Source: Alphaproteobacteria bacterium (GTDB lineage Bacteria; Pseudomonadota; Alphaproteobacteria; G963923945). From it: DNA of 64,000 nucleotides. This document shows, piece after piece, positions 1 to 64,000 of the stretch (position 1 is its first letter; each line of letters opens with the position of its first letter). The position numbers were made by a program, and so were the translations under genes. The notes under the pieces were generated by a model that was given only the letters and a program-made list of their open reading frames with translations, did not search any database and was not told where the DNA came from. The stretch covers positions 1,752,413-1,816,412 of the forward strand of contig OZ000551.1 of the NCBI GenBank assembly GCA_963923945.1, read 5' to 3'.

Positions 1-1273
1 GATCATAGCCAATATGCGGGTTGAGGGCGGTCACCAGCATCAAGGAACGATTCATCAAATCATTGATTCGCTCCTCATTGGCAGTGATCCCGGTGATACA
101 GCGATCAACGAAACTGACCGTTGCGTCGGCCAGCAAGCGAATCGATTGCAAGACATTGTGAATGATCAGCGGCTTGAACACGTTGAGTTCAAAATGACCC
201 TGAGAACCGCCAACTGTCACCGCGACATGATTGCCCATGACCTGGGCACAGACTTGGGTCATCGCTTCACATTGGGTCGGGTTGACTTTGCCGGGCATGA
301 TAGAAGAGCCGGGTTCATTGGCTGGCAAAACCAATTCACCCAGACCACTACGTGGCCCGGAGGCCAGAAAGCGGATATCATTGGCGATTTTCATGCAAGA
401 GACCGCTATGCTGTTGAGGGCGGCGGATAGTTCAACCAAGGCATCATGGGCGGCCAAGGCTTCAAATTTATTATCAGCGGTCACGAAGGGCAATCGGGTG
501 ATTGCGGCGACTTGGGCGGCGAAGGCTTCGGCAAAGCCCTTTTTGGCATTGAGGCCGGTCCCCACCGCCGTACCCCCTTGGGCCAATTCCAAGATACGCG
601 GCAGGGTCTGCTCAACCCGTATGCGGCTGTATTCGATCTGTTTGGCGTAGCCGGAAAATTCTTGCCCTAAAGTCAGGGGGGTGGCGTCTTGGGTGTGGGT
701 CCGGCCGATCTTGATGAGGGTGCTGAAATCGCGACTTTTTTCGCTCAGCGCATCATGGAATCGGACCAAAGCCGGGAGCAGACGGTGATGGGTTTCCTCA
801 GCTGCAGCGATATGCATCGCGCTGGGAAATGTATCATTGGAAGATTGGCCACGATTACAATGATCATTGGGATGGACCGGGGTTTTGGAACCGATTGTTC
901 CGCCGAGTCTTTCAATGGCGCGGTTGGCGATGACTTCATTGGCATTCATATTCGATTGGGTGCCGGAGCCGGTCTGCCACACCACCAGAGGGAAATGATC
1001 ATCCCATTTTCCGTCAATGACTTCTTGGGCCGCCTCAATGATGGCTTGGGCGAGCGGTGCCTCCAACTCGCCGAGCATTTGATTGGCAAGAGCTGCCGCC
1101 TTTTTTTGAATCCCTAAAGCCCGAATCAGTGCTTTGGGCATCCGCTCATGACTGATTTTAAAATTTTCCAAGCTGCGCTGAGTTTGAGCACCCCAATACC
1201 GGTCAGCCGGGACCGCAATGTCCCCCATGCTGTCGGTTTCGGTGCGGGTGGGGTGGCTTGGTGTGGCGGTCAT
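1..1273 (-). CDS. fumC: fumarate hydratase class II, 3'-partial at window edge
   Basis: The reverse-strand translation from the ATG at 1273 gives [54 protein letters not shown]..., which matches the class II fumarase N-terminus; the ORF runs off the window, so it is absent from the ORF track. Confidence 0.85.
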
Positions 1274-1337
1274 GATGCGCTCCTCAACAGAGCTGGGAAA
1301 GGGTTGGCCAACTTGACAAAAATAACATGTACGGTGA

Positions 1338-1832
1338 TCAAGCGGTTTCTTTAGGGTTGCGGAAGGCGTCTAAAGAGATCACCTCGGCCTCACCGGTGTT
1401 TTTATCTTGGCTAGAGCCGGATTTAGACGGCGATAGAGCGGGTTTGGTGGTCGCGTTATCAGTATTCTCGCCGGGGGTATGGGGGCCGAATTGAAGATTG
1501 AATTGAGCTGACGGGTCGGCAAATAAGGTGACGCTGCGAAACGGAATCGCCAAAGTTTCGGGGGTTTTATTGAAATTGAGTGTGACTTTGAACCCTTGTT
1601 CTTCGACAATCAAATCCCAAAATTGATGCTGGAGAGCGATGGTCATTTCACGGGTATGGGTTGCCCGTAAATATTCGGGCAAGACAACATCGGGATCGGT
1701 GGTCCGGAAAGTGATATAGAAATAATGCCCCCCTGGAAGCCCGTTTTCGGCAACATGGGCCAAGGCGGCCCGCATGACACCCCGCGAGGCATCCTCAATC
1801 AGCACATCATAATCCAACCCGTCATCCGCCAC
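1338..1832 (-). CDS. SspB-like ClpXP adaptor (stringent starvation protein B family), tentative
   Basis: 164-aa ORF; N-terminal ~110 aa ([10 protein letters not shown]...[14 protein letters not shown]...) resembles alphaproteobacterial SspB, followed by a disordered Ser/Thr-rich tail. Confidence 0.45.
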
Positions 1833-2569
1833 CTGAATGATCCTCTTTTTTGGTTTTATTTGGCTTTGTCTCGTTTGGTCTTGTCTCGTTTGGTCTTGTC
1901 TTCATCAACATTGATCTTATGGGGTGGGTGCATCCGGTTGATCCGGTTGGCAACCCGGTTGGGGTGGGGGGCTTCTGTTGCCCGGCGCCCCCCGAGCCGC
2001 GCTTGCTTTAAGTCACCAAAGGACTAAGCAGCGAGAGCCAATTCATTATCGTTGGCATCTATAAAGATGAGCCGTTAACGGCGGCATCCCACCGGGTGAA
2101 AGTCAAGCCCTTTCCACATGCGTCGATCCTGTTTCGCCCCCATTCTTACAATAAATAACCCCAAATAACTCCGAAATAATCCCGCTTATGATTGAGGCAT
2201 CGCTGTCATCATTGAAAGATATTGCAGTCGATATCGTTCATAAAGAGACATCCCGTATCAATGGTGGAGGCGCCGGGTACTGCCCCCGGGTCCGCCACGG
2301 GTCTTGACATGACGTTTATCACCATAGTCGGAAAACCATTGCTGACTAACCGACTCTATGAATATAAACTTTTAAACTTGAGCTTGCAAAGGGCATATGA
2401 CATGACGGCTTAACCCATTGGCGATGGCTGTGGCAATCGGGCAAGCTGCGTTTTTATTGCCAAGCCGATGAATAGATGGGTGAATTGATGAAAGAAAATA
2501 GATCAAAAAATATGACAGTCCGTGTTGTTATTCCTGTTTCATTGATCTGTGAACTGAGTCGAGGACCCT

Positions 2570-3697
2570 TTGGCTGAGACTTTTCATTCCCCCATCGCTG
2601 GCCACCAGTCTGACCAGGAAGAGAGCAAGCCGACCCAACATGGTGTCGGCTCCCATGCACCATCCCGGCGGCTCTCGGCGCAGCAAGAGGTCGAGATTGC
2701 AGACCAAAGAAAGGAAAAAAATCAGACATTGCGCGACTGCGCACCGGATATAGAAGAGCGGCTTTATCATCATATCCCGGTTTTGGATCATGGTTTTGTC
2801 CGGGTGATTGATTATATGGGCACCGATGCTGCCATCGTCCAGGCGGCCCGGGTCTCCTATGGCCGGGGCACCAAAACCCCCAGTCAGGATGGTCGATTGA
2901 TTGATTATTTGATGCGTCACCAGCATTCGACTCCTTTTGAGATGTGCGAGATCAAACTGCATGTCAAATTGCCGATTTTTGTGGCCCGCCAATGGGTGCG
3001 CCACCGCACCGCCAGCATCAATGAATATTCGGCCCGCTATTCGATTTTGGATCGGGAATTTTATGTCCCGGATCGCTTCCATAAAGAAGCCTTGAAAGAA
3101 ATGCTGCGGCCAGACCCGGAAGCCTCAGCCAGTCCGCACCTGGATGTTTTCCACGAGGATTCGAAAAAAACCACCCTGGCCAAGCAATCCTCGACCAATA
3201 AGCAAGGCCGTGGGGATGCGGCTGAGGATGAAACCTTCAATCAGGCTTTGCGGGCCTTGCAGACCGAATCCAACCGGGCCTATACGACCTATGAAAAGCT
3301 TTTGAATGAGCGCGATGGCCAGCCGGTTGATCCCAGCCGTCACGGCTTGGCCCGGGAATTGGCCCGGATGATTTTGCCAACCAATTTTTATACCCAGTGG
3401 TATTGGAAAACCAATCTCCATAACCTGATGCATTTTCTGACCTTGCGGGCTGATCCCCATGCCCAATATGAAATTCGGGTTTATGCCGAGGCGATCATGG
3501 AGATTTTTCGCTGTTGGACGCCGCTGGCCTATGCTGCTTTTATCCGCCATCGCCGCGGCGGGGCGCGTCTCTCGGCCCCGGCCTTGGATGTGGTCCGGCG
3601 GTTGTTGAATGGCGAAAACGTAAATCTTGAGGAGAGTGGTCTCTCAGCGCGTGAATGGCGGGAATTGATGGTGGTGCTGGACCGGCCGGAGGCGTGA
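2570..3697 (+). CDS. thyX: flavin-dependent thymidylate synthase ThyX (start codon uncertain; has internal insertion and N-terminal extension)
   Basis: Contains the ThyX signature RHRTASINEYSARYS (RHRxxxxxS) and the N-terminal HGFVRVIDYMGTDAAIVQAARVSYG block. Confidence 0.85.
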   Translation: MAETFHSPIAGHQSDQEESKPTQHGVGSHAPSRRLSAQQEVEIADQRKEKNQTLRDCAPDIEERLYHHIPVLDHGFVRVIDYMGTDAAIVQAARVSYGRGTKTPSQDGRLIDYLMRHQHSTPFEMCEIKLHVKLPIFVARQWVRHRTASINEYSARYSILDREFYVPDRFHKEALKEMLRPDPEASASPHLDVFHEDSKKTTLAKQSSTNKQGRGDAAEDETFNQALRALQTESNRAYTTYEKLLNERDGQPVDPSRHGLARELARMILPTNFYTQWYWKTNLHNLMHFLTLRADPHAQYEIRVYAEAIMEIFRCWTPLAYAAFIRHRRGGARLSAPALDVVRRLLNGENVNLEESGLSAREWRELMVVLDRPEA

Positions 3698-4166
3698 AAA
3701 CAAAAGGCATGGAGACAGCCAGCGTCAAAATAAAAAAGCCGACGATTTTCTTGACCTGATGTGGTTCCCGGCGCCGGAAGCGGTATGTATAGATTGAGAA
3801 TACTTGTGAAGGAGAGTCGTTGATATGACGGCGGGACAATATGATAACGGGACAAGAGCAAGCACAATGGTTTGGGTTGGCGGCGTTGCTGGTGCATGAT
3901 GCGGCTGTTCAGAGCAAACCCCAAGGTCAAGAACAAGACGGAGCACCAACCTTGGGAAGAGATCGGGGATGTTTCGTGCCGCTGAGTGAAAATCGGTTTT
4001 ACCAGATTTTTAAGGTGAGGTGGGAATTGATAAGCCACGGATCTGGTTATAGTAACGGTCTGGAAAGAGTGAATTGCGCTGGCTTCTTTGCGGCGGCATG
4101 ATGGGGCCGGTCATGTGAGTGGCGACAAAAATAATAGAGTGAAAACAAGAGATTGGAGGGATTGAG

Positions 4167-4970
4167 ATGAATCTTTTAGGTAACGCGGTTCAACGGTTCC
4201 GATGGGCCGGGGTGGTGGTTGTATTGGGGATGTTGATATGCCCTCGCCTTGAGGCGGCTCCCCTTTCCTGTTTTGACTGGGATACGGCTGATTTTTTTGA
4301 GCAAGCCCGTTTGCAGGATGTGACGGCCTGCCTGGAAAAAGGATATGATCCCAATGCGCCTGATGAGTATGGATTGACGTCTTTGCATTTTGCGGCTCGG
4401 CACAGCAATCCAGCGGTGATCACCACTTTGCTGGATGCCGGGGCCGATCTTCAGGTTTTCGGTCCGTATATGAAAACGCCCCTCCATTATGCCGCCCATT
4501 ACAGTCAAAATCCGGCGGTGATCACCACCTTGTTGGATGCCGGGGCCGATCTTAAAGCTCTCGGCGGGTTCTATGGGGAAACGCCCCTCCATTATGCGGC
4601 TCGATTCAATAACAATCCGGCGATCCTCACCACCTTGTTGGCTGCCGGGGCGGATATTCAGGCCCCGGATAAAGATGATGAAACGCCTCTGCATGATGCG
4701 GCTGAATATAATCAAACCCCGGCCGTAATCACCGCTCTGCTGAATGCCGGGGCCGATCTTGAGGCGCTGAATAATCGCGGTGAGACTCCTTTGCATGACG
4801 CGGTTCGGGTCAATAAAAATCCGCAGATTGTTGCCACCTTACTGAAAGCCGGGGCCGATCCCAAAGCCCAGACCAAGGAGGGTAAACAGCCTTGGGAATT
4901 GGTCAAGAAAGACTCACCCCTTTATCAGAGTGCGGTTTATGAGGTTTTGCGGCAAGGCGAGACCGAATAA
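4167..4970 (+). CDS. secreted ankyrin-repeat protein (about 6 ANK repeats)
   Basis: N-terminal signal peptide (VVVLGMLICPRLEAAP); repeated TPLHxAA...NPAVITTLLxAGAD 33-aa units; N and C termini are paralogous to the next gene. Confidence 0.85.
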   Translation: MNLLGNAVQRFRWAGVVVVLGMLICPRLEAAPLSCFDWDTADFFEQARLQDVTACLEKGYDPNAPDEYGLTSLHFAARHSNPAVITTLLDAGADLQVFGPYMKTPLHYAAHYSQNPAVITTLLDAGADLKALGGFYGETPLHYAARFNNNPAILTTLLAAGADIQAPDKDDETPLHDAAEYNQTPAVITALLNAGADLEALNNRGETPLHDAVRVNKNPQIVATLLKAGADPKAQTKEGKQPWELVKKDSPLYQSAVYEVLRQGETE

Positions 4971-5093
4971 CCGGGTGGATGGCGGCGGGTCGGTTGATGG
5001 CATCGGTTCCAAGGCCAGATTATGATGGATGCTTCGCGGCGCTATGATGGGGTCGATTGTTCAATAGATTGAAAAGAGACTGAGGGGGTTCGG

Positions 5094-6938
5094 ATGAAGA
5101 CTTTAGATATTGTCGATGCGGCGCGTTTTATATGCCCGATGACCAAACGGTTCGGCTGGGCGGTTGTGTTGGGGCTGTTGATGCTGGTGCCTGCGCGGGC
5201 TGAGGCGACTCTCTCCTGTTCGGACTGGAATACGTATGATTTTTTCAACCAAGCCAGCCCGCAAGATGTGACGGCTTGTCTGGATGCCGGGGCGGATATT
5301 CAGGCCCGCAATAAGGATGGATGGACTCCCTTACATCTTGCGGCGGGACTCAATGAAAACCCGGCGGTGATTACCACCTTGCTGAAAGCCGGAGCGGATA
5401 TTCAGGCCCGCAATAAAGATGGATGGACTCCCCTGCATCAGGCAGCGGGATTCAATGAAAACCCGGCGGTGATTACCACCTTGCTGAAAGCCGGGGCGGA
5501 TATTCAGGTGCGCAATAAGGATGGATTCACTCCCCTGCATCTTGCGGTGGAATTCAATGAAAATCCGGAAATGATTACCACCTTGCTGAAAGCCGGGGCC
5601 GATCTTGAGGCCCAGCACAAGGATGGATGGACTCCCCTGCATTATGCGGCGGAAGACAATGAAAATCCGGAAATGATTACCACCTTGCTGAAAGCCGGAG
5701 CGGATATTCAGGCCCGCAATAAAGATGGATTCACTCCCTTGCATTCTGCGGCGGGATTCAATGAAAACCCGGCGGTGATTACCACCTTGCTGAAAGCCGG
5801 GGCGGATATTCAGGTGCGCAATAAGGATGGATGGACTCCCCTGCATCAGGCAGCGGGATTCAATGAAAACCCGGCGGTGATTACCACCTTGCTGAAAGCC
5901 GGAGCGGATATTCAGGCCCGCAATAAAGATGGATTCACTCCCTTGCATTCTGCGGCGGGATTCAATGAAAACCCGGCGGTGATTACCACCTTGCTGAAAG
6001 CCGGGGCGGATATTCAGGCCCGCGATAAGGATGGGGCGACTCCTCTGCATTATGCGGCGGGAGGCAATGAAAATCCGGAAATGATTACCACCTTGCTGAA
6101 AGCCGGAGCGGATATTCAGGCCCGCAATAAAGATGGATTCACTCCCTTGCATTCTGCGGCGGGATTCAATGAAAACCCGGCGGTGATTACCACCTTGCTG
6201 AAAGCCGGAGCGGATATTCAGGTGCGCAATAAAGATGGATGGACTCCCCTGCATCAGGCAGCGGGATTCAATGAAAACCCGGCGGTGATTACCACCTTGC
6301 TGAAAGCCGGGGCGGATATTCAGGTGCGCAATAAAGATGGATGGACTCCCCTGCATTATGCGGCGGAAGACAATGAAAATCCGGAAATGATTACCACCTT
6401 GCTGAAAGCCGGGGCCGATCTTGAGGCCCAGCACAAGAATGGATGGACTCCCCTGCATCAGGCAGCGGGATTCAATGAAAACCCGGCGGTGATCAGCAGC
6501 CTGCTGGAAGCCGGGGCGGATATTCAGGCCCGCGCTAAGAATGGATTGACTCCCCTACATCTTGCGGCTCGGTATAATGAAACCCCGGCGGTGGTTACCA
6601 CTTTACTGAAAGCTGGGGCTGATTCTAACGCCCGCAATGAGGATAGGGCGACTCCTCTGCATTTTGCGGCGGGAGGCAATGAAAACCCGGAAATGATTAC
6701 CACCTTGCTGAAAGCCGGAGCGGATATTCAGGCCCGCGATAAGGATGGGGCGACTCCTCTGCATTTTGCGGCGGGAGGCAATGAAAACCCGGAAATGATC
6801 ACCACCCTGCTGAAAGCCGGGGCCGATCCCAAAGCTCGGACCAAGGAGGGTAAACAGCCTTGGGAGTGGGTTCCTGAGGATTCTCCCTTGCGTGAAAGTG
6901 CGGTTTACTGGATTTTGCATGAGGCTCAATTTCAATAA
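5094..6938 (+). CDS. secreted ankyrin-repeat protein with about 15 near-identical tandem ANK repeats
   Basis: Signal peptide (AVVLGLLMLVPARAEA); 33-aa units such as AGFNENPAVITTLLKAGADIQARNKDGWTPLHQA, encoded by nearly identical 99-bp DNA repeats. Confidence 0.9.
   Translation: MKTLDIVDAARFICPMTKRFGWAVVLGLLMLVPARAEATLSCSDWNTYDFFNQASPQDVTACLDAGADIQARNKDGWTPLHLAAGLNENPAVITTLLKAGADIQARNKDGWTPLHQAAGFNENPAVITTLLKAGADIQVRNKDGFTPLHLAVEFNENPEMITTLLKAGADLEAQHKDGWTPLHYAAEDNENPEMITTLLKAGADIQARNKDGFTPLHSAAGFNENPAVITTLLKAGADIQVRNKDGWTPLHQAAGFNENPAVITTLLKAGADIQARNKDGFTPLHSAAGFNENPAVITTLLKAGADIQARDKDGATPLHYAAGGNENPEMITTLLKAGADIQARNKDGFTPLHSAAGFNENPAVITTLLKAGADIQVRNKDGWTPLHQAAGFNENPAVITTLLKAGADIQVRNKDGWTPLHYAAEDNENPEMITTLLKAGADLEAQHKNGWTPLHQAAGFNENPAVISSLLEAGADIQARAKNGLTPLHLAARYNETPAVVTTLLKAGADSNARNEDRATPLHFAAGGNENPEMITTLLKAGADIQARDKDGATPLHFAAGGNENPEMITTLLKAGADPKARTKEGKQPWEWVPEDSPLRESAVYWILHEAQFQ
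5290..6830 (+). repeat. coding tandem array of 99-bp units with higher-order near-exact repeats over 200 bp
   Basis: Direct reading shows blocks such as ...caataaagatggattcactcccttgcattctgcggcgggattcaatgaaaacccggcggtgattaccaccttgctgaaagcc... recurring almost verbatim; the antisense ORF 5331-6458 is a repeat artefact. Confidence 0.9.
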
Positions 6939-6996
6939 CTGGCACGGATGGCGTTCGGGTCTCTCGGTGGTGTGCTGATACGGGAGCACTCAATCG

Positions 6997-7530
6997 GTGA
7001 TCGGTGATTCTCGGGTTTCTCATCCCGTTTTCCATCCGGCTTCGGTGATCCGGGTGCTGTTTTTATGTACCGGCAATGCGGCCCGCTCGATTCTCGCTGA
7101 AGCTCTGTTGAACCGTCTGGGTCAAGGCCGCTTTCGGGCCTATTCAGCCGGGGCCAATCCCAAGGGAAAGGTTCATCCGCACGCATTGCGGCTGCTCAGT
7201 GATTTGGGTTTTGCCACCGATGGGATGCGCTCCAAAAGCTGGCAAGAGTTCCAAAACACCGATGCACCCGGCCTGGATGTCGTCATCACGGTCTGTGACG
7301 GGGCGGCTGAACAGTGCCCGGTTTGGACCGGCCAGCCGCTGAGCGCCCATTGGGGGATGCCCGATCCGGCCACAGCCAGCGGCGATGCGATGGCCCCGGC
7401 GTTCCGACAGGCCTATCAGACCCTTGAGAATCGAATCGCTGCATTTCTCGCCTTGCCCTGGTCAGAGAGCGACCGGTCAAGCCTGCAGCAGCAACTCAAC
7501 GCCATTGGCCATGATGATGTGACCGCATGA
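6997..7530 (+). CDS. arsC: arsenate reductase, thioredoxin-coupled LMW-PTPase family
   Basis: CX5R P-loop LFLCTGNAARS and downstream Cys pair VITVCDGAAEQCP, as in Bacillus-type ArsC; the true start is probably downstream of the annotated Met. Confidence 0.65.
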   Translation: MIGDSRVSHPVFHPASVIRVLFLCTGNAARSILAEALLNRLGQGRFRAYSAGANPKGKVHPHALRLLSDLGFATDGMRSKSWQEFQNTDAPGLDVVITVCDGAAEQCPVWTGQPLSAHWGMPDPATASGDAMAPAFRQAYQTLENRIAAFLALPWSESDRSSLQQQLNAIGHDDVTA

Positions 7531-7608
7531 TTGTGCTGAATCAATTTTCGGTCATTTGACCGGTGATTTTTCCTCTGATGGCTGGATTGCAGTATCTTAA
7601 GAGCCGGG

Positions 7609-8715
7609 TCAATTCACCACAATCCGCGGGGCTTTATCGGTCTGGCTTAAAAGAGTGAGTTTCTCCCAGATTTTTTTGCCGATATCGAGATAACGCTTGG
7701 CATGTTCACCATCCGGTTCAGCCATTAGGATCGGCTGCCCGCCATCAGCGTTCTGGCGGATGCGGATATCCAAAGGAATTTCACCCAAAAAATCGGCCCC
7801 GATGCGGGCCGCCTCGGCCCGTGCCCCGCCATGACCAAAAATCTCACTGCGCTCCCCACAATGGGGGCAGGTGAAATAACTCATATTCTCAATCAGACCA
7901 ACCACCGGCACCGCAACCTTGCGGAACATATTCAGCCCCTTGCGGGCATCAATCAGGGCGATATCTTGCGGGGTTGAGACAATGACTGCTCCGGTTAAAG
8001 GAACCCGTTGCGACAAGGTGAGTTGAGCATCCCCGGTGCCCGGCGGCAGATCAATCACCAGGATATCCAGGTGGCCCCACTCCACATCAGCGAGCATTTG
8101 TTCAATCGCCCCCATCACCATCGGGCCGCGCCAGATCATCGGTGTATCTTCGGCCACCAGCATCCCCATCGACATACAGGCCAGGCCATGGGCTTGCATC
8201 GGCAGCAGTTTTTTATCACCCGAAGCGGTTTCTGGCTGGCCGGAAAGGCCCAACATACGCGGAATTGAAGGACCATAAATATCGGCGTCCATGAGACCGG
8301 TCCGCAACCCCATCAAGCAAAAGGCAGCAGCCAGATTGACTGCGGTGGTTGATTTACCGACCCCACCCTTGCCAGAGGCCACCGCGAGAATGGTTTTTAC
8401 TCCATCCAGGACCATCTTACTCTGGTTGCCCCTCGGCGCGGCTTGATTGGCTGGTGCGGGGCGTTCAGCGGTCATGACCGCACTAACCGATAGCACCCCT
8501 TCCAGATCGGCGACCGCCGCTTCGGCGGCTTTGCGGGTGGCTTCAAGACGCTCAGCCCGTTGGGGATCAATCTCCAACGTAAAGCCGACATTGCCATCAC
8601 GGATGACAATCCCGGAGACCATTTTGAGACTAACGATATCATCATTGCGATCCGGGTCGCGCACCCGGCGCAAGGCCTCAAGCACAGCCGATTGATCAAG
8701 AGCGGAAGAAGTCAT
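7609..8715 (-). CDS. apbC: Fe-S cluster carrier ATPase Mrp/ApbC (NBP35 family)
   Basis: Walker A ASGKGGVGKSTTAVNLA, CPHC motif (FTCPHCGERSEIF), N-terminal DUF59-like domain. Confidence 0.85.
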   Translation of the reverse strand: MTSSALDQSAVLEALRRVRDPDRNDDIVSLKMVSGIVIRDGNVGFTLEIDPQRAERLEATRKAAEAAVADLEGVLSVSAVMTAERPAPANQAAPRGNQSKMVLDGVKTILAVASGKGGVGKSTTAVNLAAAFCLMGLRTGLMDADIYGPSIPRMLGLSGQPETASGDKKLLPMQAHGLACMSMGMLVAEDTPMIWRGPMVMGAIEQMLADVEWGHLDILVIDLPPGTGDAQLTLSQRVPLTGAVIVSTPQDIALIDARKGLNMFRKVAVPVVGLIENMSYFTCPHCGERSEIFGHGGARAEAARIGADFLGEIPLDIRIRQNADGGQPILMAEPDGEHAKRYLDIGKKIWEKLTLLSQTDKAPRIVVN

Positions 8716-9115
8716 GATACGGTTTTCATGATGATACGATTTCCATTACTTAAGAGGGTATTTTTAGAAATATTCACGACATGCATATTGTGAATGATTG
8801 CGGTGTTGTGAATGATTGCGGTGTTGGACCTTTTGTCATATAAGGCAAAGTGATTGGAAGTTTATGTTTTTGACATGATTTTGAATGTCTCAATCCTATA
8901 TACTTTATTATGCATTATGAATAATAATTGTATGAATAATAATTGATTGTGGTGCACGGACAATCAATGACGTTCAATAATGATTCATGCAATCATGATT
9001 GATATGAAGATGCGGCCGCAGACAGGTATTTTAATCGGCCCTTCCTTTATATGAGATTTGATTTTGGTGGAACACCACATTTTTGTGGAATCTTCAGTGG
9101 AGAAACAATCGAACA

Positions 9116-10231
9116 ATGCCTTGGTCTAATCGCGGCGGCGGCCCTGCAAATAATCCCGGCCCTTGGGGGAGCGGTGGCGGCGGTATGAACGGTGGTGGTG
9201 GCCAACCACCCGATATTGATGATATCATACGTGACGGTAAGGAGAAATTTCGTTCTCTGTTTTCCGGTGGTGGCCACGGTAAGCTGATTTGGTTGTTGCT
9301 GGTTGTGGCCATAATCTTATGGGGGTTGAGCGGCTTTTACCGGGTCAATACCACCGAGCAAGGGGTGGTTTTGCGTTTTGGGGCCTGGGTCAGAACAACC
9401 CAGCCCGGCCTTCACTATCATATCCCAAGACCGATTGAGACGGTTTTAACCCCCGATGTCACCACAGTGAACCGGGTCGAGGTCGGGTTTCGATCAGCCG
9501 GTAACATCAGGGGTGCTGAATCCTCACGCAATGTCCCCGAAGAGGCATTGATGCTGACCGGGGATGAAAATATTGTTGATATCAGCTTTACGGTTTTTTG
9601 GGTCATCAAAGATGCTGGTGAATATTTGTTCAATGTCCGTAACCCCAAGCAAACGGTCAAAAGCGTTTCTGAAAGCGCCATGCGTGATGTCATTGGTCGC
9701 ACCCCTATCGGACCCATCCTTTCCGAAGGCAAGACGGCGATCACCGATCAAGCCAAAACGCTCATTCAGAATATTCTGGACGGCTACAAAGCCGGGATCA
9801 GCATTCAACAGGTGCGGCTGAATCGAACCGATCCGCCTGAGCAAGTGATTGAGGCTTTTCGCGATGTCCAGCGCGCTAAGACCGATCAAGAACGGTTGCG
9901 TAACCAGGCCGAGGCCTACCGCAATGATATTCTGCCCCGGGCTCGCGGCAATGCGGAAAAAATCATCCAGGCCGGGAAGGCATATAAAGAGAAGGTCATT
10001 GTCACTGCTGAGGGCAACGCCCAGCGGTTTTTATCCATTTATGGTGCCTATAAAACCGATAAAGAGGTCATTAAGAAACGCATTTATCTTGAAACAATGG
10101 AAGAGGTTTTCTCCCAGATTGATAAGGTGATTATTGATGACTCCGCCCAAGGTGATGATGGGGTATTGACCTATCTTCCTCTGCCGGAAATCCGCAAAAG
10201 AGCCGCCGAAACAACAGAGCAGGAGCAATAA
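9116..10231 (+). CDS. hflK: protease modulator HflK
   Basis: MPWSNRGGGP... Gly-rich N-terminus, TM helix and SPFH/band-7 domain; immediately followed by hflC. Confidence 0.85.
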   Translation: MPWSNRGGGPANNPGPWGSGGGGMNGGGGQPPDIDDIIRDGKEKFRSLFSGGGHGKLIWLLLVVAIILWGLSGFYRVNTTEQGVVLRFGAWVRTTQPGLHYHIPRPIETVLTPDVTTVNRVEVGFRSAGNIRGAESSRNVPEEALMLTGDENIVDISFTVFWVIKDAGEYLFNVRNPKQTVKSVSESAMRDVIGRTPIGPILSEGKTAITDQAKTLIQNILDGYKAGISIQQVRLNRTDPPEQVIEAFRDVQRAKTDQERLRNQAEAYRNDILPRARGNAEKIIQAGKAYKEKVIVTAEGNAQRFLSIYGAYKTDKEVIKKRIYLETMEEVFSQIDKVIIDDSAQGDDGVLTYLPLPEIRKRAAETTEQEQ

Positions 10232-10233
10232 TC

Positions 10234-11100
10234 ATGATGAGTCAGGGTAAAATTTTTGGCGTGGTTGTCTTGGCGTTATTGGCACTTGTTGCTTATGGCA
10301 GCTTGTTTACGGTTAGCCAGATTCATCAAGCGATTGTCCTGCAATTTGGTGAGCCTAAGCGGGTTATCCGTGATCCAGGTCTGCATGCCAAGCTGCCTTT
10401 TATTCAGAATGTGGTCGAATATGATAAGCGTATCTTGGATTATGATCATCCGGTGCAAGAAGTGATTGCCCTGGATAAAAAGCGGCTGTTGGTTGATGCT
10501 TTTGCCCGCTATCGCATCGTTAACCCCTTGGAGGTTTATAAACGTGCTTCAACAGAGGGCCAGGTCTTACGCTTGCTGGGACCGATTCTTGATGCTGATT
10601 TACGTAGTGTTGTCGGTTTGGTGCCTTTGAATTCCCTGCTTAGTGATGAGCGTGAGGAAATTATGGCGCGTATCCGCAAGCGGGTAAATACCAAGCTCGA
10701 ACCGATTGGGCTTGAGGTTCTTGATGTGCGTATTCGTCGGGCTGATCTGCCCACTCAGAACAGCCAAGCAATTTATGAACGTATGAAGAGCGAACGCGAA
10801 CGCGAAGCCAAGGATTTACGGGCTAAAGGTGCCGAAGTGGCACAAAAAATCCGCTCTGAGGCGGATCGTGAGCGCACCGTCATCTTGGCACAAGCGGATA
10901 AAGAAGGCGAGATTTTACGCGGTGAAGGCGATGGGAAGGCCAATGATATTTATGCCGATGCTTTTGGTCGTGACCCGGAATTTTTCAAATTTTATCGCTC
11001 AATGCAAGCCTATCGAAAATCCCTGACTTCCCGCGATACATTGGTTCTCAGCCCGGATGGCGATTTTTTTGAATATTTCAATGAGACCAACCAGCCATAG
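10234..11100 (+). CDS. hflC: protease modulator HflC
   Basis: SPFH domain protein 3 nt after hflK; N-terminal TM (IFGVVVLALLALVAYGSLF). Confidence 0.85.
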   Translation: MMSQGKIFGVVVLALLALVAYGSLFTVSQIHQAIVLQFGEPKRVIRDPGLHAKLPFIQNVVEYDKRILDYDHPVQEVIALDKKRLLVDAFARYRIVNPLEVYKRASTEGQVLRLLGPILDADLRSVVGLVPLNSLLSDEREEIMARIRKRVNTKLEPIGLEVLDVRIRRADLPTQNSQAIYERMKSEREREAKDLRAKGAEVAQKIRSEADRERTVILAQADKEGEILRGEGDGKANDIYADAFGRDPEFFKFYRSMQAYRKSLTSRDTLVLSPDGDFFEYFNETNQP

Positions 11101-11203
11101 CGGGTCCATCGCTGATAGGGTGCCGAATTTATGATACCGGGTTGCTCCTTTGGTGGAGGCAATAAACTATATGGTGATGATCCTGTGATGATCCTGTTGC
11201 GCG

Positions 11204-11392
11204 ATGGATGATTTTTTAACCGCCTTGGCGTTGGTCTTGGTCATTGAGGGCAGCGCTTATGCTCTCTTTCCCGTGGCTGTCAAACGGATGGCTGCTTATG
11301 CTGCCAAAATGCCAGATCATTTTTTGCGGATCGGCGGCTTGGGGGCGGCCATTTTAGGGGTGGTGGCGGTTGCCCTCATCCGCGCGGCTTAA
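11204..11392 (+). CDS. DUF2065 small membrane protein
   Basis: 62-aa two-TM protein in the conserved position between hflKC and degP. Confidence 0.5.
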   Translation: MDDFLTALALVLVIEGSAYALFPVAVKRMAAYAAKMPDHFLRIGGLGAAILGVVAVALIRAA

Positions 11393-11415
11393 GGGTACTC
11401 TGATACCCTTTAAGA
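11393..11415 (+). terminator. possible intrinsic terminator after the DUF2065 gene
   Basis: taaGGGTActctgaTACCCttt: a 5-bp stem, 6-nt loop and a short T tract directly after the stop codon. Confidence 0.3.
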
Positions 11416-11762
11416 CCGCCTTTAATGACAGTGTCTTGAGCATATTTATACTCTCAAGCATATTGATATGACTTTAAGTTGCGTTCAATAATCAACGATC
11501 AGTATTGCAGCGTGATGCCATGAGCAAGATTTTAAAGACAAAATTGTAACGACAAGATTTTAAGCAGGGGTTCTGGGAGTCTTTATCGGATACTGTGAAT
11601 ATTTAAGATGCTGAGGTGATTGTCATATTTACACCATATTGGTGTTCCATTTCTGATTGTTGGCGGTATTTTTAGTCATGTATTCTCACTCATCACGTAT
11701 TTGTTTTCATTAAACACATAATTTTAATACTGTCGTATTTTTATATTGGAGGTCGGATCACG

Positions 11763-13331
11763 ATGTCTTTGTCGCATATGATCACGCATATCACTGTTTC
11801 GCGCCTTGTTATCATCCGTCTTGTTATCATCCGTCTTGGGGCCATTTTTTTGGTCCCGCGCGGTGGGTTCAAGAGGCCCCGCTTAGCGGGTGGTTTTCCT
11901 GTTGCATTTGTGGTTGCCCTGGTTTCCTGCCTGTTATGGGTTTCTCCTAGTGCAGCCCGTCCGGCCCCTGATGGTTTTGCTGATCTGGCCGAGAGATTGT
12001 TGCCTGCGGTGGTTAATATCTCGACCACTCAAGAGATGCAGCAAAGTGAGATGGAGCCCAATTTTCCGGTTCCAAAACTGCCACCCGGTTCCCCTTTTGA
12101 AGATTTTTTCCGCGACTTCATGGAACGTGGTCGTCCCAACCCCCACCGCAACAGTCACTCGCTCGGTTCTGGATTCGTCATTGATTCGGGTGGCTATATT
12201 GTCACCAACAACCATGTCATTGCTGAAGCATCTGAGGTGCGGGTAATCTTCCACGATGGGAAACAACTTGAAGCTGAGGTTATTGGTCGTGACGATAAAA
12301 CGGATTTGGCCCTGCTTAAAGTGGAGAGTGACACCCCTTTGGTTGCGGTTCCTTTTGCTGATTCCGATCAGGCCCGGGTCGGTGATTGGGTGGTGGCCAT
12401 CGGCAATCCCTATGGTCTTGGCGGAACGGTGACGGCGGGGATTATTTCGGCCCGGGCTCGGGATATCAATTCCGGTCCTTATGACGATTATATTCAGACC
12501 GATGCCTCAATTAACCGAGGCAATTCCGGGGGGCCTTTGTTCAACCTGCAAGGTGAAGTGGTGGGCGTTAACACGGCGATTTTTTCGCCAACCGGCGGCA
12601 GTATTGGGATCGGTTTTTCGATTCCGGCCAATTTGGCCAAGCCGGTGCTGGCGCAATTACGTGAGTTTGGTCAGACCCGTCGCGGTTGGCTGGGTGTGCG
12701 GATTCAGCAAGTGACCGATGAAATTGCCGATAGCCTGGGGATGAAGGAAGAAACCGGTGCTCTGGTGGCCAAGGTCAATCCCGGCGAACCAGCAGCCAAA
12801 GCCGGTATAAAACCAGGCGATGTCATTATTGAATTTGATGGCAAGCTGGTGCCGGGTGTACGTAAGCTTCAACGTATTGTCGCTGAAACCGATATCAATC
12901 GACCGGTTCGGGTCACAGTGTGGCGCGATGAGGGCGAGAAAGTCCTGACCGTCACCGTGGGGGAGCTTGAATCCTTTGAAAAGGCGGCCCTCTCGAAAAG
13001 CGGTGATGATACAACCCAAACCACCACCCAGTTTGATGGTATGGGGATGACGCTCTCTTCCTTGACCCCTAATCTGCGCCGCCAATTTGATCTCAAAGAT
13101 GTTGATGCCGGTGTGGTGATCACCGATGTCGATAAAGATGGTCAAGCCGCCGAGCGCGGGCTGCGCCAGGGCGATGTGATTGTCGAAGTGGGGCAAGAAG
13201 AGGTCAATTCACCCGATCAGATCAGTCAAAAATTGGAAGAAGCCGCCAAAAAAGATAAAAAATCTGTGTTGTTTCTGGTCGAACGTGAAGGCGATTTACG
13301 CTTTATTCCGATGAAATTACGTTCGGGCTAG
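11763..13331 (+). CDS. degP: periplasmic serine endoprotease DegP/HtrA (start probably downstream, near the signal peptide)
   Basis: Catalytic triad context (GNSGGPL), trypsin-like domain plus two PDZ domains; signal-like segment AFVVALVSCLLWVSPSAA. Confidence 0.85.
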   Translation: MSLSHMITHITVSRLVIIRLVIIRLGAIFLVPRGGFKRPRLAGGFPVAFVVALVSCLLWVSPSAARPAPDGFADLAERLLPAVVNISTTQEMQQSEMEPNFPVPKLPPGSPFEDFFRDFMERGRPNPHRNSHSLGSGFVIDSGGYIVTNNHVIAEASEVRVIFHDGKQLEAEVIGRDDKTDLALLKVESDTPLVAVPFADSDQARVGDWVVAIGNPYGLGGTVTAGIISARARDINSGPYDDYIQTDASINRGNSGGPLFNLQGEVVGVNTAIFSPTGGSIGIGFSIPANLAKPVLAQLREFGQTRRGWLGVRIQQVTDEIADSLGMKEETGALVAKVNPGEPAAKAGIKPGDVIIEFDGKLVPGVRKLQRIVAETDINRPVRVTVWRDEGEKVLTVTVGELESFEKAALSKSGDDTTQTTTQFDGMGMTLSSLTPNLRRQFDLKDVDAGVVITDVDKDGQAAERGLRQGDVIVEVGQEEVNSPDQISQKLEEAAKKDKKSVLFLVEREGDLRFIPMKLRSG

Positions 13332-13460
13332 AATGTATTTTATCCTTGTACAGCCGGGCTGATCCGCGCTTTCTTGCCAGGCGACACCGGGAGAAAATCG
13401 CCAATTTCTGCCTGATAAAGCGCGTAGATGCGCTGAGATTGATGCGGTGAGGATGGGTTT

Positions 13461-14414
13461 ATGACCGGTCCCCTTTTGCTGGTTGCCGGACCAACGGCCA
13501 GCGGTAAATCGGCTTTGGCCAGAGATCTGGCCAAAACAATTGGCGGCGTGGTCATCAATGCTGACAGCATGCAGCTTTATGCTGATTTGCCGATTCTCAC
13601 TGACCAACCGGTTGAAAGGGCTGGGATTCCCCATCGGCTTTACGGAATTCTTGAAGCGTCTGAAACCTGCTCTGCTGGACGTTGGCGGGGCTTGGCCCGC
13701 CATCAGGTTGAAGCGGCTTGGGCCGCCGGGTTGGTCCCTATTTTGACCGGTGGTTCTGGTCTTTATCTACGGAGTTTTTTTGGTGGGTTGGCGGCAATAC
13801 CGCCCATTCCAGAGGTGATCCGTACTCAAGCTGTGGCATTGCGCAATCGTCTCGGTGCGGAGGAATTTCATCGTTGTTTGGCCGCCCGTGATCCGCAATC
13901 AGCAGACCGTCTGCATATCCATGATACCCAAAGGGTCACCCGGGCTTGGGAAGTGTTCGAAACCACCAAAATCCCCCTTTCTCAGTGGCAACGCCAGACA
14001 GAATCCCATCATACCGGCCCGGCTTTGGCCATCCTGCTCACTGTGGAAAAAGCCGCCTTGGATGAGGCGATTGCGGCCCGTTTTTCCTCAATGCTTGCGC
14101 GCGGCGTCTTGGCGGAAGTCGAACAATTTATGAATCGTGATCTTTCAGCATCCTTACCGATTATGAAAGTTCTTGGCTTGCCGCAACTGGCCCGTCATAT
14201 CCGGGGAGAATGCCCTCTTGAGACGGCGGTCGAAGAAGCGATCATCGCCACCCGACGTTATGCCAAACGTCAGAGGACCTGGTTCCGTCATCAGTCTTTT
14301 GGCCTCAATGTAACGATAAAGACGCTTGAAAAAAAATATTATGAACAAGAAAAGGCTAAAATTTATTCTTTCATGATGAAAAAGCTATTGACCCCTCAAC
14401 CTGGTTTTGTTTAG
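13461..14414 (+). CDS. miaA: tRNA dimethylallyltransferase
   Basis: P-loop GPTASGKS and DSMQLY motif. Confidence 0.85.
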   Translation: MTGPLLLVAGPTASGKSALARDLAKTIGGVVINADSMQLYADLPILTDQPVERAGIPHRLYGILEASETCSAGRWRGLARHQVEAAWAAGLVPILTGGSGLYLRSFFGGLAAIPPIPEVIRTQAVALRNRLGAEEFHRCLAARDPQSADRLHIHDTQRVTRAWEVFETTKIPLSQWQRQTESHHTGPALAILLTVEKAALDEAIAARFSSMLARGVLAEVEQFMNRDLSASLPIMKVLGLPQLARHIRGECPLETAVEEAIIATRRYAKRQRTWFRHQSFGLNVTIKTLEKKYYEQEKAKIYSFMMKKLLTPQPGFV

Positions 14415-14762
14415 AGCGGTTTTTTTCCGGTGCTGGCGCTTGGAGCGGTATGATTTTTGCCCTAACTATTTTTGCTTTAAATATAATGATTGATACGGTT
14501 GAATCATCTTCAATCAGGAGTCAAATAATTTCATAGAGCCCAGGTTATTTTAGACTCTTTTAGGAAATGTGATCATTTTATCATCAAAATCAGCTCAATT
14601 TATTGGTTTTGGCATTAGATTGGGTGTTGAATTAACAATTTATAGCTGAAAATATGTGATTGAAGAGTGACGCCATAATGATTCTCAAATAATCACCTCA
14701 GTGATCAAAGCTGTTATCGAAAAAAGTATGAAGATACAGGCATTGATGAATAAATAAAAAAT

Positions 14763-16556
14763 ATGAACAAACAAAAAAATATGACCAAAAAAACTACCGA
14801 CCAGGTGACCATGACCGGCGGCAGAATCGTCTTGGAAGCTCTGCGGGAGCAAGGCGTTGACGTGGTTTTTGGTTATCCGGGCGGGGCGGTGTTGCCGATT
14901 TATGATGAGATGTTCAAGCAAACCGCGGTCCGGCATATTTTGGTGCGTCATGAACAAGGTGCGGTGCATGCCGCCGAAGGGTATGCGCGTTCAAGCGGCA
15001 AGGTGGGATGCGTTCTGGTCACTTCAGGACCCGGGGCGACCAATACCGTCACCGGCCTCACCGATGCGATGATGGACAGCATTCCGCTGGTCTGCCTCAC
15101 CGGTCAGGTGCCCACTCACATGATCGGCAATGATGCGTTTCAGGAAGCCGATACAGTGGGGATTACCCGTTCTTGTACCAAGCATAATTATCTGGTTAAA
15201 GATGTTGGCGATTTGGCGCGGGTTCTTCATGAGGCTTTCCATGTCGCCCGCAGTGGTCGCCCGGGGCCGGTTTTGGTGGATATCCCCAAGGATGTCCAAT
15301 TTGCCAGCGGCCCTTATATTTCTAAATCCAAGGTCTCTCACAAAAGTTATCGTCCGCGTATGCGCCCGGCTCAGGCGGCGGTTGCCCAAGCGGTACGGAT
15401 GATGGCCCAAGCTGAAAGGCCGATTTTTTATGTTGGTGGCGGGGTCATCAATTCCGGGCCGCGGGCGTCGCGCTTGCTGGTTGAATTGGTGCGTGAGACC
15501 GGTTTTCCCTGCTGCCAGACCTTGATGGCTTTGGGGGCCTTTCCGGTTTCCGACCCCTTGGCTTTGGGTATGCTGGGTATGCATGGTTCTTATGAAGCCA
15601 ATTTGGCCATGCATGGCTGTGATTTGATGATCAATATTGGGGCCCGTTTTGATGATCGGGTCACCGGCAATCTGGCCGAATTTTCACCGGGCAGCACAAA
15701 AATTCATGTCGATATTGACCCCTCTTCCTTTAACAAAAGTGTTCGGGTTGATGTGCCGATTCAAGGTGATGCGGCCGCCACTCTGGCTGAGATGCTCAAG
15801 ATATGGCGTCAGGGAAATCACCGGCCCAAGCGAACTGCGTTGAAAAGCTGGTGGAAGCAGATTGAGGCTTGGCGGGCCAAAGAGTGCTTCGCCTATAAAA
15901 ACGATACCGCGACCATCAAGCCGCAATACGCTTTGCAGCGTCTGGATGCTTTAACCCGTGGTCGCCACCCTTTCTTTACCACCGAAGTCGGGCAGCATCA
16001 GATGTGGGCAGCCCAATATTTATCTTTTGAGCGTCCCAATCACTGGATGACATCGGGTGGTTTGGGGACGATGGGATATGGTTTGCCGGCGGCGATGGGG
16101 GTACAGATTGCCCATCCCAAAGGGCTGGTGATTGATGTGGCCGGGGAAGCATCCATCTTGATGAATATTCAAGAATTATCGACCATTATCCAGTACCGCT
16201 TGCCGGTTAAAGTCTTTATCCTCAATAATGAATATATGGGTATGGTGCGCCAATGGCAGGAATTGTTGCATGGCAACCGCCTTTCGGAATCCTATATGGA
16301 TGCATTGCCGGATTTTGTTAAACTCGCTGAGGCGTTTGGCGCGGTCGGTCTGCGGGCCACCAAGCCGGGTCAGCTTGATGATGTTATTGGCGAAATGATC
16401 ACGGTTGATCGTCCGGTGATTGCCGATATTGCGGTTGATAAGATGGAAAATTGTTTTCCGATGATTCCATCTGGATCGGCCCATAATGAGATGTTACTGG
16501 GTCCTGAGGATGAGGCTGAAAAACCGGTGAGCGAAGAGGGAATGGTGCTTGTCTAA
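14763..16556 (+). CDS. ilvI: acetolactate synthase large subunit
   Basis: ThDP-binding fold motifs (GYPGGAVLPIYDE; ...GLGTMGYGLPAAMG), 597 aa. Confidence 0.9.
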   Translation: MNKQKNMTKKTTDQVTMTGGRIVLEALREQGVDVVFGYPGGAVLPIYDEMFKQTAVRHILVRHEQGAVHAAEGYARSSGKVGCVLVTSGPGATNTVTGLTDAMMDSIPLVCLTGQVPTHMIGNDAFQEADTVGITRSCTKHNYLVKDVGDLARVLHEAFHVARSGRPGPVLVDIPKDVQFASGPYISKSKVSHKSYRPRMRPAQAAVAQAVRMMAQAERPIFYVGGGVINSGPRASRLLVELVRETGFPCCQTLMALGAFPVSDPLALGMLGMHGSYEANLAMHGCDLMINIGARFDDRVTGNLAEFSPGSTKIHVDIDPSSFNKSVRVDVPIQGDAAATLAEMLKIWRQGNHRPKRTALKSWWKQIEAWRAKECFAYKNDTATIKPQYALQRLDALTRGRHPFFTTEVGQHQMWAAQYLSFERPNHWMTSGGLGTMGYGLPAAMGVQIAHPKGLVIDVAGEASILMNIQELSTIIQYRLPVKVFILNNEYMGMVRQWQELLHGNRLSESYMDALPDFVKLAEAFGAVGLRATKPGQLDDVIGEMITVDRPVIADIAVDKMENCFPMIPSGSAHNEMLLGPEDEAEKPVSEEGMVLV

Positions 16557-17088
16557 GCGTCAAGCGGCGGTCAACCCGGTTCGGCAAGAACCGGTGAGTC
16601 GGCATATCATCGCGGTTTTGGTGGATAATGAGCCGGGTGTTTTGGCCCGGGTGATTGGCCTATTTTCTGGCCGTGGCTATAATATCGAATGTCTCACCGT
16701 CTCGGAGGTCAATGCCCAGGATGTCTTGTCCCGTATCACCATTGTCACATCGGGAACACCGATGATTATTGACCAGATCAAGGCGCAGCTTAATCGTTTG
16801 GTGCCGGTGCATCGGGTTGCTGATTTGACCGATGAACGGACCAATGTGCGCCGCGAACTTTCCCTGGTCAAATTGCGCGGAAAAGGCGAAAAGCGAGTCG
16901 AAGCCCTGAGAATTGCTGATATTTTTCGGGCACGGGCGGTGGACAGCACCGCGCATTCTTTCGTTTTTGAAATGACTGGCAGCCCGGGAAAAATTGATGC
17001 TTTTATCGAATTGATGCGGCCCTTGGGCTTGGTTGATGCGTGTCGGACGGGTGTGGTTGCCATTGCGCGGGGTCCCAAGCCACTATAG
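16549..17088 (+). CDS. ilvH: acetolactate synthase small (regulatory) subunit
   Basis: ACT domain protein ([33 protein letters not shown]) overlapping the ilvI stop by 8 nt. Confidence 0.85.
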   Translation: [179 protein letters not shown]

Positions 17089-17184
17089 AACCATTTTTGG
17101 GTGTTCACGATCCGGCATTGATGGGGCCATTCATCGAATCGACCCATCAAGCGGTCATCACAGAACGAATTCATCACAATATGA

Positions 17185-18213
<1,029 letters not shown>

Positions 18214-18573
18214 CCGCATCAAATGTCATCGGATGCTTGATTGATCGGTTTTTGATGCTGGGACGGGTTGTGCCGGGCCATTACAGACTGGCGGCCTCTT
18301 GCTCTATGTGAGGGAGACGGGGCTTACCGGACCAATAGCTTGAGCTTTATCTTCGATGGTTTTAACCTGCTGAAAATCGGGTTTAAGGCATGATGTGGCG
18401 GGTGCATATTTGATGATCCAGAGCGTTTTTGACGCGGTGTCTTTTTTCGGATGCTGTTTTTGCGTATTTTGAAAAAAAGGATTGTTTAAACAATATAAAA
18501 TATGGGGCCTTTGAGGGTACAGCCTTTAAGAAATGACCATTTTAGAAAACGATATGTCTTAATGTCTTAAAAA

Positions 18574-20205
18574 ATGATCCAGAGAAATGACCATATGACC
18601 CCGTCCTCACAAAAAAAGAATGATTCTCAGCATGTGAAAAAAGAACCCGCACGCCGCATCACCATCTTTGACACCACCTTGCGCGATGGTGAGCAATCAC
18701 CTGGCGCATCGATGAATCTTGATGAAAAGTTGCGGATTGCTCTGGCGCTTGAAGATATGGGTGTTGACGTTATTGAGGCTGGGTTTCCCATTGCGTCAAA
18801 GGGTGATTTTGATGCGGTACAGCAGATTTGTGAGGCGGTATCTGAGCCGATTGTTTGCGGCTTGGCGCGGGCCAATGCGCGGGACATCGAACAAGCAGCC
18901 AAAGCCCTGGCTCCGGCCCGGCGCAAGCGTCTGCATACGTTCATTTCCACCAGCGCCTTGCATATGCGCCATAAGCTGCGGATGAAACCGGATCAGGTGC
19001 ATCAAGCCATTATTGAGAGTGTCACCCTGGCCCGGCGTTTTACCGATGATGTGGAATGGTCACCAGAAGATGGATCACGCAGCGAACATGATTTTTTATG
19101 CCGCTGTGTTGAAGCAGCGATTGCCAGCGGTGCCCGGACGATTAATATTCCCGATACGGTCGGTTATGCCATGCCAGTGGAATTCTCTGGTTTGATCGCG
19201 ATGTTGCGCAACCGGGTGCCGAATATTGATCAAGCAGTGATCTCGGTCCATTGCCATAATGATCTGGGTCTGGCGGTGGCCAATTCCTTGGCGGCGGTTG
19301 ATGCCGGGGCGGGGCAAATTGAATGCACAATCAACGGAATCGGTGAACGGGCCGGTAACGCGGCCTTGGAAGAGGTGGTCATGGCCTTGCGCACGCGCCA
19401 TGATCTGATGCCCTATGAAACCGGTATCAATACCCGTAAAATTAGTCGATTGTCGCATATGGTCTCGACGATTACCGGTTTTGCGGTGCAACCCAATAAA
19501 GCGATTGTCGGCAAGAATGCTTTTGCTCACGAGTCGGGTATTCATCAAGATGGCATGTTGAAAAATGCCAGCACCTACGAAATCATGACTCCTGAATCCA
19601 TTGGTTTGAGCATGTCGCATATTGTTTTAGGCAAACATTCGGGTCGCCATGCTTTTGGCAGCAAGCTGCAGTCCTTAGGGTATCGCCTGGATGATCAAGC
19701 CTTGAACGATGCATTTAATCGTTTTAAGGATTTGGCGGATCGCAAAAAGGAAATCTTTGAAGAGGATATTGTTGCCTTGGTCGATGATGAGGTTATTCGG
19801 GTGAATGATCGCATTCGCTTTTTATCTTTGCGGGTGGTTTGCGGCTCTCAAGATCCGCATACAGCCGAACTCGAACTGGAGATTGACGGGGTCCGGCAAA
19901 ATGGTCGCGCTGATGGTGATGGTCCGGTCGATGCGGTGTTTAATGCCATTGGTCATTTATTTCCCCATGAGGGGCGGCTTTTGCTCTATCAGGTTAATGC
20001 GATTACTGCAGGGACGGATGCGCAAGCTGAAGTGACGGTCCGTCTGGAAGAAAAAGATCAATCGGTGATTGGTCAAGGAGCGGATATTGATACGATGGTT
20101 GCTTCAGCACGGGCGTATGTGAACGCCCTCAATAAATTGATTGTTAAGCGCCAACACCATGAGCCGACTGCGGTTCTGGTCGGGGCGCAACGTAGCGCTG
20201 TGTGA
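18574..20205 (+). CDS. leuA: 2-isopropylmalate synthase
   Basis: [14 protein letters not shown] and [17 protein letters not shown] motifs; C-terminal LeuA regulatory domain. Confidence 0.9.
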
Positions 20206-20376
20206 TGAATGATTACGTTAGCGCTGATGGGCATGCAGACAGGGTTGCCTGAAAGCTATGATTATGCCCCAATAGATTATGCTCGCATACAAAGAGGGTT
20301 TGAATTTTCAGATTAGTAGGCCCAAGAAAAGAGGCTGTTGATGGTTCGATTTTTTGTTCTTTTTTAACGCTTTTAG

Positions 20377-21432
<1,056 letters not shown>

Positions 21433-21685
21433 CTGTGGTGCTGTATTGATATTATTTGTTGTTTTGTGGTAGGTTAGGAGATTAGTTTTTAGTATTGATT
21501 GATCTATAGTCTGTTATTCATTGATTTCTCTATTATTGATTGATATGTCTGTTGATTGACCTATGGTCTGTTATTCATTAATCCATAATCTATTCAATAA
21601 GTTAATCTATTCAATAAGTTATAATTTATCTTTGAGAATTTCGCTGATTTTTTTGATCTGATTTTAATTTCATGGGGGCCTCGCC

Positions 21686-22543
21686 ATGTATCGCGGGCGA
21701 TTTCGGGCGGTGTTACGGGCTGTACCGGTTCGCGGTTTTTTCGATCATCGCGTTTTTTATATTTTTCTTGCCTTGGCTTCGGTTGGTCTCCTGGTTTTTG
21801 CCAAGATCAACCCCGTCGTTACTGAAAAATTCAATGCGGCGGCGTTGGACGCTGTTGTTCCTATTCTTGATGGGCTTTCACAGCCGGTGGCGACCGCCAC
21901 CAATGTTATTGCTGATATCCGCTCCTACATGCATGTTCATGAAGAGAATGCTCGGTTGCGCCTTGAAAATGCCCGCCTAGAAGGGTGGCGTCAAGCAGCT
22001 CTACGTTATGAAATCGAAAATACGGGGTTGCGGTCTTTGCTCAATGTTCCGTCTCAGGGAGCGGTGAGTTATGTTTCGGCGCGTGTGGTGGCGCATTCAG
22101 GAGGACCGTTTGTCCGGGGTATTGTCGCCAATGTTGGCTATGGTGACGGGATTCGCAAAGGCCAGGTGGCTCTGGTTGCTGATGGTTTGGTCGGACGGGT
22201 GGGTATCGCTGGTGATCGCTCGGCGCGGATTATTCTGCTCACTGATTTGAATTCGCGGGTCCCTGTTTTGGTGGTCGGTACGAACAGCCGGGCTATTTTG
22301 GCCGGCGACAATACGGCACGTCCGAAATTGGTTCACATGCCGGTTGATCATGACATACAAATTGGTCAAGAGGTGGTCACATCGGGACATGGGGGGGGTT
22401 TTCCATCCGGTTTGACGGTTGGTCGAGTGGTCGCTATTGATGAGGAGAGCATTCAGGTTCAAACGGCGGTGGATTTTGACCGATTGGAATTCGTACGGAT
22501 TGCTGAATACGGTTTATCGGGAATTTTGCGGGAGGTCCGATAA
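21686..22543 (+). CDS. mreC: rod-shape determining protein MreC
   Basis: TM helix plus coiled coil (ENARLRLENARLEGW) and C-terminal beta domain; positioned between mreB and mreD. Confidence 0.8.
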   Translation: MYRGRFRAVLRAVPVRGFFDHRVFYIFLALASVGLLVFAKINPVVTEKFNAAALDAVVPILDGLSQPVATATNVIADIRSYMHVHEENARLRLENARLEGWRQAALRYEIENTGLRSLLNVPSQGAVSYVSARVVAHSGGPFVRGIVANVGYGDGIRKGQVALVADGLVGRVGIAGDRSARIILLTDLNSRVPVLVVGTNSRAILAGDNTARPKLVHMPVDHDIQIGQEVVTSGHGGGFPSGLTVGRVVAIDEESIQVQTAVDFDRLEFVRIAEYGLSGILREVR

Positions 22544-22571
22544 GATTGCATAATACGGCCAGGGACAGGTC

Positions 22572-23078
22572 ATGATCAATTTATGGCAACGGCTTGACTC
22601 TATGACGCGTGATATCGTGCCCTTTGCGGTTGCGGTGTTTCTCACTCTTATCAGTTCTCTGCCGTTGCCAATTTCTGGCGGTTCGGCGGTGACGCCCATT
22701 TTATCTTTGATTGCATTTTTTTATTGGTATTTGATCCGTCCTGATCTTATGCCGGTTCTGGCGGGTTTTGTTCTTGGGTTGCTTCAAGATATTCTCAGCG
22801 GTGTGCCTTTGGGTCTCCATGCTCTGGCGTATCTTCTTGTTGCTGAGGTGGTGTCCCGTCGTTGGTTTGGACTATCCCGGGAGAGTTTTCGGTCGATGTG
22901 GTTGGGTTTTGCTCTGACGTCTTACGGTTTGGGGATGATCATGTGGCTGTTTTATAGCTTGTTTCACTTCCATTATATCAGCCCGGACATGTATGCTATG
23001 CGTATGATCATCACACTTTTTGCTTTTCCACCTTCGGTTTGGGCATTTGCCGCGATCCACCGTCATATTCTTCGGTAG
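22572..23078 (+). CDS. mreD: rod-shape determining protein MreD
   Basis: Polytopic 168-aa membrane protein after mreC. Confidence 0.7.
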   Translation: MINLWQRLDSMTRDIVPFAVAVFLTLISSLPLPISGGSAVTPILSLIAFFYWYLIRPDLMPVLAGFVLGLLQDILSGVPLGLHALAYLLVAEVVSRRWFGLSRESFRSMWLGFALTSYGLGMIMWLFYSLFHFHYISPDMYAMRMIITLFAFPPSVWAFAAIHRHILR

Positions 23079-23097
23079 GTCATATTCTTCGGTAGGT
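23064..23097 (+). repeat. 17-bp tandem duplication (catattcttcggtaggt x2) spanning the mreD stop / mrdA start junction
   Basis: The first copy contains the mreD TAG (23076-23078); the second copy ends 1 nt before the mrdA ATG (23099). Confidence 0.9.
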
Positions 23098-23098
23098 C

Positions 23099-24970
23099 AT
23101 GATGCGGCGCGAACATACCCGCCATAAGTTACTCACCCGACGCACCATCTTACTCGGTGGCGGCCAGCTTTTGCTGGCGGCTGGTTTGGTGGGGCGGATG
23201 TATCAATTACAAATTCTACAAGCGGATCGTTACGCAGTTTTATCGGATAAAAATCGGGTGAGCCTGCGCCTCATTCCGCCGTCTCGGGGGCGTATTTTGG
23301 ATCGATACGGCAGTTTGATTGCTGAGAATATCTTTGATTATCAGGTGGTTCTTGTTCCCGAACAGACCCCGGATATTGACGAAACGCTGCATCGGTTGGA
23401 AAAAATTTTATCGCTAAGCGCGCGTGAGCGCCAGCGTATTATGCGCGATATACAGCGTAAGCGTGATTTTGTTCCGGTGGTTTTGAAAGAAAATTTGACT
23501 TGGCAAGAAGTGGCACGTATCGAAGTCAATACCCAGGATCTTCCCGGTATTTCGATTGATGTCGGTCAAAGCCGCCATTATCCGATTGGCAGAGCGCATT
23601 GCCATGTTGTCGGTTATGTGGCCGCGGTTTCCCAGGAAGATTACGAGAAAGAGCCTCTCTTTGAGTTGCCCGGGTTTCGGGTTGGTAAAAGCGGTATTGA
23701 GAAGCGCTATGATTCAAAATTGCGTGGCCAAGCCGGGACAAGACAAATAGAGGTCAATGCTCTCGGGCGGGTTATTCGTGAGCTCAAACGTGATGAAAGC
23801 CGCCCGGGCGAAGATTTGGTTCTGACCATTGATGATCAACTGCAGTCTTTTGTCTATGAGCGGGTCCATGCTTTGAATGCCGCGGTTGTGGTAATGGATG
23901 TGAATGATGGTCAGGTTTTGGCTTTGGTTTCGACCCCTGGCTTTGATCCCAATGAATTCAATCAAGGGCTTGATGTCCAAACATGGTCAAATTTGGCCTC
24001 TGACCCCCGAGCACCTCTGATTAACAAGGTTATTTCCGGTCAATATGCGCCGGGTTCAACCTTCAAGATGATTGTGGCTCTGGCCGCTTTGGAGCGGGGA
24101 ATTATTGATCCCGACCTCAAATTTTTTTGCGACGGTGTTTTACAGCTGGGTGATTCAAAATTTCATTGCTGGCGCGAACATGGTCATGGTGCGGTTGATA
24201 TGGAAGCCGCGTTACGGGAATCTTGTGATGTTTATTTTTATAAGCTGTCTCAGAGGCTGGGGATTGAGCCGATTGCCGATATGGCCCGTCGATTTGGTTT
24301 TGGTGAATCCTCGGGAATTGATCTCCCCGGTGAGCAAGCCGGTTTGGTCCCATCTCCGGAGTGGAAACAAGCGGTTGTTGGTCAGCCTTGGCAAAAAGGT
24401 GAGACTCTTCTGGCATCGATTGGTCAAGGGTATATTTTGGCGACCCCGCTCCAATTAGCGGTTATGACGTCTCGTATGGTGAATGGCGGTCGGCCGGTGG
24501 TTCCTTTCCTTGCTTTTGAACCGGGGAAAAATACAGCACCGACCTCGGTTGATAATCTGAGATCCGTGGGGGTTTCTCAGTCTTCCTTGGATATGATGAA
24601 ACAAGCGATGGATGCGGCGGTCAACCAGCCGACCGGGACCGCCTTTGGGTCACGTATTCATCGCCCCGATTATATGATGGGGGGCAAGACCGGGACATCA
24701 CAAGTCCGTCGGATCAGCGAACGGGAACGCCACCACGGCGTGATTAAAAATGAAAATCTACCATGGATCAAACGTGATCATGCCCTGTTTGTTGGTTATG
24801 CGCCCCTGGATAAGCCGCGTTATGCCTGTGCTGTGATTGTTGAGCATGGCGGGAGCGGGGCCAAGGTAGCCGCACCGATTGCCCGTGATATTTTGACCGA
24901 GGTTCAAAAACGCGCATCAGAGCATCCATCGGTTGGGCGGTCCATAGGGGTGCCTTCGCGTGCTGGATGA
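23099..24970 (+). CDS. mrdA: penicillin-binding protein 2 (peptidoglycan D,D-transpeptidase)
   Basis: STFK active site (GSTFKMIVALAALE), SxN and KTG(T) motifs (GGKTGTSQV). Confidence 0.9.
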   Translation: MMRREHTRHKLLTRRTILLGGGQLLLAAGLVGRMYQLQILQADRYAVLSDKNRVSLRLIPPSRGRILDRYGSLIAENIFDYQVVLVPEQTPDIDETLHRLEKILSLSARERQRIMRDIQRKRDFVPVVLKENLTWQEVARIEVNTQDLPGISIDVGQSRHYPIGRAHCHVVGYVAAVSQEDYEKEPLFELPGFRVGKSGIEKRYDSKLRGQAGTRQIEVNALGRVIRELKRDESRPGEDLVLTIDDQLQSFVYERVHALNAAVVVMDVNDGQVLALVSTPGFDPNEFNQGLDVQTWSNLASDPRAPLINKVISGQYAPGSTFKMIVALAALERGIIDPDLKFFCDGVLQLGDSKFHCWREHGHGAVDMEAALRESCDVYFYKLSQRLGIEPIADMARRFGFGESSGIDLPGEQAGLVPSPEWKQAVVGQPWQKGETLLASIGQGYILATPLQLAVMTSRMVNGGRPVVPFLAFEPGKNTAPTSVDNLRSVGVSQSSLDMMKQAMDAAVNQPTGTAFGSRIHRPDYMMGGKTGTSQVRRISERERHHGVIKNENLPWIKRDHALFVGYAPLDKPRYACAVIVEHGGSGAKVAAPIARDILTEVQKRASEHPSVGRSIGVPSRAG

Positions 24971-26099
24971 TTCTGTTCGTATGAGCCTGCGTGAGAAGCT
25001 CTCCAATTTTAGCTTCTCTATGCTTTTCTTTATGACTTTGGCGGCTTGCTTCGGTTTTTTGATGTTGTATTCAGCTGCTGACGCCAGCCTTGATCCCTGG
25101 GCGTCACGGCAGATCATCCGTTTTATCATTGGTCTGGTTTTTCTGGGTTTTATTGCCTTGATTGATCTGCGGGTATGGCTGCATTACGCCTATATTATTT
25201 ATGGTTTGGTGTTGCTTTTGTTGGTTGCGGTTGAGATTGTCGGTCATGTCGGTATGGGTGCCCAACGCTGGATTGATCTTGGTTTGTTTAATCTCCAGCC
25301 ATCAGAACTGATGAAGGTGGCGCTGGTTTTGGCTTTGGCGCGCTATTTTAATAGTCTGGGTGATGAAGATATATCCTCTTTTTCCAGGCTTTTTATGCCA
25401 ATCATGATGATTATGGCACCGGTTATTTTGGTGCTGCTTCAGCCCGATTTGGGGACCGCTTTACTGATTTTATTTGGTGGGGCAGCGATGTTTTTTATTG
25501 CCGGGGTGCGTGGCTGGGTTTTTGGTGTTGCTGCTGCTGTGGCTTTGGCCATTTTGCCATTGGCGTGGTCTTTTTTGCATGAATATCAAAAACAAAGGGT
25601 TCTGGTTTTTTTCAACCCCGACATTGATCCTTTGGGGGCGGGTTATCATATTACCCAATCAAAGATTGCCTTGGGATCTGGTGGCCTATTTGGCAAAGGA
25701 TTTCTTCAAGGGACCCAATCCCATCTTGATTTTTTACCGGAAAAGCAAACCGACTTTATTTTCACCATGTTGGCTGAGGAGTGGGGGTTTATGGGGGGGG
25801 TTGCTTTGTTGATGGTCTATTTGGTGATCACCGGTTATGGTTTTGCCATTGCTTTGCGCTCGCGCAATGTTTTCGGGCGTTTGTTGGCGATTGGTTTGAC
25901 CACGACATTTTTCTTTTATTACGCTTTTAATATGGCGATGGTCATGGGTTTGGTCCCGGTGGTCGGTTTACCGTTGCCGCTGGTCTCTTATGGCGGCACG
26001 ACAATGATTGTTTTGATGATGTCTTTTGGCTTGATCATGTGTGTTTTTGTGCATCGTGATCTGCGTATTGATCGTCGGGTATTGAATGCCGAAGACTGA
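24960..26099 (+). CDS. rodA: SEDS peptidoglycan glycosyltransferase RodA
   Basis: 10-TM SEDS family; overlaps the mrdA stop. Confidence 0.9.
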   Translation: MLDDSVRMSLREKLSNFSFSMLFFMTLAACFGFLMLYSAADASLDPWASRQIIRFIIGLVFLGFIALIDLRVWLHYAYIIYGLVLLLLVAVEIVGHVGMGAQRWIDLGLFNLQPSELMKVALVLALARYFNSLGDEDISSFSRLFMPIMMIMAPVILVLLQPDLGTALLILFGGAAMFFIAGVRGWVFGVAAAVALAILPLAWSFLHEYQKQRVLVFFNPDIDPLGAGYHITQSKIALGSGGLFGKGFLQGTQSHLDFLPEKQTDFIFTMLAEEWGFMGGVALLMVYLVITGYGFAIALRSRNVFGRLLAIGLTTTFFFYYAFNMAMVMGLVPVVGLPLPLVSYGGTTMIVLMMSFGLIMCVFVHRDLRIDRRVLNAED

Positions 26100-26245
26100 T
26101 GGCGGTTTGGGCTGATTTTGGTTCGGGTTTCTGGTTTAGGTTTCTGATTTAGATTTTTGGTCTAAAAGAAGCCGCGTGTGGCGGTCCTCTCGACAGGGTC
26201 ACCGGCCGATGTTAGAAATACTGTTCCGGCTTGATTATGGTTTAT

Positions 26246-26321
26246 GGGCGCATAGCTCAGTTGGTAGAGCAGCTGACTCTTAATCAGCTTGTCCGGGGTT
26301 CGAGTCCCCGTGCGCCCTCCA
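26246..26321 (+). tRNA. tRNA-Lys (anticodon CTT)
   Basis: GGGCGCATAGCTCAGTTGGTAGAGCAGCTGACTCTTAATCAGCTTGTCCGGGGTTCGAGTCCCCGTGCGCCCTCCA folds as a cloverleaf; anticodon stem GCTGA/TCAGC with loop CTCTTAA; the CCA end is encoded. Confidence 0.9.
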
Positions 26322-26324
26322 TAT
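26311..26324 (+). repeat. att-like direct repeat, left copy (the tRNA-Lys 3' end)
   Basis: tgcgccctccatat. Confidence 0.4.
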
Positions 26325-26519
26325 CGCAAAATTATTGTTATATATCAATAAATTATTTCTTGCAGCATGTATGTATGTAGCGGGCGGGTTCGTTTTGCAT
26401 CGTTTTTTTGTGGATCACGTTTGTCGCCCTATGGGTGGCAAGGGTGTCAAGAGCTTCTGTTGCCAGGCCTTTTCTAAGGCCTTGATGATCGCTTGATTGG
26501 TTATGAAGGAGGTTTTTTC

Positions 26520-26993
26520 ATGAATCTTTACTCCAGCTTAACAAAAGAGGAAAAGAAAGAGGCCTTAAAAAGGCATCGTGCCTGGTTTCAGGAATGGCAT
26601 TCTCTAAATGAAATCGATAATTATTGGGAATCAAATGGCTGCCAATGCTTAATCTTTGAACCCGGCGGGTCTTTACGTGAAGCATGGGGCTTAAAAGAGT
26701 TTATGCATATATCTAAGGCTGGTAAGGGACGGCTGATCAAGGCTGATAGACCCAACTTTGAAACCGACATATCGGAAATTTGGGAGTTTACGGAAGTCCT
26801 GGATGGTGACCGAAAACGCAACGCTGAACACAAGGAAGCATTGGCTTGGTATCAATCTGGAAAAAGGGGGTCATTTATCAAGGAAGATGATCATGAAGAT
26901 CTGGAGCGTTCGGTTCAAAACGTGCCCAAACGTCTCAAAAAATGTGCAGAGAAAAAGTCCAGAAGTCATATCCCGAGGGCACAAAGCTTTTAA
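26520..26993 (+). CDS. hypothetical protein (islet cargo); possibly continues in another frame to 27214
   Basis: ATG at 26520 preceded by AGGAGG (26507-26512); no recognisable domain; the overlapping +1-frame ORF 26942-27214 could join through the A6 run at 26936-26941. Confidence 0.4.
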   Translation: MNLYSSLTKEEKKEALKRHRAWFQEWHSLNEIDNYWESNGCQCLIFEPGGSLREAWGLKEFMHISKAGKGRLIKADRPNFETDISEIWEFTEVLDGDRKRNAEHKEALAWYQSGKRGSFIKEDDHEDLERSVQNVPKRLKKCAEKKSRSHIPRAQSF

Positions 26994-27384
26994 TTTATCT
27001 TGATGTCATTGGCGGATATTCGGACCGCGCGCGAGAAATTCTGCCATGCTTTGTCCCATCCACGCAACCGGCCAAAGATGCGTTTGCAGAAATATGCATC
27101 CTTTGGGGTGAGGATATCTATCCATTATGGAAGGATGGTATGCCTCACCCAGAAAGAGGTAACTGGATTGAGCGCGACAGTGACGATGACTTAAAAAGAG
27201 ATGAATCAGGATAGGACCAACATTCAGTCGGATTGAGGCGAGATATGTAGGGGGTGTCAATGGGGCAAAATGGCCTACAGGTCAGTTATAATGGAATAAA
27301 AACCTCGCCGGGGTTGCGTTCAGTTTGGCGACCGGTGACGCCGGTTCCGGCGTAGGCTTTAAGATTAACGTCAATCAATCTTGT

Positions 27385-27414
27385 TTGCAGGGGTGTTCCG
27401 ATTTGGGTTATACT
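27385..27414 (+). promoter_or_regulatory. sigma70-like promoter candidate (TTGCAG-N17/18-TATACT)
   Basis: ttgcag at 27385-27390 and tatact at 27409-27414, about 15 nt upstream of the GAGGAG RBS and the ATG at 27429. Confidence 0.35.
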
Positions 27415-27428
27415 GGCCCGAAGAGGAG

Positions 27429-27620
27429 ATGGTGATGACCGAACAAGAACAAAAAGAGTGGGATTTGAAGCTGCGCGAGATTGATGCCCAGATCGCCAAT
27501 TTGAATGCCGCAACCGATAAATTGATCACCGAAAATCGTTGGTATGTTCCAGCCGTCAGTGCTGGCATTGCTTCGGGGGCCACCCTGGCGATTGTGGCCA
27601 TCGTCAAGCTGTTTCTCTAA
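27429..27620 (+). CDS. small tail-anchored membrane protein (coiled coil plus C-terminal TM)
   Basis: MVMTEQEQKEWDLKLREIDAQIANLNAATDKL... then AVSAGIASGATLAIVAIVKLFL; RBS and promoter-like hexamers upstream. Confidence 0.4.
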   Translation: MVMTEQEQKEWDLKLREIDAQIANLNAATDKLITENRWYVPAVSAGIASGATLAIVAIVKLFL

Positions 27621-27634
27621 ACCGCCGCCTTTAG

Positions 27635-28030
27635 GTGTCGCTTTACCCATTATTATCTGATCTCCCGGCCATGTTGACTCGGTTTCTGATTGCGGTTTTG
27701 GTCGTTCTGTGTCTGAGCGTGACTCCGGTACGGGCAGATCGGATTGATGGCAACTGGCTCCATCAAGTCTGTCATGATGGAAACGACCCACAGGCTCCTA
27801 CCGCATGCTCATCTTATATTACTGGGCTGTCAGACGCCTCTCATCCGGCAATCGCCACCAACCTGTTGGGTTTAACCGGCTACTGCCGACCAGAAGGGGT
27901 GACCAGGGGACAAATTATGGACATTGTCAAAAAATATCTTGCCGGCCATCCTGAAGAACGCCACCTCCCGGCGGTGGTGCTCTATTATCATGCCATCATT
28001 GAAGCTTTCCCCTGCACCACGGGTAATTGA
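27635..28030 (+). CDS. secreted cysteine-containing protein resembling the Rap1a/Tai4 (T6SS amidase immunity) family (tentative)
   Basis: Signal peptide; the pattern C..Y.TG..D.......GYC.PEGVTRGQ....VKKYL..HPEERH....VV....A....FPC recalls the Rap1a immunity fold; 15 nt downstream of the preceding small gene. Confidence 0.35.
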   Translation: MSLYPLLSDLPAMLTRFLIAVLVVLCLSVTPVRADRIDGNWLHQVCHDGNDPQAPTACSSYITGLSDASHPAIATNLLGLTGYCRPEGVTRGQIMDIVKKYLAGHPEERHLPAVVLYYHAIIEAFPCTTGN

Positions 28031-28314
28031 TAACCGGGTGGGTTGGTCCTGAAGTCGGTCCCACTGTACCCATCAATCGACCATCATTGACTGCATCCTC
28101 GTTGAGTCAACACGCGACCAGCCGCCTTTAATATGGGCAGGCGTGATCTTTGGCTTTGGGGCCAGCGGATCCCGACCAATCATCTGTTTGAACGAGTCTT
28201 CGCCATGCTGGGCTTGCAGAGTTTCGAGAAAATGAACAGCGTCATACGGGAACAATGACGCATAAAGGGAAGTGTATTTTGGTCAATGATTCCGGAAACG
28301 ACCAACTCCCTCAG

Positions 28315-28506
28315 TCAAAAGGATTTTTTAAGGCCAGCTTGTTTCAGTACGGTGTTTGCTAAATGCCGCGATTTGATTGTTGAATCAACAGTAAAGACCA
28401 CCCCCTCTTTGGTGACCTAAATTTCGTGATCCCCGCGCCCTTGACGCTTGCGGTAGCAACCATCTTTTTTGAGCAATCTTTTAAGTTCTCGCGTGTAATC
28501 CGCCAT
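28315..28506 (-). pseudogene. hicA: hicA-family toxin gene inactivated by an in-frame amber codon
   Basis: Reverse-strand reading: ATG at 28506 gives MADYTRELKRLLKKDGCYRKRQGRGDHEI, then TAG at 28417-28419, then VTKEGVVFTVDSTIKSRHLANTVLKQAGLKKSF in the same frame to TGA at 28315. The stop sits where HicA proteins have a conserved aromatic residue (GSHxI[WY]). Confidence 0.6.
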
Positions 28507-28762
28507 TTATTGGTAAAGGAATTGGGCCATTATGAGCAGAGAGTGTCACGACCGGAGATTCGGTCAAGCCTTTCAGCCCGCCATCTTCTATCAAATCTAC
28601 AATAACGATTGGGATTCTTTCAAAGAGCCGATCAAGGCTGGAATCTTCCAAAGCTAAATTGATATCGTTACTGGTCGCAATCCATACTTTTGCTTCTGGG
28701 TCAAAAGAGCAAGAAACAGAAATATCAACTTTTCCATGATTGGGCATCATTTTTCTCCCCAA
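28481..28762 (-). CDS. hicB: HicB-like antitoxin (DUF1902/UPF0150-type)
   Basis: ...VDISVSCSFDPEAKVWIATSNDINLALEDSSLDRLFERIPIVIVDLIE... matches the DUF1902 pattern; its 3' end overlaps the hicA start by 26 nt. Confidence 0.55.
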   Translation of the reverse strand: MGRKMMPNHGKVDISVSCSFDPEAKVWIATSNDINLALEDSSLDRLFERIPIVIVDLIEDGGLKGLTESPVVTLSAHNGPIPLPINGGLHART

Positions 28763-28911
28763 AAAAACACCCCCACATTTACTTTATTGAGCAATTTTAT
28801 CGTAACTTATTAATATTATTAGCGTCAAATTGCGGCCGCATGGAGCAGTTTTTCAGCGGGACATTTTTTCATTGATTGTGTTGAATAAATTGGCTTGTTT
28901 GGCAGGCCCAA

Positions 28912-28925
28912 TGCGCCCGCCATAT
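28912..28925 (+). repeat. att-like direct repeat, right copy (13/14 identical to the tRNA-Lys 3' end)
   Basis: tgcgcccgccatat, about 35 bp before tRNA-Glu. Confidence 0.4.
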
Positions 28926-28959
28926 TTCCACGATCATGGGGAAAATAGAAACAAAAACA

Positions 28960-29037
28960 TGGTGACCCCAGCGGGATTCGAACCCGCGTTGCCAGAATGA
29001 AAATCTGGTGTCCTAGACCTGACTAGACGATGGGGTC
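28960..29037 (-). tRNA. tRNA-Glu (anticodon TTC)
   Basis: The reverse complement GACCCCATCGTCTAGTCAGGTCTAGGACACCAGATTTTCATTCTGGCAACGCGGGTTCGAATCCCGCTGGGGTCACCA has anticodon loop TTTTCAT and is close to E. coli tRNA-Glu. Confidence 0.85.
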
Positions 29038-29457
29038 ATCGGTGTTTTCGCATGTCCATATAACAAAATAAGATCAAACGAAACCATGTGAAGTCTTATT
29101 TCACATTTTTTATGATTTTCACATTTTTTGCGACTCGGTAAAAATCATATGCTCTCTACTGCTGCATCAAATGTTCAATAATACAAGATAAAGCAGGGGA
29201 CAAGTCCCCTCAACTCTGAATCATTTTTCCTGGCATGTGTTGCCTGAAAAGCGGTGCTTTGGGTTCGACCGAAAGGGTCACCCGTCTGGCCACGGCCTCT
29301 TATTTGCGGCACTGTTGGCTGTATTGGTGTCGATTGCTGGGTGTATATACAGATATCGTGAATCATATTAAAACACCTGTACCCAACTTGGTTTATTGTT
29401 TTTATTGCCGTACTCCTGTAGCAAAGAGACAGGTCTTTTGATCCAGGGATTGATGAG

Positions 29458-30954
29458 ATGCGGGAAATTGGACATTTCATCGGCGGTCACCATGTTCCTG
29501 GCAATGGCGCACGCCGGGGTGATGTTTTCCAGCCGATGGATGGGACAATATCCGCCAAGGTCGCTTTTGCTGATTCTGGAGACGTCGATCGGGCGGTTGA
29601 AACGGCCCGCTTGGCCCAGCCTGGTTGGGCGGCGGTCAATCCCCAACGTCGGGCCGAGATATTCATGCGCTTTTTACAACTTGCTGAGCGTGATGATGAG
29701 GAATTATCCCGATTGATTGCCTATGAAAATGGCAAAACCATACCCGATGCCCGGGGTGATCTTCAACGTGGCCTTGACGTGGTCGCGTTCTGTTTGGCGA
29801 CACCGCATATGATGAAGGGGGAATACAGCCAAGGGGCTGGCAAGGGGATTGATGTTTATGCCATGCGTCAGCCGCTGGGTGTCGTGGCGGGTATTACCCC
29901 GTTCAACTTTCCGGCGATGATTCCGTTGTGGAAGATTGCCCCGGCTTTGGCCTGTGGCAATGCCTGCCTCTTAAAACCATCCGAGCGCGCACCTGGCGCG
30001 TCAATGCGTATTGTTGAACTGTTCCATGAAGCGGGTCTGCCAGAAGGTGTTCTCAATCTGGTCAATGGCGATAAGGAAACCGTGGATGCCATTCTTGACC
30101 ATCCCGATATCGCGGCGGTTGGCTTTGTCGGTTCAACAGCGGTCGCTGAATATATTTATGGACGCGGATGCGCCAATGGCAAACGGATGCAATGTTTCGG
30201 TGGGGCCAAAAATCACCTGATTATTATGCCCGATGCCAATATGGATCATTGTGTTGATGGGTTGATCGGGGCTGGATATGGTTCGGCCGGTCAACGTTGT
30301 ATGGCGATTTCGGTGGTTGTCCCGGTTGGTGAGGAGACGGCTAAGGCACTGGTTGAGAAGCTGGTTCCACGGGTCGAAAATCTCAAAATTGGGCCTTCAA
30401 CCGATGAAAACGCCGATTTTGGACCGCTGGTGACCCGAGACCATGTCGAAAAAATACGCGGCTATATCGATCTTGGATTGACCGAGGGAGCCACTTTGGC
30501 GGTGGATGGGCGCGACTTTAGAATGCAAGGTTATGAGGATGGCTTTTATATGGGGGGCTGTCTGTTTGATCATGTGACGCCGGATATGCGGATTTATAAA
30601 GAGGAAATTTTTGGGCCGGTATTATCGGTGGTTCGCGCTGGTTCCTATGAGAATGCCCTGGCTTTGGTTAATGGGCATCAGTATGGAAACGGGGCGGCCA
30701 TTTTCACCCGCAACGGCAATACAGCCCGGGATTTTACCACCCGCGTTCAGGCCGGTATGGTGGGGATCAATGTCCCGATCCCGGTTCCGGTGGCTTATTA
30801 TACATTTGGCGGGTGGAAGGCTTCGGCGTTTGGCGACCTCAACCAATATGGCAGCGATGGATTCCGTTTCTACAGCAAAACCAAGACGGTCACCGCGCGT
30901 TGGAGTGAGGATGTTTTTGACCGAGCGGATTTCACCATGCCAGTGATGGACTGA
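29458..30954 (+). CDS. mmsA: CoA-acylating methylmalonate-semialdehyde dehydrogenase
   Basis: ALDH family with an MmsA-like N-terminus (MREIGHFIGGHHVPG..., ...ITPFNFPAMIPLWKIAPALACGNACLLKPSERAP). Confidence 0.8.
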   Translation: MREIGHFIGGHHVPGNGARRGDVFQPMDGTISAKVAFADSGDVDRAVETARLAQPGWAAVNPQRRAEIFMRFLQLAERDDEELSRLIAYENGKTIPDARGDLQRGLDVVAFCLATPHMMKGEYSQGAGKGIDVYAMRQPLGVVAGITPFNFPAMIPLWKIAPALACGNACLLKPSERAPGASMRIVELFHEAGLPEGVLNLVNGDKETVDAILDHPDIAAVGFVGSTAVAEYIYGRGCANGKRMQCFGGAKNHLIIMPDANMDHCVDGLIGAGYGSAGQRCMAISVVVPVGEETAKALVEKLVPRVENLKIGPSTDENADFGPLVTRDHVEKIRGYIDLGLTEGATLAVDGRDFRMQGYEDGFYMGGCLFDHVTPDMRIYKEEIFGPVLSVVRAGSYENALALVNGHQYGNGAAIFTRNGNTARDFTTRVQAGMVGINVPIPVPVAYYTFGGWKASAFGDLNQYGSDGFRFYSKTKTVTARWSEDVFDRADFTMPVMD

Positions 30955-31006
30955 TGATGGATTGAGAGTCATTGCTGGCGGTGGTCGGCCATTGATGGCT
31001 GGATCG

Positions 31007-32776
31007 TCAGGCTGTGGCGGCGTCTTTGATATGAAATTCGGCATTTTCGCGGCCATTCCAAAAATTTTTGTAGATGACTCCGGCGATATGGAGCGGTTTC
31101 CCGAGACTGGAAAGCAAAAAAGGCCCCAATCTGTTCTCATCCATGGCCCGAAAGGCCATCGCCTTGAGACGTGCGGTTCCCTGCCCGGTCACAATACAGT
31201 GTAGATGACCATGGCCAACCGGCCGGGCATCAACCAGCCGGGCAGCGTTCAGAGCAAAAACTGGCCGCGGATTGCCGATCCCGAATGGCGCGGCCCGCTC
31301 CAGAGCGGTGGCCAGATCCACGGTGACCGATTGGGGAGCCAAAACACCGTCAAGAGTCAAAATATGCGGTGCGTTGTCTATATGCTGGGCCGCCCGATCC
31401 CTCAAGAAGGCGGCAAAATCTTCAAGATGATGGCGATCAATGGTTGCCCCGGCGGCCTCACGATGCCCACCAGCCGATTGCGCAAGACCCGATTGTCGAG
31501 CCGCAATCACCGCCGCACCGATATCGAATCGGTTGGCCGAACGGCCAGAGCCGCGTAAAGTGTCACCAACCCCGGCAAAGACGAAACAAGGGCGATGGTA
31601 TTGTTCGGCCAGACGTCCAGCAACAATGCCAACAATGCCCGGATGCCAGTCGGTTCCAGAGACAATAAGAACGGCTTGATCGGTTTGGGTGGCGGCTTGG
31701 TGGCGGGCTTGGGTCAGAACGGTTTCTTGAGTCTGGCGGCGTTGGCTATTCAGATGGTCGAGTGCGGCCGCCAAATGATTGGCTTGGTCCGGGTCATCGG
31801 TGGTGAGCAGACGCACAGCAAGGCTGGAATCGCCAAGCCGTCCCCCGGCATTGATGCGCGGCCCCAAGCCGAAACCAAGGGCGGCGGCATCATAGTTCTC
31901 AATGGCTGCGTGGGTTGCCAAAGCGGCCAAGCCGGGGTTGCGGTTGGCCCGCATGACCTTGAGACCTTGAGCGACAAAGGTCCGGTTGAGGCCGGTCAGG
32001 GGCACCGCGTCACAGACGGTTCCCAAGGCAACCAGATCAAGCCAATTCATCACATCCGGTTGCGGAACCGCCTCGGTGAAAAAACCCCGCCGTCGTAAGA
32101 TGCGATTGACCGCCACCACAACCAGGAATGTGACCCCAACCGCGGCCAGATGGCTGAGGCGGCCATCTTCATCAAGCCGGTTGGGGTTGACCAAGGCGGT
32201 GGCTGGTGGTGGTGCCGGTTCGGCCTTGTGGTGATCAATCACAATCACCGGCACTTGTGATGATGCCAGGGCATCATGGGCGGTGGTCCCGCAATCAAGG
32301 GTGATGATGAGGGCGGCCCCGCGCCCAGCCAGATCAGCCAAAGCCCCCCGGTTGGGTCCATATCCTTCGGTCATCCGGTCCGGGACATGGAACAGAGTCG
32401 GGCATCCCAAGGCCTGGAGATAGCGGATCATCAAACCGGCCGCGGTTGCCCCATCGACATCGTAATCGGTCAACAGACCAATGGTGGCTTTCTTTTCAAC
32501 CTGATCAGCGATGATGGTGGCGGCGCTCTCCATATCGCATAAACCAAAGGGATCAGGCAGGCTGTTGCGCAGGCGCGGGGTGAGATAATCAGCCGCTTGA
32601 TCAAGGCCGATATGGCGCCCAACCAAGACCTGGGCCAGAAGTTCAGGAATGTTATGGCGTTGGCATAAGGCCAGAACGGCCCGCTCATCCTCCCGGCGCC
32701 CAATCCAGCACCGTCCGGTGGCCGAATCGCCAACCCCTAAAAGGGCGGTTTCCGGCATATCGGCGCATGGCATCAT
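31007..32776 (-). CDS. recJ: single-stranded-DNA-specific exonuclease RecJ
   Basis: DHH motifs (VIVIDHH), DHHA1 domain, 589 aa. Confidence 0.85.
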   Translation of the reverse strand: MMPCADMPETALLGVGDSATGRCWIGRREDERAVLALCQRHNIPELLAQVLVGRHIGLDQAADYLTPRLRNSLPDPFGLCDMESAATIIADQVEKKATIGLLTDYDVDGATAAGLMIRYLQALGCPTLFHVPDRMTEGYGPNRGALADLAGRGAALIITLDCGTTAHDALASSQVPVIVIDHHKAEPAPPPATALVNPNRLDEDGRLSHLAAVGVTFLVVVAVNRILRRRGFFTEAVPQPDVMNWLDLVALGTVCDAVPLTGLNRTFVAQGLKVMRANRNPGLAALATHAAIENYDAAALGFGLGPRINAGGRLGDSSLAVRLLTTDDPDQANHLAAALDHLNSQRRQTQETVLTQARHQAATQTDQAVLIVSGTDWHPGIVGIVAGRLAEQYHRPCFVFAGVGDTLRGSGRSANRFDIGAAVIAARQSGLAQSAGGHREAAGATIDRHHLEDFAAFLRDRAAQHIDNAPHILTLDGVLAPQSVTVDLATALERAAPFGIGNPRPVFALNAARLVDARPVGHGHLHCIVTGQGTARLKAMAFRAMDENRLGPFLLSSLGKPLHIAGVIYKNFWNGRENAEFHIKDAATA

Positions 32777-32825
32777 GGGTTTCGCTTTTGAGCGGTCAAA
32801 GGGGTGCTCTTGAGTTCAACTGAAC

Positions 32826-34067
32826 TCAACCGCTTTGGGGTCCATCAAGGGCCGCCTTCAATTCATGATCAACCGCATCAAGGAACTGCCGGGTGGTCAT
32901 CCAGTCCTGATTGGGGCCGATGAGCAGGGCCAGGTCTTTGGTCATATGGCCGTTTTCGACTGTCGATATGCAGGCTTTTTCCAGGGTCTGGGCGAACTGT
33001 TCAACCACTGGGGTGGCATCAAAGCGGGCCCGATAAGCCAAGGCCCTGGTCCAGGCAAAAATTGAGGCAATCGGGTTGGTTGAGGTTTCGCGTCCTTGTC
33101 GGTGATCATGAAAGTGACGGGTGACGGTGCCGTGCGCGGCTTCGGCTTCCACTGTTTTCCCATCCGGGGTGAGCAGAACCGACGTCATCAAGCCCAAAGA
33201 GCCAAAACCCTGGGCCAGCGAATCCGATTGCACATCGCCATCATAATTCTTACAGGCCCAGATGAAACCGCCATTCCATTTCAGAGCCGAGGCCACCATG
33301 TCATCAATCAAGCGATGCTGATAGAAAATGCCCGCTTTTTTGAAATGATCGGCAAATTCGGTTTGGTAGATTTCGGCAAATAAATCCTTAAACCGCCCGT
33401 CATAGGCTTTAAGAATGGTGTTTTTGGTGGAAAGAAACAGCGGCCAGCCCCGGTCCAAGGCATAGAGAAAGCAAGCCCGGGCAAAGCCACGAATCGACTC
33501 ATCCAAGTTATACATGGCCATCGCCACCCCGCCGGAAGGAAAATCATACACCTGATGGGTTTGCGGTCGGCCATCCTGGGGGGTGTAGGTCAAGGTGAGG
33601 GTGCCGGGTCCTGGGACAACGAAGTCGGTGGCTTTGTATTGATCCCCGAAAGCATGGCGGCCGATGACAATCGGTTGAGTCCAGCCCGGAACCATCCGCG
33701 GGACATTGCGGCAAACAATCGGTTCACGAAAAACCGTCCCACCGAGAATATTGCGAATGGTCCCGTTGGGGGACCGCCACATTTTTTTGAGATTAAACTC
33801 CTCAACCCGTTGTTCATCCGGAGTGATGGTCGCACATTTGACTCCAACCCCATGGGTGGCAATGGCTTTGGCGGCGTCAATCGTGACATGATCATCGGTG
33901 GCATCCCGATTTTCAATCCCCAGATCATAATAAATCAGATCAAGATCGAGATAGGGATGGATGAATTTTTCCTTGATCAACCGCCACATGACCCGAGTCA
34001 TCTCATCGCCATCAATCTCGACAATCGGGTTTTTCACGCTGATTTTATGGATTGAAGTCCGGGTCAT
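32826..34067 (-). CDS. icd: NADP-dependent isocitrate dehydrogenase, eukaryotic (IDH1/2-like) type; start taken at the internal Met (the track ORF extends to 34112)
   Basis: [28 protein letters not shown]... is the typical subfamily II IDH N-terminus; the upstream extension would overlap the LOG gene. Confidence 0.85.
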
Positions 34068-34075
34068 GGGTTCGT

Positions 34076-34657
34076 TTATTCCAAAGGTTTTTTGTTGGCG
34101 GGAGATGGACAAAGATGCTCAATATCCGTCACAACCGCGTCAATATCAGCGCTGATATGGACCAGCTGACCGGGATGCTGATAAAGAAATTCAGCCCGCT
34201 GAAAATGGTCAAGAAGGGCGGTCAAAGGCTGCCAAAACTGATCAATATTGGCAAGAATGATCGGTTTGTTATGACGCCCGAGGGATTTCCAGGTGATGAT
34301 TTCAATCAATTCATCAAGGGTCCCCAAGCCTCCCGGCAAGCCAATACAGACGTCAGCGCATTCATACATGCGTTTTTTGCGTTCATGCATGCTGTCGGTG
34401 AGGATCATGTCGTCAATGCCATCATGGGCCCATTCGCGCTGATTGAGAAATTTCGGCAAGATACCGGTAACCGATGATCCTTGGGCCAAAGCCGCATCAG
34501 CCAGCACCCCCATCAGACCGGTTCTACCACCCCCATAAACCAAGTGATACCCGGCTTGGGCAATGCGCTGACCCAGCGCGGCGGCGGCGGCTTTCCAGCG
34601 TTGATTATGCCCGGGTTGGGAGCCGCAAAAAACACAGATTGTCAAATCATCCGCCAT
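34076..34657 (-). CDS. LOG family cytokinin riboside 5'-monophosphate phosphoribohydrolase (TIGR00730)
   Basis: [10 protein letters not shown]...[15 protein letters not shown]...[16 protein letters not shown] motifs. Confidence 0.7.
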
Positions 34658-34857
34658 GCTGTTTGATAAAGAAGTCTGTAATTGAAAACCCTATGATACC
34701 AATCATTCTTGACCGCCACCATCTGTAAGGTGGTTCTGATGAGGTTCTTTTGGCTTGTACATATTTGGTTGATGGGTCACGATACCGCATAATTTATATC
34801 GCATCATTATGAGATTTCTTTTAAGCTAAAATGCGAAAAACGTCAGGATACAAAATA

Positions 34858-34947
34858 TCGGGACGAAAAGTATCAGGACGAAAAGTATCAGGACGAAAAG
34901 TATCAGGACAAAAAGCATCAGGACAAAAAGCATCAGGACAAAAAGTA
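34858..34947 (+). repeat. 6 tandem copies of a 15-bp unit (tcaggacRaaaagYa), with degenerate copies either side (34843-34962)
   Basis: tcgggacgaaaagta tcaggacgaaaagta tcaggacgaaaagta tcaggacaaaaagca tcaggacaaaaagca tcaggacaaaaagta, ending 17 nt before the LysM-protein ATG at 34964. Confidence 0.9.
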
Positions 34948-34963
34948 TCAAAAAGGTGGCGGT

Positions 34964-36055
34964 ATGACCCGTAACATTGGGATAGGGATTGTTTCACTTC
35001 TGTTTGTGGTTGGCCTGGCTGTGTGGATGCTCGGCAGTGACCCCGAAGATGGCGACCAGGAAAGCGTCAGTCAGAACAATACCGACCAAAAAGATCAGGA
35101 AACGGGGCGGGACCATTCTGGAACCGCTGCCGATGCGGCGATCCAAGAACCCTCAGCTGATTCCGTTGAATCGGCGGCTTCTGAGCCTTCTCAAGATTCG
35201 CCTCCTCAATATTCGATTGCTATGCAGCCACGTTTTGATGTGGTACGTGTGGCTCCAGATGGGGCGGCGGTTTTGGCTGGTCGTGCGCCTCCGGGTACGG
35301 TGGTGCATATCTATAACGGTTCGGATTCCATTGGTCGGGTGGAAGCAGACAAACGGGGTGAATGGGTCTGGATTCCGCAGCGTCCCTTCCCTCCCGGCCA
35401 GCTGGAATTGACATTGCGTTCCTATGGGCCGGGATCAGATGATTTTATCGAATCGTCTGAGGTTGTTTTGATGGTTCTCCCGGAAAGAAAACCGGGAACC
35501 GACCAGGCAGCTTTGATCGTTAAAGTGGATCGAGATGGCGATGCCCCCAGCCAGTTGATTCAACTCCCTTCAGGGCAATCGGCGGCGGTTGATCTGGCTC
35601 TTGATACCGTTGATTACGGAGAAGACGGGGCTTTACGCTTATCTGGACGGGCCGTTCCCGGGTCCCGTCTGCGGCTTCAGCTTGATGGGGTGATGTTGGG
35701 TCAAGTCACTGTTGGCGATGATTCGCGCTGGACTCTTTCCCCTGATCGCACTGTTACAGCTGGTGATTATCTCCTACGGATTGAGCGGCTGGATGAAAAA
35801 AACCGCGTGATGAGTAGTCTTGAATTGCCCTTCCATCGGGCTTCTCGGGAACAAATCGCTCAAGTCGCTGATGATCCGGGGAATTGGGTGGTTCAGCCGG
35901 GAAATAGCCTCTGGCGGATTGCCCGACATCTTTATGGAAAAGGAGTCCATTTCACGGTTATTTATGAGGCCAACCGTTCCAAAATCAGTCATCCGGACCT
36001 TATTTATCCAGGTCAGATTTTCACAACCCCATCCGGGGACAATAGGCAACCCTAA
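34964..36055 (+). CDS. LysM-domain peptidoglycan-binding protein
   Basis: N-terminal TM, acidic Ser/Asp-rich linker, C-terminal LysM (VVQPGNSLWRIARHLYGKGVHFTVIYEANRSKISHPDLIYPGQIF). Confidence 0.7.
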   Translation: MTRNIGIGIVSLLFVVGLAVWMLGSDPEDGDQESVSQNNTDQKDQETGRDHSGTAADAAIQEPSADSVESAASEPSQDSPPQYSIAMQPRFDVVRVAPDGAAVLAGRAPPGTVVHIYNGSDSIGRVEADKRGEWVWIPQRPFPPGQLELTLRSYGPGSDDFIESSEVVLMVLPERKPGTDQAALIVKVDRDGDAPSQLIQLPSGQSAAVDLALDTVDYGEDGALRLSGRAVPGSRLRLQLDGVMLGQVTVGDDSRWTLSPDRTVTAGDYLLRIERLDEKNRVMSSLELPFHRASREQIAQVADDPGNWVVQPGNSLWRIARHLYGKGVHFTVIYEANRSKISHPDLIYPGQIFTTPSGDNRQP

Positions 36056-36076
36056 CCCCAAATATCGCGGCGGCGC

Positions 36077-36634
36077 TCATTCCGGTCGTATGTTGGTTGG
36101 TTTCTGGTTCACCAGCCCGGGCAGAAAGTCGAGATATTCTCGAAATAAAGAAAGATGCGGCCGACAATCAATCAGCAAGCGTAACAAAGCGGTGATGATG
36201 GACTGGCTTTGGGTTCCCTTAAACGGCATGCCACCGGCAACAATGACATGATTTTTTTTCCGAATCTGCAAACGGCAGTGACGCATGAGTCTTTCCTGCC
36301 GAATCACAGTGAATAAACAGCGGCGCAGTACCGGTGATTGTGCGGAATAAGGCACTGCCCCCAAATCCCCAGTGATGCGGAGAAAGCCACCATGAGTCTG
36401 GAGATCGGCCCGGCCCGCGAAAATAAAACCCATGGCCATGAAATGAAATCGTAAAGGGCCTGCCTTAATCTCGAGGAGTTTCTCTTCGCTCACTTTGAAT
36501 AAAGCACGGGCTGGGATGCCTTCGCTTTCCAAGAGCTCAGAAAGCATCGCAACCGTCTTGTTGAGAGATGGTTTCTGAACAGGTTTCTGAGGGCTTTCTA
36601 GGTTCGACATGGTCACTGAAATGGGGTCACTCAA
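36077..36634 (-). CDS. hypothetical protein
   Basis: 185-aa ORF with no confidently recognised motif. Confidence 0.3.
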   Translation of the reverse strand: MSDPISVTMSNLESPQKPVQKPSLNKTVAMLSELLESEGIPARALFKVSEEKLLEIKAGPLRFHFMAMGFIFAGRADLQTHGGFLRITGDLGAVPYSAQSPVLRRCLFTVIRQERLMRHCRLQIRKKNHVIVAGGMPFKGTQSQSIITALLRLLIDCRPHLSLFREYLDFLPGLVNQKPTNIRPE

Positions 36635-36974
36635 CTAAGGGCAATACAACAAAAAAATAACGAAATGAATACATGGCATATTACCCAACACATTAAAGAG
36701 CAATAATTTTAACCTTTTTATGGCCAGTATTGACAACCAATTTTTATCGTCAACTTTATGATCGCTTTTTGGCAAAAACCAATTTTTCATAATCAATATT
36801 CAATGCATCATCGGCATTGTTTATCTCTAGACAGGTGATATTCCTGCTCTATCATAGAAGGATATATGTTCTTGGTGGCCATCCTTGGATTGGGTAATGG
36901 ATAAATATTTTTGTTATCATTTTGGCATGATTTTCAGCATTGGCCTCTGTCATCGCACATCTTGACCACATATT

Positions 36975-37763
36975 GTGACCAAACGTCCTGATCATTTCTC
37001 TCTGCCCAGAGCGATTCCGGCAATCCATGCGGCTGGCTGGCCGTTTGTGGTGATTTTTGCCGTGGTATCGGTTGCTCTGGGATTGTGGTTTGAGCCATTT
37101 TTTTATATCGGCCTCATTCTCACGTTATGGTGTGCGGCTTTTTTCCGTGATCCAGAACGGGTATCACCAAAGGGGGAGGGCTTGGTCCTTAGTCCAGCCG
37201 ATGGGGTGATTTTGCCATTGGTGGACACGCCCTCACCGATCGATGATCACGATGGTCCTATGCGCCGGATCAGCGTGTTTATGAATGTCTTTGATGTTCA
37301 TGTGAATCGGGTTCCTTGTGACGGCCGGATTGAGGAATTGGTGTATCGGCCGGGGGCTTATGTGAACGCATCCCTTGATAAATCGAGCCAAGATAATGAA
37401 CGAATGCTTATCCGTATGATAACCAAGAATGGCCGTACGGTGATTTTTGCTCAGATTGCCGGTTTGATTGCGCGGCGTATCTTGTGCCACCTTGAGCATC
37501 AGCAAAATGTGCGCGCTGGTGAGCGTTTTGGGATGATTCGTTTTGGCAGCCGGGTTGATATTTATGTGCCAGCAGATGCCCAGATCCAGGTCCAACCCGG
37601 CCAAAGGGCGGTTGCTGGTGAGACGGTTCTGGCTGTGATGACACCACCTGCGCGCCGTATTGCTACCGGCAGCCGCGCCAAGAATAAAATCGAGAATAAA
37701 AAAGCACCTTCTGCCAAAAAGCGCATCTCGAGGAAAAAATCCCCAACCAAGAGTTCGCAATGA
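36975..37763 (+). CDS. psd: phosphatidylserine decarboxylase proenzyme (short form) with a Lys-rich C-terminal tail
   Basis: FGMIRFGSRVDIYVP (the G-S self-cleavage region); followed and overlapped by pssA. Confidence 0.8.
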   Translation: MTKRPDHFSLPRAIPAIHAAGWPFVVIFAVVSVALGLWFEPFFYIGLILTLWCAAFFRDPERVSPKGEGLVLSPADGVILPLVDTPSPIDDHDGPMRRISVFMNVFDVHVNRVPCDGRIEELVYRPGAYVNASLDKSSQDNERMLIRMITKNGRTVIFAQIAGLIARRILCHLEHQQNVRAGERFGMIRFGSRVDIYVPADAQIQVQPGQRAVAGETVLAVMTPPARRIATGSRAKNKIENKKAPSAKKRISRKKSPTKSSQ

Positions 37764-38542
37764 AACCGATACGATCTATCAGCCATGCGCGCGGTCTTAA
37801 AGTCCGGTCTTTGAGTCGGATTTTGCCCAATATGGTTACATTATTGGCTTTATGCGCTGGATTAAGCAGCATTCGGTTTGCTTTGATGGATAACTTTTCT
37901 TGGGCGGCCGCCGCGATTGTATTGGCGGCTTTATTGGATAATCTTGATGGCCGGGTTGCCCGTTTGTTGTCTGGGGATAGCCGCTTTGGGGTTGAGCTTG
38001 ACTCTTTGAGTGATTTTGTCAGCTTTGGGGTGGCGCCGGTCTTGGTTCTTTATCTGTGGTCTTGGGACGGGCGGACCGAATGGGCCTGGGCCTTGGTCAC
38101 ATTTTATGTGATTTGTGCTTCTTTACGTTTGGCTCGCTTCAATACCCGGACCCAGGAAGATATCCCGGCTTGGCCACGGACATATTTTATGGGTTTATCC
38201 TCTCCGGCGGCGGCTGGTGTGGTTCTTTTGCCTTTGATGATTGATATCGAATTTAGTCTGGCTCTTTCAGAGTTCCCAGTCATCTCGGGTGCGGCCGCAT
38301 TGTTTGCGGCAATCATGATGATCACCCGCGTGCCGACATATTCTCTCAAGGGGATTAAAGTGCCGCCAAAAATGGTCTTGCTGATTTTTTTGGTGATGAG
38401 TCTTTTCGCCGTAATGTTGGTTACCCAATTTTGGCTAGCGATGATGCTGCTGGTTATCTCTTATATTATCAGCATTCCGGTAGCGGTTTGGTCCCAGCAT
38501 CGTTTGAGCCGGGTTTTTCCATCTGCTGACCATCAAGACTGA
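37760..38542 (+). CDS. pssA: CDP-diacylglycerol--serine O-phosphatidyltransferase
   Basis: CDP-alcohol phosphatidyltransferase motif DNLDGRVARLLSGDSRFGVELDSLSD. Confidence 0.85.
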   Translation: MKPIRSISHARGLKVRSLSRILPNMVTLLALCAGLSSIRFALMDNFSWAAAAIVLAALLDNLDGRVARLLSGDSRFGVELDSLSDFVSFGVAPVLVLYLWSWDGRTEWAWALVTFYVICASLRLARFNTRTQEDIPAWPRTYFMGLSSPAAAGVVLLPLMIDIEFSLALSEFPVISGAAALFAAIMMITRVPTYSLKGIKVPPKMVLLIFLVMSLFAVMLVTQFWLAMMLLVISYIISIPVAVWSQHRLSRVFPSADHQD

Positions 38543-38576
38543 TCTCTAAGACCGGCCATCAATCCGGAGGGTTAAT

Positions 38577-41500
38577 TTAGGTTCTCGGTGGTTTGATTTT
38601 ACGCCAACTGAAATGTTCTCTTAGCTTGAGCGCGCAAGGTGTGACCACCAAAGTGAGAACAGTCGAAAACAGCAAGCCAAAAACGATGGCGGTGGCCAAT
38701 TGTGTCCACCATTGGGCCGATGGGGCACCCACTGTTACTTCACGGGTCCAAAAATCGATATTCACCTGGGTCACCATAGGCAACAGGCCGAAGGTGCTGG
38801 TTATGGTTGTGAGCAAAACTGGCCGCAATCTTTGGGCGCCGGTCCGGATGATGGCATCAAGAAAATCATTACTTGTTGCTTTCAGGCGGTCAAAAGTATC
38901 AATCAGGATAATATTATTATTCACCACAATACCGGCCAGAGCGATGATCCCAATGCCACACATGACAATGCCGAAAGGTTGACCAGTTAACAACAGACCG
39001 ATCATAACCCCGGTGGTCGACATGATGACCGCCGAAAGGATTAAAAAGGCACTATAAAAACTGTTAAACTGGGTAACCAGGATGATCATGATCAGAAACA
39101 AGGCGACTATGAAAGCCTTGCCGAGGAAGTCCTTGGCCTCATTTTGCTCCTCATCTTCCCCTTTGAATTTTATGTTGACCTCTGGTGGTATGGGTTGCTC
39201 AGCCAACCAAGACTTGATTTCGGCAACCTGATTATCGGCTAAAACACCCTCAACAACGTCAGCTTGTATGGTGATGCTGCGCCGTCCATCGGTGCGGCGC
39301 AGGGCGCTCACTTTGGGTTGAGCGACTCGCTCAACAAAGTTAGAAATCGGCACTGAACCGGCGGTTGTTTCCACACGGATTCGATCCAATGAGTCCAAGT
39401 TACGGAAAGACTTTGGAAAACGGGCAACGATATCCACCTCATCATCATGGTCTTCGGGTCGATAATCATTGAATTTGAGGCCATGCGTAGCCAGCTTAAT
39501 CGAATCACCGATGAGCCGGTTATCAGCGCTAAATTTCGCCGCTTGCGCACGGTCAATATCAATCTGCCACTCAATACCCGGTGAGTCCAAACCGTCTTCC
39601 AGATTGATCAATTCCGGCATTGAGGTTAATTTTTCATGAATACGCTTGGCGGTTGTTTTGATCTTCTCAACCGCGCGTGAGGAGATCTGAATTTGGATGG
39701 CTTTGCCGACCGGCGGTCCGGCTTTTTCTTTACGGATATCAATGATGATTCCAGGGATATCTTTCACCCGCTGTGCAACATCGGCCAGAATCAGGCTGGC
39801 TGGGCGGCGACGGCGCCAATCAATCAATTCAAGCTGGATAACCCCGATCAAACTCTCGGGTTCTTCTTGTTGGGTGCGGCCGATATTGGTCCGGGCATAG
39901 ACTGTGCGCATTTCCGGCATTGTAAGGATGTGCTCTTCAACTTGGCGTGTGAGTGTATCGGCCTCATAGGCCGATAAATTCCCCTGGGCCCGGATTTGAA
40001 CCAGTGCGCGCTCGGGCTCAACATCAGGAAAAAAATTCACTCCCTGTCCGGCAACACCATAGATGATCTGAACCGCGACCAAGCAGAGAGCAGCCCCACC
40101 CAAAACCAATGCCGGGCGCTCCAAGGCACGACGTAACAGCGTGACATACCAGCCGGTGAAGCCGCTTAGTTGAGCAAGATCACCGCTTTCCAAAATCTGA
40201 GCGGTCTCGGCCTTATTATTCAAGCCAGGCTTGCCAATCCAGGCGCCAATAACCGGAATGAAGAGCAACGCCATCGCCAGCGAAGCACTCAAGGTGGCCA
40301 TCAAAGTCAGCGGCAGGTAACGCATAAATTCGCCAACCGTTCCGGGCCAAAACAACAAAGGCAAAAAGGCGGCCAGCGTGGTGAGGGTTGAGGCGATAAT
40401 CGGCCAGCCCATCTTTTTTGAGGCTTCGCGATAAGCGGTTGTGCGATCTTTTCCTTCCATCATTTTGCGATCAGCATACTCAGCGACAACGATGGCCCCA
40501 TCAATCAAGATGCCCACGGCTAAAATCAGGCTGAACAAAACCACAATATTGATGGTCAGCCCCATGACCTCTAAAACCAAAATACCGGTCAAGAAAGAGC
40601 CAGGAATTGCAAGACTCACCAGAAACGCCGAACGTATCCCTAAAATCGCCACAATCAAAACCACCACCAGCACAACCGCCAACAGGACACTGTTTTGTAG
40701 ATCATTAAGCATCCGCTTGATATCAAGGGATTTATCCTGGGTATAGGCCACTTCGATCATCGGCGGCCAGCCTGATTGCTCTTCTTTGACCGCCAATCGC
40801 ACCTGATCAATGGTTTCGATGATATTGCTGCCGGTGCGTTTGGAGACCTCAATCGCGATGGCTGGTTGTCCGCCGATTCGGGCAAACCCTTGGGCATCTT
40901 TGAAGCCTTTGCGGATTGTTGCGACATCACCGAGTGTGACCACAGCATCACCCATAGAGCTGATGGGTAGAGAGAGAATATCGGGCAGAGACTCGAAAAG
41001 ACTGGGAACCTTGATTGTGAAACGGCCAAGACCAGAATCCATCGCACCGGCCGCCACCAATGTATTGCTGGCGCGAATGGCTTGTATGACTTGGGAATTG
41101 GCCAAGCCAAAGCTTTCGACCGCTGAGGGATCAATAATAATTTCAACTTGTTCCTCACGATCACCGGCAATTTCTGCTTTCAGAACGCTGGAGATATTCT
41201 CGATCCGATCTTTCAAACGGCGGGCCAGCTTGATCAAGCTGCGCTCAGGTACCGGCCCGGATATGGTTACCACCAGGATCGGGAAGAGGCTGAGATTGAT
41301 TTCTCGGACCCGTGGTTCATCGGCATCAGCGGGCAATTCATTTTTGGCACTATCCACCTTGGCTCTGACATCGGCCAGAGCGGTTTCAGGATCAAAACCA
41401 GCATCAAATTCAAGGATAATCGACGCACCGCTCTGATAAGCATTGGACCGTATTTCATCAACCCCGGCGATGGTTTTCAGCTCCTGTTCCATCGGCCGTA

Positions 41501-41693
41501 CAAGCATGCGTTCGGCATCTTTGGGCGAGATGCCCTCATGATGGATGGAAACATAAATGGTTGGAATATCAATATCCGGCTCTGCTTCTTTGGGGATGGT
41601 CTGATAGACCGATGCCCCGCTGATCAACAGAAAAATCAAAATCAGGATAACCGTTCGCGACCGATTCATCGCCGCATTGATGAGGCCAGACAC
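38577..41693 (-). CDS. RND multidrug efflux permease (AcrB/HAE1 family); start set near GTG/Met at MNRSRTVILIL... (the track ORF extends to 41810)
   Basis: 12-TM RND architecture; the extended ORF would overlap the upstream MFP gene by more than 100 nt. Confidence 0.85.
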   Translation of the reverse strand: MSGLINAAMNRSRTVILILIFLLISGASVYQTIPKEAEPDIDIPTIYVSIHHEGISPKDAERMLVRPMEQELKTIAGVDEIRSNAYQSGASIILEFDAGFDPETALADVRAKVDSAKNELPADADEPRVREINLSLFPILVVTISGPVPERSLIKLARRLKDRIENISSVLKAEIAGDREEQVEIIIDPSAVESFGLANSQVIQAIRASNTLVAAGAMDSGLGRFTIKVPSLFESLPDILSLPISSMGDAVVTLGDVATIRKGFKDAQGFARIGGQPAIAIEVSKRTGSNIIETIDQVRLAVKEEQSGWPPMIEVAYTQDKSLDIKRMLNDLQNSVLLAVVLVVVLIVAILGIRSAFLVSLAIPGSFLTGILVLEVMGLTINIVVLFSLILAVGILIDGAIVVAEYADRKMMEGKDRTTAYREASKKMGWPIIASTLTTLAAFLPLLFWPGTVGEFMRYLPLTLMATLSASLAMALLFIPVIGAWIGKPGLNNKAETAQILESGDLAQLSGFTGWYVTLLRRALERPALVLGGAALCLVAVQIIYGVAGQGVNFFPDVEPERALVQIRAQGNLSAYEADTLTRQVEEHILTMPEMRTVYARTNIGRTQQEEPESLIGVIQLELIDWRRRRPASLILADVAQRVKDIPGIIIDIRKEKAGPPVGKAIQIQISSRAVEKIKTTAKRIHEKLTSMPELINLEDGLDSPGIEWQIDIDRAQAAKFSADNRLIGDSIKLATHGLKFNDYRPEDHDDEVDIVARFPKSFRNLDSLDRIRVETTAGSVPISNFVERVAQPKVSALRRTDGRRSITIQADVVEGVLADNQVAEIKSWLAEQPIPPEVNIKFKGEDEEQNEAKDFLGKAFIVALFLIMIILVTQFNSFYSAFLILSAVIMSTTGVMIGLLLTGQPFGIVMCGIGIIALAGIVVNNNIILIDTFDRLKATSNDFLDAIIRTGAQRLRPVLLTTITSTFGLLPMVTQVNIDFWTREVTVGAPSAQWWTQLATAIVFGLLFSTVLTLVVTPCALKLREHFSWRKIKPPRT

Positions 41694-41695
41694 AT

Positions 41696-42775
41696 CTACC
41701 CCTCTTTTCCGGTGGCCTTCTCCTCGACCGGTGTGACGGTTTGTCCATTGATGACAAATTCTTGACCAATCGTGATCAGACGCGATGTCCGGGGAAGACC
41801 GGTCAACCACATACCATTTTCCGCCGAACCGACAATTGTAACCGGATAAAATTGCACCTTATGATCATTCCCGACCGTTTTTACACCGATAATCCCTGAA
41901 TCGTCCAAGGTAAGAATGGCCGGTGATATATGATGGGCGGTTATATAATCAGATGGAATATGAATCTTGGCGGTGACTCCTTCAGCAATCCGATTATCCG
42001 GGTTGGGGGCTTCTATTTCAATGCGAAACGTCCGGGTCGTTGGGTGAGCGATACTAGAAATATAGCTGATAACACCTTGTAGATGCTCCCCGGTTGTCAA
42101 TGTGGCTGTGGCCATCATACCGATTCGCAAAGAGCGAATTTCATTTTCTGGGACTTCCGCAACGATCACGATGGGGTCAAGATCAATGATCACGCCAATG
42201 ATATCACCGTTACGCAGATAGTCGCCCAATTCAACCCGCCGATCATCAAGAATACCATCAAATGGTGCTTTGATTGTGGTAAAAGAGAGATCCGCTTGAT
42301 GCCGCGCCAATTCGGCTTGAGCCAATGCATAATCGGCCTGGGCAGCCGCCAATGTGTTTTCGGCCCGGTGACCTTTATCGGCCAGTTTGCGGGCTGCTTC
42401 ATATTCCAGCCGACGCTGACCAAGCAGGGCCTGAGATTTGGCAACTTGCGCCGCCCGATCCTCAATATCCAAAGAGATAATCGGAGCATCTCTGGGCAGA
42501 AGAGCCCCTTTTTCAGAATGAATCGCATCGACTTGCGCTTCCAACTGGCTGCGCAATTCCACCCGCCGCGATGCTTCTGTGCGTCCGGTTAAAATAATCG
42601 AACGCTGAAAAGGTTCAGCGGTCTGGGTTTTCACCTGCACCCGTGGGGGTTGGATGGCGGTTTCTTGATTGGGTAATGTCCCATCAGCATCGCCGATTAA
42701 GCCGGAAGCAATCCATAAACCAGCCAAAACAGCAATGCTGAGAGCAATAATTGGCGGCGACAATGAAGGCATCAC
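41696..42775 (-). CDS. RND efflux membrane fusion protein (periplasmic adaptor)
   Basis: HlyD/AcrA-like: signal-anchor, coiled-coil hairpin (AQADYALAQAELARHQADL), beta-barrel/MP domains. Confidence 0.85.
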   Translation of the reverse strand: MMPSLSPPIIALSIAVLAGLWIASGLIGDADGTLPNQETAIQPPRVQVKTQTAEPFQRSIILTGRTEASRRVELRSQLEAQVDAIHSEKGALLPRDAPIISLDIEDRAAQVAKSQALLGQRRLEYEAARKLADKGHRAENTLAAAQADYALAQAELARHQADLSFTTIKAPFDGILDDRRVELGDYLRNGDIIGVIIDLDPIVIVAEVPENEIRSLRIGMMATATLTTGEHLQGVISYISSIAHPTTRTFRIEIEAPNPDNRIAEGVTAKIHIPSDYITAHHISPAILTLDDSGIIGVKTVGNDHKVQFYPVTIVGSAENGMWLTGLPRTSRLITIGQEFVINGQTVTPVEEKATGKEG

Positions 42776-43072
42776 AAACTTTATTCTGGCTTTGCTTCAA
42801 CCATAAAAATGGCAATGATGGTACAAAATAATGTCAAAAGAGTGCCCATGTCTCAAGAATGCCAGCCGATATTCTGGTCGCGATCAGAAATTGATGGTCA
42901 TTGTACAGCGCCCGCATCAATAAACATGATCAATGCTGAGATGGCTTTTTGCCTTCATAATTGTCGGATACAAAAAATACCAATAGCAAGAGCGTTTGTT
43001 CCAAGCCATCATGTGGCTGTGGGTTATCTTTCACAACGATCATCGGAATTCTTACCACATACAATCTTGGTT

Positions 43073-44149
43073 TTATGCACCGGTATTCAAGGACCAACGC
43101 ATTTCCGTTTTGATATTATTGGCCCTATTTTCATGAATTTTAGACAGTAAAATCCATTCATCTTCCGGCATAAAGCGCGGTGCCAGAAAGCTGTATGTAT
43201 CGCGTAGGAGGTTTTCATTATCACGGTGTCGCTGTGCTTGGACCGGTTCCCAACGGGAAAGCATGGTTTCCCAGGCGGTCAAACGGCAATAAAGATAATC
43301 ACGGGTATAGCGGATATAGTCGGTATGACGCTCAATATTGCGCATAACCGAGACAATTTCACCGATATTGGCATCCAGTTCATCGAAAACTTTTTTATAT
43401 TCTTTTATCGCTGTGCTGAGCAGGCGTATAACCGGGCTGATCTGTTCTGATATGCTCAATTCATTGGTGTAGCATTTCAGCAGACCCTCTGCTTTTTGGC
43501 GCATCTTGACGATTTTTTCGAACTCTTGGCGCAGGGCCTCAATATGCGCCAATTCATCGGCCAAACTTTCCACCAGCTCCAGAACCCGTTCACGATTTTG
43601 GTTCTCACCACCCAGGCGGGCGGCCGCTTCATCAAGGGCTTGATTGATCTTATTTTGAATTTTGGGGTCGTCGATTATCTTGCGCAATTTTTCCAGATCA
43701 TTGATGATTTTTTCTTCACCGCTGATCCAGGTAATCAGCTGCACCGTCAGGCGATTACGGGCAATCATGACATGATGTGGCTGGGTTTCCCAGGAGGCTT
43801 CACGTGTGCTCAATTCCGCCGGTAATTTATCACCAATCCGCATGATTTTGACGAATTTGAGGGCCTCTTCAATAAAATCAAGCATACGGCCATCAGCGGA
43901 ATCTTTGAGACCAAACTCCCGCTTGATGCCATTAAAACTGAGGACAATTTGTTGATTTTCTCCGGTGATCTGGAAGGCAAAAACCGGTGAGTCTCCTTGC
44001 TCAGACATACGGAAACAGCCACCATCAGCTGATTGAAAAAATTTGTGGTCAAAGGCGATATGTTCAGGAACCGTGTCGGCGTTTTTAGTCATGATAATCA
44101 GACAAATTCCCAATCTACAAACAGCAACGTCAAAATTACAGAAAAACAA
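43073..44149 (-). CDS. hypothetical protein, coiled-coil rich (start probably at MTKNAD near 44092)
   Basis: About 340 aa; no known domain recognised; AT-rich flanks. Confidence 0.4.
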   Translation of the reverse strand: MFFCNFDVAVCRLGICLIIMTKNADTVPEHIAFDHKFFQSADGGCFRMSEQGDSPVFAFQITGENQQIVLSFNGIKREFGLKDSADGRMLDFIEEALKFVKIMRIGDKLPAELSTREASWETQPHHVMIARNRLTVQLITWISGEEKIINDLEKLRKIIDDPKIQNKINQALDEAAARLGGENQNRERVLELVESLADELAHIEALRQEFEKIVKMRQKAEGLLKCYTNELSISEQISPVIRLLSTAIKEYKKVFDELDANIGEIVSVMRNIERHTDYIRYTRDYLYCRLTAWETMLSRWEPVQAQRHRDNENLLRDTYSFLAPRFMPEDEWILLSKIHENRANNIKTEMRWSLNTGA

Positions 44150-44510
44150 CAGTATTTTCAGTGATGATTTTTCTCATTACGTTATTTTTACACGTTATTT
44201 TTACCGGTGATCATTTTGATGCGATGACCGTTTTCATCTGTGATATCTTTTCGGTATTTGTTTGAGATTTTTTCTCAAAAACCAGTACCAGGGTATTTTC
44301 AATCAATCAGCCTTTAGACATAGATTAAAGGCATACAAAATTAAAGGCATAAAAATACCCATGCATCAGTTAATATATATTGGGCTTGAACGACCATCAA
44401 TCGACTTGGAATTTTTTTCGAGCTCTGGTCGGTGTTGTTCATCTTTAAGCGGCCGCAGCACTCAGACATTTTTTCAGTTGGTTTAAAGAATTGACCGATT
44501 TCAAGCGCGG

Positions 44511-44783
44511 TCAGGGGTTGCCGATTCTGGGTTTTCCGCCTTCAGGGTTGGCACGGGGACCGAAGGCCTTATTGAGCGTTTTGGTCGAATCTTCGGCAAT
44601 CGCGATGGCTTCGGTGATCATATTGAGGATCCGAATATTATTGCTGAGAACGCGTTCGGCTTCGGGTCGTTTGTCGCCAGCAATTTTCTGGGTCCGGGCC
44701 ACAATATCTTTACGGATGGTCCGTAAAATTTCTTCAAGAGTATAGCCGTCCGGATTGGCTTCAGAAGCCAGAAAATGGGTCAT
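44511..44783 (-). CDS. hypothetical small protein (90 aa)
   Basis: MTHFLASEANPDGYTLEEILRTIRKDIVARTQKIAGDKRPEAERVLSNNIRILNMITEAIAIAEDSTKTL...; helical; same strand as the gene below. Confidence 0.35.
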   Translation of the reverse strand: MTHFLASEANPDGYTLEEILRTIRKDIVARTQKIAGDKRPEAERVLSNNIRILNMITEAIAIAEDSTKTLNKAFGPRANPEGGKPRIGNP

Positions 44784-44992
44784 AATTTTCAGTTTCCCCT
44801 ATTTGAGAACACGGATCGTTTAAGAATTACGTATTGTTGAGGATGATCTCTTTGCTTTGATGTTTTTTCGTGATGGCCTTTTGATTGATCATAATGCAAA
44901 GAAACCAATGAATATTTAAAATATTCACACATAATATTCATAGAAAATCATTCATGAAAAATCTGAAAAGATGCGGTTATCAGAAGAGGCAA

Positions 44993-45889
44993 TCAGTCAC
45001 CTCTTTCCAGGGGAACGTCCGGAATCAAGCCGCCGACCAAGCTTATTCCGGGTATTTCGATACGCGCATCCGGGACCAGGAGGCGCAGATCATGATGGAT
45101 CGGAATCACCCGCGATAAGTGATTTTTGCCGTAAGTTTGATCACCCATGAGGCGCGCTCCGGCATGCTGTTTGAGCAGGGCGGCCAAAACCTCAGCACTG
45201 CTGGCTGTTTTTGGACCGACCAAAATATCCAGCGGGATATAGAGAGGGATATAAGGTCTCTGAGAGGTATTGGCCGGAATATCCACTTTGGTGACTTGGT
45301 GCGGTCTAACCAGATTGACCGCTCCCCGGACAGGCCCAGTAAACAGAGAGGCCACCTGGAGCATGTGCTTAAAATGACCACCACTATTCTCGCGCAGATC
45401 AATCGAAAGACGCCGTAAAGAGGATGGTAATGCATGTGGTTTTGTCAATATGATTTGTTTGATCTCATCAACGGCCCGCCGACCAAAATGGCTTAAATTG
45501 ATGGTCAAAACATCGCCGTCACTCAACCGGTATTCGGTGATTGACGGCGCTGATTTGACCCATCTTATGGTATCTGTGGAAGGGTGCTGAACCGGTTCCA
45601 ACCGGGCTGCCGGACCGATGATCCCAGCCAATATTCTGGCCGCGCATAGAGTGTCTTGTGCGCATTGCTGCTGGATCACAGAAAGCGGTGGGAGCTCCGT
45701 ATCGCAGGATTTTTGCACCATTCTAAACACCCGCTCGACACCAGAATCATGACGGTCGTCAGCCTTGGCCGGATCTGCTGCCAGCAGGGTGATCATGAAA
45801 AGACCCTTTACGATCAAGACGCATCTTAAAAAGCACAGCCACAAAAAGCCACCAATGGGGATTATTCTAGCTTGGCCATGACCACACAT
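44993..45889 (-). CDS. S41-family (C-terminal processing) peptidase; start set at the signal-peptide Met
   Basis: VGPKTASSAEVLAALLKQHAGARLMGDQTYGK matches the S41 catalytic-Ser region; signal peptide FLWLCFLRCVLIVKGLFMITLLAADPAKA. Confidence 0.65.
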   Translation of the reverse strand: MCGHGQARIIPIGGFLWLCFLRCVLIVKGLFMITLLAADPAKADDRHDSGVERVFRMVQKSCDTELPPLSVIQQQCAQDTLCAARILAGIIGPAARLEPVQHPSTDTIRWVKSAPSITEYRLSDGDVLTINLSHFGRRAVDEIKQIILTKPHALPSSLRRLSIDLRENSGGHFKHMLQVASLFTGPVRGAVNLVRPHQVTKVDIPANTSQRPYIPLYIPLDILVGPKTASSAEVLAALLKQHAGARLMGDQTYGKNHLSRVIPIHHDLRLLVPDARIEIPGISLVGGLIPDVPLERGD

Positions 45890-45915
45890 AGTGAAATCCC
45901 ATGCAGAATCAGAGG

Positions 45916-47136
45916 TTAGTGACAGTAGTTCAAGGCTCCAACCCGATGGGCTCCCCAAGGGTCGGTTCCCACATCTTGGATGCGGGTGATAATAGATCCA
46001 GTGCGGGTATCAATGACCGCGACTTCATTGGTTCCGCTCAGAGCAACATATAATTTACGACCATCGGCTGTGGTCACACCGGTTTCTGGAGACCCGCCGG
46101 GTATAGATATGCTGCCGATCCGGCGCATGGCGGCCAGATCAATCATGACAATTTCATCACTGCCCCGACCGATGACAAAAGCCATACTCTCAAACCAGCC
46201 GGTATTGACTCCGGTCATGCCTTGGGTTCCTTCAAGGCGGGCGATTTCTTCAAACGGGGCTTGGGTTGAGAAAATTGAGACCGTCCGATCGCCGTTGTTG
46301 GGGACCAGCATATAGCGACCGTCAGCGGTGGAATAGGCCCGCCAGGGCGTATCACCCAAAGACAGGGTCGCAACTTTTTCCTGAGTTTCTAGGTTCAGAA
46401 CCGCCATTCTATCACCATCCCCGAAGGCGGCAAAACCAATCCGACCATCAGAGGTGGGGGTGATATTGATGATTCCTTGGCTTTCCGAATGATCATGCTG
46501 GGCGGCCAAAGCCTGGCTATCCCCGATGATGATTTCGCTGATCACTGCGGCTTTTTTCACATCAATAACACTGACAAAATTGGCCCCCAAATTGCCGACA
46601 TAGATCAAGGAACCATCGGGGCTGAATGTCATGTTATGGGGTTCAAACAGGCCGGTGATGCGATCCAGCTCCCGATCTTCATCCAGAGAAACCAGTGAAA
46701 CCGTCCCCTCACCGATATTGCCAACCGCCAGCAGATCACCGCCGGGGCTGAGTTCCATATGTTCCGGCTCATGGCCGAGAGGAATACGGGCCATCGGTTG
46801 GAGTGTTGCCAAATCAATCACCGAAAGGGTGTTATCGGCCATATTGCTGGTGATCAATTTATTGTACTCAGCCGAGACCGCAACCTGGTGCGGCATGGCA
46901 CCCACAGCCACCTTCTCCACAACGCGATCAATCCTCGTATCAATGATGGCCACATCATCTGATAGCCGGTTGGGAACGAAAACATAATGATCAAGATCAT
47001 CCTTGAGAATAGCGGCCAAGGCCGGAGAAAAAAGGCTCGAAAACAGTAAGGCAGCCAGAACAGCGATTCCGAGAACAGCGATACCAGGAATACGGGTCCA
47101 GCAGGTGAAGGGGGCAAAAAATTGTGACAAAAACAT
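45916..47136 (-). CDS. YVTN-family beta-propeller repeat protein, secreted
   Basis: Signal peptide; repeated about 40-aa blades (...LSVIDLAT..., ...VSLVSLDED..., ...VSVIDVKKA..., ...VAVIDTRTG...). Confidence 0.6.
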   Translation of the reverse strand: MFLSQFFAPFTCWTRIPGIAVLGIAVLAALLFSSLFSPALAAILKDDLDHYVFVPNRLSDDVAIIDTRIDRVVEKVAVGAMPHQVAVSAEYNKLITSNMADNTLSVIDLATLQPMARIPLGHEPEHMELSPGGDLLAVGNIGEGTVSLVSLDEDRELDRITGLFEPHNMTFSPDGSLIYVGNLGANFVSVIDVKKAAVISEIIIGDSQALAAQHDHSESQGIINITPTSDGRIGFAAFGDGDRMAVLNLETQEKVATLSLGDTPWRAYSTADGRYMLVPNNGDRTVSIFSTQAPFEEIARLEGTQGMTGVNTGWFESMAFVIGRGSDEIVMIDLAAMRRIGSISIPGGSPETGVTTADGRKLYVALSGTNEVAVIDTRTGSIITRIQDVGTDPWGAHRVGALNYCH

Positions 47137-47317
47137 ATAAAGTCTCTTTCTCTAGAACGGCGATTTTAGAAAAATTTCCTTAAAAAAAGGTCGCCAGATA
47201 TTTGACCATCTCAGGGACCAGCGTCAAGCATGGGGTTGCCTATAATTGTCAATCCAATGAGAGACTTTGTTGGCGCAATGTTATATCCTCAAATTTCATA
47301 TTGTAGAAAGACCGGAA

Positions 47318-48118
47318 ATGGGCCGATTATTCAAGAGATATATCGGTATTGATTATTCCGGGGCCAAAACACCGGTTGACGGTCTCGGGGGTCTGCGGGT
47401 TTATCGGGCCGCCGGTGATGATCATCCCACCGAGGTGAAGCCATCGTCAGATCAACCCACAGATTGGACCCGTAAGGGGCTTGCCCATTGGCTGGTGGAC
47501 CAGTTGGCCCAAGATGAGCCGACACTGGTCGGGATTGATCACGGCTTTTCATTTCCACAACAGTATTTTGAAAAATACCGCCTAAAACCCGATTGGCCAA
47601 CCTTTCTGGACGACTTCCAATATCACTGGCCCACCGACCGGGATGATCTTTCCGTTCATCGCTTGCGTAAAGGTTCAGACCCTGATGCCGCTCATGCGGC
47701 CAAACGCTCCGGCGAGACGGGCTGGCGGCGTCTGACCGAACAACGGTCTAGTGGGGCCAAATCGGTCTTTCATTTTGATGTACCGGGCCAAGTTGCCTCT
47801 TCGACTCATGCCGGGATTCCCTGGTTGCGTTTCATGCGCCGAGAATTGGGCAAGCGGGTGCATTTCTGGCCCTTTGATGGTTGGGACATTCCTCAGGGCG
47901 TTGCGGCGATTGCCGAGGTTTATCCGGCCCTCTGGTCCCATTGTTTTACCCGTGAAGACCGGACATCAGACCAGCATGACGCTTATTGCGTGACCGTTTG
48001 GTTGTCCCAAGCCGATAGAGATGGCCGTCTGGCCGCCTTTCTGGCACCGAATCTAACCGAGGCTGCGCGCCATGTAGCCCCATTCGAGGGCTGGATATTG
48101 GGTGTATCTGTGTGCTGA
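47318..48118 (+). CDS. hypothetical protein, possibly RNase-H-like/ASKHA fold (DUF429-like)
   Basis: N-terminal YIGIDYSGAK motif is reminiscent of RNase-H-fold nucleases/kinases; otherwise unrecognised. Confidence 0.35.
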   Translation: MGRLFKRYIGIDYSGAKTPVDGLGGLRVYRAAGDDHPTEVKPSSDQPTDWTRKGLAHWLVDQLAQDEPTLVGIDHGFSFPQQYFEKYRLKPDWPTFLDDFQYHWPTDRDDLSVHRLRKGSDPDAAHAAKRSGETGWRRLTEQRSSGAKSVFHFDVPGQVASSTHAGIPWLRFMRRELGKRVHFWPFDGWDIPQGVAAIAEVYPALWSHCFTREDRTSDQHDAYCVTVWLSQADRDGRLAAFLAPNLTEAARHVAPFEGWILGVSVC

Positions 48119-48190
48119 TTGGTGTTTTGGTCCTGACGCGTTTGATTGCTCAAAACATTGCTTATGGGTTTGAAAAATCAAGAGCGCTCT

Positions 48191-48583
48191 CTAAAAAAAT
48201 CTGCTGAAAGTGACAACCATATCATTCAATTCCTCTGCCCTTTTTTTGCCGTAGGCATCATTGTAGGCGTGAAAGAGCGTTTCTCATCCCGCTTGAATAT
48301 CAGGGATGAGTGCATGACCTTTCTTGGCGATGGAGACGCCGGACATACGCCTTTCTGTTATGCGCTTGCACAAGCCTTGCCGTTCCAATTTATCAATAAA
48401 GCGGGTCATGGTTGATGGGGTCAACCCCAACAATTCGGATAAATCGCTGGCCCTGCATTTCCCATTTTCGTGCGGGGATATCAATAGAAAGGCATGGCTG
48501 GGCGCCAACCCAATATCGGAAAAAGCCTTTTCTGCAAGTTTATTGATATGTCGTTGCAGGCGTGAGAGCGAGAAATATAGACA
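48191..48583 (-). pseudogene. MarR-family transcriptional regulator remnant (internal TGA, no start codon)
   Basis: A single frame gives ...RLQRHINKLAEKAFSDIGLAPSHAFLLISPHENGKCRASDLSELLGLTPSTMTRFIDKLERQGLCKRITERRMSGVSIAKKGHALIPDIQAG-TGA(48284-48286)-ETLFHAYNDAYGKKRAEELNDMVVTFSRFF. This is a winged-HTH MarR fold split by an opal codon, and there is no ATG after the upstream TAA. Confidence 0.45.
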
Positions 48584-48631
48584 TTAAACGGGTATTGAAT
48601 GATGATGCGATCAATAGCGATTTTCCCCTCA

Positions 48632-49544
48632 TCATAAATGATGATCAAAATGCTTGGAGACCGCCTCCACGGCCTGCGACACATAAGGGTCCATATCATA
48701 AAAATCGAATTGTTCGGCTTCATTGAGCCATAAAGAATCGCTTTTATGCCCGAGGATTTTTAGATACCGCCGGGCGCCAGCCGGGATGGCGGCCTTTTCG
48801 GAATGCACAATTAAAGACCGGTTTATCAATTTGTTTTGCGGTGGCCACCGAGTCAAATGTCAGCCAGTTTTCCCATGATGCGACATTGAACCGGTTGTCA
48901 TATTGAAGGATCAGGCCGCGATCAGGCTCAGTATAATAGGGCTGTTGATACATCAGCGCATGGTCATTGCTGGTGCTGGCCGCTTCGATGATCACAGCAT
49001 GATCAGCCTGTTGGGCCGCGCGGCTGGCTTCGATCAGTTGGTTGATGGTTTCCTGGCCACCAAAGGCCTCGGCGATGATTTCAGAATCATGCAACCATGG
49101 GGCGACCAGGGCCAGAAATTTTACATTGTCGTTCTTTGAGACGGCCTGGGACATATAGCCCGCGGATGCACAAATACCCAAGCCCCCGACACGATTTTCA
49201 TCCAGTTCCGGCATCTCTTTAATCGCATCAAAGGCCGCTTGAGTATCAGCAATTTTACGATAAGGATCTTCAAGATAGCGCTGTTGCTCATCTTCCGGCG
49301 CCACCGACTCCCCCCAACCGCGAAAATCAAAAGTCAAGGCCGCCAAGCCGCGTTGTGCAAGCCTGGCTGCATAGGTATCGGGCATCTGTTCCTTTACGGT
49401 TGTCCAGGCGCCGGTTACAACAACCGCGCGGAATGGAGTCGGCTTATTTTCTGGTAAGAATAAATGACCAGCCATATTTCCAGAAGCAGTGGGGATAGCA
49501 ATTTTTTCATGATCAGCACCCGAATGTCTAGATTGTCCATACAA
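48632..49544 (-). pseudogene. alpha/beta hydrolase with a 1-nt frameshift near 48813-48815
   Basis: Frame 1 ends ...AKQIDKPVF. Frame 2 continues LIVHSEKAAIPAGARRYLKILGHKSD..., which is the expected ...k.i.kPvl.ihGekD..vP... alpha/beta-hydrolase C-terminus. Deleting one T from GTCTT[T]AATTGTG restores K-P-V-L-I-V-H-S. Confidence 0.55.
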
Positions 49545-49697
49545 ATAATTCTATTTACATAGACAAGTTTTATGAGAGATTCTCCTCAAAACGAGTCTCT
49601 TCTTGAGAGCAGGCAGGTGTTTCTCACCAAGACCTCCTCATCGAAACCCAGTGAATGATTCATGAATATGGGGAGTGGTGCAGGAATTTTTAAACAA

Positions 49698-49771
49698 TGG
49701 CTGGGGGACCTGGATTCGAACCAGGGCTGCTCGGGTCAGAGCCGAGAGTTCTGCCGCTAAACTATCCCCCA
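49698..49771 (-). tRNA. tRNA-Gln (anticodon CTG)
   Basis: The reverse complement TGGGGGATAGTTTAGCGGCAGAACTCTCGGCTCTGACCCGAGCAGCCCTGGTTCGAATCCAGGTCCCCCAGCCA has anticodon loop CTCTGAC and resembles E. coli tRNA-Gln. Confidence 0.85.
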
Positions 49772-50066
49772 AACAGAAAGTGACTCCTTGCGGTAATTTC
49801 CTAGCATAAAATATGCTGGTCAATCGACCCTGATAGAGGCTGAACACCGACCGGACTCACCTGACCGGATGATTCTATACATTCATTTGTGACTGCGGCG
49901 GCTTATTTGCAAGGGTCGGCGTATTGAGGGTCTGGGCATTGATTGATTCCGTAAATATATTGAGAGATAAATAATCACCCGAACAATACATATGATGATT
50001 ATATATGCTGGTGATGGATTGACTGGCCGGGGCTGGATAACCGGGACTGGATAACCGGGACTATGC

Positions 50067-50834
50067 GTGCCAAAATCGAAGGGTTATAATGCGATGAGTC
50101 GCCGCTCCCGCCGCTTTGCTGCGGCCAAGACGCGGGTCAAGACGGCACGTGGCCGTAAACCCTCTTCGACCCGTTGGTTGCAACGTCAGTTGAATGATCC
50201 TTATGTTGTTGCGGCCAGAAAGCGCGGCTACCGGACTCGGGCGGCATTTAAGTTGATTGAAATTGATGATCATTTCAGTCTCTTGGCCCCCGGTATGCGG
50301 GTTGTTGATTTGGGGGCGGCCCCAGGCGGTTGGACTCAAGTGGTGGTCGAACGGGTAAAGTCGGCTGGGTATGACTCAACCGAAGCATCACCCCTGGTGA
50401 TTGCCGTTGACCGTGAGCAGATGGAACCCTTGGCCGGGGCGATGGTCTTGGCTTGTGATATAACCACTTCCGATGCGCCAACTGTTTTGCGTCGCTTTTT
50501 TGATTCTCACTCATCATGTGATCAATCGGAGTCTGGCTGGGTTGATCTGGTGTTGAGCGATCTCTCTCCGGCGACGACGGGTCATGCGGCAACCGACCAT
50601 CTGCGGATTGTTGCGCTGGCTGAGTCGGCTTATCAATGCGCGCGCGCATTATTGGTATCAGGCGGTGGTTGTGTCATGAAGCTGTTTCAGGGTGGTTCCC
50701 CGGACCCTCTGCTCCAGATGCTCAAGACTGATTTTTCTTCGGTGCGGCATTTCAAACCACCTGCCAGCCGCAAGGAGTCACCGGAAACCTATGTCATCGC
50801 GCGCGGATTTCGGGGGCGCAATATAAGAGAATAA
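50067..50834 (+). CDS. rlmE: 23S rRNA (uridine2552-2'-O)-methyltransferase RlmE/FtsJ
   Basis: WLQRQLNDPYV...RAAFKLIEID...VVDLGAAPGGWTQV motifs. Confidence 0.8.
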   Translation: MPKSKGYNAMSRRSRRFAAAKTRVKTARGRKPSSTRWLQRQLNDPYVVAARKRGYRTRAAFKLIEIDDHFSLLAPGMRVVDLGAAPGGWTQVVVERVKSAGYDSTEASPLVIAVDREQMEPLAGAMVLACDITTSDAPTVLRRFFDSHSSCDQSESGWVDLVLSDLSPATTGHAATDHLRIVALAESAYQCARALLVSGGGCVMKLFQGGSPDPLLQMLKTDFSSVRHFKPPASRKESPETYVIARGFRGRNIRE

Positions 50835-50897
50835 CCATCTCTATACTTGGCATTTTTAAACAATTCTTTATGATATGTCTTTTGCTATGGAGGTGAT

Positions 50898-52361
50898 ATG
50901 AAGATCAAGGAAGCGCTGACTTTTGATGATGTTTTGCTGGTCCCAGCGGCTTCCTCGATTGTGCCTGGGCAAACCGATGTATCGACCCGTCTCACCCGGG
51001 ATATTCGTCTTGCCATTCCGATTATTTCGGCGGCGATGGATACGGTGACCGAAAGCGCTATGGCCATTGTCATGGCCCAGGTCGGTGGGATTGGGGTTAT
51101 TCATAAGAATATGGATATTGATGACCAGGCGGCCGCCTTACGTATGGTCAAGAAATTTGAGTCCGGGATTGTGGTTGATCCAATTACCATCCATCCGGAT
51201 CAAAGCTTGGCTGAGGCCTTGGCGATTATGGATAATTACCAGATCTCTGGTATTCCAGTTGTTGAGCGCAGCAGCGGTAAATTGGTCGGGGTTTTGACCA
51301 ACCGTGATGTGCGCTTTGCTTCCAATACCCGCCAACCGGTGAGTGAATTGATGACCCAGGATAATCTGGTCACCGTCACGGCGGATGTTGATCGTGAAGA
51401 TGCCAAGCAGTTGTTGCACAAACATCGGATTGAGAAACTCCTGGTGGTCAACGATGATTATCGTTGTGTTGGCCTGATTACGGTCAAGGATATTGAGAAA
51501 GCCCAACAGCATCCCGATGCGTGTAAGGATGATCAGGAAAGATTGCGGGTGGCCGCGGCGGTTGGTGTCGGTGCAGAAGGATTATCGCGGTCCGAAGCGG
51601 TCATTGAAGCCGGAGCCGATATCGTGGTGGTGGATACGGCCCACGGCCATTCACAGGCTGTTGCCGAGGCGGTTAAAGAGATTAAAAAACGAGCCAATGA
51701 GGTCCAAGTCATTGCCGGGAACATTGCCACCCCGGAAGCGGCTCAGCATCTCATCACCGCTGGGGCGGACGCGGTCAAAGTTGGCATCGGGCCGGGTTCA
51801 ATTTGTACAACCCGCATCGTTGCCGGGGTTGGGGTCCCACAGTTGGCGGCCATCATGGAGGTTGCCGAGATTTGTCGCAAACATGATGTCCCGGTGATTG
51901 CTGACGGCGGGATCAAATATTCCGGTGATCTGGCCAAAGCGATTGCTGCTGGTGGTGATTGCGCGATGGTTGGCTCTCTGCTGGCTGGAACCGATGAAAG
52001 CCCGGGAGAAACGTTTCTCTATCAGGGGCGAGCCTATAAATCTTATCGGGGAATGGGATCAGTTGAGGCGATGGCACGGGGGTCAGCAGATCGCTATTTT
52101 CAAGATGAAATTCGTGATAGCCTGAAGCTGGTTCCCGAAGGTGTTGAGGGGCGTGTCCCTCATAAGGGGGCCGCGCAAGCGGTTTTGTATCAACTGGTTG
52201 GCGGATTACGGGCGGCGATGGGTTATGTCGGTGCAGCAACCATTCATGACTTTCATACCCGGGCAACCTTTAGACGAATCAGCGGTGCGGGATTGCGTGA
52301 AAGCCATGTTCATGGTGTTGCTATTACCCGTGAATCCCCGAATTATCGCCCCGAACGTTAG
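50898..52361 (+). CDS. guaB: IMP dehydrogenase
   Basis: [17 protein letters not shown]..., tandem CBS domains, catalytic loop [11 protein letters not shown]. Confidence 0.95.
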
Positions 52362-52555
52362 CTGTTCAGCCGGTTTTTATTCATTGGTTATCCATTGATG
52401 ATTATGAGGCGTGGTTTTGGGTTTTTGCGGCAGGATACCCCTTTACAGAAGGGTCCCTTTTACCAATATTTAAGTGAAATGAATAAGATATATGCTTGAG
52501 CACATGCTAAAATGAAAAATGCCACTATCCAAAATGCCGATAAAGGGGAAAGGCG

Positions 52556-53020
52556 ATGTTTGCTGAATTGATGGCCAGTTTGGCGGTTTGGATCAGTCTC
52601 AATACCCATTATCCGCCTCTTGAGCGATTGCCCGATGTGCAATCCCTGCCACGCCTTGAATTGCAAGAGCGTTACTGTGATGGTGATTGCCCGATTCGGG
52701 CCTATTATATCTGGGGCGGTGACATTCATATAGCTGATGACCTCGACCCGGAAAATAATGTCTGTGACCGTTCAATCTTGCTCCATGAACTGGTCCATTA
52801 TTTCCAGTATACCGGAGGTCGGTTCGGTGAATTTGGCTCCTATACCCGTCAGGAATTCATTGATGGGGAGGCCTTTGATGTGCAGAATTACTATCTGGTT
52901 TCTGAGGCGGTTTATGAAGGGCTGAGCGGTGAAGCCATGATGACTCGCTGTCATCTCGAACTGGATCAATCCTTATCTCTGTCAGCAACCGGGGGGCGCG
53001 GGACAAGGGTTCATCCGTAG
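52556..53020 (+). CDS. hypothetical protein with an HExxH motif (possible small metallohydrolase)
   Basis: LLHELVHYFQ plus Cys cluster CDGDCP; lies between guaB and guaA. Confidence 0.3.
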   Translation: MFAELMASLAVWISLNTHYPPLERLPDVQSLPRLELQERYCDGDCPIRAYYIWGGDIHIADDLDPENNVCDRSILLHELVHYFQYTGGRFGEFGSYTRQEFIDGEAFDVQNYYLVSEAVYEGLSGEAMMTRCHLELDQSLSLSATGGRGTRVHP

Positions 53021-53210
53021 CCATTGCCTCAGCAACCATAGCTTGTTTATCAGCCTCGGTCTTCGGCTTGATCATTGGATCATTGTTCCGGAATTGATTG
53101 ACCTGTGTCCGGTTTAGGGCCAGTTTATCGGCTTCTTGGGGTGCGGCCCCTTCCCTTTGTGTTGATGATATGATGCCCTCCCATTTGTTTGATGGCGATG
53201 ATCGGGTGGT

Positions 53211-54785
53211 TTGGCTCCGGCCCGTGCGACCACAATGACCGAATCTGTCTTGATCCTTGATTTCGGGTCGCAGGTGACCCAGCTGATTGCCCGCCGTGTG
53301 CGTGAAAGCGGGGTTTATTGTGAGATTCACCCCTTTAACGCCTTGGATGATCAAGCAATCAAGGATTATGCGGCCAAGGCCGTCATCCTCTCAGGCGGCC
53401 CGGCGTCGTTCGGTTTTCATGAAGCGCCCCGGGTGCCGACGGCGGTTTTCACCCTCGGGGTGCCGGTTTTAGGGATTTGCTACGGCCAACAAGCGCTTTG
53501 TGCGCAGTTGGGTGGTGTTGTTGAATCCAACCGGTCGCGTGAATTCGGGCGGGCGGTTCTGGAGATTCAAGCACCATGCCGTCTGTTTGATTCGGTCTGG
53601 AAACCGGGGGATACACCGCAAGTATGGATGAGCCATGGCGACCGGATTACCCGCTTGCCGGAAGGATTCAAAGCGGTTGCGGCCAGCCAGGGTGCACCTT
53701 ATGCGATTATTGCTGATGAGGCCCGGCATTTTTACGGTGTGCAATTCCATCCCGAAGTGATTCATACTCCGGATGGAGCGGCTGTGCTGAATCATTTTGT
53801 CCGTGATATTGCTGGCTGTCGGGGTGATTGGTCGATGCAAGCGTTTCGCGCCCGGGCCGTTGAAGATATCCGGTCCAAGGTCGGGGATGGTCGGGTCATT
53901 TGCGGTCTCTCAGGGGGGGTTGATTCCTCGGTTGCCGCCGTCCTGATCCATCAAGCGATTGGTCAACAACTGACCTGTGTATTTGTCGATACCGGCTTGT
54001 TGCGCCAGGGTGAGGCCAAAGATGTGGTCGCTTTGTTTGGTGATCATTTCAAGATTCGTCTGATCCATAGGGAGGCCGGGGCGGTGTTTCTCTCCGGCCT
54101 CAAAGATGTCACCGACCCGGAGCGCAAGCGCAAGATTATTGGGGGTCTTTTCGTTGAGCTGTTTGAGCAAGAGGCAACCGCCATCGGTGGGGCGGATTTC
54201 CTGGCTCAAGGCACCTTATATCCAGATGTCATTGAATCGGTTTCGGTTGCTGGGGGTCCTTCAGCGACCATTAAATCGCATCATAATGTGGGGGGGTTGC
54301 CCGAACACATGCAAATGACTTTGGTTGAACCCTTGCGGGATTTATTCAAGGATGAGGTGCGTATTCTGGGTCGGGAATTGGGTCTCCCTGCGGACATGCT
54401 GGGCCGCCATCCTTTCCCAGGCCCGGGATTGGCCATTCGTATCCCCGGCGTGGTGACACAGGAAAAACTGGCTATTTTACGCCAAGCCGATGCGATTTAT
54501 CTGGATGAAATTCGCCGGGCCGGGTTGTATGATCAGATATGGCAGGCTTTTGCCGTGCTTTTGCCGGTCAAGACGGTCGGTGTGATGGGGGATGCGCGCT
54601 CTTATGATTATGTCTGTGGGTTACGGGCGGTGCGAGCAACCGATGGTATGACCGCCGAAAGTTATCCTTTCTCCCATGAATTTCTCACCCATACCGCCAC
54701 CCGAATCATCAATGAGGTGAGTGGGATCAATCGGGTGGTGTATGATGTGACCTCCAAACCCCCCGGCACCATTGAGTGGGAGTGA
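53211..54785 (+). CDS. guaA: GMP synthase (glutamine-hydrolysing)
   Basis: GATase1 domain ([18 protein letters not shown]...GICYGQQ), ATP-PPase SGGVDSSV motif, C-terminal dimerisation domain. Confidence 0.95.
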
Positions 54786-54889
54786 TTTTTCTCTGAAAAA
54801 CAACTCTTGCCAGGGGTTTGAATTGACACTCAATGGACTCAAAAATGGATGAGCCTGAAGCAAGAAAGAACAAATAAAGCGATAACACG

Positions 54890-55672
54890 ATGTCCAGAAA
54901 CCCGTTACGGAAACTTCGTTTTCTTATCAGAACGAACGCGCCAATTTGGGCGATCACTACGTATTTTTGTCTCCATTATCGTCATCGTTTGTCGCATAAA
55001 AGAGGTGAATTTAAGAAACTGCAAAAAGATTTTAGAGAAAAATCAAAAAACCTAAAGATTGATAATGATTGGTTTACAGAAAATATCCCGACTTGGTTGA
55101 GAGCATTTCAAGAGGCTCAACTCGACTCTGATCAAGCATTAAAATGTTTAGAGATTGGGAGCTGGCAAGGCTTATCAGCTTTTTTTGTTCTTGATGTTTT
55201 TCCTCATGCACAGATCACATGCGTCGATACATGGGAGGGTGGTGATGAACATAAATCATTTAATGCCTCGACGCCGCAAATACTTGGCGGCATAGAGATG
55301 TGTTTTGATCTGAATCTGAAACAGTTTTCCGATAGAACCAAAAAATATAAAGGGACCTCTCGTTCCTATTTTAATGATCAAATTACCTCTGATGGGTTCG
55401 ATTTGATCTATGTTGATGGTTCCCATCACTGTGATGATATTATGGTGGATGCTGTTCAATCATTTGAAATCCTTAAAGTCGGAGGTCTGCTCATATTCGA
55501 CGATTATTTTTGGGAATATTATGACAATGAAATTGATAATCCCGCTGGAGCGATCAACGCATTTTTACGCTTGAAACGCCATCAGCTTGAAATTATTTGC
55601 TTTGACTATCAGCTCATCATCAGAAAATTGCGCCGCTCAATGAGGATTGAGGGTCCCCATGAGACCAGGTGA
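54890..55672 (+). CDS. class I SAM-dependent methyltransferase (Methyltransf_24/TylF-like O-methyltransferase family)
   Basis: LEIGSWQGLSAFF...VDTWEGGDEH...FDLIYVDGSHHCDDIMVDAVQSFEILKVGGLLIFDDY. Confidence 0.55.
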   Translation: MSRNPLRKLRFLIRTNAPIWAITTYFCLHYRHRLSHKRGEFKKLQKDFREKSKNLKIDNDWFTENIPTWLRAFQEAQLDSDQALKCLEIGSWQGLSAFFVLDVFPHAQITCVDTWEGGDEHKSFNASTPQILGGIEMCFDLNLKQFSDRTKKYKGTSRSYFNDQITSDGFDLIYVDGSHHCDDIMVDAVQSFEILKVGGLLIFDDYFWEYYDNEIDNPAGAINAFLRLKRHQLEIICFDYQLIIRKLRRSMRIEGPHETR

Positions 55673-55991
55673 ATTTGGTGGTTTTTAGAAGGATCTGCGC
55701 AAAATATTTTCCCGCATAATACGCATATGTTTCATACGCATATGTTTCTAGGTGCGATGGCGTTTGAGCACCGCAAAAGGCGTTGATACTGTTAGGGGTC
55801 TGCGTATAGTGCAGAACTTTGATTGCTTCTGGGCGACAAGACCGCTCAAGCCGTTTTTATGAAGGGAATTGACCTCAGCAGTGGAAACCGGATTATTGGC
55901 GTATGACCAGTCTCTGCCTGATTGTCGGGATGTTTCATTTGTCGGCTTTTTTAGACGATACCACCTTTTTTATGATACCGCCATGGATTCA

Positions 55992-56765
55992 TCAATCGGG
56001 TAAAACATACCAGTCATCAAACTGCGAATGAGAAGTTAATATTCTTGTGTAGCCTTGTTTGGTCAGCAATGCATAAATTTTTTCTCGGTTCGATGTGTTG
56101 TTATGCTCACAAGTGATGATTTTGAATCGATATCTTTGGAAGTTCAGAGATTGCAGGATATCCAATTCGCTTCCTTCGGTGTCAATTGATAGATAATCCA
56201 TCATATGTGGAGCGTTATATTTTTCCAACATATCACTGAGGGAGATGGTCAATACCTCATATAAACTGCCATTTTTGCGTGATTTCTTATGCTTATCGCT
56301 GTTAGAAAATTGATCCAAAGTCGATAACCCAATCTGTTTTGTTTCATTGAAAGTCAATGTCGTACCTGTCGTTTTCCATACACAATTCGTTTCAATGTTT
56401 GCCGTCCTATTTTTCTTCAGACAAGCATGGAATTTCTGATCTGGTTCGGCCAAGATACCACTCCATCCGAACCGTTTCTCCAATAAATGGCTGTTGGAAA
56501 AAAGAACACCATCACATGCGCCGAATTCAACAAAATATCCATCACGTTTGAAGCCCGATTTACCCAGCACCAGTAAATCTTGCCCCAGCTGCGATGTGGC
56601 ATAGTCTATATTCTCAAAACAGCGTGCCCAATATTTTTCTTCGATCTGTCGACTGACTTCATAAAGTTGGTATTTTCTCGAATTCTCCAGCTGCTTTTCA
56701 AGAGATGATTTTCGAACAAGTTGACAATCGAATACCCCAAGAATTTTATTGATATAATGTTTCAT
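55992..56765 (-). CDS. FkbM-family methyltransferase
   Basis: FVEFGACDGVLFSNSHLLEKRFGWSGILAEPDQKFHACLKKN and ...LSIDTEGSELDIL are characteristic of Methyltransf_21/FkbM. Confidence 0.6.
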   Translation of the reverse strand: MKHYINKILGVFDCQLVRKSSLEKQLENSRKYQLYEVSRQIEEKYWARCFENIDYATSQLGQDLLVLGKSGFKRDGYFVEFGACDGVLFSNSHLLEKRFGWSGILAEPDQKFHACLKKNRTANIETNCVWKTTGTTLTFNETKQIGLSTLDQFSNSDKHKKSRKNGSLYEVLTISLSDMLEKYNAPHMMDYLSIDTEGSELDILQSLNFQRYRFKIITCEHNNTSNREKIYALLTKQGYTRILTSHSQFDDWYVLPD

Positions 56766-57073
56766 GTTCTTTTTTTATTCTCAGCTGATGCGATTTTTGA
56801 AATGAAAATCCTGTTCATAGGAAATCCTGTTCATAAAGATGTATTTTCAGCAAAACCTTTTTGATATTCTCCTCAACATTAAGGGCGTTACTTGCGCTCA
56901 ATATGCATCTGAGAGACACTCTTTTATGTTTTTTACGGCATGCTCATATGATTTTTTGATCAATGTTTTTGTAAAGGCATTGACGTCTTTTCGTTTCCCG
57001 GTATAGTCCTGTCCCCTTGGCTTCAAGGGGTTGATGCGGCATAAAACAAAATCTATAAAATAACAAAATTTAT

Positions 57074-57161
57074 GAAATAAACAGACAGAATAATTGAAAT
57101 AAACAGACAGAATAATTGAAATAAACAGACAGAATAATTGAAATAAACAGACAGAATAATT
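57074..57161 (+). repeat. 4 perfect tandem copies of a 22-bp unit (gaaataaacagacagaataatt)
   Basis: Read directly from the sequence; about 200 bp upstream of rplU at the edge of the low-GC insertion; no unique spacers, so not CRISPR. Confidence 0.9.
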
Positions 57162-57357
57162 GGCGTCAATTTTCAAGATTATCTGAAATCAGCGCTGTTA
57201 TGAATGTGAGATTCATATAAGATTCATATAAATGTAAAATAAATGTAAGGGTGTGTTGGGTTGGTGATCACTCCTTAATGATTGGGGTCTTTTCTTGGTC
57301 GTTATCCCTGAGTTTTTATGCATATTTTTAAGGGACTGTTTTTTTAAGGATTGTTTG

Positions 57358-57912
57358 ATGTATGCCATTATCCGCACCGGTGGGAAGCAATATAAAGTTG
57401 CCAAAGATGATGTGATCGCGGTTGAAAAAATCGCCGCTGATCCCGGTCAATCCATCACATTAAATGATGTGTTGGCTCTTGGTGATGCGGGATCGATAAC
57501 CCTGGGTTCGCCCATAGTTGCCGGGGCGGAGGTCAAAGCCGAAGTGGCCGAACAAACAAGGGGTGACAAGATCATTGTCTTTAAGAAGAAGCGGCGTAAA
57601 AATTATCGCCGTAAATACGGCCATCGTCAGTGCCTCACCATGCTGAAGATTGTTGATATCAAGGCGGCAGGTAAAGCGGTTGTTAAAAAGACTGCCAGCG
57701 AGTCATCGGAACACTCATCATCCAAAAAACCAGCGCAAGCAAAATCCAACAAGAATACAACAGATATAAAAAATCCGACAAAAAAGAAAACCGCTGCCAA
57801 AAAAGCAGTCCAACAATCATCACCCTCTGTTCAGCCAGGTGATGATGCTGAAAAAACGGCGACAGTAAAAAAGCAAACTTCGGGTAAGGCGGCTCAAAAA
57901 ACCCAATCTTAA
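57358..57912 (+). CDS. rplU: 50S ribosomal protein L21 with a Lys/Ala-rich C-terminal extension
   Basis: [25 protein letters not shown]...; start taken at the internal Met of the track ORF. Confidence 0.85.
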
Positions 57913-57972
57913 GAAAATTTGAGTTTTAAGGAAATTAGGCCTTAAGCAAGCTTCAAGAAGGAGTGATCCGGC

Positions 57973-58233
57973 ATGGCGCATAAGAAATCGGGTGGCAGTT
58001 CACAAAATGGCCGCGATACCATCGGTCGCCGCCTTGGGGTCAAAAAATTTGGCGGTGAGCGGGTGGTTCCGGGAAATATTTTGGTCCGTCAGCGTGGGTG
58101 TCGATTCCACCCCGGGGACAATGTCGGTATGGGGCGTGATCATACCCTCTTTGCTCTCAAAGAAGGACATGTTACCTTCCCGCGTAAGTCTGGAGGACGG
58201 GTTTTGGTGGCGGTGCAGCCCTTGGCTGACTGA
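57973..58233 (+). CDS. rpmA: 50S ribosomal protein L27
   Basis: [31 protein letters not shown]... Confidence 0.95.
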
Positions 58234-58267
58234 ATTCCCCGTCCTGGCGGCGGCTTTTGGTTTTGGC

Positions 58268-58318
58268 CGCTACCAAGTGGCGGCTTTCAGTCAGTCGCTA
58301 CCAAGTGGCGGCTTTTAA
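58268..58318 (+). terminator. paired terminator-like hairpins formed by a duplicated 20-bp unit after rpmA
   Basis: cgctaccaagtggcggcttt occurs twice (58268-58287 and 58296-58315); each copy can form a GC-rich stem, (G[CT]CGC)-taccaagtg-GCGGC, followed by a T tract. Confidence 0.35.
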
Positions 58319-60681
<2,363 letters not shown>

Positions 60682-60731
60682 GTGTTGTGGACGTGGTCTG
60701 TGTCGTCAGCACTATTGATTGATTTTACTGA

Positions 60732-62063
60732 TTGAGAGGGGTTCTTTTTATGCCTTCTGAAGCTGCTCATTCTCTTGCTGAGGCTTCTTCTGAATATGGG
60801 TCGCTTGACCATGAAGTGCTGCGGGCGATGGCAGCGATGGGACAACGTGCCCGCGCGGCGGCTCGTATTGTGGCAGCGGCTGAGACGGTGCACAAAAATG
60901 ATGCTTTACATAAAGCGGCGCAATCATTGCGTGATCAATCATCGGCCATCCTAGAAGCCAATGCCGCCGATATGACCGCAGCCCAACAGCGGGATTTATC
61001 TAAGGCCATGCTGGATCGGTTGTTGCTGGATTCGGGGCGTATTGAGGCTATGGCGTGCGGACTGGAAGATGTGGCGGCCCTTGATGATCCGGTCGGGGCG
61101 GTGATGGCGGAATGGACGAGGCCCAATGGTCTGCGCATCGCCCGGGTACGTGTCCCTCTTGGGGTTATTGGGATCATTTATGAGTCGCGTCCCAACGTCA
61201 CCGCTGACGCTGGTGGGTTATGCTTGAAATCGGGAAATGCGGCGATTTTACGCGGCGGCAGTGAGAGTTTTCACTCCTCGGCCATCATCACCCAATGCCT
61301 GCAATCGGGCTTGGTGGCGGCCGGTTTGCCGGGTGATGCGGTTCAAGCGATTCCAACCCGTGAGCGGGCCGCGGTTGGTTTGATGCTCTCAATGTCTGAT
61401 TGTATTGATGTTCTGGTTCCGCGTGGTGGACGTTCTTTGATTGAGCGGGTTTCTCGCGAGAGTCGTATTCCGGTTTTGAAGCATCTTGACGGGATTTGTC
61501 ATATTTATGTTCACGAACGGGCTGACCCTGAGATTGCCCGCAAGGTGACGGTCAATGCTAAGATGCGCCGTCCAGGAATTTGTGGCGCGGCGGAAACGTT
61601 ATTGATTGACCGGGCAGCTTTATCCCTGTTGCCGCCGATTATTGACGATTTGATAGAGGCTGGCTGCAGCATCCGCGGTGATTCTGAGGCTCTTGAGGTT
61701 GACTCCCGTCTCATTCCGGCTACCCCAGAAGATTGGGATACCGAGTATTTAGATGCCATTTTATCGGTGCGTGTGGTTGAGGATCTGGAGGAAGCGATTG
61801 CCCATATCAATGAGCATGGATCCCAGCATACTGATTCCATTTTGACCGAAGATGATGCGGCGGCAGAGATCTTTTTGGCTGCAGTGGATAGCGCAATTGT
61901 CATGCACAACACATCGACGCAATTTGCCGATGGGGGTGAATTCGGTATGGGGGCGGAAATTGGTATTTCGACTGGACGTATCCATGCCCGTGGTCCGGTT
62001 GGGGCCGAACAGTTGACCAGCTATAAATATCGCGTATCGGGTCAGGGTCAGATCCGCCCTTGA
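60732..62063 (+). CDS. proA: gamma-glutamyl phosphate reductase (start likely near 60810)
   Basis: ALDH-like ProA; catalytic Cys region RRPGICGAAETLLIDRAA. Confidence 0.85.
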   Translation: MRGVLFMPSEAAHSLAEASSEYGSLDHEVLRAMAAMGQRARAAARIVAAAETVHKNDALHKAAQSLRDQSSAILEANAADMTAAQQRDLSKAMLDRLLLDSGRIEAMACGLEDVAALDDPVGAVMAEWTRPNGLRIARVRVPLGVIGIIYESRPNVTADAGGLCLKSGNAAILRGGSESFHSSAIITQCLQSGLVAAGLPGDAVQAIPTRERAAVGLMLSMSDCIDVLVPRGGRSLIERVSRESRIPVLKHLDGICHIYVHERADPEIARKVTVNAKMRRPGICGAAETLLIDRAALSLLPPIIDDLIEAGCSIRGDSEALEVDSRLIPATPEDWDTEYLDAILSVRVVEDLEEAIAHINEHGSQHTDSILTEDDAAAEIFLAAVDSAIVMHNTSTQFADGGEFGMGAEIGISTGRIHARGPVGAEQLTSYKYRVSGQGQIRP

Positions 62064-62106
62064 GATTTTTGATTGTTTCATGTCTTTTGATTATGTGTGT
62101 CGGTGA

Positions 62107-62730
62107 ATGGTCGCCTTCTTGAGGTCGGTGCGGGTGAGTGCCGCGTCAGCCACATTAGGACGGCGGGTCGGTGTGCTGGGGGGATCATTCAACCCGGCCC
62201 ATGCTGGCCATGTTCGGATCAGCCTTTTGGCCTTATCGCGTCTGGGCCTTGATGAGTTGTGGTGGTTGGTTTCACCCCATAACCCACTCAAAGAGAAAGA
62301 TGATCTGGCCGATTTTGCCGTTCGCTTTGCCACGGCCAAACAGTGGGCACGTCATCCAAGGCTATATGTGAGTGATCTGGAGTATCACAGCGGCAGTTCT
62401 TTTACCGCCGATACCTTGACAATGATGCGGCAACGTTACCCACGGGCCCGCTTTGTCTGGATTATGGGGGCGGATAATTTGGTTCAGATTCCCCATTGGC
62501 GCGGCTGGAACCATATCTTTCAATCTGTACCGATTGCGGTTTTTGATCGGCCTGCTTATTCTCTTGCCGCCTTATGTGGCCAAGCCGCCATCCGCTATCG
62601 CCGCTGGCGTTTGCCGACTCGCCAGGCGGGTGTTTTAGCAACAATGAAACCACCGGCATGGGTTTTTTTGCATGATTGGTTGCATCCGGCTTCGGCTTCG
62701 TCTATTCGGGTGGACAGCATAAATGATTGA
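62107..62730 (+). CDS. nadD: nicotinate-nucleotide adenylyltransferase
   Basis: GVLGGSFNPAHAGH (H/T-x-G-H motif) and ...SSTAIR-like C-terminus (SIRVDSI). Confidence 0.8.
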   Translation: MVAFLRSVRVSAASATLGRRVGVLGGSFNPAHAGHVRISLLALSRLGLDELWWLVSPHNPLKEKDDLADFAVRFATAKQWARHPRLYVSDLEYHSGSSFTADTLTMMRQRYPRARFVWIMGADNLVQIPHWRGWNHIFQSVPIAVFDRPAYSLAALCGQAAIRYRRWRLPTRQAGVLATMKPPAWVFLHDWLHPASASSIRVDSIND

Positions 62731-62878
62731 CGATCATGTCAAAACACGCCACCATCGAAAAAAGTGGTGACATGCCAATAAAGCCGTTGGTCGACATATC
62801 ATATCACTCAAGTCGTATCACGAAAACCATTCATATTTGATGATGAAAAAGGCAATCATAAAAATAATAACCACCGAT

Positions 62879-64000
62879 ATGACCCTCCACGCGCACGGCT
62901 CGACTTTACGGGGCCTTAAGCGGTGGTCGCTGATCGTCTGGCATGGTTTTCTGGTTGTGCTGATGGCGGTGGTCTTGCCTTTTTCCTCGGCGTGGTCTCA
63001 GGTGGTGAATGATCGAAACCGCACCAGCACGGTGAATGTCAATGTGGGGGAGCGGTTCATCAATCCCAGGGAATTTTCCATCATCACCGATGGTGTTGGT
63101 GAACACGGCATTCTCGGCGGTGACAATGTTGAGGTGATCAATAACGGCACCATCATTACCCGCGGTGCCGGTGCCGATGGTATTCGGGTTGGTGCCGGTG
63201 GTCGGGTGACCAATAACGGGGTGTTGAGAGCTCCCAATGGGGCGGCGGTTCGCTATACCGTGCCCAATGGGTTGTTCAGAGTGGGTCCCCAGTCGTTTCT
63301 TCAGGGCACGCTGGCTCTGAACACCACTTCAGTCATTGTTGAGTTGAGCACGCGGGGGGGGTTGTCCGTCATGGGCCGGGGAACCGGACCCCTTGATCCG
63401 TTGATTGGGTTGCGCCTTGCTGTCCGCAATAACCGTGGCCAAGCGGCCTATAATCCAGGCATGCGTCTTTTTACAACCACCGATCCGACAATTTTTACCC
63501 TGCAATGGGATCAACTGGCTTTGACCAGTCAATTGGTGGCCGACACCGTGGTTGGGGCCGACCGGTCATCGGTTGCTCTGGGGGGGTCGCAAAGCCCGTG
63601 GCGGGCCTGGGCCAGCGCCATGGGGCAGGGCCGCTCGCTTGATGAGGGGTTTGGGTTCAACAAAACCTCCCATGAGATGATTGGCGGTTTGTTTGGTTTG
63701 GATTATCGCCCTGCGCATGATCACCTGACCGGGGGTGTCTTTATCGGCTATGGCCATGGCCAGCAACAATCAACCGCCTTCATGGGGGTTCTGGGTGATC
63801 TGCGCTCCTTTGAGAGCGACAGCAACAGCGTGATCGGTGGTGTTTATGGTCGGGGTCGGCATGGGGCTTGGTTTGCCGATGCAGCTCTGAGCCTTGGCGG
63901 CACCAATTATGATCATCGTCGTTCCATCAACAGCAATGAAGAGGTTGAGGGGAATGGTTTGCTGACCGCCCGCGGTTCTCATGGCAGTTTTTGGTTGAGT
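62879..64000 (+). CDS. autotransporter-like secreted protein, 3'-partial (the ORF runs off the window)
   Basis: ATG at 62879 with no stop for 374 codons; signal peptide (WSLIVWHGFLVVLMAVVLPFSSAWSQ), Gly/Asn-rich beta-helix-like passenger (GDNVEVINNGTIITRGAGADGIRVGAGGRVTNNG), then ...GGVYGRGRHGAWFADAALSLGGTNYDHRRS, which is typical of the start of an autotransporter beta-barrel. Confidence 0.55.
   Translation, partial: MTLHAHGSTLRGLKRWSLIVWHGFLVVLMAVVLPFSSAWSQVVNDRNRTSTVNVNVGERFINPREFSIITDGVGEHGILGGDNVEVINNGTIITRGAGADGIRVGAGGRVTNNGVLRAPNGAAVRYTVPNGLFRVGPQSFLQGTLALNTTSVIVELSTRGGLSVMGRGTGPLDPLIGLRLAVRNNRGQAAYNPGMRLFTTTDPTIFTLQWDQLALTSQLVADTVVGADRSSVALGGSQSPWRAWASAMGQGRSLDEGFGFNKTSHEMIGGLFGLDYRPAHDHLTGGVFIGYGHGQQQSTAFMGVLGDLRSFESDSNSVIGGVYGRGRHGAWFADAALSLGGTNYDHRRSINSNEEVEGNGLLTARGSHGSFWLS

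Follow-up and report, generated by a model that had tools for sequence, protein, structure and literature searches.

How two genes for SAM-dependent methyltransferases came to lie by themselves between guaA and rplU, and what they might do there, is the question raised by one low-GC interval of the 64,000-nucleotide stretch of alphaproteobacterial DNA considered here (hereafter the window). The islet is real but, as far as this analysis goes, fairly ordinary: a small genomic islet whose probable role is the decoration of surface sugars.

The guaA–rplU spacer and its two genes

When considered from the point of view of base composition, the islet coincides with the whole guaA–rplU spacer (54,786–57,357; 2572 bp), and nowhere else in the 64 kb does the GC content stay below 44% for as long. 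Its GC content of 38.1%, against 51.0% in the rest of the window, bears out the fall in GC between these two genes that a first-pass annotation, made from the letters of the DNA, had claimed. The left boundary is guaA (53,235–54,785, plus strand), encoding a GMP synthase of 516 aa (P0241) with the Pfam domains GATase and GMP_synt_C, and the right boundary is rplU (57,358–57,912, plus strand), encoding ribosomal protein L21 with a Lys/Ala-rich tail (PF00829, 8.1e-40). The left flank comprises rlmE, guaB, a conserved 154-aa ORF and guaA, and the right flank rplU, rpmA, obg and proB, followed farther right by what are presumably proA and nadD, named by gene order alone; guaA and rplU were named by Pfam and the other flanking genes from the gene tables of relatives. 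The host genome, of about 2.1 Mb, is reduced and ankyrin-rich, and the alphaproteobacterium that carries it is probably host-associated.

Only two ORFs of at least 100 aa are found in the islet, both of them encoding methyltransferases, and they are arranged as the convergent pair that had been described: a Methyltransf_24-family gene on the plus strand (54,890–55,672) and an FkbM-family gene on the minus strand (55,992–56,765). The low GC spans both coding regions and all three codon positions. The codon comparison that had been proposed as a check places both genes below the other ORFs: GC3 is 0.37 in the Methyltransf_24 and 0.40 in the FkbM gene and averages 0.535 (sd 0.053) over 47 other ORFs, and the GC1 values are 0.46 and 0.42 against about 0.6 elsewhere.

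The plus-strand gene encodes an intact class I SAM-dependent methyltransferase of 260 aa, which matches PF13578 over the full length of the profile (positions 1–105 of 105; 58.4 bits against a cut-off of 26.3, 1.5e-15) and PF01596 marginally (22.6 against a cut-off of 22). The NCBIfam scan of this protein matched nothing and the TylF-family profile gave no match at E ≤ 0.01, so that the Methyltransf_24 half of the original label “TylF/Methyltransf_24” stands and the TylF half is not supported. All 32 invariant columns of a 36-sequence alignment, which itself contains the islet protein, are present; in the glycine-rich SAM-binding motif I (LEIGSWQGLS), E88, G90 and G94 are invariant. The AF2 model (pLDDT 91.9) shows alternating beta-alpha elements, and a Foldseek search with it returned hundreds of methyltransferase fold matches, led by SafC, MeT1, CCoAOMT and SpnH and also including catechol O-methyltransferases and DsyB among the leaders. 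The residues D176, D204 and D205 are likewise invariant and fall opposite the metal-binding IDAD and DN motifs of 3cbg, in a sequence alignment that is itself non-significant (E 0.41). In fold and acidic triad the enzyme thus appears to resemble cation-dependent O-methyltransferases. The best homologue is 62% identical, among 458 matches.

The minus-strand gene encodes an intact FkbM-family SAM-dependent methyltransferase of 257 aa, matching both PF05050 (65.6 bits against a cut-off of 22.7, 7.7e-18, profile positions 2–171 of 173) and TIGR01444 (43.2 bits against a cut-off of 37.7, 5.2e-11). All 55 invariant columns of a 33-sequence alignment, again one that contains the islet protein, are present. 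The AF2 model has a pLDDT of 90.5, and the fold search with it returned generic Rossmann methyltransferases only; PDB sequence searches, both single-sequence and profile, were non-significant for either islet protein, and neither has a close relative among characterized enzymes. The best FkbM homologue is 61% identical, among 5376 matches.

Variation at the site and the structure of the spacer

The synteny of guaA and rplU in relatives, the other check that had been proposed, reveals three different states of this site in three sister genomes. In the closest relative, L084 (guaA 89% identical), the spacer measures 387 bp and has no methyltransferase genes, whereas in L085 (guaA 86% identical) it measures 2.66 kb, of which about 2.07 kb is at 40% GC, and has a different cargo, namely two decayed Acyl_transf_3 fragments (5.6e-12 and 1.3e-5) followed by an inverted partial copy of rplU. 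Homology with both relatives stops at the guaA stop codon and resumes some 17–20 nt before the rplU ATG. At more distant alphaproteobacterial loci, where guaA is 65–72% identical, rplU was not found in the available downstream flank (≤10 kb), and the guaA–rplU junction is therefore specific to a narrow clade. The nearest homologues of both genes, about 60% identical, come from unrelated marine bacteria, and at most of the homologue loci examined the GC content of the homologue is lower than that of the surrounding DNA. The islet thus combines presence/absence polymorphism at a conserved site with atypical coding composition; the pair is not clade-wide at the site and its composition is not core-like. 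Together with the foreign GC3, the roughly 60% identity of the best homologues and the lack of methyltransferase genes at the site in L084, this upholds the horizontal acquisition first proposed, and the islet was very probably acquired horizontally, at a hotspot.

Other mobile sources were also considered. A plasmid origin was rejected, as plasmid matches were at most 42% identical and lay on large rhizobial replicons, and so was a phage origin, as viral contigs yielded only 31–35% identical relatives of the Methyltransf_24 protein and none of the FkbM protein. PADLOC found no match, and PHROGs gave weak, generic methyltransferase matches only.

The spacer also holds two promoter-like elements. 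The first, E1 (55,770–55,812, plus strand; AAAGGCGTTGATA-N16-TATAGT), lies between the two genes, is directed into the FkbM 3' end and has hexamers at 55,783–55,788 and 55,805–55,810 that agree with a promoter at 10 of 12 positions. It is 88% identical over 43 nt to positions 10338–10380 of L084, about 170–215 nt upstream of rplU in that genome, and is an rplU promoter-like relic of the ancestral spacer. The second copy, E2 (56,973–57,007, plus strand; AAAGGCATTGACG-N16-TATAGT), lies 351 nt upstream of the rplU ATG and is 76% identical over 37 nt to an element of L085. The 12-mer AAAGGCRTTGAY occurs exactly, within the 64 kb, at E1 and E2 only, and E2 is likely the working rplU promoter here. 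Because the 43-nt ancestral relic separates the two genes, the islet is composite rather than one contiguous insert, and the view of it as a single inserted block has to be given up, with one promoter-like copy between the genes and a second upstream of rplU. Such a duplication of the promoter suggests how the expression of an essential operon may survive the arrival of foreign DNA in its leader. A consensus scan alone predicts a terminator-like hairpin with a T-run (55,830–55,858, plus strand) past both E1 and the Methyltransf_24 gene. In local alignments of parts of the spacer to L084 and L085, only the 43-nt promoter element and the region of the ribosome-binding site stood out, the remaining scores being those of shuffles; neither an L21 leader nor any RNA family came out of a permissive Rfam scan of 54,500–58,300, and ARAGORN called no tRNA or tmRNA in the vicinity of the islet.

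Tandem repeats are frequent in the same interval. A perfect 2 × 15-bp duplication lies just past the Methyltransf_24 gene (55,719–55,748), and one of 2 × 14 nt with a 16-nt period in the divergent spacer between the FkbM gene and rplU (56,806–56,835). A perfect 4 × 22-bp array (TGAAATAAACAGACAGAATAAT; 57,073–57,160), abutted by an imperfect 17-bp repeat of 2.1 copies (57,045–57,080), lies between E2 and rplU, in what is predicted to be the rplU leader, and is followed by two adjacent 2 × 11-bp duplications (57,209–57,248). The 22-mer of the array has no other occurrence in the window, and 0 matches were obtained with shuffled sequence. A repeat of this kind in a leader makes a phase-variable contingency locus one candidate reading; the perfection of the array would fit a recent expansion, but similar repeats are found throughout the genome. 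A 92-aa ORF over the array has no family match. Although the repeats described earlier are indeed there, within 1–2 nt of where they had been placed, the short tandem duplications among them are not a property of the islet: the window holds 14 perfect short tandem duplications, against about 0.1 in shuffles, 11 of which lie outside the islet, and similar ones occur in the relatives. Short tandem duplications are thus a genome-wide trait shared with relatives and not a mark of the islet.

The last guaA codons contain the 8-bp core GAGTGGGA (54,774–54,781), the homology with relatives breaks 4 nt after it, and the guaA 3' site matches a published direct-repeat consensus at 18 of 20 positions. 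This core is the attachment site of guaA-targeting genomic islands (PMC9376610, PMC7775301). A conserved P4-type integrase lies about 300 bp downstream of guaA in four of 67 alphaproteobacterial guaA loci, and Methyltransf_24 homologues lie directly downstream of guaA in two other distant lineages (L088/L089 and L111). Among the ORFs of the islet (54,786–57,357) there is no integrase gene, and no IS element is present; when the guaA 3' end and the attachment core were sought across the islet, no second copy emerged and nothing exceeded chance, with two one-mismatch matches to the core seen and two expected, and a repeat search revealed no IS- or MITE-like repeats, direct or inverted, at the flanks.

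The core, with the homology break right behind it, could also mean that the islet is what decay has left of a larger island brought in by an integrase, from which the integrase, the distal attachment site and the partner genes have since been deleted, leaving behind methyltransferases perhaps deprived of their substrate. The guaA-targeting P4-type integrases of four alphaproteobacterial genomes and of the literature cited above are in keeping with such a history, as are the decay and rearrangement at the same site in L085 and the lack of a glycosyltransferase nearby. Nevertheless, the two ORFs have kept their full length and lack none of the alignment-invariant columns, neither a trace of an integrase pseudogene nor a distal copy of the attachment site was found, and the promoter relic between the genes argues against the insertion of a single block that was trimmed afterwards. 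The suggestion of a remnant of a larger cluster, also made in the first-pass annotation, fits the decayed cargo of L085, but the two genes of the islet are intact, and we regard this origin as unlikely for them.

Putative function and expression of the pair

The neighbourhoods of homologues point towards sugars. The FkbM homologue P0122 is the last gene of a cluster that also encodes ManC, glycosyltransferases, an epimerase and a GDP-mannose dehydratase-like protein; P0125 lies within a cluster of flippase and glycosyltransferase genes, and P0186 adjoins a sulfotransferase and a GT4 glycosyltransferase. Among the 125 ORFs that flank Methyltransf_24 homologues at 38 loci, the top Pfam families are GDP_Man_Dehyd (6), Epimerase (6), FkbM (5) and GT2 (4), with Acyl_transf_3, GT10 and UDP-glucose dehydrogenase counted three times each. 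The expectation that genes of this kind travel with sugar-modification genes is therefore borne out by P0122, P0125 and the 38-locus count, and some homologues occur in settings without sugar genes. The profile of the FkbM subfamily found one partner only among the Methyltransf_24 loci, so that the pairing of the two families holds at the Pfam-family level alone. In the window itself, none of the 35 identified ORFs (26 by Pfam and nine by homology to genes called in relatives, with about 14 further ORFs outside the scan) is a glycosyltransferase or sugar-nucleotide gene.

In the explanation that we favour, the guaA–rplU spacer holds a recently acquired, small flexible islet, at a site whose cargo differs by genome within the clade. 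Its two cytoplasmic SAM-dependent methyltransferases would act as stand-alone tailoring enzymes, O-methylating the sugars of an LPS O-chain or capsule, a surface polysaccharide whose own biosynthetic genes would lie elsewhere in the genome, and the surface would be altered as it is by serotype-converting modification genes. The Methyltransf_24 gene, which starts 105 nt past guaA, would be transcribed by read-through from guaA, because the terminator scan predicted none in this gap; the FkbM gene would have its own promoter in the AT-rich spacer that it shares with rplU, and rplU would be driven by E2, leaving the ancestral-type E1 stranded between the two genes. What we infer is the substrate, the route of entry and the pattern of transcription. 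Taken whole, from hotspot islet to the O-methylation of surface sugars by stand-alone enzymes and the pattern of expression, this explanation seems reasonably probable, and the glycan O-methylation role, which draws on the homologues' neighbours, has a slightly better than even chance of being right. Of the two roles first suggested for the cargo, that in surface glycans is plausible; no observation points to flagellin. If surface sugars are indeed methylated, strain differences at this site could alter phage or host recognition.

Other targets have to be weighed against a surface polysaccharide. The FkbM family owes its name to a macrolide O-methyltransferase, SafC, catechol and CCoA O-methyltransferases and DsyB are among the top fold matches of the Methyltransf_24 protein, and methyltransferase-only islets without glycosyltransferases recur, all of which would suit a pair whose target is a lipid or some small molecule (an osmolyte or a secondary metabolite, for example). 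This is nonetheless distinctly unlikely, given that neither PKS, NRPS nor other biosynthetic genes are present in the window or beside the homologues examined, and that sugar-nucleotide genes dominate the neighbourhoods of the homologues.

Slightly less probable again is a role of the Methyltransf_24 enzyme tied to guaA or to translation, in which it would methylate tRNA, rRNA or a nucleotide in the manner of TrmR/YrrM. The gene has a foreign composition, neither of the two closest relatives has it, most of its homologues are not near guaA and have sugar genes as their commonest neighbours, and TrmR (5zw4), although among the fold matches, ranks below small-molecule and sugar O-methyltransferases. 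That the gene sits between guaA and a ribosomal protein operon, and that family members come right after guaA in three distant lineages (that of the window, L088/L089 and L111), would agree with such a role, as would the label “predicted O-methyltransferase YrrM” given to homologues by JGI; adjacency to guaA is, however, explained more simply by the known hotspot.

A bolder reading, for which the chances are very slim, joins three parts: a self-sufficient module of the two methyltransferases that would move without glycosyltransferases and target a conserved, non-glycan component of the cell; a guaA–rplU spacer that would swap cassettes in this clade without an integrase; and a stranded E1 that would drive FkbM antisense, together with an expanding 22-bp array that would tune the ribosomal operon. 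Its first part, if correct, would explain both the methyltransferase-only islets and the recurrence downstream of guaA in distant lineages. Finally, it is extremely improbable that the genes are native and owe their low GC to a mutational bias acting locally on a long intergenic region, since, even though a high AT content and many tandem duplications mark the intergenic DNA of this genome, the low GC runs through both coding regions at every codon position, both genes are missing from both relatives, and their nearest homologues, at about 60%, belong to unrelated marine bacteria.

Comparison with known systems

The islands that target the guaA 3' end, such as GIsul2 and ICERspD18B, share with the islet their site, their atypical composition and their absence from relatives, and the islet DNA starts right after the guaA stop codon with the core intact. 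In contrast to them, the islet has no integrase, AlpA, direct repeat of the attachment site or transfer genes, measures 2.6 kb, contains a relic of the ancestral spacer and carries two methyltransferases as its cargo in place of resistance genes.

Lone methyltransferases had been described as odd in such a position, but their homologues occur in similar islets. For instance, in Stappia stellulata (AUIM01000012.1) an islet with Methyltransf_25, Methyltransf_24 and FkbM genes and no glycosyltransferase lies between two housekeeping (opp) operons; its Methyltransf_24 protein is 51% identical to that of the islet and its gene adjoins an FkbM-family gene, as here, which is strongly low in GC (0.42 against 0.62). 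It differs in its co-directional genes, its third methyltransferase and its other chromosomal site, and its FkbM protein belongs to a different subfamily, tblastn giving no match to the islet FkbM.

Among characterized enzymes, the Methyltransf_24 model shares a common Rossmann fold with MeT1 of Mycobacterium hassiacum (6g80), SafC (5lhm), the Synechocystis OMT (3cbg) and SpnH (4ce0), at Foldseek E values of about 1e-8 and a TMq of 0.5–0.58 but with sequence identities of only 14–19%. Of these enzymes, MeT1 is a mannoside and SpnH a rhamnosyl methyltransferase. Unlike all four, the Methyltransf_24 family has a conserved helical N-terminal extension of about 80 residues.

The RfbT/WbeT methyltransferase of Vibrio cholerae and the Oac-type Acyl_transf_3 acetyltransferases of Shigella are stand-alone, serotype-converting modifiers of glycans. 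The islet differs from them in having no phage or gtr context. What it would share with them is the principle of a lone tailoring enzyme whose glycan substrate is the product of other loci and whose presence varies from one close relative to the next; a polysaccharide cluster (L090) contains both FkbM and RfbT-type domains, and the cargo of L085 at this very site is an Acyl_transf_3 gene, as are the Oac-type genes of Shigella. The islet is a clean example that introduces no new kind of system and leaves current concepts unchanged, in which a reduced genome still varies its accessory genes, small tailoring cassettes being swapped at one hotspot beside an essential ribosomal operon.

Composition and setting of the guaA–rplU islet

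When considered from the point of view of base composition, the spacer between guaA and rplU (54786-57357) is the sole run of more than about 1 kb in the window that stays below 44% GC, with 38.1% GC vs 51.0% in the remainder (window mean, 50.5%). It carries two convergent genes, one for a Methyltransf_24 protein of 260 aa (54890-55672, + strand; Pfam PF13578, 1.5e-15) and the other for an FkbM protein of 257 aa (55992-56765, - strand; PF05050, 7.7e-18; TIGR01444, 5.2e-11). This agrees with the first-pass annotation, except for its label "TylF", since the former protein matches only PF13578 and, marginally, PF01596. The islet is flanked on the left by rlmE, guaB, a conserved 154-aa ORF and guaA, and on the right by rplU, rpmA, obg and proB (guaA and rplU named via Pfam, the others via the gene tables of relatives). 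The 154-aa ORF (52556-53020, between guaB and guaA) contains an HExxH-like motif (HELVH), is conserved at 91-92% in the two closest relatives, L084 and L085, and has no match in Pfam, NCBIfam, PHROG or PADLOC. The window also encodes a permuted-type tmRNA (ARAGORN), which marks the organism as an alphaproteobacterium.

The composition of both methyltransferase genes deviates at each of the three codon positions: GC3 is 0.37 and 0.40 vs 0.535 ± 0.053 in 47 other long ORFs, and GC1 is 0.46 and 0.42 vs about 0.6 elsewhere. The exact product of each gene occurs once among 5.8 billion proteins searched, on a contig of 2,099,932 bp, the next best matches being 62% and 61% identical; where a source is named for the homologues, it is a Tara ocean sample or a marine genus (e.g., Stappia or Shimia).

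L084 and L085 were the two closer genomes found by a guaA search, and the spacer differs in each. In L084 (guaA 89%, guaB 93% and rpmA 95% identical to the window), only 387 bp separate guaA from rplU, without methyltransferase genes. In L085 (a 2.07-Mb contig; guaA 86% identical), the spacer measures 2.66 kb and contains a small ORF (94-96 aa) and about 2.07 kb of low-GC cargo (40% GC) with two decayed Acyl_transf_3 fragments (PF01757, 5.6e-12 and 1.3e-5; ~12500-12733 and ~12970-13650, the second frame-disrupted), followed by an inverted partial rplU duplicate (13619-14077, minus strand); the cargo region including this duplicate spans 11552-14077. Shared homology among the three genomes ends at the guaA stop codon and restarts 17-20 nt before the rplU ATG, so that the spacer shows three states in three sister genomes, a polymorphism of mild interest. 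Distant Alphaproteobacteria (guaA 65-72% identical) keep the order rlmE-guaB-guaA and lack rplU in the available downstream flank (up to 10 kb); the guaA-rplU junction is therefore confined to the narrow clade of the window genome. Because the two genes are not shared at this place across the clade with core-like composition, the horizontal acquisition proposed from the sequence alone stands, supported both by the foreign composition and by the lack of methyltransferase genes at the site in L084.

A composite insertion at the guaA 3′ end

The islet had been described simply as an insertion, a view that needs correction. A short stretch of the spacer is conserved, namely a promoter-like element, AAAGGCGTTGACA-N16-TATAGT, located ~170-215 nt before rplU in L084 and ~100-145 nt before it in L085. 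The window contains two copies, E1 and E2, both scoring 10/12 in a promoter scan and sharing the exact 12-mer AAAGGCRTTGAY, which occurs nowhere else within the 64 kb. E1 (55770-55812; matching the L084 element with 88% identity over 43 nt) separates the two methyltransferase genes, is directed into the 3′ end of the FkbM gene and has terminator-like hairpins downstream, and E2 (56973-57007) lies 351 nt upstream of rplU. The remaining spacer sequence aligns to the relatives no better than shuffled sequence. Given these two copies, the islet is composite rather than one block: the two genes may have come in separately, one on each side of the ancestral promoter, or a single event may have duplicated or imported a promoter. 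The duplication of an rplU promoter-like element is itself of mild interest. E2 is likely to be the working promoter of rplU, in which case a perfect 4x22 array (57073-57160) would lie within the rplU leader.

Islands that carry P4-type integrases are documented to use the guaA 3′ end for attachment, with the core 5′-GAGTGGGA-3′ (PMC9376610, PMC7775301). In the window, GAGTGGGA is present at 54774-54781, and the foreign DNA starts 4 nt after it. Downstream of guaA, gene content varies widely: across 67 alphaproteobacterial loci, 134 ORFs represent 129 Pfam families. Four of these loci, from Komagataeibacter xylinus, Aminobacter aminovorans, Nitrospirillum sp. and an uncultured alphaproteobacterium (MAG), carry a P4-type tyrosine integrase ~300 bp after guaA (L046 11836-13092, L061 11836-13092, L068 11860-13164, L078 11860-13116); it is 73-86% identical between genomes, and GC falls after guaA in all four, suggesting that Alphaproteobacteria have a family of guaA-targeting islands. 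Two further lineages, both distantly related, also have a Methyltransf_24 homologue directly downstream of guaA, a recurrent placement of mild interest: L088 (7477-10765) and L089, assigned to gammaproteobacteria only from the gene order xseA-guaB-guaA, and L111 (8402-10732), a 63% GC locus in which the homologue has native GC (62%), with EamA transporter genes downstream. Neither an integrase nor a distal copy of att is present in the islet itself; entry via a guaA-targeting island, then deletion, is plausible. The two-gene islet is, in sum, recently acquired, composite and situated at a known hotspot.

Tandem duplications in the window and its relatives

Short tandem duplications had been noted as part of the insertion. 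All those listed for the islet are real, within 1-2 nt: besides the 4x22 array, whose 22-mer has no further occurrence in the window, there are a 2x15 repeat (55719-55748), a 2x14 repeat with a 16-nt period (56806-56835) and two adjacent 2x11 repeats (57209-57248). However, perfect tandem duplications with units of 10-30 bp number 14 in the window vs ~0.1 in block shuffles, and 11 of the 14 fall beyond the islet, mainly in intergenic DNA directly upstream of genes; duplications with units of 11-22 bp are found at 1866-1895, 8788-8823, 8916-8945, 11174-11195, 11805-11834, 21586-21619, 23062-23095, 34843-34950, 44179-44204 and 50033-50060. L084 (18214-18292) and L085 (9144-9191, 19660-19730) are likewise repeat-rich (e.g., 17 bp x 4.6 and 16 bp x 3), and inspection of the list reveals no evident common motif among the units. 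These duplications reflect mutation in the intergenic DNA of the clade and are uninformative on the origin of the islet; their excess suggests a bias towards slippage or duplication peculiar to the lineage. The 15-bp x 7 array (34843-34950), which may also vary in copy number, directly precedes the gene of a protein with LysM and Ig-like domains (34964-36055).

In the closest relative, L084, obg is split into two overlapping ORF calls (254 and 140 aa; 11472-12642), with a 33-bp x 3 tandem repeat (11512-11606) next to them; the split could be a true frameshift or an assembly error. The window also holds two ankyrin-repeat protein genes (4167-4970 and 5094-6938), the larger protein having ~15 near-identical 102-bp (34-aa) repeats; such proteins in an alphaproteobacterial genome of ~2.1 Mb suggest a host-associated lifestyle.

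Homologues and likely role of the two enzymes

Some homologues do have a cluster context, but isolated copies are common too, and finding such methyltransferase genes alone between core genes is not odd. One FkbM homologue ends a cluster with GDP-mannose dehydratase-like and epimerase genes, ManC and glycosyltransferases, and others lie within a flippase/glycosyltransferase cluster or adjoin a sulfotransferase and GT4. In 38 loci with a Methyltransf_24 homologue, the most frequent Pfam families among the 125 flanking ORFs are GDP_Man_Dehyd (6), Epimerase (6), FkbM (5) and GT2 (4), followed by Acyl_transf_3 (3), GT10 (3) and UDP-glucose dehydrogenase (3); Acyl_transf_3 is also the decayed cargo of L085. 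The neighbourhoods of these homologues of both enzymes point to sugars.

As for isolated copies, an FkbM gene stands beside a transposase fragment in a Roseobacteraceae genome, and a homing-endonuclease-rich metagenomic islet (L086 9534-11144) holds a Methyltransf_24 homologue with an FkbM gene 5 kb off; a 536-aa protein with faint homing-endonuclease-type DNA-binding matches (NUMOD1, I-TevI) is encoded beside the homologue, and a 2OG-Fe(II) oxygenase gene is close by. In Stappia stellulata (L176 7077-9812, AUIM01000012.1), a trio of Methyltransf_25, Methyltransf_24 and FkbM genes without a glycosyltransferase sits between two opp (oligopeptide ABC-transporter) operons, its FkbM gene having 42% GC in a 62% GC locus. 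Since homologues in most loci have a GC content below that of their surroundings, both families circulate as cargo. No glycan genes are found among the 35 identified window ORFs, and the pair is best read as stand-alone tailoring O-methyltransferases acting on a putative substrate, a surface polysaccharide synthesised by genes at other loci.

The two proteins are full length and, being themselves rows in the alignments, have all invariant residues (32 fully invariant columns in the Methyltransf_24 set and 55 in the FkbM set). The FkbM model (pLDDT 90.5) matches generic methyltransferase folds only. The Methyltransf_24 model (pLDDT 91.9) resembles cation-dependent O-methyltransferases (Foldseek E ~1e-8, TMq 0.5-0.58), and in a weak sequence alignment its invariant D176 and D204-D205 fall on the IDAD and DN motifs of 3cbg; its fold matches include SafC, the mannoside methyltransferase MeT1, CCoAOMT-type enzymes and the rhamnosyl methyltransferase SpnH.
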